Source: Callorhinchus milii
Lineage: Eukaryota
NCBI RefSeq assembly: GCF_018977255.1
Contig: NW_024704742.1
Location: forward strand, 105,836,001-105,900,000
Direction: 5' to 3'
DNA length: 64,000 nt
The number at the start of each line of letters is the position of its first letter. Position 1 is the first letter of the stretch. The notes below the pieces were generated by a model. That model did not search any database, was not told the DNA's origin, and saw only the letters and a list, made by a program, of their open reading frames with translations. This document shows positions 1 to 64,000 of the stretch, in pieces. Position numbers and translations under genes: made by a program.

Positions 1-534
1 AACCAAAACCTCTAAGAGCAATGACTCTAAGTGGGGTTCCCTGGGGCTTGGGGTGAGAGGGCATTAACCTGGTAAACATTGGCAACTCCACAGTAATCCA
101 AGCCAGACTTGGGGGTGTGGCTGTATCTTCAACCGAGCAACCCAAAGCCCTAATGAGAAGGATGGTCCTTAGCTGGACAAGTACCATGCTGCATAGTTAC
201 CCACTTTACAGTAACCAAAAACAACTGTTTTGAATGCTTTGCAGCAGCACGTTTCATTGGGCAATTATTTGAATTGTGTAAAATGAAACTGGTGTTATAT
301 TATGAAACAGAACGCTGACATTTTCCAGGGATTTGTGTCAAACTGTTCACACACAGTGAACACAAATGCATTCTTTGTTCTTCATTATTGACATTTTTCA
401 TGTAACGAGTAGGATGGATGGGGGAGGGGAAAGAGGGATTGGTTATGGGCGGGAAAGTAGGTTAACCCATGGGAGAAAGAACAGGAAAGCAACTTCATTA
501 CTGTATTGATAGCTATGTACGGTACTTCCATTTA

Positions 535-636
535 TCTGTGTGTGTTTGCGTGTCTGTGTGCCTGTGAGTGTCTGTTTATATATGTGTGTCTCTGTGTACA
601 TGTGTCTGCTTGTGTGTGTATGTATCTCTGTGTGTC
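535..636. repeat. Degenerate (TG)n microsatellite
   Basis: Interrupted tgtgtg runs visible directly. Confidence 0.8.
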
Positions 637-1224
637 TAAGGAAATATACTTGAAAACTGAAGAGCCGAGTGTGTGAGCCCAACACTTCCCCCAGCTTGAG
701 AAATGAACTGCTGGTTTGGCTTCTGGGACACTTGCCAGTGCTCTGGTAGCTGTTCGTGCCTCCTCCAGTCCTGCAAGAGAACACTGAGCAGATCACTGTC
801 CCAACGAATGATAGATCTGAATCGTGGTCACGCTGCTAAATGGACTTCCTCTCCTCTCTAGAACCAGCTGTGTATGTCCACACGCTGAGATATCAGACCC
901 AATTTGTGGTTTGAATCTGAGTACAGAGCAGCTCTTTCTGTGGTGGCCTCTGGTTTCATTATAGAAAGTCAGTGCTTTAGCTTAATGGAAGACTAGCTTA
1001 CGACAGTGAATAGAAAAAGGAGAAACACCAGGTGCTCGCACTGGATAAGCATTAACAATTATAGCTCAGTAGTGGCTGTGGACTGTCTGTTTCACACTCG
1101 GGTAAAGTTAATAGAATAATTGGGTCCATTGAGGCCATTCACTGAAGCAGATTTATTGGAATTTAAGGATTTTTTTGCACACTGACCCAGTAAGAATGCA
1201 GACAACACAGGCTTCCCTGATAGC

Positions 1225-1590
1225 CTAGAGGGCAAAAGCGTTATAGCGTTAAGTCACAGAAACCAAATAGTCACAGGTTCAGTTCCCACTCTGAGCTGAG
1301 CAGCAGTCAGGGCACTGAAATTGGCCTCTGAACTCCTACGCCAGGGAGGGCAAACATCAGCCACGTTTCCTGCTCTGAATTATTGTTATTACCAGTGACC
1401 CACTGATGAAAAATGTGTGTATGTGTCAGTCAAGAGAGGGATCAGGTTGAGCTCTGCTGCATTGGACAGAGGAATAGGCTGCCAACACTCACTGCCACAG
1501 CTCACACCTGGGCAAGTGCTGGAGGCCAGACAGCACCCATGGACTTGCTCTTCAGCAAGTCAGTGCCTTCAGCGTGGAGAAAGAGAAAGT
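1225..1590 (+). mobile_element. Ancient tRNA-derived SINE (AmnSINE2-like); related copies near 47455-47600 (+), 48970-49240 (-), 49740-49860 (+), 58900-59130 (+)
   Basis: B-box-like caggttcagttccc followed by gctgag..cagggc..aattggcctc..gggaggg..atcagcca..cctgctc, shared between the listed copies. Family name is from memory. Confidence 0.55.
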
Positions 1591-1629
1591 GGTGTGAAAT
1601 TCAGGTTTTAAAACGTGCTATTAGGGTGT

Positions 1630-1910
1630 CAGCCTGGTGGCACTCTCTGAGTCAGAAAGTTGTGGGTTCAAGCCCCACATCAGGACTTTGAACTCACATT
1701 GTCTAAGCTGACACTCCAGTGCAATGCTGAGGGGGGCATGACATTGTTAGAGGTGCCATCCTTCAGATAATATGTTAAAAAAGGTTCTGTCCGCCTGCTC
1801 AATTGAATGTTAAAAGAGAAAGGCGTTTCTTCCGATGTCCTGGCTTACAATCCCTCAGATAAAATTGATCATTTGTGACTGTTTGTTGGAAAGTGCTGCA
1901 TACAAACTGA
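1630..1910 (+). mobile_element. tRNA-headed Deu-domain-type SINE
   Basis: gtgggttcaagcccc B box, then acactccagtgca..gaggtgccatccttcagat..gttaaa core, seen again at 36990, 40332, 42530, 46140. Confidence 0.7.
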
Positions 1911-4696
1911 TTGTGGGACATTCCTGTGTACACATATTTAAGCACTTGTGCTCTGCTTTGAGTCGTGAAGTTAAAGCCTTTGGACTCCGTTTAAAAAAAA
2001 AAATTCTGAGCTGAATGCTCCCCGTGACTTTATAGATTAGCCGTGGATTGTTCGAGTATCATTGCTTATTAAAATCATTCATTTTGATGCAGTTATTATT
2101 ATTTTAAGATTGATCAATCCCACAGCTATATGTAAGCGGGATTTGCAATAGGTAAGCATCGTATTTGTAGCTTATTGCATGTGTGAGAAAGACATTCAGC
2201 GCCCACCACTAGTTGTTGAGAGCTTTCTCAATCACTTTTGCCTATTGTGCATCTTTAGAACTACAGTTCCTGAGGCCCACTATGCATTCTTTCCATTTGG
2301 AGCAGATTTTGTATATTTAAGTGGACAAATCTCTAATCATTCAGTGTGTGTCCCCTGGCTTACAAGTAAAAGGAGAATTTCATGGTTGAAACCCAAAAAT
2401 CATTAGTAAAAACTGCTGATCCTATTAACTAACATCCATAGTCAATATGTTTTGTGCATCTTTTGTGCATGAGAGGGTGATGTTGAGCACATTTGTAAGG
2501 CCATTGAAAGTACATTTCAATACAACTCCATAACATGGTTTATTATACAGTGATTCAATTAATTTTTTTATGCTGCTGGGGGTGCACAAGTAACTTTCGC
2601 GTGGGTGATCTTCCATTTTCAGGTACAGTATTATTGCAGAAGTCTAAGTGGAGTATTAAAAATACCAGTGTGGGCATGAGAAGTGTATATAAAGAAACAT
2701 AGTAAATAATGGAAAGTGTCATTAGCTGAGGGAGAGGCACATTGATATCTCCAGCAGGGGATACAAGAGGGAAATTAATTTAATTACATTCAGAATAGGT
2801 TTAGTCAATTCAGATTTTCATCTTGGCCATTAGCCATCATTTTCCTGAATGTCTAAAGTTGCTGAGGGACTTATTTTTCCAGGTTACTATGCACATCTTT
2901 TAAGTATCAAGGGCTCTCGGTCTGCTTCCTCGGGATCGTGTAGATGTTTGAATGTTTGGGGTCAATTCAGATGAGTCGTTCTGGATAGCAGGTACATGGA
3001 AAAGTGTACACCACGTTTCAGGAGTGACATTGGAGTATTCTGCTGTGTACCACAAAGAGCCATCATTATCTGCTAACACAGGCGTCTGTGCCAGTATTGT
3101 AAGCCAAATTTCATGGCTGGCTTTCATGCAGATGTGCCCAGTCAAGCAGGGGCTGCAATATTTAATGGTGTCCATTGCTTTAATGATAACAAATGCCAGA
3201 TATTTAGATGTGGGAATTAAGAGATAGCATTAGTCAGTGGCTTGATGTTTCCAGTGAACGTTTAGTTAAGCAAAAAGGCTTAATCTGCAAATCTCCTGCA
3301 AATAAGGGCTCTACCTGCGATCACTTTGCTTGATTTTAGACATGGTCCAGAATCCAGCACTCCCAAGTTAATACATAGTTGTGTTAATATTCATATCTCA
3401 TGGGTACCTCCGAAAGGTTTGGTTTTGAAAACGATTGCATAACAGATCATAGGGAGGGGGCGGGGGAGGAGAACAGTCATTGTGATAACATTGAATTCTT
3501 GCAGTACACTCCATTTTATAGATGCTGGTAGGTTTGTAATATAATCATAAGAATAATCCTTGTATTTGATAAAGCATCTTATTAAGTCATCAAAGTACTT
3601 CACAGGATTTTACTGTAAAGAGTAGTGACTGAGTATTTTGTAGGCAAATGTGGCAGTGAATTTACACACAGCAATGTCTCACAAACACCCATGAAGTGAG
3701 TTTAGGCGAAATGAACCAGATTATATGGGGCTATGAGATGGGTTGAGTTTTAAAGTAGTGAATACCCTTTAAAAAATAGTCCTGTTTATTTTAGCTATTA
3801 GTAGCTAAACTGCTCCTTTCAGTTCTCGTAAAATACTTGCCATAGTTTTAGAATGTTTTCATGGAAACAGTAAGTGCCGATGATATCATGATCAGAAGTG
3901 GCTTGGAGCAGGTACTGAAGCCAACTGGTAACTGGCCTCAGTAAATGGTCTGGGTAACTGCTCGCACCCTATTCCTCCAAATATGTCACTCGATATTTTC
4001 AACAAAACATGACAAAATGTCGGCAAACAGTCAGAGAGAATTAGACAAAAGGATAGTGAAATTAGTTGCAATACTAGGCCATTTTTTTTTGAAAAAAGGG
4101 TCTTGATGTTCATACTCCCTCTTTAATAATTTCATAAACTGATGTGAAGAGAGCACAGAGTGTAAAAAGATTCATAGCTTGGAAGCTCCCCTGATCTTGA
4201 TCATGATGCAAATGATATTAAATACCTAGCAGTTGTAAAAGGGATATTTTTCCTTATTGAAAGCTGTTGACAGAGGTTTGGATGAAAAAGCCCCTTTTGG
4301 ATGAAAAAGACCCTTTTGTTCACATTTAATTATCCTTACATTTGATATATTTATCCAGAATTCCCTAACGTCTTCTCATTGCAGAATTAAGCTATTTCTT
4401 AAATGAGCCTAGTGTCCTAACCTCAATCACCCTTCTTCTTAACCTGTTCCAGCTTTCGATTGTGCTTTGTATAAAGAAATACTAACTGATATTTGTCTTA
4501 AAATTGCCTTTCACAACCCTGAACCTATAATTTCTTGTCCTTTTCCCTTGGCTTATATGAAAGTATTGATCTGGGTTTACTTTCCTTATTCCATTTAATA
4601 TCTCAAAAAAGGCTACTCACTGAAATGTCTGAGTTTGCAGAGCCCTAGCTTAACTCATTGTTCCTCATATTCCAAAGGTTGGGGAGAAAGAGGTAG

Positions 4697-5242
<546 letters not shown>

Positions 5243-8200
5243 TAATGAGGGTCATCATACTCCAAAAGCTAAAAATAGCAATTTTTTATCACTTATATAT
5301 AATGGGATTCTTGCTATATTTAGCTTTTACAGTATGATAGTCTGAAACTACATTGTACCGTGTTTCCTTTTTACACTATGCCAATGTTGATGTTTTGAAT
5401 GATGAATATTATTTTAACTGGGATACTCTCAAAGCACTTGAGACTGAGTTGATTAATTACTTTGCAAAGGAGCTGTCTAATTCTGTGGTCGGTAATAAGC
5501 CTGGCCTAGCTAGACAACCAGAGGGAAGCTGGACAGACAGTGCTTTTAATGACAAGCTATGTGGTATTAGCTGGTTAAACTCTTATCAGTACCTCAGTGC
5601 ACACTTTAGGGTCCCCAAGCCTTAGCTCTTACCAACTTGCACCAAATACTCTCTGGAATTGAGTAAGCAAGATGCATCCCTCCAGGAAGAGAGTGAGTTT
5701 GCCATTCCAGACTTGTGTAGGTGTCATGCATATGTGGAACACCTGGTCTGGTTTGGATATTTGTTTGTATCTGGCTAACTTTTGGTTGGAAATAGGACGA
5801 GAAGTTACAGGAATATATGCAACTGGTGTTTAGAATGTGGTACTTTCTCTGCTGCTGAAGCCATGTGGTGGGATTGAGGTTCTTGTTATCTGAGGAGTAT
5901 GACATGCCAGGATTGAATGATAGGCACGCAGGAATGAATAAATAAAAATAATAAAAAAATTTACATCGGGGAGTATCAGTAGAAGGTTCTCTCTAGAGAT
6001 TAATTAGATGGGGTGGATAGACTTTGTAAAAGAAATGACCAGACATAATAACCTAAATGTTGCTGAACTGCAGTTTTAAAGGGCACCACTTTCCATGATA
6101 GAGGTTTTCAGCAAAATGTCATTTTCACAAACATGCAATGTGTCAATGTTTACTGTGTTAAGATGCATCATCTAGCCCTTTGTGCCTGACATGAATGACA
6201 TATCTTTTCTGCCTCTCATCCCTCCCACACAAAGGTTGTTAAAACTCTTTCTCAATGGCACTGCCTCTTTAAGAATACAATATTTACATTTATACAAAGC
6301 CTTCTACATTGGGCGAACATCTCGTACTGCTGGCTCGGCAACCTAGATGGGGGTGGGCAGCCCAGTGAGAGGGGAAAGATGACCAAAAGCGTGGACAAAA
6401 ATGGTTGTATTGAGCCTTACTTAACAACCCAAATGTACCTGTAGCTCACTGACATCTTTGCATGCACGGCAAAAGTGTGGTATTAGACAACAGTATGTGT
6501 AGACAATGTATTTGAACATTTGCTTACATTTGCAGTTGCAATGTTTTTTAGGCTGCTCTGCCAGTGAAGAGCAATAAGAAATACAACAAATTCATCTTCA
6601 GAAAATGTTCACTCCACATATGGACTTTTAAAGCATTCTTCTTAAAGGCACAGAAGCTGGGATCATACAACAAGAGGACTTAACCCCTAACCATCAGGCA
6701 TGGCTGGAAATATTGGGAAGTAACCTTGCTGTGCTTTCTGCTTGAAAGTACAAGAATCTACTTCAGAAGCAGTTTAGTTTAGATATTAAGGTTATGCAGC
6801 TGACAACGGAGAATTCAATTCCAGCTCAGAACAATTTCTCTTAAAAGAAATTTAACGCAACAACACATAACTCAACTTATTTTCTTTTAAAGCAAACCTC
6901 TAAACAGTGCTTGACAGTATCCGGATCCCATCCTGCTTGTTCCCCAACCCTGCACCTGCTGTAGGAATGAAAATTTCAGTGCACAAGTGGAGAGAGAGGA
7001 GCTGGTGATGCTCCTTGGGGGCCAAGCACATCTTATTCTCCACCGGGCAGTATATGTAACAACGCTGGAGATGTGGTCTTAGAGTAGGAAAATCTCATTA
7101 TATGCTCACATTGCCCAACTTGGTAAATTTACTGCCCAGCGAGGAATGACACTGACCTGTGAAGTTATATATCTCAGGATCATATTCCTTGAATAAATGC
7201 CCCCCGAGGATGCCACGAAATTGGATGCTGCAACCAAGGTTGCCTTCTGGATCATGCTGGATAGCTAACTACAGAGACCACCTCTGAACTGGGTACCACA
7301 AAGTGCCATGGGTCTGAAACCATTCTGCTACAGTTCTCTGTGCTGCTATGGAATCGATCACTGTGGACGATTAGTCATTGACAGTCACAGAATCTGAGAG
7401 CAATAAATACACATTCACAAAAGGCTGGCCTCTGTCTGGAGTCAGACAAGCTGGCTGCTTTGTGTGGTTGGATTTACACACGCGTCTCTGGCACTGCAGC
7501 CGGCTAGATACACTGCTGGTGACCTAAAGCTTCTCTGTTGCCTGTGTGCTGAGGGACCTGGGCTGCAGTATTTGGTTTTATGTTTCTCTTGGGAAAACTA
7601 CGAGTGTCTGGATGTCTGAAATATCTCAATGAGTGATCAGACTGGAAACCATATGGAAGGGGGATGGGGTGAGATAGCAACTACTAAATATTGCAGCAGT
7701 GTAGTGAAAATTTTTATCTAAAGTAATATTCAGCAACATTGCCACTTTTTTTTACATCAGTGGAATAAATGACATCAGATTGTCTTTCTTGTTTCAGAAA
7801 CCGAATGAAGTGGGATTTTTTTTTAAACGGGCTAATCTGATAAATTCCCCCAAAATTCCAAGAACAAAAAAAAGTGGAGGAAATAAAATATACTCAATGA
7901 CCAAAGCAAACTTGTAATAAAATTAAATGTGTGTTTGGTGATATTAGTACAGGTTTAAATTGAAGAAGGAAAGATTATGATTGCATTTAATCTTTCCAAG
8001 AAATAAAGGTAGGAATTGTATTTTATTTTCAAACTATGCTGTAACTATGTGCCTTAGGGAAATTAAACTATGTCTTAGAAGTGTGGGGCGGTGTGAAGTG
8101 AAATGGATGCTTCAAGCTTAATTCTCCGAGGTGCTGGTTAGATCTGCTAAATCTCACCTCAACAAAAACTCAGAAGTGCAGAGAGTAAAACTCCCGTAAC

Positions 8201-10069
8201 ACCTTTTGTTTCTGGTTTTCCCCAGGCTATGTGCAGCAAAACTGCCTGTAAAACACAGCAGCTGAGTGCTGAAGGTTAAGCAGAGACTATGCTGAAGTGG
8301 AACCTTTGAGAATGCAGACGTTTCGGGGACTAAATAGTCTTCATCTGCTGGGGAAACAAAACAAAATTATTTACTAGTTAATGTCTCTTTAAGGTGATGC
8401 GATCAGCATAAACATTGGCGTTGCTTTGACAGTGCTTCTGTTGCAGCGCTACACTTGAAGGCTTCCCTTTTGATAACTAGTTCATAAAGCCCACTCGAGA
8501 TTTCTTTCAAAGAAATCAAAGTGTTGTAGCAGTTCAGTGGAAGCATGGTGATGGCAGACTTGGACACAGAAGCAAGGTGACCCTAACGCTGTATCTTACA
8601 CTCTAATTAGAGCTTTAAATCCATCTCCCTGAGCTACCAAAAAGGATTTTTTTTAATATAACAATTCCCAATATTTCTGTTCTTTCCTTAATGAATGCAT
8701 GTGTTGGCTGCCAGGTGGCAATGCTGAAGACATTTTCAGCTGCCACAGTAAACAAAACAGTTATTACAGTCCTTAGATAAAGATTAACGGTTCCAGCAAT
8801 TCATTTCAGAAAAATCCAATTTTACTTGGTGTTCCAGTTCAGTGCGAGACATCACAATAAAGATGATTTGTGGAACCACTGATAAAATTAGATGGTGAAG
8901 ACAGAAGCCAGTATAATTCATTTGAACAACAGAAACTGGTTAATCAACAAAGCGAGTGTGGGATAAAGTCAAATTGAGGCAATATTTCTTAATATTGCAG
9001 CACAATTTTGAGCTCTGAAAGCCAGGTTACTCAGTCAAGTAGCGTAGTGATGATACACGTTACTACTTCCAGCAATCAAAGTGTAAGAGGTGAGGGCTTT
9101 GAATGACTGGTAGCATACAACAACCACTGGAACCACTGCACATCTGTAACAAATTCTTTGGAGTACTGTGTAAGGCGTTAATAAATACCAGGGTTGTTTT
9201 GTTGTAAAAGTGACCTGTTCCATAAAAATAAAGCATGTAGGTTATGTATTAATACTTTTGAGCTTAAAATCTGCAGAAGGTGACTTTCCCTGGAGGGCTA
9301 TTTTTAATTTTTAAAAAAATAACAAACCATAATCACAAATAACAGTTATAAACATCCCGATGCGTTTGGTTTTACATTGCCGTCAGGTTAATCAGTTACT
9401 TCAGTTTCATTTTAGCTCTTCACAGCATTTGGAAGCCATGGTATCTTACAAACCTGGTATCCATGTTTTAATGATGTATTTGTTCTTTTACCTAGTTGAG
9501 CTGCCATGATATTCAGGCAAATTTGCTTCGACTGACAGTTCTCACAAGCATAAATGCCTTCAGTATTTTACCACCCGAGCCTACACTATAAAACTTGCAT
9601 AATGAATAACTAGTGGATATTTTGTTTTTTATATCCCCTTGCACAGCTGTGTCCTCCTTCGCCTCCTGAGAAATGGAGCACACTGGCCATTTGTTGGTTA
9701 GTTCACATTTCACACTGTGGGGAATTGAGAAGATGGAATATTTAGCAATGGGGTCCATTTGCAGTAGCTACTGCATGCCTGGGTTCTTCCTGGTCATTTA
9801 ACATCTGCTTAATGAGGTGTTCCAAGGCCATTTTACTTGCTTTTTTGTGCAGTGATCATGACTTCAGTCATTATTCCCTCTAGTATATAGACATTGATTT
9901 ATACACATTTTACTTTCGCTTAATTACTGAATAAATTCTGCGAAGAAAGCTTTTTTTATTTAAAATAAGTAAAATTAATCATTTTATATATTTTTTAAAA
10001 AAATCTGAATTGGAAGTCATTTTATTTGAATATTATTTAAAAAGGAATTGTATTTTTAAAATAAAATTG

Positions 10070-10250
10070 TGGACTAGATTGGTGGTGCAATGCATTGGAC
10101 ACTAGCTGCTATCGTGTAGTTTCTGTGTTTGAACGCAGTTTCCTTTCTGTGTTGCAGTAAGGCTCTGTGTGAAATGAGTTGGGATAGTCACATCGTAGTT
10201 TCTATTAGACATGAGCTTGCAGCACAAAACTGACCTGTATTTGGTACTGG
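10070..10250 (+). mobile_element. LF-SINE-like fragment
   Basis: tgtgaaatgagttggg..agtttctattagaca..gcagcacaaaactgacc..ttggtact resembles the recalled LF-SINE body; heavily decayed. Confidence 0.45.
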
Positions 10251-10297
10251 GAGTAGAGGGATTTTTAACTATGCTGTAGTTGATTTGGGAATGCTTG

Positions 10298-10950
10298 ATA
10301 GGAACAGGAGTAAGCCTATTGACACATCAAGCCTGCTTTGCTATTTCCTTATATAATAGCTTATCAGTAACTCAGAACTATTTATCTACCTTTTCTCCAT
10401 AACCTCTGATACGCTTTCTACACAAGTGTTTATCTACTTACCTCTAAAACATTCCCACCAACTCAGTAATAGCGCTTTGAAGAGGTGAATACATACTACA
10501 GTATCACAATTCTCTGAGCAAAGAAATGTCCTGTGGTTTCACTACTAAGAGGTCTTGCTCTTTTTTTAGATGATACCCTCTGGTTCTAGATTCTGCAACC
10601 ATAGGAAAGAGGCTCTCCTTATTCTCTGTCAATTCCCTTCACTATTTTAAACACCTCAAGCAGATCATCCCTCAACTTCCTCTGTTCAAGGGGAGGACAG
10701 CCCCAATTTCCCCGTTCTATCCCCGTGACAAAGCCTCTTTAATTCAGGTATAATTCTGGAAAATTTGCGCTGCACATTCTCCAATACCATTCCGTCTTTT
10801 CTAAGGTCTGATGCCCACAACTGCAGAGCGTACTTCAAGTGAGGTCTGAACAGGGTATTATACAATTGTAACATCACATCCTATGTTTTATATTCCGGCT
10901 CTCTTGTAATAAAGGCTAAGATTCCTTTGGCCTTTTTTACCTCGTTTTGT
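10298..10950 (-). mobile_element. CR1 LINE 3' fragment
   Basis: Minus ORF LQLYNTLFRPHLKYALQLWASDLRKD..LENVQRKFSRIIP..LGLSS is the CR1 ORF2 C-terminal motif; CR1 3'UTR (ggaacaggagta.gcc) at the left end. Confidence 0.88.
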
Positions 10951-12234
10951 AACTAGTGTGGTGCTGGATATTCAAAAATAGGAATGTGTTTGCCTATAAA
11001 ATACATAGTCACTGCACTTTACAGTAAATCCTGTGAAGCGCTTTGAAATGCTTCCCAATGTGAAAGGCGCTAGATCAAATGCAAGGATTTTTGTTATTTA
11101 TATTCCCAGAATCCATTTTCCTGCGCTAACATTCCTCACCTTGATAAATGCAAAATTCAACACCAAATATTGTATTCAGCTTGATCAATATGAGCAAGGA
11201 CTTTGTTAACAAATCAAGTAGGATTACAGGTTGAATTGAACTCATCCATAGATTAAAAATCAAACTGCAAGCAGCATTTTTCATTATAAGCAATGAATTT
11301 GCAATGCACCATCATTCTCAACACAAAACACTCAAATTTGGACTATATTAGATATATTTATCAATACATGTGTTTGTAAAGAAAATACAGTGCTTTAAGA
11401 TGTTTTCATTTTGATGAGATGTTTGGTGTTCACTAACCATTTGTTGTGAGATTAGTTTAGCAGTAAACTCTGCTAAGATCTTTCATGGATAAATTAATAA
11501 TCCTAAATAAGTAAAACCAATGACTCCTCTATCAAAGATGTATTTGCACTTTGTGAAAAGTCTCTTGTTACCTCCCAGAAATGGATTGAACTGGGTTGCA
11601 AGTTTCTTTTTTACTGCAATAGAACAGCTTTACAGAGGGCCCATCTGTTCCATATTCATAAACTTCGCTCTCACTTACATGAGCTTAGTTCTCCCTAGAG
11701 TAACAAGGTAATGATATTTTCTGTGAGAGAATGGAAGGATCTGCACATGCTCTGTAGCCGGCAGTAACAAGGCAATAAGCTTCGACAGTGGATAGTAATT
11801 AAACACCTTCCACATCGTACTGATTTTTGTGACCTCTGAGAAACTTTATTAATGACTTAATAAAGGATCAACCTTCCTGGGAAGGTATTTAAGCTTTTTT
11901 TCCCCCACCCCCGTCAAATTGCTGCTATAAATTAATGAGCAAAATGTGTTTCCTCAAACTTTAGCACTTAATTATATTATACAGTATTCTATTAGTAATC
12001 CCGATAGCCGGTGTGAACACCCAAAGACAAATTAAGGCTGTGCAAAAGGGAGCAGAGCATATTACTTTTATCTTTTTGCTCCTTAAACAAAATAATAGTG
12101 TCTGATGGGATCAGGGTTAGGAGTTGATGCACAAGACAGTGTTTATATTCCATGCTTGGGTTACAGTAAGGTTGAAAAGGCACTTGTCGGAAAAGCAACA
12201 ACGGAAGTGGTGACTCAGCCCTAGAAAAAAAAAT

Positions 12235-12398
12235 CACTTGTGGATGTAAAGCGTGTTTCCTCCAGGGAATCCCGTGTACGTCATGCTGGCTTGTGAGACC
12301 TTGACTTTAAGTTGATCTTGGGACAGCCCTAAAACCTCAGTGGCGGGGTGACGTACATGGGGTTCCCTGGAGGAGATACGCTTTACATACCTGAGGTG
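12235..12398 (+). other. Long inverted repeat / RNA hairpin in efna5 intron 2
   Basis: Arms 12244-12283 and 12349-12388 pair over 40 consecutive positions (36 Watson-Crick, 4 G-U). Confidence 0.9.
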
Positions 12399-13828
12399 TT
12401 TTTATAGAATCAAAGCTCCACTGACACTACCGCTTTTCTGAGAAGTGTGTTTTCAACCCCAACATGTAAAACGCAATTAAAATGAATCTTAAGTAAAGCA
12501 AACGCTGCCCAACAACATGGATGGACTTCCAGCCGTTATGCCTGTTGGAGAGGAATTGGGACATTGGATTTTTCACTTTTATATATTTTTTATAAGTAAC
12601 CACCTGGTTCTGATCAATCATTAAAAATAAGGAGGCACGATATAGCTCCGGCTTGATTTGTGAAAAATATGTATATACTAGGGTTTCAAGCAGGCTTATT
12701 TGTGCTTATATTCTCCGTAATCTCTTTGCACACTTCTTGGTGACATACTGTTGATTCATACTACAACAGAGAAGGGATTTGAGAGGTTACAGTATTATGG
12801 TAATGGATAGCAGAAGGATGGTAAATGCTTTAGAGTTATTGGTGTGAAGAGTTGGTGTTATTGCTGTGTAATAATCATTCACTGTGACCCTCTTTCCCAA
12901 CTGCCACGATTGATATTATCCACATTGTTTATAGCTCTTGGATGAACAAAGAAACCCAGTTCAGTTTTTTTCTGAATACAGTATTTCCTATGGCTCAGGA
13001 ATAAGACTGAACTGTGAGAGGTTTTCCTCTCAAACATCAATCGAAAAAAAGTCTCATTTAGCCATTATATCAAATTCTATCAATCTATTGATAGTTGAGT
13101 GTTGTGTCTCAAAAATGACAGTGCTTTGTAGATTCATTGCTTGCATTATGAAAAATGCTGATTGCAATTCTATTCTTAATCTATGGATGAATGGAATTCA
13201 AGAATGAAATCTTATTTGCTTAGTTAATGTGGTTAATGTTTATCAAGCTGAATATTTAGTTAAGCAGGCGAATTGTGAAGTAATTTGTGGTACAGGAAGG
13301 ATGCAATTGACTCCCAACTGGTAAGAAACAACAGCATACCTCTTGGCACACACTCATGTCAGTGCATTGATTCTTATGAGTCTAAAATTGCAATATTTAA
13401 GATTAATTCTTCCTTTCAGGACTCAAATTTAATTTATTATTTTTTATGGGCAGCAAATTGTTGCTTGTGGCTGTAATTGTCGGAAGCAAATTTTCTTTCC
13501 AGTAGCAAAATCGATTACAATCAAAGCAAAATGGATGACCCGAATAGAAAAAAAGAGGCAAAATATTGGAATTCAGGCACAAGGGGTTTTGTGAGAGCAA
13601 TATTGAACAACAATTCTGAAAAAGATCACTGACTCTTTTCTTCGAGTTTGACCCTGATCTCAGGTTTGTCTGTGGAACTCCAATGCAGTAAGCTTCAAGA
13701 CTCCTGTTAAAGAGGCCACTGTCATTTAGTAAACTGTCTTTCTTGACATTTTACCCTGCATGCAAACAGAAGCATTTTCAGAGACTCAATCAACAATGCA
13801 ATGACATTGTATTACTAATCTGTTTTAT

Positions 13829-14054
13829 GTTGTTCGAATTTGGAATAATCTGCCTGAAAGGGTAGTGAAGTCCGATTCGATAACAGCTTTTAAGAGAGAA
13901 CTGGATCGGTATCTGGGGAAGACGGGTTTGCACGGTTATGGGGAGAAAACTGGTGATTGGGGTTAGTGAAAGTGACTTGCTCTGTCAAAGAGCCGGCACA
14001 GACTCGATGGGCCGAATGGCCTCCTTCTGTGCCGTAACATTCTATGAATCTATG
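13829..14054 (+). mobile_element. Young 5'-truncated CR1 3' end
   Basis: VVRIWNNLPERVV..GYGEK..W frame, then gatgggccgaatggcctcc and an attctatg tail; close to the copy at 41663-42289. Confidence 0.9.
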
Positions 14055-17000
14055 TGATTACATTTAGTTTTAAGCTGAAATATTAATAATTGCAGTGTGG
14101 AATATGTTTTTTTGACTGAAATTCCACTACTTCTTATCCAACTGCTTTTTATTACACTTCAAACCAAAATCGTTAAAATAATCACATTGAAACTTGATCA
14201 GAGTTGCATTGCGGCTTGTTTTAAGAAATGTTATTCAATATTGCTTTTACGCTCATATTTCAATTGCCATGTGTTTCACCATCCATTAGACGTTGGCACT
14301 TGAGTTATTTGGATTCATTTTTCTAACAAAATGAATGACAGCAAATGTAGCAGAGTCGTGCTGACTTTCTCACTGGGCTGTGTACATGATTTTTTGCTTT
14401 GCAAATTGAGAAAAATCACCCGAGGCTATCAGAATGGCACGTTATATTTACACAAATTAATCTTAAAGAAAACGTTCAATGTGAACATTCTCCACAGCAC
14501 CAGGCTGACATAAGATTTTAAATCCCAAATACATAGAGACAGCTGCCAGGACAGCCCAAAGAGCTACATTAAATGATGTTACAGTAATATAAAGAAAAGC
14601 TTTTGCAGAAACTGCAGGATATGCAACATACCTTTATCATGACTCTGTTGGTGTCCCCTTTTTGTTTTCTACATATAAGGACTAGTTATACGAACTATTT
14701 TAAAAAAACTTTGCATCATCACATCCAGTCACTTACAGACTCTTTTGCACTATTTCCTATTGTACTTCAGTTACAATTTCCTGCAGATCACAATTTGGGT
14801 TAGCAAATCAAGTTATATTTGCAGATTTTATGCAAACAGAGGCAAGCTCTGTTCAGGTCCTACGAGGAACTTGCAGTTTACAACTTTATTAAATCATTTT
14901 TAAACAATAAAGTATCCTGCATTTTCAAATTTAGATGTATTTTCTTGTTGCTGTTTATTAATTTCTATACTTATTCCCTGCATAGAATTACTTAGAATTA
15001 TTGAAATAAGCCATTCGGCCCAACTAGTCCATGCTGCTGTTTATACTTGACTTGTGGCTACTAATTCAATACACTTTTATTCCTTTTTCCTTATGTATGT
15101 TATAATATGACTGTTTATATTTTCTGCAGCAGCGTGATATTACTGAAGATCAAGTTTCCTGTTATGTTTTGTTTAGACCCCAGTTGGGATTCAAATTGTC
15201 AACTACACTAGCTAAGTATGTTAAAAATGAAAACTGCACATTCATAAATTTTAGATGTCTAAATGACTGTCCTAAATGTTTAAATGACTTCAAAAAATTT
15301 GGTTTTAGGATATTAGAATCACTGGAGGATTTATATCTTAATGTCAGCTACATTTAGACTTCTAAACCTGGGATAAAATGGAGCCTTTTTTAAAACTTGT
15401 GCTTCCTAGAGGTGTGAGTGTGTTTTGTGCCAGTGTGTCTGTCTTCGTGTACGTGAGAGATGCAATTTACGTTGTCTGTTTGTCTATGAATATTATTCCA
15501 TAATCTCAGCAAACTGAATATTCCTATTCAAATTGCAAGTGAAATCAATCAATGTTCTCCTTCCAACAACTCAGAGGTTTCTGAAAGTGGCCATGCTCAT
15601 TTCATAACTGTTTGCATGTCCAATTTGTACACTTGTAGGATATGTGTATCTGTTTTCATTAAACTTGGTACATGAACTACAATGGGGATTTCTCATGAAG
15701 TTGCCTGTACTAAAAATCTTCAATGTGGCTGTAATTGAAGAATCCAGTACAATGAAGTTGTGTTGTAGCATTTACATGATCTGTTGAATTTGATGGAAAA
15801 TAAGGGGAGAAGACTGTACTGAGTGTCATAATGTGTTATCGCACTGGGATCTGGATTTGAATCCAGCTCGGTCGCTTGACTGCCTGTCTGCCAGCTGTAA
15901 ATAGATTTTGGTAAGCATGCCTCTGGAAGTTGAGTCTGTAACACAACACTGACCATCAACATGCCACAAATTGGCAACTGCATTCATTCAGAAAGACAAC
16001 TGGGTTGAAAGTGGGAAAAATTTGCTTTGGTGCAGTAGAGAATTTTCTTGTAAAGTTGAGGCACACGGGGGTGGGGGGAAGGATTATTCTCCAATCCTCA
16101 TCAAATGTACCACTCTCAGAGGGCATGCAAATCTGCTTCCCCATTGGATAGTAAATGTTCCCTCTTTGCAGAATAAGTATAGTTTAGGAAACTCCCAGCT
16201 ATAAAAGGGAAGGACTTAAACAGTGGATGACGAGTTTTGATATGTTATAAATTGCATTAATACCCAAAATTGGTTGTGGACTACAAGATCTGTCTCATTA
16301 TTTAGAGCCTTTTTGAATGTACATAGTAATTAATCAGCATTACAGTGTTAATGGAACCAGAAGTATCTTGTCAGTCTGTACATCACTTCCAGCTGCTTTG
16401 CACAGCATTCAACCCCTGTGATATTAAAAGTACATCCACTATCTATGTCCAATATCACACCACTGTAAATTAGCATTGATTCACAGTCAGGCCAACAGTC
16501 TGCATGGTGCAGTGATTCACTTCAGTCTTAGTTTGGTTTGAAAAATCTCAGTTCCTGTTCCCAGGTTTAAAAAAATGTACAATTTCAAACAAACTACCAA
16601 AAGTGGCTAATGCCACTCCATTTATTACTCCAGCACTTGACACGGGTTGATAATAAAATGCCATCCGATGGGGACAAACAAAGCCTGGTTAGGGTGAGAA
16701 TGAATATTGAGAGCTATCATGTAATCCAGATTACCTACACCCAGATTAAACACAATCTCGAAATCTAGATCACTGAATCATAGAAATAGCAGCATAGAAA
16801 GAGTGCATTTGGCACCACACAGCTATTACCGGTTTCTCCACTGGAGTTATCAACTCTAATCCCAATTATACTCTCTTTCCCTATACCCATTTCATTTCAT
16901 TCTCTTCAAATATTTTTCCAGTCTCTAGGTTATGGTCTCAGCCTCAATTGTGGCAAAGCATTCCATGTTCTAATAGCCATCTGCAACAAAATGCTTCTTC

Positions 17001-18046
17001 TAACACCCCCTCCACTCTGTCAGCGAATTTATTCCACCTTTGTTGCTGATTTATCAACCAGTGAGGATTTTTTTTCATTATTAAGGGGATTTGTGAAGCT
17101 GTCTGATAGGATTTCTACAGCTTTTCCTTCATCCTTTCTTTAAGACCCTGACTCATCTTGAGGTGTGGTTCTATAATTTTTGAATGCTAGTATCTCGCCT
17201 GTTAGATCTGTGTATTCCACATTGGCTAGTATCAGCAGCAGGCCATGTAACCCCAGAGAGAGGTGGCATTGTAAGCCGTCACTGATACTGGCAGATAGAC
17301 AACCTGCTAAGTTCCACAGAGTTTGTGGTGGCTGTGCATTGTGAAGGCACCTATGTGATCCTCATCCAGATTTGTAAATGGTCGTGGAGGTTCCAGGTGA
17401 GAGTCTGGAGTCTATCTTTCTGCAGGTACACTGCCATCAAAAGGACTTTGAACCCAAATCCGCAGGTTGTGTTCCACAAAGTCATTGGATCCACTCACTT
17501 TGCTTGTCTAACAAGGCCCTTAGTGAATTGCAGCTTGAATATTAAGTATATTTGTATTGCTAAATGCAGATTTGCACCGAGCTTATGAATTTCCAGGGAC
17601 TCCAAAGCTATTTCTGACTTGCTTTCTAAAAGACAATTGAGGTTGTGAAATTATAATTGGCTAGTCAGTGATAAATTGGAACAAACGCTTGAGGTCATTG
17701 CTTGCATGGTACGTCTTAACAGTGAGAAGGAGAGCACAGATATCTGGAGTTCAGCTTGAAGCTTTCATCTGAATTGTTATCTTTCAGGGTTAGACTTGGT
17801 ATTGACAGGTTGGATTCCTTTCTGAGAGAGGCCTGATCTCTCCACAGAGCAGGTTAATGGGGAACAGAGCCTGACAAAGACTGATTGATCCAGTCTCAAA
17901 GAAGGAGTCTCGAGAAATGTAGTTCACTTATTCTCAATGTTAGCCTACTGAAGCACTGTAATAATGCCTAATATTCGGTTTAGACAATGTTAGGGAGCAG
18001 CCCTTTTGTGACTGTTTTTATAATCTTTTTTTTACCTTCTGTTTTT

Positions 18047-18110
18047 GAAGCGCCTTGGGACGTCCTCCCGATGTGAAAGGCGCTATACAAATGTAATCTT
18101 CTTGTTGTTG
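18047..18110 (+). mobile_element. Isolated L2 3' tail (also 58655-58746 and 59385-59491)
   Basis: gcgccttgggacgtcctcccga.gtgaaaggcgctatacaaatgtaatctt plus (gtt)n, same as the end of the L2 at 35279-35910; contains the terminal stem gcgcctt/aaggcgc. Confidence 0.85.
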
Positions 18111-19716
18111 AAATAATTTTTTTTTTCTAAAGTCACGTCTACTAACATTTGCTTTGTGTGAAAACTAACGGTGGCACATTATTGACTTATTTAATCTGTA
18201 TGTTTAGCTATTTCAGAAGTTCCTGTGTCGCTTCCTCATATCAGCATGTCTCTTCCTTTTTTACATCTGATTCCTTCACTTCATTTTCTCTGTGCACATT
18301 TTCTTTCAGACCTATATTCTTTTTGTCATCTCTAATGACTCAAATCGTTTTTTTTCCAGTACCATCAACATACTTTTCCCTTGCCATCACTCTCTCAGCC
18401 TATAAATCTCAAGTATACACTGGATATATACATATATATAAGGCTATTGTGTTCCTTTCCTTGCAAGCCAATGATTCCTGTATGCAAGCAGAACGGCTGC
18501 AGTGAGCTGTCAAAGTAACGAAGCATATTTGAATTTTTGGAACAAAGATGTTTCTGGACAGTTCCAGAAGTGCAATCCTCATATAAAAGCTTTTATGTAA
18601 ACGTTCTACTTTTGAAATTGTCCAGGCACATACACATATATTTAAAAATATACATTTTATTTAGCTCGTGTCTTTCCAATGGCATCAGTTCAGGCTGTTT
18701 TATGTTGCCAGCAAACTTCCTTTCCATCTCTCCTTCAGGACAGTATAGCACCTTTCACTTTCTGAAGTTCTCCCCATCTCTATAGAACCCTGTCTGGTTC
18801 TATGTGTATGGGTGGGGAGGTCATTAGCAATTCTTTATCTCTTCTAATTTCCTTTATCTCCTAAAGTCTAAAAATGTTATATATAAATATATATATTACG
18901 CTGTACATATACTAAAAAGGGTATATGTGAGAAATACTGAGAATATCAGGTATTGTCTAACCTGCACCCAGAATCTGTGAAAGTTGGCTTTTATTAGATT
19001 TCCTGTGGACAACTAAATAGTCCCTTAGCTCCACACAAGGCTGCTTGTAATATAGGGAGAACGAGGCTCACAGGAAAGTGGTCATTTCCTGTCTGTAACC
19101 ACAAACCTCAAACAATGTGCTCTAATAGCACGTTCCGCGTTTTCATTTAGTGCTGGAGGAGGCAGTTCTTAGTGCAGTGATTTAGTGGGAGCTTTGAGCC
19201 AAGCGTATGTTCCAAAAGGAGATTTGTTACAAGGATTATACATCTTGAAGTGTTTATGTGGAGTGAGTGACACTTGAAGGAAAAACAACTCAAGGAACCA
19301 ATTCCGCCAAAGTGTTCCACTCTTTATTTTGCATCATTAAAATAACACTACATTACGTTTGTGGATCACAGATCTTCTAAAACATTTTGCTTTTTCATTA
19401 GAGCATCAAATATCATGAATTAAAACTTTCAGTCATAGAGCAATATATTTGGCTGGAAATATCGCTGTATTATGTTTAGTAATATGCTCATCATGTTACT
19501 GCAAAGCTTGTTCATATATTTACATTCAGCATAGTGCAGAGTTTCTTTAAGGACAGTGTGTATTACTTCATTTTTGTCATGGATGTAATTACAGATTTCA
19601 GATACTATGCTTTACAATGTTAAGACGTAATGCTTTTTTTTGTGAGGAGAATATGGTTTGGGGTGCAGCGGAGTGAGCACTGATCTCATTTATCGATTTC
19701 TCTTCGTATTTTACAG

Positions 19717-19782
19717 CTTCAGCTATCCCAGATAATGGAAAGAAGACTTGTTTAAAACTCAAAGTCCTTGTGCGACAATCAA
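19717..19782 (+). CDS. efna5: Ephrin-A5 coding exon 3
   Basis: Acceptor tcttcgtattttacag|, donor A|gtaagt; 66 bp, phase 1-1. Encodes (S)SAIPDNGKKTCLKLKVLVRQS, matching ephrin-A5 SSAIPDNG..CLKLKV.VR. Too short for the ORF track. Confidence 0.95.
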
Positions 19783-20156
19783 GTAAGTGACTTGCACTGG
19801 GGTTCAAAAGCTAGCATTAAAGCGCATGCTTTATACAGTAGTGTAAACAGTGGTAAATTACTTTTCTTTTGAACCGTGTAATCTCGTGTGGTATCTGTTC
19901 TGCACACCACATTTTTGTGGTTTGGTTTTCATCGTATTCCTTTTTCTTATCATTCTCCACTGAGCTTTTACAGCAGTTGCTAACTTGTTGTTTCTGCGAG
20001 TATTCCTGGTTAAAACAAATGGACGAATGCAACCGCACTTTTGGCTTGTACATAAAGTGCACGTGCAAAAAGTGGGAAAAAAAAGGAGAAAGAACAAAAG
20101 GGAAATAAACAATGTCACACTAACATATTTGGCTATTATTTCTATTTTTGTTATAG

Positions 20157-20237
20157 ACAGCTGTTCGAAAACTGTAGGTGTACATGAAAGTGTTTTCGAT
20201 CCTAACGACAGAGTAGACAGTTCATTAGAACCAGCAG
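20157..20237 (+). CDS. efna5: Ephrin-A5 coding exon 4 (81-bp symmetric cassette exon)
   Basis: Acceptor tttttgttatag|, donor G|gttagt; phase 1-1. Encodes (N)SCSKTVGVHESVFDPNDRVDSSLEPA. Branch-point-like ACTAAC at 20119-20124. Confidence 0.94.
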
Positions 20238-23079
20238 GTTAGTATGCTTAGAGATACTTTTAACAAGTGCGTCTCTCCCCTCTTTCTTCTATCCAGTAAT
20301 TGAACAGTCTGCATGCCCTGCATGGGTTCAATGTTGAAACCTTTTTTTAATTCCCCCCCTCCTCCCCCACCCCCCCGCCTCCCGATGGTGATATCCTTGT
20401 TAACGTTCTCTGTGTATATTGCAACAGAATGATGCAATAACCTTTTTGCATGGTGTGCCAGATTTGTTACTGCTGTTAGCTGAAGGCATGTTTTTAAATA
20501 AAATAATTTGAGTCTTTATGAAAATGGATGTTCTGCCTAATACATGTGATGTATTGAGACAGTATATCCAGTTAATGCAATATTTCTATTGCCCATTAAT
20601 TTTTTTACTTGTTGGCTTTGCATTTTGTTTAAAATAAAAAACTTAAAAATATGCCTGACTAAATAAAGGAAGATGATCATCCAGTCTCACTTAGTGCTTT
20701 AAACTTCTTAACAAATGATGAAAACTGAAGCATGCAACTAACCAATTTTGCAATTGATATGTTGGGGAGGGGGGAGTATTTCTAAAACTGAAGGGGGTTG
20801 CATACAGCTCTCATGTGCTATGTAGATAGTGTGTTCATGATGATATTGTCAGTTTATGCACAATATCGTCACATTATCCACCTCAGTTTGGTGGATTTCC
20901 TGTCTGCCTATTTCAGTGCCCTGAACAAAAATACTAAGTCAATCTTTTGGAGCATATTGACATGTCTCTGTATTTTAATGGGTCCTTTTCATTAAAGTCT
21001 GCCACCAACATTTATGTCTCTTGAGTGTATATGATTTTATTAGCTACCCACTGTTGCTGCTGATATTTTAGCAAATGCAACATAAAAAATGAAGACCCAC
21101 TGTTGTCATTTTTTTTCCTGAGTGGCACAGTGAGTTTGACCTCCAAGCTTGAAAACTGAGTTTGAATCCAGTCCACAATGATGGAATCAAACTCTGTTCC
21201 TTTACACTTGACATTTGTGCCCAATTATCTATGAATACGAATCTAGGACTAAACTTAAATGACCTGCAATTTAGTGTAATTGTACACAATGCTTTTTTGA
21301 ATACAGTACAATTTGTATTGGATTTTTCTTATCATCTTGTCCAAACTTCATTTGTTTTTTTACTCTAATTGTATCTGGTATCTGTTTTGTACACAATTTG
21401 TTTTAGTGTAATTGGCATTGTATTTCCTTATAATCTTGTCCAAACCAAATTCTCCCCCCATCTCTTACCCGGAAGAGTGTCAATTGAAAGCTATCCTCCA
21501 GGGTCTGATAGTATGTGGAAATATCTAAGTCACCCTTTTTCTTTTAAAAATATATCCATTTGTCTTACTTAAGACTGTCAACCACAATGATAATAAATCC
21601 GTACATCATGGAAATTCATCCCCATTTCCTATGCAAAATTTGTAAACTCGAGTTTACATCAACAAAATGAATACAATTGGCTTCTGAGCTACATCAAAGA
21701 TAGGAGTCCACAGTTTTGTATCTCAGGGAACAAAAGATTATAATTTGGAATAACAAGACAAGATGTCCACACCTTATCCCTGAAAAACTAGACTGTTACG
21801 TATTGGAATATGTTGTGGCTTCTGGCACTGTGCAGACTTGCTCTGAAATTTTAGTGATCATTTTACTCAAATTAAACAACATTGACAAATACCAGTAAAC
21901 AAACTGAAGTAGTTGTCAAAAGCAAGGATTACTAGTAATTGTTCTCCTTTATTGGTGTGCAATGTGAATGTGAAATCCTATTTAACATTCAAAGATGCCT
22001 CACTGACTGATGTTATGGACAGAGATTTCATTGTCCAAAGGAGGAGAGGGGGGGGATTCAAATTTTAAGTTTTTCCAACTGCTATTTGTATATATTTAAG
22101 AACGAAAACATTCCCTCCTCCTCCCAAGAACCAATAAATAATGGGCTTTGATTCAGAGACCAGAGACAAAACAGTAAACAGATACCACACTAACATTACT
22201 TTCTGGGACTGCAGAGGAATTAAGAGTGTCTTTTTTCGTTGCAAAGAATTTACAGCCAGTAATTTAGGTTGTATCTTCTGTGCAAAGAATGGAGAATATT
22301 TATATTATTCCTCGTAACTAACCGCGTCTGGTAGGATAAATGCACTCCCTTTGCAATTTTGCCCTTGCCAGTTTCTGGAAAAATATAGTTCATTGTGATT
22401 GCATTAGTAGTAACTCATTGAGGTGTTCTCTTAGTTGTCTCCTCAATTCAATACAATTTTTTGTAAAGTAGAAAACAACAACAACTTGCATTTATATAGC
22501 GCCCTCCACGCCGGGCAGCATTTCAGAGCGCTTAACAATGGTGGAGCTCAATGCCGAGTTGGGAGAGGGGAAGGTGGCCACAGGCATGGTCAAACAGGAA
22601 GGTCTTCAGGCGCAACCCGAAACTGTATAGTTTCAGTAAACAAACCGCATAGAATTTGTTTTAAATATTATCAGTAATAATACCTAAAGACTTGCCTAAT
22701 GTACTAAGTTCACGGTTCAGCACGATTTTGGAAGAGTTGCTATTAAAAAGCTTTCCTAACTATTTTTGATCAGAAAACCAGCTATCAATATTGATCATTA
22801 CATGTATTTTTTGTAAACAAAAGGAAAATTGCACCAATCATTACTTGTATTAGTCCATGAGAAGCATATACTAAATGCAAGCATTATTATGACTTAACAG
22901 CCTAAATATTCTCTTGTTTAAAATAGTTTAAGCCCCCTTGTTATCAGTGTTATCACCTAACACTCCTTTTCTGCATGAAGCTGTATTGATTTATTTTCCC
23001 ATTTGATTTAATTAATGTCAGAATGGCCTGTTTCTTTTTAAAATTACGGAAATGTAAAACTTAACACTCATTCCCTGGG

Positions 23080-23230
23080 TGTTCTTTGGGACATTGCTGT
23101 GCGCAACTGGTTGCTGCATTTTACCCACAAATACACGTCGATCACTTTACAATATATGCTGCGAAGCGCTTTGAGAGGTCTCAACGACGTGGTAAGGTGC
23201 TATATCAAATGCAAGGATTGTTCTTATTAG
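23080..23230 (+). mobile_element. SINE 3' half with L2-type tail (other copies 30155-30320 -, 36210-36355 +, 56190-56300 +, 56810-56975 +)
   Basis: tgggacattgctgtgcgcaa.tggttgctgc..cccacaaatacac..aagcgctttgaga..aaggtgctatatcaaatgcaagg recurs across the window. Confidence 0.8.
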
Positions 23231-23403
23231 GATTAAAAAAAAAACTAACACAGATTGTTAAGGCGCATGATGACAGCTTGGCAGTGAAATAGTTTTGCCC
23301 AAGGAGCGTGCCTGTGCTGTGACTGAAGGACCGAAGGTTATATTTTTTGACTTGTCTTTTGCTGAAACCGCACTGTCTTCTCTCTCTACTCCCATTTGCA
23401 CAG

Positions 23404-23525
23404 ATGACACCATCCATGAAGCTGAGCCATCCCGCAGTGAGCATGATGCAGCTCCAGCAGCGAGGATATCCCAGCTACTTTTGACCACTTCACTGTTTCT
23501 TTGCGTGACGCTTTTGACATTGTAG
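23404..23525 (+). CDS. efna5: Ephrin-A5 terminal coding exon 5 with GPI-anchor signal and stop
   Basis: Polypyrimidine tract then cag| at 23403. Encodes (D)DTIHEAEPSRSEHDAAPAARISQLLLTTSLFLCVTLLTL-TAG; hydrophobic C-terminus typical of GPI-linked A-class ephrins. Confidence 0.95.
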
Positions 23526-26029
23526 TGCTCGGAATCCAAGGAACCTCGGACAGAGCATGGTCGGATCTCCAAACATCGTGGGTCCTGTAACTGCTCCATT
23601 GAAGAGGGGGACATTCAGTGTATTCCAGACATAAGATTTATATTCTGTCAGGAGAGTAGAGAGCAATTCAAGAGGGATGATATATCCAAACTGATAAACC
23701 CCCCAAAAATGCCAAATTATATTTTGAGACTAATGATTCTTATTTTCCTGCACGTTCCTTCTTTTTGTAAAAAAAAATACCCCTAGGTGGCTTAGCACTC
23801 GTCATCCAAGTGCAGACGAGAAACAATAGTGGCAGATGAGGTCACTGAAGAATAAGGAAATTGAACACAAGCCCAAGAGGGGTTTACTACTCCATGCAAT
23901 ATTTATACCTTCTCACTCAGTACCGTAAGATGATCACGCAAGGCATCGTATCACCATGTCTTGAGGGAACTGGAGGGAAGATATTACGAATAGATATAAC
24001 CCCATCTCTCGGGAGTTTATAATTGAACACGTGTCTCTGAAGGGAGAGTCCCTAAACTGGTGCAGTCACTGACACGGTCTGTAGTACAGTATTTTGTGTT
24101 TTGAACACCTTTCCTCTGTATCATTAGTCTACAAGCGGGGCTTTGTGTTTTTGTAGAAAGTGTGTGTACACTCAGTAATGTCTGAAATGAATGGGAAACA
24201 CTGCGTAAGTGAGGAATGGGTCAGTTAGCGGTAGACTACCAGCTTTTTACAGGACAATGTGAAACAGGGGTTAAAATGTAGATTAGAAATGCTGTTTCTT
24301 TTTGTAATTGTGGGCTACTTTTCACGTGTTAAAAGATCGATTCTGGGGCACTACAGACAACCGTTTTTACTTGCAGTTTCAACACCCATGTTCCACGATT
24401 GAAAAACAAACGAACTGAGAATGTAAAAATACTGCATTTTTTTTATTTCCTGAAAAAACTGGATTAGAATCAACTGCAAGTTGTTATCATTGCTTTTTTC
24501 TGGACTGTTATACAGTATATAAAAAAAACTAACTTGATTCTTTTGCACAAGATTCATTTCTGACCATTTAATTTGCTCCATGAGATTTGTGATACATTGT
24601 AATCTACATTTGGTTCATTTTTACACAGTTATATCACATACTTTCCAGGACTGTAATAAGAACTGGGAACAATGCAGGACATTGAACAACACACACTTTA
24701 TGTGTTTTTTTAAAAAATTGACAGCAAGCAGGGAAATAAGGATCAGTGTGTTCAGTGGATACTGTGTATCCTGTAATAGTCCATAACATTTAGTGTCAGT
24801 TTAGTGCATTGATTTGTCCCTTCTTGGGGGGCAAAAGGAAAAAAAAATAATACATTGTTTAAATTCTGTATTATTAGCAACCTATGTTGTAAATAGTGTT
24901 TGATAAAGTATTAATTCGATTCTTACATCTTTTATAATTGAATACAGTAGAATTTCTGGATTCGATTAAGCTGTTTAAACTTACTGATCTACGTTGGGAT
25001 GGAAGAGGATGATATTAGGACAGTGTTGATATACTATAGCGCCTTCAGACTGTAGTGTAAGCACTGCGGAGTGCTATAAACATTGAAATAGGCGCTGCCT
25101 GCAGACTGCGTTGCGTCTATAATTGGTGGATAGAGGGGAGCAAAACAGCGATTAGATATTTGTGATATTCAACTCAATGTGTTTGGAGCAATGAGCAATC
25201 CCAAACACGGATCCCCTAGGAAAAGAGGCATGTTGGCCCCCTGAAAGTCGATTGATTTGTGTTCCTGATTTTTTCCCATGGTTTTAAGTGAATATTTTAA
25301 TGGGAAGGTCTTGCCAGTATCATTGTGGCATGCGCATGGATTTGAGTAAGAAAACAAAAGTTTGTCAGTATAGTTTTGTAAATTTTTGTCAACTGTTTTA
25401 TTTTCCCCTTTGTGTGTAAACAGCTAATTACAACAGAAAGAGGGTTGAACACCTGTCTACAACTTATACACTCTTCACTCATATTACCTACTGTATGGAA
25501 TAGAATTGGTCCTATAAATTTTAGAAGCTTTGAAATTAATCCACTCCCCTTTTATTCACTCCACGTAGATCAGCTGTTCCCTGCTTTCATTCATGCCTTC
25601 ATTGAGTGGTGAATGGGTAAATCTGTTCTGTTTGGCAACTCAAAGTTTTTCCCATGCATTAGCCCCCAAACTGCTCTGATGCGAGACGAATCTTCCTACA
25701 ATAGCATTGCTGCCATTGTCTGTACAGTTTAATAGATGCTGGCATGTTGAAGGTTACTCATGGAGTCTGCTAAATCTGTTGTAGATGCTTACTCTTGACA
25801 CTCCGTTAGAGCCAATCATTGTGTGTGCGTCTGGATATCAGTCCAGCTCATTGTTGTCCTGTGCCTGTACTGCCCTGCTCAAGAACCGCTTGAATTGCAG
25901 TTTCTTTGCACTTATTGAGGAGTGCTTTTTTGACTTGCTTATAAGAGGGAAAAAACCCTATGGTCTGCTGCCATGTGGATACTCTATACATCTGTTTTGT
26001 ATATACACGTGACTGAGCAACTATACATA

Positions 26030-26035
26030 AATAAA
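26030..26035 (+). terminator. Candidate proximal polyadenylation signal
   Basis: AATAAA with upstream TGTATATA and a downstream GT/T-rich tract (gaatgttttgtgtctttgg). Confidence 0.5.
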
Positions 26036-27391
26036 ACTAAAGATGTTCATCATTATAAATGGTATGAATGTTTTGTGTCTTTGGTCATTAAAATTTTGGA
26101 GATGTACTTTAAAAGCTCATTAATCTGCGTGTCTCATTCTCGATATTTTAACATGGGAAAAGTAGTGTAGATTTTTTTTGGCAATTTGTGTGAATAGGAA
26201 ATTGCACAGGTAGTTTGGAGTAGTGCAATACATGTTTTGTACAAACTAAACTCTGTCAAACTTGGCTAAATGTGACATTAGAACAAAAATCATGCATTGC
26301 TTGATTGCCACAGCCACCTCAGTGGCTGGAGGCTAAATCTAATCTCTAACCTCATGCACATTGTAGAGTTCAGCCCTGTCACCTCCTCCAGTAATAAAGA
26401 AACATCATGGTCAAAAGCAATCCTTTTCTGAAAATCCTTGTGACAAAACAAATTGTACAAAAGTCGTTTTTTATTTAAAAAAACAATCAAAACTACACTG
26501 TGCGTAAGGAGACTAGGAACAAGGGGTTGGATGGCACAGTGGCTCTTTCCCCGAGTCCTGCTCAAACTGATGGGGTTAATGTCTCCTCCACAGATTTCTG
26601 GAGACTGACTGGGTTCTACCTGAAGTGAGTTGGAAACCACTTCAACCAATTTTCTGGACGGCCCAGTTTCACAGTACAAACTGCCCACGCTTTGGGACAA
26701 TTTAACCCATGGCAAATTCATTCAGTGAGGCCATGGAATGGCTGGTGTGGGAAATTGAAAGAAAAACAAGCGGTGCCATTGGAGTTACTGTTGAGTTGAG
26801 GCATGGGCTTAGGTACATTTTGGGGGCAGAATAGAGGTGGATTATTATGGAATCTGTTCAATACCTGATCTGGGAGTATTTGATCGTGAATAGGGATACC
26901 CAATTTTTTTTAACGAAAGTGGTTCATTACCAAACACTAAGATCCATCACCTTTGATATCCAGGCAAAAATATTAGACAAGATGAGCATGGTGATTGTTA
27001 GAAACTCTCTCAGAATGTATAAACATTCAAATTGTTTATACATCTCATATTATACATTCATCATAAGTGTATTGTTATGATAATTTATAAACTCTGATTT
27101 GATTTTGATATTGTATGACAAAAAAATGAGCTACTGAAATTGTATCCTGTTGCAGTCGCATAACGAGAAAGTTATAATACATTAAAATTGTAAGATTAAT
27201 CTTTAACACCTGTCTCGCTTCTCACAAAAAACGTGGTTGCTTTGTAGTATACTATATTGCAGTTTCATTTTTTATATATATTTTCTGGTTGTAATGCTTT
27301 GCAATTAATGTATAAATCAAATCTTCACTGATGTGATTCAAATACTCCAGTGTTCAGAGAAATTAATGCAGTTTGTCCTTTTCAATTTGCC

Positions 27392-27397
27392 AATAAA
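27392..27397 (+). terminator. Candidate distal polyadenylation signal
   Basis: AATAAA with several upstream TGTA motifs and downstream ttcgttctttgcttt. Confidence 0.5.
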
Positions 27398-30300
27398 ACG
27401 CCAGAAGCACTAACGATTCACCTTTATTAAACAGACTTCGTTCTTTGCTTTGCAAAAAAAAATCTGCTGTTTAACTCAAATACTAACGTTTTGTGGCAAT
27501 CAGCTTTCAAAAATAAACAGCACTTGGAATATAGCGTTACCTCACTGTCATGTTCATTCAACATTGACTTAGGACTGAAAGCCTTGATCTCTCACACGCA
27601 TTCACTGTGATCACCAGAAGAAATGTAGAACTGTGTGGGGTTAAAAAGTTACAATATAATGACCACAATCTGTCCTGCCCCACAATGTCACAAAATCTAC
27701 CAGCAAGGATGTGAATTGCGAGTAAACTAAAACAAATAAATCTAAATTCTCAGTCTGTTTCACCTTTGGGATTGCCAGTTTAGTACTCCTGTGTTGTATT
27801 GATTGAACTAAAACGATGTTTGGGATCCACACAGCTTTAAGGGTAAAACATTAGGGATGCACTTTTTATTATTTATTTCAGTCCTTCCCTGAATATCTCC
27901 CAAATCAAATTAAATCATAAAATACATGAATATTGAAAAGACTCCTGTCTGGTTTACTGGTGCGTGAATGCACACAAATCCCCTGTTTTGGACGGCCTGT
28001 TTATTAGCTTTGGTTCTGAACTGATTCATATGCAAACTGTATTGAACGCGATTAAATGTACATTTGATTTCCTGTCATATAAAACACACTGAACATACAT
28101 TCCTCACGGCACGTAAATGACAATTCATTTGATACAGGTTTTCCCAAGGAATACATGCATTCACATCTTCTACAAATGTAACCTTTTTCGTGACGCCTCA
28201 CTGCAAAACATAAATCGATTAGCACGGATTCATTGTGCATGTGGTGCACTATTTATGACCAAAGAAACATTTGATTCCAGTTGTGCAGTAATAAAATTTC
28301 GATATTAAGATATTAAGATGGGTTCGGTAGGAGGTCTGAGCCCAAATTACTCGCTTTGTCAAAAACTACAGTCCTGAGCTTTGCAAGAGCAGCTGATAAT
28401 GTGCATACTTCAGGCTAAACCCCTTTCCCCATCACTCTGAGAAACACTTTGCCTTTCTCACTCTGATTGTGAGTTAAAGTAATGAGCTAGAGTACTCTGA
28501 TAAACCTTAATCTTTCTTTCTTGTTTGCTTGTACTGCAACAGAGAGGGGGGAAAAAACAGTTTGATGCCATCAGTTTAAACATCTATATCACATGTGGTT
28601 AAAATAACACACATCAAATAGGGATCTGTTAGGGGCCACGTTAAACACTGACTATACAGGAAATTAAAGGTGTTTATGTTCAAGAATTAACAACTGATGA
28701 ACAGGATACATTCATTGTATAATTACAAAAAATCTTTCATCGGTTAATGAATATGGACATTCTTTATATGTGGCACCTAACACACAATATTTAATACATA
28801 ATATTTTAGTACATAATATGGTTTATAAATGGTGCATAATAGACGCCAATTGTCCTCAATCACACCCACCGAACAATGCACACAATGACATGAAACCAGT
28901 GACATCACTTCTTTAATCGCACAAGTGAAGGTTTAGATGAGAATCAAATCAAAAATTGCAATCTCTCTCATTTACCAGACCGAAGAATAGTATTGTTCCA
29001 GCAAACGGTCTCTTCAGCTGAGATCAGATAAACAGGATAAGAATACAGACTAAGCGATCAAAGATAAACAAAGATAAAAATACATTCGGAACACATTTTT
29101 TTGGACACATTTGACAAATTTAACTCCATAATAAAAGACTGGGGATTCATCAAACGTGTACACACAGAAAATTAAAATGCAGAGAAGAGAAAGCTGGGAT
29201 AAGGTAAACAGTTATGCAATGTTTGAAGACTGAGATGCTGGTGCAGGCAAATATAATTATAATTCACTAAATATTTTGTTGGAGGAAACTAAAACACTCT
29301 AAATTGCCCGTGCAAAAATTCAAATACTGTATGTTCGATTACTTGGGAAATACCTTAAACATTCTTGTTCTGCCTCTGGTGAGAGACGTGGGAATATAGA
29401 GTTACTTAAGCCGCTAATTGTAGCAGATGAAACGAAACGGCCTTCCTTAAAGATCACTTGTGGAAAAGGGACAATGCAGGGAATGTGAGCAAAACAAACA
29501 GCCCAGGGACACAATACAGACAGATCACTTGATATGCAAGCCTTTGAAAATTCATGCAGTTATTTATAAATTCAGGAGTCGTGAATTAACATTGGTGAGC
29601 CGGTGTGTGTTTTTAAATACTGCATATAAATTCACCAGCAGCTTTTTGAGTGTGACATTACAGAGGTAGAGCAAATGCCCTTGGCACGGATTCCTCACTG
29701 GTCTTGCATAACAGAAGTCCAGCCAGACCCACACTGTGTGTGACCCACTTTGCTCAGCACACAGCAAGTGCTAGGTTAATTACTGTATTCCTGAACCGAA
29801 CAGATCCACCGATTAAGGATGTGACTAACCCCAGTCGTTCGATATTATATAACCACTTTACGTTTATAAAACCAAGATTCACCCAAAGCGTTTCAATCAC
29901 TTTCACTTTTTATTTTTCAATCGCACTCTAATCGTACTTTTCTCTCATGCGATCATTTATAATTTATGATTGAAGGGCATCAGCCACTCTGCAGTAATGC
30001 AAAACTTTCTGAAGCACATTGTGGACGTGATGTTGGAAACCAGTCTGGGTAACGCTGTGACTACCCGCTATAATAGTCATAATATAATATAATAGTTATA
30101 ATATAATATATATTAAGCCATAATAGCTTACCCCGCATAATAGTAATGATAGCAATAATTCTTGCATTTGATATAGCGCCTTGTCGCGTCGTTGAGACAT
30201 CTCAAAGAGCTTCACAAAATATATTGTAAAGTGGATTGACCGTGTATTTTGTGGGCGAAATGCGACAACCAATTGTGCACAGCAGTGTCCCACAAACAGT

Positions 30301-31477
30301 TGTGGATTGAATGACCAGTAAGGTTCCAACTTACCTCTAGGTAAACAGAGGCGCGTGGACTAAGGAAATTTGCCTAAGGTTTCGCCCCGCCCTAATATAC
30401 AAGAAAAACTACAACAACCAAAAATTACACTCGTATAGTGCCCTTCACGTCGGAAAACACCCGTCTTTTGGGAAAAGACATATTCCCAGACCATTGACCT
30501 AAAACAGACATATTCCCAGACCATTGACCTAAAACAGTCATTGGTGAACCCAGGTTACTGGTCAGCTGACCCACACAAACCGATTTTCCACTTTCACCTT
30601 CACTCGCACCTTAAACTAAATGTAACCTCCAAGATCAGGTTCCGATGGAGACAAAAAAAAGGCAAGTAGGAAATTCATTTTGTGGTGATATTATTTTCAC
30701 TGACAGTTTATCATTCCACCACAGGGAGTAGATCTGAATTATGAGTACAATAGTTTCTAAAACATAACTGGAAAAGGGGTGAAAGAAAATCACTTTAACA
30801 ATATTAAAATAAGGGGAGGGAGGGTGCTCACTTTAATCTCGAAGACTCTGGTTTGATTTGTGGCCTGCAGTCAGTCAATATTCCTATTAAACTGTGTTTA
30901 CCTACATTAAAATAATTGCAGAAAACCTTGTTACCAAGAAGATGTACACTTTATGTATTCCTGAAGAATAAAATCTCGAGGAAATCTTGTCACTGCATTA
31001 AATAAACAGCTTCCCGAATGGTGGACTAAACCGCACTGAAAATCGTTTCCAACCACATAAAGACATTTGTTTTATATGGATGAATTTCTCTGTGTCTTTT
31101 TCTAAATCCAATCCTCTGTCTGCAGGCGTGCTATGCCTATGATTTATGTATTTAATATTTCACTGTAGAAATATTACACACACCTTTCATATCAAGGAAC
31201 TGAGAACCCTGAAAATATGACCATTTTGCTTTATTGTCATTAATAAAACGTTGGTACATTTGGCTATATATATCACGTTTATTCTTGGAAAGCACAAAGT
31301 CAGAATACTTGATATTTACAATTGAAACGTATGGATTTTGAAGGACACGTGCTCATTTTGCAAGTGATTGTTGGCTATAGCATTAGGAATAATCAACAAA
31401 ATCGCTAGCTTTGGGAAGTATCAAACCATCTTCAGAAAATACACTAGAAATGGATATTTTTACCCCGTGTTTATGAT

Positions 31478-32210
31478 TATATCAGTATGTTTTGGGGTTA
31501 GGATTGGATCAGGGTGTTTTAGGATTAGGATTGTTTCAGTGTGTTTTAGGGTTAGGATTTATATCAGTGACAGTCTCGATAGTCTGGTGCATGAGCCAGG
31601 CGGGTCCGCAGTATTCCAGGGCACTGCTGATGACCACATAGCCAGTCTGGCTGATCGGCAGGACCTGGAAGGGCAGACCAGTCACTGGGAGCGGGGAGTC
31701 ATCCCACTCAGCTAATCCTGTTAACCCTGCAAACCTAAACCCTAACGGGTAGGGTGGTCCTAGCTGGACAAGCAGCGGGAAAGCTTGCCAGACAGCAATA
31801 TCAGTGGCAAGCTATGTGGTTTTAGCTAGTTAGACTCCAGCAGTATAGCACCACACCCGATTCCCCAAGCCTGAGCTCTTGCCAACCTGCGCCTAACACT
31901 TTCCAGAATAGGTAAGCAGGATGAGTCCCACCAGGGAGAGAGTGCGCATTCTATTCCAACAATTTATCCCTGGGATTTCCATGTGTAGGTGGGAGGCATG
32001 GAAATCTCAGCTTGGTTTGGATACTCTTAAGCACGGTGATGGGTGTCCGCTGACCAGAAAAAAAAGGTTTATATTTTTATGTGTTTTAGGGTTAGGATTT
32101 ATATGAATGTGTTTTAGGGTTAGCATTGTATCAGTGTGCTTTAGGTTTGCATCAGCGTGTTTTAGGGTTAGGATCAGGGTGCTTTAAGGTTAGGTATCAG
32201 ATTAAGGTGA
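31478..32210. repeat. Degenerate ~27-30 bp minisatellite containing TTAGGGTTAGG, interrupted by a ~500-bp insert
   Basis: Units like tcagtgtgttttagggttaggatt at 31478-31568 and 32080-32210. Confidence 0.8.
31565..32065 (+). mobile_element. Unclassified structured dispersed repeat ending in an A-run
   Basis: 31755-32025 aligns by eye to 5502-5760, and 31722-31772 aligns to 130-182; several internal hairpins; A-run at 32058-32065. Confidence 0.65.
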
Positions 32211-35200
32211 CTGCAGAAATTGTTGGCTGAGGTTTTAACCCATTGCCACATCACTCCACTGCACAGAGCAGCCTGGTCTCACATTAGCAGCTGTGCATTT
32301 CCTGGGAGTGCGGCTGAGTCCCTGGGTTTGCTTTCTCCCGCTGGCTTTAATTGTCAGCTCATCATTGGCGTGTAAAACGAGACCCATCAGCAACATAGCA
32401 GAGGTCTCACTGGGACAAAAACCCTTTGATCGGTCGCCAACCCCAGGTCACTAAAACAAGCTTCCTTTTTTTTCAAGGGGGAGGGAGGAAAGCACTTTAT
32501 AAGGAAAGATCTTATTCAATATCCTCTCTCCCAATGATCTTATTAAATAGCCCCCAGTCTGCCCAATGATTTAATAAATACAGTAACACCCCCACTTCTC
32601 CCCCCAATACATGTTATCAAATAATCCCCAATCTACTTTTTTGCAGGGATGATAGATCCCAGAGCCAAGCTGCGTCAGTTTCTTAAGGGAAGCAGATCAC
32701 AGCTTTATTATTATCCACACATTTTACACAACTTAATCCGACAAAGACTATAATTTTAGCACAAAAACAAAACGCAAACTGGTGAGTTAATGGCTCTGGT
32801 TCAAATGCTTGTTCATTTCAAATCCGTGGTGACAAGTTGATTTCAAACAGCAAGTCTTCGTCAAGTGTAAAACAGTTCCATTGTTAAGTGGGCTGAGGAG
32901 GGTCGTTTACTGGTGTGTGTGTGTGTGGGTGTGGGGTGGGGGGAAGGGTCGATTACTGGTGTGCATTTGTGTCTATGTGTGTTTGGGGGGGGGAGGGTCG
33001 ACTCCTGGTGATAGGAGCTTGAGATGGGGAGAGGACTTTTACCCATGAGTGGGATGGGGAGGGAGGTTTAAGGTCAGATTTTTTGCAGGCACTTCATGCC
33101 TTTCAGCCTCTGGCCAGTTAATGACAATCCCCATGGTTACCATGTGTACACATATCTTGAATGCCCAGCACACATTAAAGAGGCTGACTGGTGAAAAAGT
33201 ATTTGTTTTTTTTAAAATGATGTAAATTGATTTGAAAGGCATCGTTGCATCACTTGTCTCTTAATAGGATCATGTTGTAAAGGAATCCTAGTGCTTCATC
33301 TGCCCATTGTGTTCCCAAACAGCACATAGGTTTACAGAGGAGCTTGATTTCCACAGACAGTGGGGCTTTTAATATCAAATCATTGGAGTTTGCTCACCTA
33401 AAGTCATGGTTACTGTTTGGTGATGCGTAAAACAAATCTGAACCCTTCTTATTACAAATGAAGGGACTTTTTGTGTGATGAAGGTTGTACTTTAACTCTT
33501 CTTCAATGAGGTTGGGGTAAAATATTGATCTTGAGCTTAATGACCCCAACATTTCAAGAATGTTTCAATTTAAATATTTATTTAATGATGTATTAAGATA
33601 GTGATCAAAGGACTTTTTTTTCACAAACTTTTTTTTACCCTTCTTTCTTGGAGCAGCTGGATCTTTTCTGGGGTGTCTCCTAGTGTTGTAGCCAACAACT
33701 CCCAGATTTTTAAAAAGATAGTCCTTCACATTATGGTTGTTTGTGAAACATTGCTGTGAGCAAGTGCTTGTTTATAAATACAAGTTGAAATCCTGAGAAG
33801 TGCTTCAAAACTTTTCATTGACATGATAATACACTACATCATATGCAAGGATTATTATTAGCAATCCTCCAGATTAATTGGTCCTTTATTTCATGGCTGT
33901 TTATGAAATTTCTCACGCTAAAGATACCATGTTAACCTAAAAATATAGCCACTACACCTGACAATAGTTGCTTTTGAAGCACATTGAGATATTGCAACAT
34001 GATAAGACACTATAAAATTCCAAGTTCGTTTTTTCTTATTATTCCCTTCTGAATTCACTCTGTGCTCTCTGCCTCCCTGGATAATTAGTTCTTCTTGCTC
34101 TGTGTAAATTAATTAATTAAACTCTGTTCATGATCTCTCTTCCAAGCTTGAGTCTGTCCCATATTGCAGAGTTTGTGACTATGCTAAACATATTATTACC
34201 GTTCAGTTTATCAATATCTTTTAGGATCTAGGATGGGATCTCCACTGAGATCTTCTCCAGTATGAATATTACCAGCTTCCATAACTTCTTCCCATTTGTT
34301 CTTCACAGTCTTCTTAGACTGGTGTAAGCTTCTGTGCCTGCTGTAGAGAATCATCTGAAAGGATTCTGTAAGTTCAGAATCCCATTTTAACAGATATCTG
34401 TCCATATCAAAGCAAATTACTTAAAATATGCCCTACCTCACTTTTTTTTAGAACGTGGTTGCTTTTGCACTTAAAGACAATACAATTACCACATTGCAAA
34501 ACATTGTAGAAATGTTAACTTTGACTTTTATGAATAAAGGCTTCAGTTTAAAAATCATTAGGGTTGATCTTGCAGTATTTCTTAACATAATCCTTAATAG
34601 GAATACAAGTCACACAGATAGGGATTACTTTTGGTAATTGGAAGTATGTCATCCAAATCTAAAGTAACTCTGTTCAGATGCAATCTATTTCTGGAAGATT
34701 TCCAGCAATCAGTGGTATTTCTTAATTGGAATAAGAAATAATGTAATTTTAACAGTATTTCTTGTTCCCATTAAGAAATACCACAAATTAGGTCTCCCAT
34801 TATATTATAAAGTCAATTCCACATTAGGCGTATCTTATGACAGGAGATAAAGGAATGTATGGATTTACTTAATATTTATCTACTGATTTGAGTACATGTT
34901 TTTATTTGACTTCTGTATTCAGTTTTCCTCTTCCAAGCCAGCTCTTCATTTTGAGTCTACAAAGAATTTAGGCGTTTCCAGCAGGTAGGCCTTCCAAAAA
35001 GAAATCTTCTATCTGTTGAATAAAAAGATGGCTTCCCATTATAGAAAATTTCCCATTAGATTCTCGTTTTGCCTGTTTGTTCCCAGGGTCTTGTTTCAAT
35101 GCAGATTTGTTCATTCACAAAGCGATCGATTTTGGACCATATCAACAGTTTTTTTAATACAAAATTATTACAAATGTTTGCTCAGTGTCCATCAAGAGTT

Positions 35201-35278
35201 CTATAGAAATGTATTTACAGTTTGAAATGCAGTATTTTTCATTTCTGAACCGTTCTGCATTAGTATTGTATTTATATA

Positions 35279-35910
35279 TACCTCACCCCTCAGGCCGCTG
35301 AAATTCTTGTTCGTGCTTTCATCACCTCCAGGCTCGACTATGCAAATGCCCTGCTTGTCGGCCTTCCCAACTCCTCCCTCCACAGGCTGCAGATAATCCA
35401 GAACTCTGCAGCCCGTGTCCTCTCCCGCACCAAACTCCATGATCCCATCTCCCCCATTATTGCCTGACTTCATTGGCTCCCTATCCTTCAGAGGATCCAG
35501 TTCAAAATCCTGGTCCTCACCTACAAAGCCCTCCATGGCCTTGCCCCATCCTACCTCTGTGACTTCCTAAACCCCTACCAACCCGCCCACTCCCTCCGCT
35601 CAGCTGGCTCTGGCCTGCTCCACGTCCCCCGACCCACCCGCCCCACCATTGATGGGGGAGCCTACAGCCACTCTGCCCCCAATCTCTGGAATTCCATTCC
35701 CCAATCACTCCGCCTCGCCCCCTCCTTAGACTCCTTCAGGTCCAGCCTCAAGACCCTCCTCTTCGACCATGCCATCGGCCAGCTCCCTTCTCCTCCGCTC
35801 CCTTCTCCTCCCCTGACCCCAGCTCAGTCTGAAATGCTGTACACTCTCCAGCGCCTTGGGACGTCTTCCCGACATGAAAGGCGCTATACAACTGCAATCT
35901 TGTTGTTGTT
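35279..35910 (+). mobile_element. L2 LINE 3' fragment (young)
   Basis: Translates AFITSRLDYANALLVGLP..LQIIQNSAARVL..LHWLP..RIQFKILVLTYKALHGLAPSYL, the L2 ORF2 C-terminus; ends in a stem-loop and (gtt)n. Confidence 0.93.
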
Positions 35911-38900
35911 ATAGTCTGGATACTGTCTAATATCTACTGTACCTAAAAAAAATTAGGAATGAGGAATGAGAAATAATCTGAATTTTTTAGAGATGATAAT
36001 TTTGTTCCTAGTGTGACCAACTGTGCAGGTGTTATAAAGGCTTTGTAGTGTTTGAAAGTTCATATTGTGGCTTAAATTAATTGGATCTGCCCCCGAGCAA
36101 TTGGCTCGGTTATCTTTGTAGCCCACTAGGGTTGAGCATTTACAGATATATTAAACGTGTATACAAAAATATAGCTTAGCAGAAATAACATAATACCATG
36201 TCTGTATCTGGTCATTCAATCCATGACTGTGCGCAATTGGCTGCCGTGTTTCGCCCACAAAATATACAGTCAATTCACTTTACAATATAATTCTATGAAA
36301 CACTTTGAAGCATCTCAATGATATGTTAAGGCGCTATATCAAGGGTTATTATTAATATTTATAGACATTAAATTTATTATTGTAAACTTTTGAAACGTCT
36401 TAGTCTCATCTTTGTAGGTCCCTCCAGCAAGCTGCATTTAGTGGAGAAGATCACATAGTAAATCCAAGAGAGAAAAAAGAACAAGAAAAAGAGAGACCCT
36501 GCTGGTTTTGTCTCATGTCTTGTGGGAAGTGCCTAGCCACTAGTGAGTGCCTTTTTCTAATCGGAAACATACTTAATAGGGAATTGTAAGCCCAAACATG
36601 CATCTTGCCACTGTAATGTACAGCACATGGGTACATCAATGCATTGTGCCACCAGGCTGCTTGAAGGCTGAAGTTTTCACTGGAGTAAAAGTACTAAACT
36701 GTTGAATGGCCTACAGTATCAGTCAGCATGTCATTTGTTTTAGTGTGAGCTGAGCTGTGGCAGATAATAAAGGATTCTCCCCTTTGGTGTCAGTTTAAAT
36801 GAATCTTTCTGTGCATATGCACACAGTCAATCTGTGTAGGTTCACATCCAATCCGAACTTTTGAGAACTGACTTGGATTAGTTCCTGTAGTGACGTTGAA
36901 GTTGTTGGAGTTGAACTGGGAGGAAAGGGAGGAACTAATCATGATGAACATTACTCAGCAGGAACTAGAATGTGTTGGGTGTCAAGTTTCCTCAATTGGC
37001 CTCTGGATCAGAAGGTTGGTGGTTCAAGCCCCATGTCTGGGTTTGATCATATAATCTGGAGCACTGACACTCCAGTGCCACACTGGGCAACATAATATTG
37101 GAGGTGGTGTCCTATGGATCAGATGTTAAACTTAGGTTCCGTCTCCATGCTCTCATAAGGTGCTATAAAAATACAACTTCCTTCTGCTTTTTTAATGGAA
37201 CCAATGCCAGATTTATTGTTCAGATCTATTTGTCTTCAGCTGGTAAAAACTGACCCGATAGTAATTTGATATTAGTCCATAAAAGATCTGGTGTGTTTCC
37301 AAAGCACAGGGCTGTTAAGTTAATATAAACGTATAGTGTAATGGTGCTTTCATTGAATAGTCAAAGCCAGATCTCGCAAAAGCAAAAGACTGTGAAAAAT
37401 ATGGCTCAGAGGTGGAGCACTTTTCTAATTCTATCTTATTGCTGGCTTTCCATTCTTGGATGTTCCATCACCATGTCTGAGTCATACCCCTTTTCAATAA
37501 AATTATCCTCTAAAATCTCTTTACCTTAGTTCCTCTCTGGCTGCCTTCAAAACTCACTTTAAAAACATATCTCCTCGACCTGTGCCTTAGGTCAACATCG
37601 TTAAATTCCCCCTTTTCCCTGCTTGATGCTCATTACAACTGCCAAGTACTTTGAGATGTTTATTCCAATATTCAAAGTACTGCACACACTGTTGCTATGG
37701 TAAAAGCCATAACTGCATTAACTTAAAGCTTTAAACAGGGTGCTAAGTGTCTCAGGTAAATAGAAGTGCCAAACACATTGGTCTTGGTCAGGTGAAAGGC
37801 ATTTGAGGCCTTGCATTTTTAGTGTCAGCTCAAATTAAAACGTTTGAAAAAGATTAAGAATCAGTGAGCATTTTATCTTTAGTGCTCAATAGATTCCTAA
37901 TGAGGTATTAGGTTTTATCAGTTTTCTTAAGCAAGGATTGAAAGTAATACTTATTTAATTAGCTATTCTAATTACTTAAAGTAAACAATTCTTTCATGAT
38001 AATCCTGTTGAGGAATGAGCGAGCATTTTATTACCATTTAGATTCTGCCTTCTTGTATTTGAATGCTGTATTTAAAGTGGCTGATTGTCACAACTTTGGT
38101 GATTCCCCATCTAATCCTATGCTAATGCTGGTGAAAATGTTGTTGCTCCTTGATCTCATTGCAAGTATGGTAAACCTCATGCATAATAAAAAATTGGGAT
38201 GAATTCTATTCTTGTGTAGGAAGTCAGTCCTTGAATAAGCAGTTTTTGTACTCAGCGGCCACAATACATTTTCCTTGCTCTCCTAGAGAGTAATTATTCT
38301 GATGTGTAACTTCATATAGAATAAATGGCCATTCAGTTCTTTTGTATAATTTTCATGGTTATGTATTTTTATTCCTGTACTCTAGCTCCTCGTATTACTG
38401 ACAGTGTTTTATCAGTAATACAGGCAGATGGGTATGATACAGGTGTGTAACTGAGAACAGCTGGTGGGATGGTTAGTTCCTTGTTGTCCTTAGAAATGGA
38501 TGGCTACTTAACTCAAAACATTAACTTTTTTAAAAGAAGGTTTACAAAGCAGGCTTTGGCATTATCAATTGAAATTAAACAAGATCATCTCTTGGGAGTG
38601 ATCTGACTTTGGTGGTGCAAGTCCAAGCTAAGGGTTTTATGCTGACTTTCCTGCCAAAATGTTAGCATGTATAGATGAGACCAGAAGTCCGTACTGTAAA
38701 AAGGCAATAATAAAGATACACAGTCCCACTGCTTTTTTCTGAAGGTGATTGAGTTTTGGTTTAGATTGAAACATTTTTTTACTTGAAATTGTTGCTCACA
38801 ACATTCACAAGCATTCTACTTAAGTTTTCAAAATAAGCTCCCGCTGATCATGCCTGCAAGTCAATGTGATCTCCTGTGGATTCTTTTGTTTGCAAAGTTA

Positions 38901-39869
38901 TATTGAAGAGACATCAAGCAGGAAGAGGATATGGTGAGCAAATATATAGTCTGCGCTAAATTACCAAAGGTGGCACTGACCAGCAGCTGTCTTTTTGATG
39001 TTCATTGATCTGACAGGAAACATTGTCAGAGAAATGTTCTTACTTTTGGGGGCACTGAGGACAAGGTGGTTTGGAGGACAATTGGATTGACAGATGAACA
39101 ACCTTTGCATTTCTGGATGGCAATGGCAGAAGAATTCATCAGAGGTGTTCTTTGGAGACTTGTTCCTTTCATCAGTGGGACTGACTGTGTGACAGAGCCT
39201 GGATCTAGTTTGACTGTAAAAATGACCAGTGTTCTCCTCACTTCCAAACAATAGTTGTTGTTGCCCAAAATGATGAACCCCAAAGTTCGATATTCCTGCT
39301 TTTATTTAAGTGATTATTGCTTTTTCTGTTTCAGTATTTTCTCTCTCTCTCTCTCCCTCATTCTGTCTTTTGGTATTTGTTTCTTTTGGTTGTGTGTGTT
39401 CCCATCTCTTTTAGCTATCCATGTCTTTTAGTCACTTCTGTCTGTTTTCTATTATCTCTTCTCTTTCTTTGACACTCACTTTTCTTTGTTATTTCTCATG
39501 ATGGATTGTTCCTGATAGGAGATAGATGAGTTGGGAAAGGCATGTGGGGGAATATTCCCACTGAGAAATTCTCGACTCTTATTAATTTCGTACTATATGC
39601 TGTGAAATATTAATTTGTTCTGTATTTCATCATTCTCCCTGTAGAAATATAAATTGTTCAATGAGATGTTAACTGATAAATTGTACAAATTTAAAGTGTT
39701 TTTTCCTCTTTGCAAATCCTCCACTCGACCAATCGAATAAAATGTCCACCAATCTTCCTGGAGGATTAAACACGTGAAATATTGGTAAGAATCAACACAT
39801 GAGGCCGCACTACAGTGATATGAAACTTGATAATTTCCATTTCTTTCCAAATTCCGCATACTTACCTAG

Positions 39870-40324
39870 ACTAAACTCTGTACCCCCATCTCACCAGTTC
39901 GGGCCAGGCTCCTCTGGCTTTCCCTCACTGAAAGGATCGACTTCAAGATCCTCACACTTGTGTTCAAATCCTTTCATGCCCTGGCACCTCCCTACCTCTC
40001 CGTCCTCCTCACTCCCCAATCCACCACCCGGCGTTACCGCTCGATTGACACCTCGTGCCCTCCTGCTTTGTCCCTCGCACCCTCCGCTCCACCATTGGAG
40101 GTTGTGCATTCAGCCACTATGCCCCAACACTCTCACTCAATCTCTCCACCTTGCCCCCTCCCTCCCCTTTTTCTCCCCTTCCAAAACCTTCCTTTTTGAC
40201 TGTGCTTACCATCATCTCCCCCACCCATCTACCCCCGACTCGGAGTCATGCTCCACCACTGTTAAGCGCTCAGAGACCCGACCTTGCATGGAGGGCACTA
40301 TATAAATGCAAGTTGTTGTTGTTG
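39870..40324 (+). mobile_element. L2 LINE 3' fragment
   Basis: FKSFHALAPPYLS motif and a (gtt)n tail. Confidence 0.88.
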
Positions 40325-40331
40325 GTTAATT

Positions 40332-40532
40332 GTGGGAACTTTAACGTCCACCTGAATAGACATATGGGGCCTCAGTTTAACGTTTCATCCGAAGTATGGC
40401 ACCTCCGACAATATGGCACCCCCCCACCACTCCACTGGAGTGTAAGCATAGATCTCAGGAGTTCCGAGTCCTGACATGGGGCTTGAATCCACAACCTCTT
40501 TCTCAGAGGTGAGAATGCTACCACTGAGTCAT
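40332..40532 (-). mobile_element. tRNA-headed Deu-type SINE, 5' half
   Basis: Minus strand begins tgactcagtggtagc (A box) .. ggattcaagcccc (B box), followed by the core seen at 1630-1910. Confidence 0.75.
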
Positions 40533-41035
40533 ACAATAGTTTTTACTGAATGCAGAAAAGAAAAACAATCTTCATGACATGCAAAATCAAGCAATAGTTA
40601 CAAGAGTAATCTGCTCTTCTAAAGTCCCCAGAAATGCTTTTTAACATTCTTCTCAGTGTAAATTTGAACAAAACAGAAAGAGTAAAATTATTAGCATCAC
40701 TGCAAAATCTTTGCAAAATATCTGTCCTTGCACAAAAGTCATCATTTTTAGCCATTCTATCTGAAGTCAAAGGCAGTGATATGGTACAGCCCCACTCCGA
40801 AGCCTTGTTAGTAACACATGGGGTTAGCTTTGGGACACTGCTGATTACCGGAAGGATTCACAGTTAGCATCTCTGAGTTGCTATGAGTGAATCCAGTTAT
40901 AAACCACAGCTTTTCAGCTCCACTCTAATTATAAAGTGTCTGAAGCCCACTGGGAAATAATGCATACTGCTTGGCGCAACACTTTAGAGTGGACATTCCA
41001 CAAAATGGTCCATGATGGGCCGATGTCATTATATT

Positions 41036-42398
41036 TAGGAACATAGGAACACAGGAACAGGAGTAGGCCGTTCAGCCCTTCGAGCCTGTTCCACCATTTA
41101 ATTAGAACTTGGCTGATCTGTACCTTAACTGATCCTTTCAATTCCAATTTCCCGCCTTCTCCCTATATCCCTTAATACCCTGACCTACAAAAATCTATGA
41201 ACCTCACTCTTGAAGATGTGGATGGATGCAACACCCACAGCCTTTTGGGGGAGAGAATTCCAGATTTCTACCACCCTTTGAGTGAACAAATGCTTCCTGA
41301 TTTCACTCTTAAATGGCCTGGTTCTAATTTTAAGACTATGCCCCTTGTTTTGGATTCCCACCAGAGGAAATAGCTTCTCTGTATCTACCCTATCAAATCC
41401 CTTTATCATCTTAAATAGCTCAATCTTCTAAACTCAAGGGAATACAATCCAAGTTTATGCAGCCTTTCCTCGTAACTTAACCCTTTTAGGCCTGGTAACA
41501 TTCTGGTGAACCTGCACTGCACCTCCATTCAGGGTCAATATATCTTTCCTGAGGTGTGGTGCCCAAAACTGAATGCAATACTCCAGATGGGATCCGACTA
41601 ACACTCTATACAGCTGAAGTATCATTTGTATTCCAGGCCCCTTGAGATAAAGGCCAACAATTAGGGGCATAGAGTACAAGAGTCAGGAGTTTATGATTAA
41701 CCTATATAAAATGCTGGTTAGACCTCAGTTAGAATACTGCGCCCAGTTCTGGGCACCACACTATAGGAAGGCTGTTAAGGCATTGGAAAGGGTGCAGAGG
41801 AGGTTTACGAGGATGGTACCAGGAATGAGGGACCTTGATTATGAGGAAAGGCTAGAGAGGCTGGGATTATTCTCATTGGAACAGAGAAGGTTACGAGGAG
41901 ACCTAATAGAGGTCTTCAAAATCATGAGGGGATTTGATAGGTTGGAAAGGGAGAAACTATTTCCACTGGTGGGTGTGTCGGTGACTCGAGGTCACATATT
42001 CAAAATAGTATCTGAAAGAAGCAGAGGGGAGGTGAGAAGAAATTTTTTCACGCAGCGAGTTGTTCGAATCTGGAATGCATTGCCTGAAAGGGTGGTCGAG
42101 GCCGATTCGATAGCTACTTTTAAAAACGCGGTGGATGGGTATTTGAGGAGGATGGGTTTGCAGGGTTATGGGGAAAGGGCTGGGGAGTGGGATTGACATT
42201 AATTGCTCTATTCAAAGAGCCGGCATAAACTCGATGGGCCGAATGGCCTCTTTTTGTGCTGTACAATTCTATGATTCTATGATTCTATGAATTCACCTTT
42301 TTGCTTACTTTTTGCATCTGGGAACTAAATTTTAATGATTTGTGGATACGGACACGCAAATCTCTTTGCTCCTCCACAGTTCTTAATTTCTCCCCATA
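41036..42398 (-). mobile_element. Older CR1 LINE fragment split by a nested insertion (41036-41662 and 42290-42398)
   Basis: Minus ORFs LQLYRVLVGSHLEYCIQFWAPHLRKD and KGFDRVDTEKLFPLVG..FTQRVVEIWNSLP; (ttcctatg)-type tail at the left; antisense CR1 sequence resumes at 42290. Confidence 0.88.
41663..42289 (+). mobile_element. Young 5'-truncated CR1 LINE with intact ORF2 C-terminus
   Basis: Uninterrupted ORF 41693-42196 (LVRPQLEYCAQFWAPHY..LGLFSLEQRRLRGDLIEVFKI..FFTQRVVRIWNALP..GEWD*); three ATTCTATG units at the 3' end. Confidence 0.95.
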
Positions 42399-43059
42399 GT
42401 ATGTTTGTTAGAATGATTTTCTCTGGGTTGCCGGAGATTTGTGGGTCAGCCAGGTGTATTGTCTTGGGTTCCTTGTTGATTGAAGTGTTTTAAGGACTTG
42501 TTATACATCTTTTATATATCGTCAGCTTGCATCAGGTGACAGTACTGTCATCTCTGGGGTAGAAGGTTGTGGATTGAAGCCTGACCATCGATAGACAGTA
42601 TTCGTAGAAGTGCCTTATTGACAGCGATTTTGTTCTTGATGGCATGTTAAACAAAGGTCCTCTCTACTGTTCAGGTGGACATAAAAGATTCCATGACACT
42701 GGTATCCTTGTCAGGACCTCCGTCTAAAGTGTTCATTCAATTCATGTCTTATTGTGGGTCCTTGCTATGTACAAATTGTCTTCTGCGCTAGCCAACAAAC
42801 AGTCACTATTGCTAGAGAACAATTGCCTATAAGACACTTTGATGTGATAGGTGCTCTCTCAAATGCAAGAATTATTATTACCAAATTCACATTAGGGCCA
42901 AGGAATTCTTCTTTCACTTATAAATGCACATTGCCAAAGTGATAACATTCAGCGGCAGGAAGAATTCATCCCCAGGTTACCACATGGAGTTCAAAATGGA
43001 ATAATGGAAACCATATCTGGTCTGTACAGCTGAGTTCACTACATGCACTGTGGAGCTGA

Positions 43060-43650
43060 AGCAGGAGACCTGCACACCATCTGAAGAAACTAGTGACACA
43101 CGCATTGATGTCTCTCACCAGGAGGTAGGACCTGTTCAAAGGAATAGAAGATCCTCAGTCCAGATACATAAATATGCTGCCAAGCAATGGGAAAATACAT
43201 CACCTGTGGTCAATTCCCCACCAGGAGCTTCTCTGGGCCCTACAGTAAAAGCTGGAGACTGGAAGTGCTGAGAAGACAGGTGGTGACCCTTCTATACTCA
43301 ACACCTCTTCCGTTGTAGGGTGAAAGAGATCATTTGCTAATGCAAACTGTGTCTGGTACTGTGCAATCTGGAATTAATAATATGCACTTCTTTACTTCCA
43401 GGCTTTTTTCTCCTCCAGGCCACTCCTTTGCAGTTCTGACTTCCAGAAGTAGTTTGAAAACTTGCAGCAAGATGTATCTTTCTTCCCAAGATGAAGAGGG
43501 CCGCTATCGCCTTTGCCAATAAACTCTTTGGTGAAGCGGGTATTATTCTCTACTCGCACACTGCCAGAGGTCGATAAATCTACTGACAAGCAAAGGAAGC
43601 AAACTCCACAATTCTTTGTGTATTTCATTTGATGGCATAAAAGAAAGAAA
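43060..43650 (+). mobile_element. Decayed Myb/SANT-like coding remnant, probably PIF/Harbinger-derived (copy 1)
   Basis: Frameshifted peptides TRR*DLFKG, KQWENTSPVVNS, TRS..SKSW, EKTGGDP occur in the order expected for Harbinger Myb-like proteins. Confidence 0.5.
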
Positions 43651-45164
43651 AATAAAAAAGATATTTTATTTTTCTAAGTTTACTGACAAGCGGAGAATAA
43701 ACTTGTTTATCTCCAAAGGCATAACATTTAATCCCTTCCTCCTCCGCCTCTGCATACCAAAAGATTCACTCATACTTTTTATGCTGCTTTTCTTCTGGAT
43801 GCTACTTTCATACATATTTCTGTAAATGGTGATTACCGTTCTGCCGTATTCACTCACATTTGATTTTTATATGGATGTTAAAATGCGAGTATCCCTTTTG
43901 TGTCTATTTTATTCAGAAATCCAGTCTAGTTGAAACCATTTTAATTTAAGTACGGCACAAGCTGTTGATGTTGTTAACATTTATTCTTATCATTTGATGA
44001 GGCAGCTGCAGTGTAGAAAGTCCCATTGGACACTTTGAATTCCATCAACTTGTACGAAAAGCTGACAGTAAATGTTTTGCCTATGTCTCTCTCTGGGTTT
44101 AAACTCTGCCAAAATGTGATTTATAATGGAGGTGTGTGTTTGTGTGTGTAGGGGGTGGGGAGGGGGGGGGGGGGTTGCTAAGTCATTCTTTAAACTTTCT
44201 TTCTAATGTTTTGTTTATTCTCAATATGCCAGGAGTGATCTTGCTTGGCCCTCTTCCCCTTCCTCACTAAGAATATTTTTAGGCATTGCAATACTTTTAT
44301 CACCCTCAAATTATGAATGGACCTACCCCAATTCAAACAAATACCTTTTAGGATCAAGTCTGGTGCTCAACCCTCTGTATTATTCGAAGTTGCAATGGTT
44401 GACCTGCTATAGATTTTCAGCATTTTTATGAATAGAAGAGAATTGGTATTTGATTAGTGTTGGGCCATTAAGCAGGTGCAACTTCTGGAACATCACCCAA
44501 TGCTTCCACTTTACCCCCTCTTTAACCATCTTCAGATCAGACCTGAAGACTTCCCTCTTCGATTGTGCCTATGTGCCAAGTTGTTGTTGTTACTATGGCC
44601 GTGTGGACTGATAGAGTAGGATGATATGCCAGGTGTGTTTTCAACTATCTGGACAGGATTTCACGCAACTTTCTTGACTGGGCTAAAAATCAGGCTGCAG
44701 TTTGCTTTGGTCTAACTTTTAACTTTGAGTATGGTCTATATTAGAATTGGCAAAATAGGAAATGCTGTCAATACTAGCCTCACCCAGATGGTCAACACAC
44801 AGCAACACTTGCATATGATTGTGTTAGAAGCCTCAGGACAAATCTGTTCAGATCATGGCCCAGGAGACAGAGCTTATCACAGCCTCTTCCATCCAGGACC
44901 GGTGCCAGTCAGGCCATTCTTTGAGACAGCTGACAGCAGAACTAGAGGAGAACCGAGTTGCCACAGACTTTGACATCGCAATGTGTGGATGTTACTGGCA
45001 CTGCTACCTCCACGCACCCTCTGCTAGACAATTAGCACAGAAGCTGTCACTGATAGAAGCTGAGTACAAGGCAAAGGCATGACAGCGCAAAGCTTGTTCG
45101 GGACAATATAGTGCAATTTCCACAATACATTTAACATTGAAATTTATTACGTAAATAAAAAATG

Positions 45165-45695
45165 AACTGCCAAACAATATGAAGCAATCACCTGTGGTTG
45201 AGTCCTCCACAGGAGTTTCTCCGGGTCTTGCAATTCAAGCCGGAGGCCATATGTGCTGAGAAGACAGGTGGTGACCCTTCTACTCTCACTACCTCACACC
45301 TGGAGTATGGTGAAAGAGCCATACACCTGCTATACGAGCCAGTGCAAACTGTGCGTGATACTGTGCAATCTGGAATCGATACTGTACACTATTTCCAGGC
45401 TTGTTTTCTCCTCCAGAATAGACCTCATTTTGATTCAGGATGGAGCTTGCCTTCCCAGATGACAGGGGACTGTTTTTCCATTCGTCTATAAATATGCCAA
45501 CCCTTTGGTGACAAACAGGTGTTATCCTGTGCATTCACACACACAGACACACACACACTCACCCACACATACACACACACATTCTGCCAATTTTATTTGG
45601 GCATTATTGGTCAGGACACAATGAGAACCTGCTGACAAGCAGAACAAGCAAATTTCACAATTTTGCATTAAAATTGACGGCATAAAAAGAAAAAT
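45165..45695 (+). mobile_element. Second diverged copy of the same remnant
   Basis: Colinear with 43180-43650; exact 30-mer at 43265-43294 = 45253-45282; reads EKTGGDPSTL..GERAIHLL..QSGIDT; (CA)n expansion at about 45536-45580. Confidence 0.55.
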
Positions 45696-46084
45696 ATGTG
45701 TTGTTTTGCATTATACTGAGCACCTGATTCCTCTGCGCAGCTCATGAGGACACCAGGACTCTACCCCGCGTGAAGGGCGCCACATGAATGCAAGTCGTTG
45801 TTGTATAAGGTTTCCCTTATCAGGCAGAGTAAATTCTATTACATGGTAAAGATCTTTTTAAGAATCTTTGTTAAGTTTTTGCCATAACTATGCCAGTATT
45901 CCTCTTTGGTTCCCATATGTATTACTTCTGTCCATTGTTTCTAGTGTTCCTGTGCCATTGGGTCATCAATGGTAGCTGCTGCCCCTTCACACATACTTAT
46001 ATTGCAATTAACTTTTGAGATTGAGTTTTGACAAATAATAAAAAATATCCTTATATTTGTTTTTGTGCCTTTCACATTGGGAGG

Positions 46085-46440
46085 GCATCTCAAAGCGCTT
46101 CACAGGATTTAGTGTAAACTAAACTACAGATTTTGCAAGTGAACACTGAGGGTAATTTTCACACAGTAGTGTGCCACAAATAACCAGGAGGTAAAACACC
46201 AATTTTATTTGGAGGATTATCATTGATACTCCCTTCTTTTCTCGGGTAGTGCCTTGGGATCTTAATGTCCATCGGAGCAGGCAGGACCTCAGTTTTAACA
46301 TCTCATTTAAATGATGGCCACTCTGACAATGCAGAACCACTAGCACTGCATTGGCGTGTCAGTCCAAAGTCCTCATGTAGGGCTTGAACCCACAACCTTA
46401 TAATCTCGAGCAAGAGTGTTACCAGCTGAATCAGGTTGAC
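46085..46440 (-). mobile_element. tRNA/Deu-type SINE (similar decayed minus copies near 47640-47900, 53080-53370, 63200-63460)
   Basis: gggcttgaacccacaacc (reverse B box) and gggatcttaatgtcca..cctcagttttaacatctcat core. Confidence 0.65.
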
Positions 46441-49400
46441 AAGTGTTTAGTGTTCTAAAACTGCTCCAAGAGCTCCCTCTATAATCAGAGCAAAGACAGT
46501 CTTTGGGGCATTTTGCTCATGTCCTGACTGATTTTAACATCAATTTCAAGTTTATAATGGCACATTTAAAAATTCTAACTACATGTTTTTATACTATGCA
46601 AGCTCTGAATTATTGATTTGTTTTTGTCTTAATGATTTTAGCAGCGGTGTTGTTGGAAGCCATTAAATGGAACATATAAATGGGTGCACTAGTAATCTAC
46701 GGCAAGATTTTTTTCTGCCATTATGTTCACCTAAACACTGCCACAAATTAGGAACATTTAGTCATCAGGGATCCATCACTTGTCAGAATTTGATAAGTTA
46801 GTTGTTAATAATTTAAATGAGGATTAATTTTAATGTGTTCATAACCCAGTGAGTAATAAAATCAATGACTAAGCTGTTGTTAGTGCTCTACTTATATAGC
46901 TGATTGACCAGTTACAAGAGGCACACATCTTCAGCACTTTTGAATCCTTCTGCTATGGTTCAAGGGGAAAAGATTTTAAATCCTGGTTTAGGCAATGTGG
47001 TGGAAGGAAAAGCTCAGAGTTTATGGATCGAAGTTACATGTCTGCAGGCAATGAAAAGATAGTTTGTTATGAGAGAAAGTCTGCGTGCTCAGAAACATTT
47101 GAAAAAGTCAATTTAAGTGCTTCTTTCTGAGCGTTCAGGCCCATTGCTTTTACATAAAGCTGCAGTAGAAACATTGGCGTTGTGGTGAGGTGTCTACTAG
47201 GATTGCTAAGTCAGTGTCTTACATTCAAACAGCTTTACTTTAATTGCCTTCATAAATCTGCTTAGAGCAAGTGCTTTCACTATGGGCCAGAAAACATGTT
47301 AAAAAGGAACTTGAGGAGCAATAGAAGAGATGGAAAAGCGAGATGTGGAATGGAATAAGTCAGTTAGAAAACCTGGGAGACACAGAAACATGGACTAGGA
47401 CTGAATGTGAGATCAGTAAGTGAAAGGCTAACAGAAGTAATCCAATTCATCAACTGGTGGCTCAGTTATTGCATTGCATTGGCTAGAATGAAATTGAATT
47501 ACTTAGACTTGAAGGTTACTCAGGTTAGATCCCTGCTGGTCTGTGCTCAGTTAGCTGGTCTCAGCTGGGCAGCAGTAAGAATTCTACAATTGGACTTATA
47601 ACATTTTATAACAATAATCATAGAATTTGATATAGAATTGACATCAAAATACTTCTCAGAGAATTGTTTTACAGTATAGTGACTGTGTATTTGTAGGTGA
47701 ACACAGTAGCCAACCTACAGACAGTCATGTGCCGTAAAAAGTCATAATGTGAACAATCAATTTATCTGGAGGATAGTTGGGAGGACCATCGGGAGAAACT
47801 CCCTTCTCTTTCTGAATAGTGTCATGAGATCTTTAACATCTACCTAAGTAGCCAGATAAAGCATCTCACTCGAAAGATGGCACTTCCAACAATGGGGTGC
47901 ATCCCTCCCGCCCCCCGACAATGCAGCCCTCTGGTCTGCATTGCGATGCAAGATCTGATATTGCAATGCAGAACTGATGCAAGATCAAACTGAGCTGTGA
48001 TTCCCTCCCCCCATCAGAATTGAATAGGATATTACAGTGCACCCTCTTAAGATTTAAATCCAGGGGAGAAACCTCGGTAACACAACAACTTGCATTTATT
48101 TTTAAACTTTTTTTAGAGCAGAAAATTATGTCAAGAGTGGGTGCAAACCGAGCAAGAAATAAGAAATCAGAGAGCTTCAAATATAAATCTGATTTTTGTT
48201 TAAAAAAGCTGGAGCGAGGGAATTAGAGTTAACAACCAGTTGTATGAGGAATTCATATTCCTTTTCAGCTCAAAATGCACCATACCAGATACTGAATTAA
48301 ATGGTGGAAGGGATGGTTCCAGAATGCTTTTCATGCAATTTTAAACCCAATAAAGCATGCATCTGTTCATGAAAAGGAAATTGTGTTGTTGGTGAGATGT
48401 GGTGCAAAACTTAAAAGCACCCACAGCATGACTGCACTCCCCTTCCCTAAGGCTGTGACCAACCTGCCCACTTATCCACAAATGCCAAAATTCTCTTTGT
48501 TTGTCTCTTGCTCACAGATGGTCTGATCCTTTTGTCTACAAATGCCATCATCCTGTTTAGTGCCCTTGTGCACATAAATGCCGTTATCTACTCAGTTGCC
48601 TTTCCACTGATGCTGCCATCCTGCTCATTTCCGCTCATTTGCTGATGCCACCCCACTGTTTTTCATTGCTTTGACCATCGACACTGTCATCCTGATGAAA
48701 TGTTGAATATAATGAATTATGCATGATCGTGGTTTACTACAATCAGGATTTGGGTACCATTTGAGAAAAGGGAGTTTGTTACACAGAAAACCCATGCCAT
48801 GATTCAGTTTTGTGGGAGATAAAAGCTTTACCAGTAAGACCCACACAATGACCAAAGTCCACTAATAACAATTGATCAACCAATTCAAAGGACTATTAAA
48901 GAAAATTATTAATTTTCTCTGCCAATACATCCTGAAAGTATTCTTCCTACCTCCCTCCTTCCCTCCCTGTCTCTCACACAAGTGGCCATTATTCCTGCAT
49001 GAATCTTAATGGAATCGGCAGACTTGCTGATCACAATTGAACTCAATCCTGCTGTCTTTTGACGCACGAGCTGTCCAGCAGGGGTGTTTGGATAGTGATC
49101 AGGAGCTGGAACTCTGGTTGATTCTTCTCTGTGGCCAATTGTAGCACCTGACAGATGACCTCGACTGAATCCCTACTGAGATCAGATAATTCAATGCAGT
49201 CTGAGATTCACACATGTAACCTTCTGATCTTTATGGTTTTAATGCTGCTTTTACCCATTTGGCCATCGGAGCGGAAGAGCTGTAAAAAAATGAAAACTTC
49301 ACCCTCAGACCAATGTCCATGGAATAATATATGGTCTCTTAAAGTTTCTTTCCACTAATTAGCTTTCTCACTGAATATTTTATATTGCATGTGCTACTTT

Positions 49401-50282
49401 TGAAATACGGCTTGTGCTGCATCAAAAGATACAAGATATAATAATGAAAAAACAAAACTTCAATCAAAAAATAATTATTGGAAAGAGATAGTAACAGTCT
49501 CCCAACTAGTCCATTGGCATTGATCTTTGGATAAAAGTGTTATTTTTTTCATGATTAGAATTGGATTATATGAATGTAAAAGTGAGGTCCACTGACTACA
49601 AGGATCCTTTATGTAAATTCAATTTTGCCACTTGGCTTCAGAGGCTGTTGCACAAACATTTAAAAAATCTGAGATCAATTCTTGGGGAGAAAAGGGGAGA
49701 CAGCCATTTGAATGTTTTATTTGCTTTAGGGCATTTTTACAGATTGAGCTTGGAGCTCAGATTCCTGGTCTGTACTAAGTTGAGCTGATCTCTGCCAGGA
49801 CAGTGGTGGTGGTGCTTGGGGAGTAGCAATTGGGGTCAGTGTCCCTGAGCTATGAAGGATAAACTTCATCCAGTTAGAATGATTGAGCCATTCAATAGTA
49901 CAAGTCAAAGACTTCAGTAACAGTTCTGAATAAACTCAGCAATGGTGTTATAGATCCCAGCATAGACATCAATCATGTGATGATGAATGTTAGGCTGCCA
50001 GTATTGCTGGTGACAATGAGGCTTTGTGCTATTTCGACTTCATTGTTGCTGGCAATAAAACCGATGGGCCTCAAGAGGAAATGAGATAATATTGCAAACA
50101 CAGCAAAGTGGATAATTTTTATGTGCTTTCATTCTCCCTAAAGGGCTGAAATATGTTTGCTGTTTGTGAAAATAACTGTTCAAATGGAATCCAAGAAAAT
50201 GACTTTTGGTGCTATAGCAAACACCATCTTGCATTTATATACAGTATATACATATATTTATATACAGTAACATTTACATAAC

Positions 50283-50671
50283 AGAGTTGAAGGGTCATCT
50301 GGTGGAGGTTTTTAAAATTATGAGGGATTTTATTAGAGTCAAAAGGGAGAAATTATTTCCAATTATTGATGAGTCAGTAGCGAGACAGCATCAATTTAAC
50401 ATAGCTAATAAACAAGCAAATGGGGAGATTAGGATAAATGTCTTCATGCATAGAATAAGTAAGATATGGAATGTCCTGCCAGGAGCAATGGTTGAGGTAG
50501 AATCCATATTGGTTTTCAAGAGGGAACTAGAAAGATACATTAATACGAGTCAGCTACAGGGATATGGGGAAAGGACAGGTAAGAAGTACTGGAAAGATTG
50601 CTCCTGAGGGAAACAGCACAGACACGATGAGCTGAATGCCTTCTTCTGTGTCGTAAGTGTCTATGGTTCTA
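50283..50671 (+). mobile_element. CR1 LINE 3' fragment
   Basis: ORF KGHLVEVFKIMRDF..EKLFP..IWNVLP..QGYGE; 3'UTR gatgagctgaatgccttcttctgtg. Confidence 0.88.
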
Positions 50672-50879
50672 ACAGAATATCTCAAAGTGCTAAACAAGGG
50701 AAAGATGGAGCAGGAATTGGAAAGAATTTAAAGATAGCTAAAGGCACAGTTGAAGAGATACATCTTGTGAGAGAGATTTTTGAGAGAGAAGGTAATATGG
50801 TCAAGTAATTTTGTAAGAGATTTCCAGAACACATAATCCAGCATCATACTTCCCAATATGGGAAAGAAAATAACTAAAA

Positions 50880-51548
50880 TACAATACAAAATTGTATTTG
50901 TATAGCGCCTTTAAAGTTGGGAGGATCATCCCAAGGAGCTGGACAGTCAAAGATTTGAACCCGAACTGGGGATTGGGATTAGGGAGGGTGGAGTTCAGTG
51001 AGAGTAGGAGTGTGGCTGAAGGTGCGGTCGAAGGAGGGTTTTGACACATGCCTTGAAGGAGGCAAGGGAGGGAGCAAGGTGAAGGGAATGTGGGATGGAG
51101 TTCCAAAGGGTGGGGGCAGAAAAGCTGAAAGCCCGATCGCCAAGGGTGGGATGGATCAGAGAGGGTCGTGGAGTTCTGGGTGATGTGCAGCTTGCGGAGG
51201 GAAAAGTTGGAGAGGCTGACAAGCAGAGTGTTGGCATAGTCGAGCCTAATGTGATGAAAGCGTGGATGAGGGTTTCGGTGGCCTGAAGGGTGAGGCAATG
51301 GCGGAGCCTGGTGATATTGTGGAGGTGGGGAAGGAAGAGCGGGTCATGGATATGGGGTAGAAAAGACAGTTGAGGGTCAAACAAGATGCCAAGGTTCTGG
51401 ACTGACTTGGTGAGGTGGATTGTGCATCCCTGGATGGTGATGCTGTCAATGCCTGAGGAGTAAAGGCTCTGATGGGAGACAATCAGAAGGGCCTCGGTCT
51501 TGTTGACGTTCAACTCTAGAAAGTTAGCTCTCATCCAGGACTTGGGAT
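50880..51548 (-). mobile_element. L2 LINE sequence with an internal discontinuity near 51158
   Basis: Minus ORFs WMRANFLELNVNKTEALLI..VQNLGILFDPQLSF..HLHNITRLRH..TETLIHAFIT and RLDYANTLL..LHITQNS; L2 tail at the left end. Confidence 0.9.
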
Positions 51549-51557
51549 GAGGGAGGG

Positions 51558-52039
51558 CTCCGTGGCCCCATCAAACCCACCTTCGCCCGGCTCCACTGGC
51601 TCCCCATTCCTCAGAGGATAGAATTCAAAGTCTTCACTTTCAAGGCCCTCCATGGCCTTGCCCACTCCTAACTCTCTGACCTGCTAACCCCCTATCAATC
51701 TACCCGCTCCCTCCATTCAGCATGCTCTGGGCTGCTCCATGTCTTCCACCTGACCCGCCCTACCATCAGCGACTGGGCTTTCAGCCTCTCTGCCCCCACC
51801 CTTTGGAACTCCATCCCACAATCCCTTCACTTTGCTCCCTCTCTTGCCTCCTTCAAGGCATGACTCAAGACCTTTGTTTTCAACCGTGCCTTCAGTCGTC
51901 CTTCTACCTCTCTGCTCTCCCTCATCCCAACCCAGCCCGCCCCCCCACCCTCAGGTCCTGATTCCCCAATGGTTCAGGCCTTGGGTCCACCTCCCGACGT
52001 GAAAGGTGCTTTACAAATGCAATTTTGTTGTTGTTGTTG
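51558..52039 (+). mobile_element. L2 LINE 3' fragment
   Basis: LHWLPIPQRIEFK..FKALHGLAP region, terminal stem-loop and (gtt)n tail. Confidence 0.9.
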
Positions 52040-54486
52040 ATGTCTGACAGAATTGTCATTAGTAATTGCCATCTAGTAACTAGTAATAAAATTGTATGTC
52101 TAAAACGTGTTAATCCTACATGAAAGGCATTGTATAGAAGCGCAAGTTGTTGCTGTGTATTTGTGGCTGTACATCAGATAAAGCCAAAGAACAGCGGTAG
52201 AGAGCAAGATGGAGAACAAAAGAAAAAGAAAGATGCACGGAACAGTTCTACAGGTAACAATAGTGTGCATGCATTTGGTTCGAGATTTATGCTGCTTTAT
52301 AATTAGGAAATAGCTTCTGTTCATTGCTTCAGCTTCACCATATATCACCCGTCAATCTTAGTCCTGATAGGTTTGGATGTTCGGTGTGTCACTATAAGGA
52401 AAGTAGCTGATTTCCAGTAGAGTGGAGCCAAAGTATTAATCTGATTAATGTGATAAATTACCTCATATCTTGCATTCAAGGTCAATGATAGCAAATTGAC
52501 AATTACCATTAGCATGAATGCATTGTAAGACAATTTGTAAAATTTTTTTTAATCTTTTAGCTCTCTTCAGGTTATGTGCTGAATTCTGATTCAAGCATTA
52601 CCAGTGTTTAGTTGCTCTTTAATGATTTAGAATGAAAATCTTGATATATTTAATTAAAATACGGTTCAATAACACAACTGGTTAGGAAACACGTAAATGG
52701 GTTTGCCTGCATATTGTGCAGAATAGTACAAATACTTAATATCAAATGATGTGAATCATATAATTGCAGTAATGTCAGATACTGCTTCATGTAAAATCAT
52801 CATTTTAGTGATCTACTGTAACATTACTGAGAGCAGATTAATGATTGTTTTGTAATATTCTTGGCACTATAAGTAATGAATGCAATCACATAGGGGCAGG
52901 TGAAAGCAGTTCTATCCATCCTTTTGAATATACAATCAAAGAAGGTTTACAGAGCAAAAGGAGGCAATCCAACCTATTGTATCTATGCCCCACTGGAGCT
53001 ATTTACTCTAATTCCATTTCCTTACTTTTTAAACCTGCTCTTTAATATTTTAATAAACATTACATTTGATATTGTGCCTTTCACATTGGAAGAATGTCTC
53101 AAAGTGTTTCACAAGACTTACTGTGAAGTTTAGTGACTGTGTATTCTGCATGTGAATGCAGCGGTAAAGGACTACACAGCAATGTCCCACAATCAGTCAT
53201 GAAGTTAATGACCAATTTTGTCAGGGGGATTGTTGGCCAGGACACCAAGAAAATCTCCCTTCTCTGTTTGAAAAGTCCATGGTTTCTTTACCGTCCATGT
53301 GAACAGAGAGTTGGAACCTCAGCTTAATGTCTCGTCTAAAGAATGGTACCTTCAAGAGCGTAGTACACCAGCCTAGAGAATACGAGTTCAAATATCATCA
53401 TTCCTGAAGCATTTACCAAATTTCCATTTAAAAGCTGTTTTGAACTCAATTTCGACAATCATTTGTTGTTAGGCATGTTCCAGTAACCCTATATATAAAA
53501 AAATTCCAGTCTTCTTCGTTTTTCTTTTGGTGTTAGAATAATCCTCAATTGGTGTTTTCTTGTTACTCTGGATCAACGGAAATATTCTCTCTCATTTTAC
53601 ACAATTAAAACTGTTCATAAATTTGAAAATTATTAACTTTATTCAGCCAGTCTGTTCCCTGCAACTGGACACTTAAAAAAGAAGAGACAGATCTGAGGTC
53701 AGTATGGATGGTAAGAATTTATCATTAATCAACAGCATATTGGAGCATATGGTAAGAATATATCATTAATCAACAGCATAATTTTACCTTACAAAATGTT
53801 GTGGGACCCCTGTATAATGTGTGTTAGCTTATAGAGTGATTGTGGTGTAGACCCAGTATTTACTTAACCAAAAAATTCCAAATGCACACAGAAAGCTGGC
53901 TGGCTCACTTCAAAATGCAGACTCTTTATTCAGAAGGCAATCAACGACTGGAACAGGTTGTCAGAAAAAGTTGGTGACGTCAGGAATGCTGGACTGATTT
54001 AAAAACAGCTTGATGCTTTGATGGGAGGTAAGGAACGATAAGATGGGTGTTTTGGAAGGATAAAATTGGATGGGCAAAAGGCCCAAACTGATTTTACGAC
54101 CTTATAATCTTGCAACCTCTAAAACATATCCAACTTCCAGTTTCAAGTTCACCTAGGGCATCATTTGCTGTGAGCTGTGCGTGCTCAGGGCGCAAGAAGT
54201 GACGTTGGTGGTGACCTGACGGCTAATTGAAAAGTATAGAAATGTAAATAAGGGGCATTCTGGTTTCTGTTGACTGCAGATCCTGGAGACCAACACACCA
54301 CTGAGGGCTTGGTCCAGGTTAAAATATCATTGTCTATTATTCAATAAAAACAATTGCTTCTGTTGATTCAAAAAATGATTCTGGTCTCAATTTTTTTAAT
54401 TCATGTAATATTTCAGGAGACGCCAGGTAAAATTTGACCCGGTGTTACTTGTTTCAGAATATTTTTTGTGCCTCATCCGATTTTGT

Positions 54487-54805
54487 ATAACATAACATAA
54501 CATAAAATGTAGGAGCAGGAGTAGGCCATTCAGCCCTTCGAGCCTGCCCCGCCATTCAATCTTCTAATCTAACTCCAGCTAATAACCTAACCCTGCCTTA
54601 TTCCCATATCCCTTAATCTCTGTTGCAATAAGAAATCTATCTATCTCAGTCTTGAATATGTTCAAGGACTGAGCGTCAACAGCCCTTTGGGGTAGTGAGT
54701 TCCATATATTCACCACCCTTTGAGTGAAGAAGTTCTTCCTCAACTCAGTGCGAAAGGGCTGGCCTCTGATTTTAAGGTTGCGACCCCTGGTTTTAGTTTC
54801 ATGCC
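54487..54805 (-). mobile_element. CR1 LINE 3' fragment
   Basis: ggagcaggagtaggccattcagccc 3'UTR and tgagtgaagaagtt (minus strand NFFTQRVV); (taaca)n at the tail. Confidence 0.88.
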
Positions 54806-55919
54806 AATATTATCAATGTAATTGAACATAAATATTTTAGATATTTTAGAATTGCCACTGTAATTACTACTTGGAAATTGTTAACGAATAAAAGTTTAAC
54901 ATCTCCCCTATTTATTGTTCTAGTTTGTCTCAAATTTAATTTTGACACTGATTGCGTACATTAAATAAAACATTTGGAGAAGAAAACAACAACTGAACAA
55001 CTGAATATCTCCCTTTCAATAAATGCTCCTCCCTTGGCTCCATCACTCTTGTCATGTCTTAAGTTACAGACAATTTGTTTGTTGTAATATGTAATCTCCA
55101 CTTGTGGTTCAGAACAGAATCAGCAGCTAATGTTAATTCCACGCTGGGCTCATGATCCAGTGCATAACACTCCTGGAAGGAATACGCTTTAACCTCGCTT
55201 CCCCTGAGGCACATCTCAGTGATGCCAGTAATCTGGGGTATCAGGAATCATTTGACAGGTTGAACCTACAAGAAGTTCAGAATTCATAGTTAAATCAGGA
55301 AACGTTAGATAGTGAATATGCCTTCAAATACACTGTCATGTTTAACAGTGAAAGTCTGATTATTTTACAGAATATTAGCCACCGAAGCCCAAAGTGGGAG
55401 AGTGCATCTTTAGCAGAACTCAGCTATTGATATCCTTATAGGGGAGAGCTGGTTGGGGAGTACCATGCGTTCTCATGAATTATTGACGTTGTCTTCTTGG
55501 CTCTGAAGATAACTCACAATTTGTCAATCTACCGTACAGGTATAGACAGAATTGGAGTATAGGTTGATAAATAGCGTGCTATCTTAAGTACTGAGAAGAC
55601 AAATGACAATAAATCAGTTGAGAAAGCTCAACTATGATGTTTTCCAACTACTTCTATTGTTTGAAGGTGCTAAAGCTGCAAACATCCAGCTCCTCAGCAT
55701 GGTAATCACACACAAGCTACACTGGGGCGAAACAGGTGACAAAGATAGTAATCCCACAGAGCCAGTAGATGTGAGGAGTGGTAGAGTGAGGATGCTCAAG
55801 AAAACTCAACTTACTTATCATAGTCAACCACCTGAAAGCTTATGTCTGTACAATGATAGAACAGCGCAGTCCAGTTTGGTAGACAGTAGCAAAAATGGAT
55901 CCCATCTTCTGGATGATAT

Positions 55920-56185
55920 TGTGCCAAAGCTGTACCCTGGGGTCAACCCATACCCAAGTTTTGATAAAGGAGACATGAACTGGAAGAATTACAAACCAGC
56001 TAATTTAAAATCTCTAGGGAAATTGTTGAAGAAAGTTGTGTGAGTCTTTAACTGGAAAGCAATATGGGCTTTAAGGAGTCGTCAGACTGAATTTGGAAGC
56101 AATGGTCTCACAAATCTACTGAAAATATATTTTAGTGGAGGAAGGTTATGCCATGTACACTATTTAGAAATTCAGAATACATCAA
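55920..56185 (+). mobile_element. Old CR1 reverse-transcriptase remnant (further pieces about 57150-57380 and 57950-58210)
   Basis: P.FDKGD..NYKPANLKSLGKLLKK resembles PIFKKG..NYRPVSLTS..GKLLE; a later piece ends ctgctgataacaccaa (ADDTK-like). Confidence 0.65.
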
Positions 56186-59100
56186 GCTCTAAATTGTGGC
56201 TGCTGCGTTCGCCCACAAAATACAGTCATTCTACTTCATAATATATCATGTGAAGCACTATGAGACGGCCTCCCCATATGAAATGTAAAGATTATTATTA
56301 TTTATAGTCCACTTTTTATATTAATATTAACACTTTTCCAGGGTTGATCTACCTATGGGGGCGGAGGGGCAAGGGCAGGTGGAATGCCATGCGCTTGCAC
56401 ACCAAATAAATGTACTGTTGGTGATCAAATGATCAAGGCACAAAGGTTATGTTGATCATCACCAGTTAATTTTTGGCATTCAGTTGTCCTAGAAAGATCA
56501 TTCTTGGGAAAGCAAAACTAAAGAAACAAACCCTGGAGCTTCACGTGATGCCTAAAATTTACAAAATAAAATAATTTGTGAGTCATACCAAAATGGGGAC
56601 ACTGGGACCCTGAGAGGAAACATGCCGCTTACTAGGGGTGCAGTGCTACCTGCTGATGTTCCTTAATATTCTTTAAATAAACTAAGGAACACAAAATTGA
56701 ATACCACAATTTTTACTCAGTCTATTACTATTTACCCTTTTATAAACATTCTATAATCATAATAATCCATGGCACTATTTTGAAAGCGAAGGGAGTGAAA
56801 CATACAATTGGCCATTCATTTAATGGCTGTTTGTGGGCCATTGTTGTGCGCAAATTCACTGCTGGGTTCACCTACAAATACACAGTCACTACACTTAACA
56901 GAATAATCCTGTGAAGTGGTTAATGACAATGGTAAAAGGGTAACAATTGCAAAGATCATTTATTATTAATATTATAATCATGTCATCCATTAACCTTCTC
57001 AACCCTAGTGAAGAAATTGTGAATTACTTAATTCTCTTTTTATAACTGTAACCCCTCATCACTGGTATCATACTAGGGAATCTATGCTTCACCTTTTCCT
57101 TTGCTTTTATATCCTTCCAATAACTAGGTACCCAAAGTGGGCTGATTCTCCATTTAATGGTATTAAAAACATTAAGACTCATGGAGTTAATAACAAATTA
57201 GTCACTCTGGACGGATTTAAATCTGACTTAGCAATAAAAATTAAAAGGTGCTGATAAAAGGAAAATGTCTGTTGTGGCCATGACAAGCAGAATTCTGCTG
57301 TTCCTGTGTCATTATTTATTCATAAATAATATGGAGAAGAGCACTTCCACTAACATTAATATATCTGCTGATAACACCAACCAGCCGTGTAACCAGGCTT
57401 CTAATATAAAATAAATTGGTAGCTATTAAACTGGTACCTCTGGAACTCCCTTCCTCAATCCCTCTGCCTTTCCTCCTCTTTGCCATCTTCAGATCGCACC
57501 TGAAGACTTTCCTCTTTGACTGTGCCTGCGGTCACCACCCCTTTCTTCCTGGTTTGCTGTCAAACTAAACCATTATTCAGTGCTCTGAGATGCTAGCCCG
57601 CATGGCATGCTATATAATTACAAGTCATTATTATCTTCCACAGTTCTTGATAAGTTTTCTATATTAGGACAGAATTTAAGAATGTTTTCATAATTCTATG
57701 CCCCAAAGCAAAATAGTTTTATAAACTAAGACTAGGTGGAACACTCTGGGATGCTACCCTGCATGAGGGGTGTAATATAAAAGTAAGTTGTTGTCGTTGA
57801 GCTTCCGTCCTCTGGACTATTGAGAAGTTACACTTAGTAAACAGTGGATATATTTTTGTATGGATAGATATAACGCAACATACATTGGAACAGGAAACAT
57901 GAAACCCATTTACTGTATACAGTGAATTGGAAAAAATCAGATTGAGAGGAACACGATCCAGATCATTAAAGTGATGGAAGGTTTGGATAATGAGATGTAA
58001 TCGCGTTATTTAACTTAATCAGCCATTGTAGAACCAGAAGGACATGAACAGAAAACTGATAAGCCTCAAGTGAGAACTCTAGATTAAAGGATTGTTTTTC
58101 ATAAAGTGATGGGTGCATGAAATAATCTCCCATTAGAAGCAGTTAATGTTGTGTTGACAAACTTTTAACAAAACAGGTTTAGAGGTTGTAAGGATAAGCA
58201 TGGATGATGAAATGTTCTCTGTAACATAATGGTTCCTGTGCTTTTGGGACTATGGGTGGCTCACTGATAGATCGGAATAATGAGATTCATAAGTGTGTGT
58301 TGCAGGCTTGATTCATATGCTGGGGCTGCCTTATCTGCATTGGAGATCAGGGAGAAATTATAGAGCTTTATCATCACAAATGTATTTGCCATTGTTTACT
58401 TTCCTCAAGAGGTTGAGTTGGTTCAGTAGAGTCCTTGATGCCGCTAATTGTACGGGAATCTGTGGGCAGTGACTTTCTATTGTTCCTTACTGCCTGATGT
58501 TGTTAGGAAAATGGCCCTACCAAGTACTATCTAATTGCATGGCTTCTGAGCTGTTTTAAGAAGAGCATGCATTATTGTTAAAACAGTGTCTCCTGCTTTG
58601 TCTCAGTACTGGGAATTATTATTATTAATAATATTAATAATAATAATATTGATCCTGAAATGCTGTACTCTGTCCAGCACCTTGGGACGTCCTCCCGACG
58701 TGAAAGGCGCTATACAAATGTAATCTTGTTGTTATTGTTGTTGTTGATCCTTGCATTTGATGTAGTGCGTTATCACATTGTTAAAACGTCTCAAAGTGCT
58801 TGAAAGATATACTGTAAAGTGGATTGACTGTGTATTGACATAGATCTCAATGATATATTTTATGAAGGTACATGATAATCTAGTGGATGTGATCTACAGC
58901 ATTACACTCCAGAAGTTTGCAGGTTTGAATCTGATCCATGCTGTGTTTCAGCCAGGGCAGCAGTTTTGAGTCTACAGTGGATTCAATATTCTTGGGTTAG
59001 AGAGGAGAGAATCAGCCTGGCTGCCACTGCTCATGGCTATGCATAGATTCCTGCAGGAAGGAGTGGGTGGAACATTGAGCAAGGACAAACTTGGTCTTAG

Positions 59101-59532
59101 ATTGGAATATCCCTGATGCAGTCTAAGAGCCCACAAACAATTACAAACCCCGATGATCCGTTGAATGAAGTACCAAAGGCACTTGGAGCTCATAGATCAA
59201 TGGCCCAGTAGAAGGAACGTGGACTTAAATGCCTCCAGAAGACAAAGAGGGACTAAAAGTGGAGGAAATAAATCAGCAAAGGAAAAAAAGATATATTTTA
59301 TTCCCGGACATCTGGATTTTTCAAGCCGTGATTGTAATTACAGGAAGTTCTTTGATGTTTTCTTTTTTTAATGTTTTCTTCTCCCCCCCGACCCCAGCTC
59401 GGGTCTGAAATGCTATACACTGTACAGCGCCTTGCGAAGTCCTCCTGAAGTGAAAGGCGCTATACAAATGTAATCTTGTTATTGTTGTTGTTTTGACTCA
59501 CTCATTTCATCACTTTTTCTTTCAATTCATTT

Positions 59533-60254
59533 TCTCTGTGCAACAAAAAGATTCTGCAAAAATGTATTAGTCAGATAGTTTAATGGTTAGAAACTGACAA
59601 ACAAGACTGCAACATAAATACCATATGTATCCTGGTAGCAATGTATTATAGAAAAAACAAGGTATAATTGGGCCCAGATATGTTATAAGAACTAGTGGTG
59701 TTTGTGGGTTACGAAGCTTTAATACTTATTTTCCATAATTCATAATGCTGTGTTTAAAATCCTTCTCCTTGTTATTGTTTTTGCTATCTCGTTTATTTAC
59801 TGTGAAATACTATCCACTTTCCTCTTGCTGAGATTTTATCCTCCTCATCGCTTTATATCTTTCCCCAAGTTTGACTCTCATGTATTTATTGCCCCTCCTT
59901 TTCTCTCCTGGATTCTGTCACTGTGCTCCATTTTCCCTGGTAGAGAAATCCCTGTTGTGAACAGTGAGCCACCTCAATATAGAACAATACTCTAAAGGCG
60001 TTGACCTGCAGTGACCTGCAACATCAGCTGTAATAAATCCCTCTCTGTGCAACAAAAGATTCTGCAAAACGTACATTAATGAGTCAGGTACTTTAACAAT
60101 TAGAAACTAACAAACCTAGACTATAATATAAATATCAATACCCATCCTGATAGCAATGCATTACAGAAAAAATAGTTATAATTGGGCCCAGACATATTAT
60201 AAGGACTGACAGTCTATTTGGGTTATGAAGCTTTATTACATATATTCCATGATT
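59533..60254. repeat. Imperfect ~210-bp direct duplication (59533-59740 and 60042-60254)
   Basis: Colinear blocks tctctgtgcaacaaaa..gattctgcaaaa, ttagaaact, tagcaatg, tataattgggcccaga, gaagcttt in both copies. Confidence 0.9.
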
Positions 60255-60833
60255 TGTTTTTTCACAACATCCAAAATGGCCATATTTTGATTTGCTTGCA
60301 TTAAGTCCCTTTCAGAAAATGCTCACAGAAATTCTACGCCTAAAAGAAATTTTAAATAACTTGTATTTTTATACCTTTCAAGACATCTCTAAGTACATCC
60401 CAGGTAATTACTGTCAAGTGTCTGTATTAATAGGCAAAACCGAGAAACATAACATCCTGACCAGAACATCAGCAGCTTTAACAATTAAATACTTTGATTT
60501 ATTCTTTCCCAGACCTCAAAGTTGCAGAACTTCTTAGCCATCCCATCAGGCTTCCTTCCTACAATCCGCAGTCTTTTAACACAAGTTTGACATTAATAAA
60601 TCACTCCTTCTTGAATGAACTCTCTCCTACTTCTCTTATCCTTGGTGTCCTGTGCTATAAGCCTCGACTCTTCAACTTGGTTGATCAATTGCAAAAAGTA
60701 GCTTAATAATAATAATAATCCTTGCATTTGATATAACGCCTTGCTTTAACGATTAAGCTACAGGACTCCACTTAACTCACTTATGCGAAGGGACCAGGCA
60801 CCCAGCCATAAGGTGATTTGATTTATTCACATC

Positions 60834-61030
60834 TACAACGACAACAACAAGATTACATTTGTATAGCGCCTTTCATGTCGGGAGGATGTCCCAAGGTGCT
60901 GGACAGTACACAGCATTTCAGACCGAGCTGGGGTCAGCGAGGGAGAAGAGAGGGGAGGGGAAGGGTGGTGACTGATGGCATGGTCGAAGAGGAGGGTTTT
61001 GAGGTGGGACTTGAAGGAGGAGAATGTGAA
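60834..61030 (-). mobile_element. Young L2 3' end
   Basis: Reverse complement of the 35730-35910 L2 end, with a (caa)n tail. Confidence 0.92.
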
Positions 61031-61239
61031 GGGAGGAGCAGAGGGAGGCCGTGCGGGAGTCGAGGAAGGATAGGAGTCAGGGCAGGAGGAAAGAGAGGAG
61101 GGTTGAGCGGAAGTAGTGGAGGGAAGGGGACGGAGTCGGGAACATCTTGGGGAAGCAGCTCGGGTCAATTGCGGCAGCCAATGTGCACACGCTGAGACTA
61201 AGTGCGGACAGGAGTGTTCAGCGAGCCGTGGTTAGCCCG

Positions 61240-61378
61240 CTGGGCTGGGCAGGGCAGGGCTGGGCAGGGTTGGGTTGGGCTGGGCTGGGCTGGACTGGGC
61301 TGGGCAGGGATGGGCTGGGCAGGGTTGGGTTGGGCTGGGCAGGGCTGGGCAGGGCTGGGCAGGGATGGGCTGGGCAGG
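61240..61378. repeat. Pentamer array (GGGCT/GGGCA/GGGTT)n
   Basis: Directly visible; about 27 units. Confidence 0.97.
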
Positions 61379-61509
61379 TGAGGCTCAGTGAGGAGATGTG
61401 GGCAGTGACGTCTTCCCAGTGAGTCCTGGCCTCGAGATTCAAATGAGGCGGGCGGGATGAAATCACACGGCAGCGGTTACTGATTGGCTGAGCCTTCAGA
61501 GAGTCTGGG

Positions 61510-62572
61510 ATGGTGGCGCGGGCACTGTTGGTGGAGAGGTCGTCGTTGGTGGCGCGGGCGCTGTTGGTGGTGCGGGCGCTGTTGGTGGAGAGGTCGATGT
61601 TGGTGGAGAGGGCGCTGTTGGTGGAGAGGGCGCTGTTGGTGGAGAGGGCGCTGTTGGTGGAGAGGTTGTTGTTGGTGGCGTGGGCGTTGTTGGTAGCGCA
61701 GGCACTGTTGGTGTCATGGGCGCTGTTGGTAGAGAGGTCGTTGTTGGTGGCGCGGGCGCTGTTGGTGGAGAGGGCACTGTTGGTGGAGAGGTTGTTGTTG
61801 GTGGCGTGGGCGCTGTTGGTGGCGCAGGCACTGTTGGTGTCGTGGGCGCTGTTGGTAGAGAGGTCGTTGTTGGTGGCGCGGGCGCTGTTGGTGGAGAGGG
61901 CACTGTTGGTGGAGAGGTTGTTGTTGGTGGCGTGGGCGCTGTTGGTGGCGCAGGCACTGTTGGTGTCGTGGGCAATGTTGGTGGTGCAGGCGCTGTTGGT
62001 GGCACGTGTGCTGTTGGTGGAGAGGTCACTGTTGGTGGTGCGGGTGCTGTTGGTGGAGAGGTCACTGTTGGTGGCTCAAGCGCTGTTGGTGGCATGGGCA
62101 CTGTTGGTGTCGCGGGCGCTGTTGGTGGTGCAGGCGCTGTTGGTGGCGCGGGCGCTGTTGGTGGAGAGGTCACTGTTGGTGGCACGGGCGCTGTTGGTGG
62201 CGCGTGCACTGTTGGTGGAGAGGTCACTGTTGGTGGCGCGGGTGCTGTTAGTGGCGCGGGTGATGTTGGTGGCGCGGGTGATGTTGGTGGCGCGGGCGGT
62301 GTTGATCACGCGGGTGCTGTTGGTGGAGAGGTCGCTGTTGGTGGCGCGGGTGCTGTTGGTGGAGGGGGTGCTGTTGGTGGAGAGGTCTTTGTTGGTGGCG
62401 CGGGCGCTGTTGGTGGCGCGGGCACTGTTGGTGGCGTGGGCGCTGTTGGTGGCATGGGCGCGGTTGGTGGCGCAGGTGCTGTTGGTTGTGCGGGCGCTGT
62501 TGGTGGCACGGGCGCTGTCGGTGGCGCAGGCGCTGTTGGTGGCGCGGTTGCTGTTGGTGGCGTGGGCGCTGT
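61510..62572. repeat. 18-bp GC-rich minisatellite (consensus CTGTTGGTGG[C/A]G[C/A]GGGCG), about 59 units
   Basis: Six-residue periodicity in all reading frames (LLVARA, GGAGAV, RGRCWW; minus PPTAPA). Confidence 0.98.
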
Positions 62573-62816
62573 AGGTGTGGACCAGCGGAGGTGGTGAGTT
62601 CCTCACGAGTCCCTCCGCACCGCACCAGATAGCCTTGGGCCCTGCACTGGGACTTGTCGCTGCTCGGAGTGTCTAATTCTGCTCCAGTGAGTTCCACAGA
62701 CCTCGAGGCAGCTTCATGGTGGGTTCTTCCACCTCAATGAGCTACAATGAGACACTTTATGGATGGAAATACATTCTAATGAGTGCTGAGACATGACATC
62801 ATATGTAAGTGGCATC

Positions 62817-63030
62817 AAACAACAACAACTACAAAATGACATTTGTAAAGTGCCTTTCACATCGGGAGGACGTCCCAAGGCGCTGAACATTCGGGGGATC
62901 AGGACCCGAGAGTGACGGGGGGAGAGTTGGGATGATGGAGGGCAGAGAGTTGAAAGGAGGGTTTTGAGTCGTATCTTGAAGGAGGCGAGGGAGGGAGCAA
63001 GGCAGAGGGATTGTGTGTGATGGAAAGGAT
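62817..63030 (-). mobile_element. L2 3' fragment
   Basis: (caa)n tail, gcctttcacatcgggaggacgtcccaaggcgct, and minus-strand LAPSLASFKIRLKTLL. Confidence 0.88.
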
Positions 63031-64000
63031 GCAAAACAGGGGTGAGACACAAACTTGTGTTGTTTGTAAAAGTCAAATGAGTTATTAAAATACACAAAAC
63101 ATCTCATGGAAGTAAATTTGTCATTTCCAACCTGGCTTGCAACGTTATTTGAAGAAAGTTTAAAAAATATTCTGGAAGTATTAATGATTCTTGCATGTGA
63201 TTTAGTATCTTATCACATTGTTGAAATGTTTCTGAGCTTCCCGGAATTTACTGTAAAATGTATATCTGCAAGCAGACAGAGCAGACAATTTTGCAAACAG
63301 CAATGTTCACAAACAGCCATGAAATGAACGACCAATTTTACCTGGAGCATTGTTAGCCAGGATACTGAGGCAAACTCCCTTCTATTTTTGAATTGTGCTG
63401 CGGGATCTTTAATATCCACTTGATCAGGAGATGCGATCTTGGGTTAAAGTCTCATCCAGAGGATTACTAATAAAAGGGTGTCAAGACAGGTAACAATGGC
63501 ACAGACTCAAAGGGCCCAACATCATTGTTTTATGGTGAATATTTCTGTTTCTAATAAACTTGTCCAGTTCAGTTGAATGAGGCAACAGCCAGGAATTTAT
63601 TGGTTCAAGTTCAAATTTGGTTCCGTTGTCTTATAAAATTTTAGATTTCTCTTTTTTTAACAAATATGATCCCAAACATGAAAACTGTGGGTGCTGAGCC
63701 ATGTTTTCTTTTAAGTTAGCACAACATTTTCAGTGGTTCAGTTTTGCTTTCACAATTGATGGATTTGAGTCTGGTTGGGTGAACAGAAATGCATAAGAAA
63801 TTCCCAACTAAGGTCACTTCAGTCTATCCCAGTCATAGGTTGATGTGTTTGTTATTGAACTAAAAGCAACCAGAAATTGTTGAATGTCCTAGCTGTCAGC
63901 TGCTTTGAGGATAATTCTTTGTAATTGAGACATTGATCTGGGAATTTGGCCAGAGGAGTCACTAGGTACAAGAAGATGTGTCATTGTCCTATCTATTACC

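Follow-up and report, generated by a model that had tools for sequence, protein, structure and literature searches.

The window analysed here is a 64,000-nucleotide stretch of the Callorhinchus milii genome, and it contains a retroposon copy inserted in a minisatellite. The parts of this insertion and of its host repeat are as follows.

31471..31569, plus strand: left arm of the minisatellite, 3.6 units of 27 bp with a TTAGGGTTAGG-type core (tandem-repeat analysis, units listed)
31540..31564 and 32080..32104, plus strand: left and right copies of an exact 25-bp repeat, each most of one satellite unit
31554..31564, plus strand: candidate 11-bp target-site duplication, left copy, with a run of four T from 10 to 7 bases before it (31544-31547)
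31565..32057, plus strand: body of the retroposon copy, delimited by depth bins, loose-end consensus and GC content
31712..31746, plus strand: degenerate C-strand telomere-like tract of 35 nt, four to five AACCCT-like hexamers, the last part of which is aaccctaac
32058..32065, plus strand: A-run of 8 A; the family consensus likewise terminates in A residues
32065..32074, plus strand: candidate target-site duplication, right copy, 10 of 11 with one base missing
32079..32200, plus strand: right arm of the minisatellite, containing the second 25-bp copy (repeat analysis)

The body of the copy is richer in GC than the window (54% against 40%) and ends in the A-run, as a preliminary description made from the sequence alone had noted. 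That description also saw the insert as bracketed by the 25-bp repeat, with the caveat that this repeat might be just two satellite units. A sequence check confirms that the repeat is exact, but its right copy does not adjoin the tail, being separated from the A-run by 14 nt that resemble the start of a broken satellite unit. The caveat is favoured: the repeat is best read as two neighbouring satellite units, and its interpretation as a target duplication is unsupported. The more likely target duplication is the pair at 31554 and 32065, whose right copy stands directly 3' of the A-run and matches at 10 of 11 positions, inside a tandem repeat. A long 25-bp duplication with a 14-nt filler between tail and right copy is possible; it would account for a pair of units more alike than any other in the array, with an exact run of 25 against 18 for the next, and 26 of 28 positions aligned against 20-25 for nine other unit pairs. 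At the other end, positions 31565-31569 are compatible with both the satellite and the family consensus, from which we infer a 5' microhomology of 5 nt. About 17 nt of the 3' region of the family are absent from this copy near 32045. Sequencing run X1 contains both junctions (31100-31621 and 32018-32450) with zero differences, and because it covers them in this way the locus is no assembly error. No empty site occurs among the joints listed (15 of 1,382).

The description of the flanks as a telomere-like minisatellite holds as far as motifs go, since four exact TTAGGG are present, but the unit is 27 bp long and the array is only 68-69% like a pure TTAGGG repeat. In organisms B and C the first 1.5 units of the left arm have single-copy depth, and one contig of organism C spans 32160-32404; contigs of organisms B and C stop near the insert site. 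With the orthologous flanking sequence and portions of the two satellite arms likewise covered at single-copy level in one or other of these organisms, the satellite is old.

The insert belongs to an abundant family. Parts of it, amounting to 0.09-0.43 of its words, are contained in 20 of 24 listed sequencing runs, which represent organisms A-D plus unlabelled samples from 8 studies. No RNA run appears in that listing as a holder of the insert, a result that is uninformative on expression. Four of the 24 runs were aligned to the window at 80% likeness: X1, X5, X6 and the RNA run X21. The aligned contigs number 37,100 for X1, 17,491 for X5 and 24,414 for X6. In X1 the flanks, satellite included, have a depth of 7-17, against 20,000-380,000 in bins 31560-32065. 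The median ratio of inside to flank depth is about 16,000 in X1, 3,900 in X5 and 5,200 in X6; summed depth is no copy number, and these values can be read only as a family of thousands of copies.

Mean depth climbs about 2.6-3.0-fold from the 5' third to the 3' third of the insert. The loose ends of the aligned contigs give identical 5' and 3' consensus sequences in three organisms, terminating in A residues. On the 5' side the family reaches at least 31562, judged from loose ends of up to 30 letters among the rows listed (24 of 2,507). Behind 32048-32050 the 3' loose ends show about 17 nt without counterpart in the copy at 31565-32057, and then GGCTGACC and A residues. As the family is common to at least three organisms in the aligned runs, its insertions could serve as phylogenetic markers.

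RNA run X21 (organism B, about 27% read) yielded 4,543 reads matching the insert, 9 of them at least 99% alike and 3,042 less than 90% alike. First mates fall on both strands at similar depth, 84% of the reads run past the match into sequence that differs, and neither starts nor ends form a peak across the insert. This pattern fits copies carried within other transcripts, while a discrete RNA is neither shown nor excluded.

Two further pieces of the family lie in the window.

5500..5762, plus strand: older 5'-truncated copy, without A-run and without satellite flanks (E 3e-30)
128..187, plus strand: short fragment matching 31720-31778 (E 2.5e-4)

The copy at 5.5 kb, already recorded in the preliminary description together with its lack of satellite flanks, is real on both counts: 181 of 257 aligned columns are identical to the insert, and it begins at about 31755 in insert coordinates. 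The shorter piece is part of a fragment at 1-187 that is cut by the start of the window. Its last 60 bases match 31720-31778, and its first 127 look by eye like an RTE 5' UTR, with motifs like those of RTE-12_AMi in the supplement of PMC5786205. Alignment of 1-127 with the 5' part of the insert gave no significant link, with 102 of 808 tiles scoring as well.

Another copy came to light among proteins. In UniRef, two predicted xanthine dehydrogenases of C. milii, P0004 and P0005, end in about 39 residues from a family copy, in place of the usual C-terminus. These were 2 of 18 candidates from the peptide searches; 31 of 37 residues match. This copy begins at about 31600 in insert coordinates and starts five residues after the conserved coding sequence. 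This tail probably reflects read-through of an intron or a wrongly predicted last exon, and possibly an exonisation. Masking the family would clean gene models such as this predicted C-terminus. Counting the insert itself, 5' starts therefore vary between copies: 31565, about 31755 at 5.5 kb, and about 31600 in the xanthine dehydrogenase copy. The last of these also lacks 31713-31715, three positions missing from about half of the aligned depth in three organisms (among variant rows listed, 40 of 187). Their absence from half of the depth suggests that the family comprises two or more old subfamilies.

The plus strand of 31568-32070 folds somewhat better than its shuffles (z -2.45, 2 of 100), and the minus strand folds less well (z -1.27, 9 of 100). 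The predicted ensemble is a row of local hairpins.

31614..31670, plus strand: long irregular hairpin, helix probabilities 0.85-1.00
31782..31813, plus strand: 9-bp hairpin, of whose 9 pairs the 5.5-kb copy breaks 2 and compensates none
31886..31920, plus strand: hairpin with the best sign of conservation, from the predicted fold and the 5.5-kb comparison
31970..32010, plus strand: 14-15-bp hairpin, its 14-bp stem made of 13 Watson-Crick pairs and one G-U
32013..32056, plus strand: terminal hairpin closing at the tail (predicted fold)

Local z-scores are -3.3, -2.6, -3.5 and -1.0, for regions picked after seeing the fold. Two or more perfect stems of at least 10 bp occurred in none of 150 shuffles, and three of at least 9 bp in 2 of 150. 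The earlier view of the insert as a structured sequence is thus borne out, and most of the internal pairings listed for it stand. The segments 31633-31642/31811-31820 and 31782-31790/31805-31813 are exact complements, and the 14-bp stem is present, although with its one G-U pair. The first two helices overlap at 31811-31813, however, and the long-range one, 31633-31642/31811-31820, is missing from the set of helices whose pair probability exceeds 0.5.

The same description had suggested covariation, because the 5.5-kb copy seemed to keep stems at equivalent places with different sequence (ctggaat/attccag and aggtgt/acacct). This suggestion does not survive alignment (A2). Of the 7 pairs of the first stem, 4 are unchanged in the insert, 2 are broken and 1 falls in a gap, and no change is compensatory; of the 6 pairs of the second, 1 is kept, 1 is changed on both sides and 4 are broken. 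When six insert helices, two of them mutually exclusive, are compared with the 5.5-kb copy in the same alignment of two sequences, the 45 pairs divide into 23 unchanged, 6 with a one-sided change, 3 with a two-sided change, 9 broken and 4 in gaps. The hairpin at 31886-31920 has an outer helix with 4 pairs unchanged and 1 changed on both sides, and an inner helix with 2 of 5 pairs broken. RNAalifold, run on two sequences, counts 5 two-sided changes in 55 pairs. Two sequences are too few to establish covariation. For the last hairpin the alignment is ambiguous, MAFFT and nhmmer disagreeing; a hand register based on the stems would give several two-sided changes but clashes with a 10-nt identity to the loop. 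The 5.5-kb copy itself folds no better than its shuffles (z +0.55, 142 of 200).

The motif aaccctaac, reported earlier as complementary to the flanking repeat, is present at the end of the 35-nt telomere-like tract. Against a pure telomeric repeat the tract scores 27, a value reached by none of 1000 shuffles and none of 128 real tiles of the window; softer scoring gives 0 of 1000 and 1 of 128. The tract is real, beyond chance and unexplained. The preliminary description had put forward a possible preference for TTAGGG-like targets; in its fullest form the idea would be that a retroposon without a Pol III head has such a preference, a conserved internal C-strand tract assisting by pairing with the DNA during insertion. 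The fragment at 128-187 keeps part of the tract, and the insert copy does sit in a satellite with exact TTAGGG motifs. Matched against its actual flank, however, the tract does no better than 15 of 128 real tiles and 16 of 1000 shuffles. No TTAGGG stands at the junction. Priming takes place at the tail, about 310 nt away from the tract, and in the predicted fold the tract is partly paired within the RNA itself (31739-31742 with 31747-31750). The copies at 5.5 kb and in xanthine dehydrogenase have unrelated 5' flanks. The flank-level depth of X1 in the satellite means that almost no other aligned copy has such a flank, with the reservation that at the 80% likeness threshold pure TTAGGG flanks could be missed, the satellite being as divergent from them as it is. 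We regard this kind of target choice as improbable, and the statement that the element targets telomere-like DNA is unsupported. Were it true, an internal stretch of a vertebrate retroposon would be helping, as RNA, to choose the target, and only then would the locus have wider importance.

Target-primed reverse transcription by LINE proteins is an established mechanism. It is the reading favoured for this insertion because of the A tail, the candidate short duplication, the variable 5' starts and the depth gradient, and we put the probability that the element is a LINE-mobilised non-LTR retroposon at about 0.85. The features expected at the level of this class are present: many dispersed copies with shared ends, an A tail and variable 5' truncation. 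The insert is an old copy of an abundant A-tailed non-coding element of chimaera-type fishes, and the insertion is real and ordinary. LINE proteins supplied in trans would have mobilised the non-coding A-tailed RNA, a LINE endonuclease nicking a T-rich site in the already existing minisatellite. The LINE reverse transcriptase, which may recognise the 3' hairpins, would then have copied the RNA from its A-tail. Synthesis would have halted slightly short of the 5' end, with joining through the 5-nt microhomology, and the duplication of about 11 bp would have been left behind. The satellite would be an incidental landing place. If it is no more than ordinary, its contribution is one further A-tailed family for the repeat catalogue of a vertebrate lineage that evolves slowly and in which the SINEs described so far carry L2 tails.

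What kind of LINE relative the family represents is less clear. The preliminary description had called it a non-autonomous retroposed structured RNA; retroposed, non-coding, A-tailed and hairpin-rich it is, but its non-autonomy does not follow, as a truncated LINE tail fits almost equally. The best lead is an internally deleted (bipartite) element of RTE type, and we give a non-autonomous element with RTE-like motifs slightly less than an even chance. A 12-mer RTE-like motif occurs at 31879 with 2 mismatches (2 of 246 tiles match as well) and a 9-mer is exact at 31936 (1 of 246 tiles); these motifs come from the supplement of PMC5786205, were chosen after reading it, and derive from different RTE subgroups. 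A terminal GGCTGA, RTE-like by eye, precedes the tail in the family consensus and is absent from the insert copy itself. A further lead, likewise picked after the fact, is the RTE-like appearance by eye of window 1-127, which is continued by the piece that matches the insert. According to PMC6007223, RTE duplications are mostly 10-12 bp, often A-first in animals, and follow a T run near -10. The candidate 11-bp duplication shares this pattern, starting with A after its T run, a weak indication from a single site in an array where a T run recurs in every unit. Against RTE membership, the 12-mer has at least 4 mismatches in the 5.5-kb copy, and the family tail is plain A, whereas each of the 18 RTE LINEs tabulated in PMC6007223 (table 2) ends in a microsatellite. 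No partner LINE emerged for the insert family.

The insert could alternatively derive from an autonomous A-tailed LINE (L1/Tx1-like or Vingi-like) with its own proteins encoded further upstream; it would then be the hairpin-rich 3' untranslated end of that LINE, truncated at the 5' side and inserted by the mechanism already outlined. We rate this serious contender only slightly below the RTE-type reading. In X1, X5 and X6 the family extends beyond the aligned start on the upstream side, depth increases toward the 3' end, three different 5' starts are seen and there is no B box, all of which such a tail would explain. Loose ends before 31592, however, equal those behind the 3' end in length (median 214-255 letters), as if unique flank were near. 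The two 5' open frames match no reverse-transcriptase protein, a result that carries no information should the untranslated tail extend beyond this copy; peptide searches with the open frames gave no protein link to a reverse transcriptase, a weak negative, and the second 5' frame and the minus-strand frame gave no peptide match. A solo LTR or other LTR-type element is very unlikely. A TG at 31568 and a CA at 32056 could serve as its bounds, but the bases flanking these ends are not repeated, AATAAA and ATTAAA are lacking, and the family passes upstream of the TG, ends in an A-run and is truncated 5' in its copies. Still less weight, close to none, can be given to a telomerase RNA retrocopy family or an insertion of the TERC-ITS type. 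A template-like motif with 2 mismatches in 10 does lie within this structured sequence of 500 nt beside telomere-like repeats, and TERC-ITS loci occur in sharks according to PMC8537989. Four other conserved TERC motifs, taken from vertebrate TERC sequences in its supplement, are nevertheless at background, with 65, 94, 111 and 121 of 124 tiles as good. There is no Rfam match, and the TERC-ITS fragments described in PMC8537989 are of 25-98 bp at single loci.

Some other identities were considered and rejected. A SINE with a tRNA, 5S or 7SL head finds no tRNA, Rfam match or B box in this one worn copy, which is not the family consensus; we give no weight to a likeness of the 5' end to tRNA and 7SL RNA seen by eye. 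The possibility of self-cleavage raised by the preliminary description is not borne out by motif descriptors or by Rfam. For a hammerhead retrozyme or Penelope-like repeat there is a lone CTGATGA at 31627, without stem II and its GAAA partner and without an Rfam match. An HDV-like ribozyme at the 5' end is unmatched on either strand, in a copy that lacks the extreme 5' end of the family, and again has no Rfam match; a relaxed HDV pattern matched 3 of 60 shuffles and not the insert.

Among the closest described systems, bipartite RTE elements and RTE-tailed SINEs (RTE-N1_Lch, CoeSINE4/5, WALLSI3, RTESINE2; PMC5786205) are like the insert non-coding and a few hundred bases long; the insert has short motifs resembling pieces of RTE 5' UTRs, and its family consensus the terminal GGCTGA. 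The duplication pattern of RTE in PMC6007223 is likewise that of the candidate of about 11 bp, A-first and after a T run. The insert family differs from the bipartite elements of PMC5786205 in being longer (at least 520 nt), in its plain A tail and its internal telomere-like tract, and in that no parent RTE was recognised; by eye no long alignable stretch with RTE elements was seen in part of the supplement. With the tails of A-tailed LINEs (L1/Tx1, Vingi) it shares the A tail, a candidate duplication within 7-18 bp, variable 5' starts and 3'-rising depth, but it has no visible ORF2 and is GC-rich and strongly paired throughout. The CmiSINEs (SINE2-1_CM, SINE2-1B_CM) and SacSINE1-CM of C. milii (PMC5499810) are found in the same kind of host, are non-coding and reach high copy number. 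They are built of a tRNA head carrying the A and B boxes, then a CORE or Deu body, and finally an L2 tail; no tRNA or B box, in contrast, is present in the insert, which matches none of the other repeats in the window. TERC-ITS loci (PMC8537989) similarly place telomere-like repeats beside a reverse-transcribed structured sequence, but each is a single locus holding 25-98 bp of telomerase RNA, unlike a family of thousands without TERC motifs. In the supplement of PMC8537989, the hagfish TERC appears identical to that of the Arctic lamprey and carries sea-lamprey coordinates, which may be a table error.

Database searches gave little more. Rfam returned nothing at gathering score for the 64-kb window, and up to E 10 only two bacterial small-RNA models (E 4.5 and 7.9), far below threshold. 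A metagenome pattern scan gave 118 loci, none matching over more than 37 columns; scans of genomes and viral contigs gave one locus each, both due to chance. Three repetitive bacterial-type proteins matched by open-frame peptides were also judged chance (Pfam scan; one aligned). No description of the insert family was found among the titles and openings of abstracts searched, and no paper was found for five of its sequence motifs together. The family may already be named in Repbase or Dfam.

The window otherwise has many LINE and SINE fragments and an intact ephrin exon at 4901-5194 (Pfam Ephrin, E 8e-35), which we take to be that of ephrin-A5. The 5.5-kb family copy lies about 300 bases past the splice donor of this exon. 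Open frames at 41651-42196 (181 codons) and 35468-35914 (148 codons) presumably encode the C-termini of CR1 and L2 reverse transcriptases. A tRNA-headed SINE fragment at 1645-1800, by eye like SINE2-2_CM in the supplement of PMC5786205, has related pieces at 37001-37152, 40376-40508 and 46293-46429. At 61239-62577, (GCTGG)n of 27 units precedes a GC-rich tandem array about 1,070 bases long (periods of 36, 54 and 126 bp), which carries open frames of 270-380 codons on both strands.
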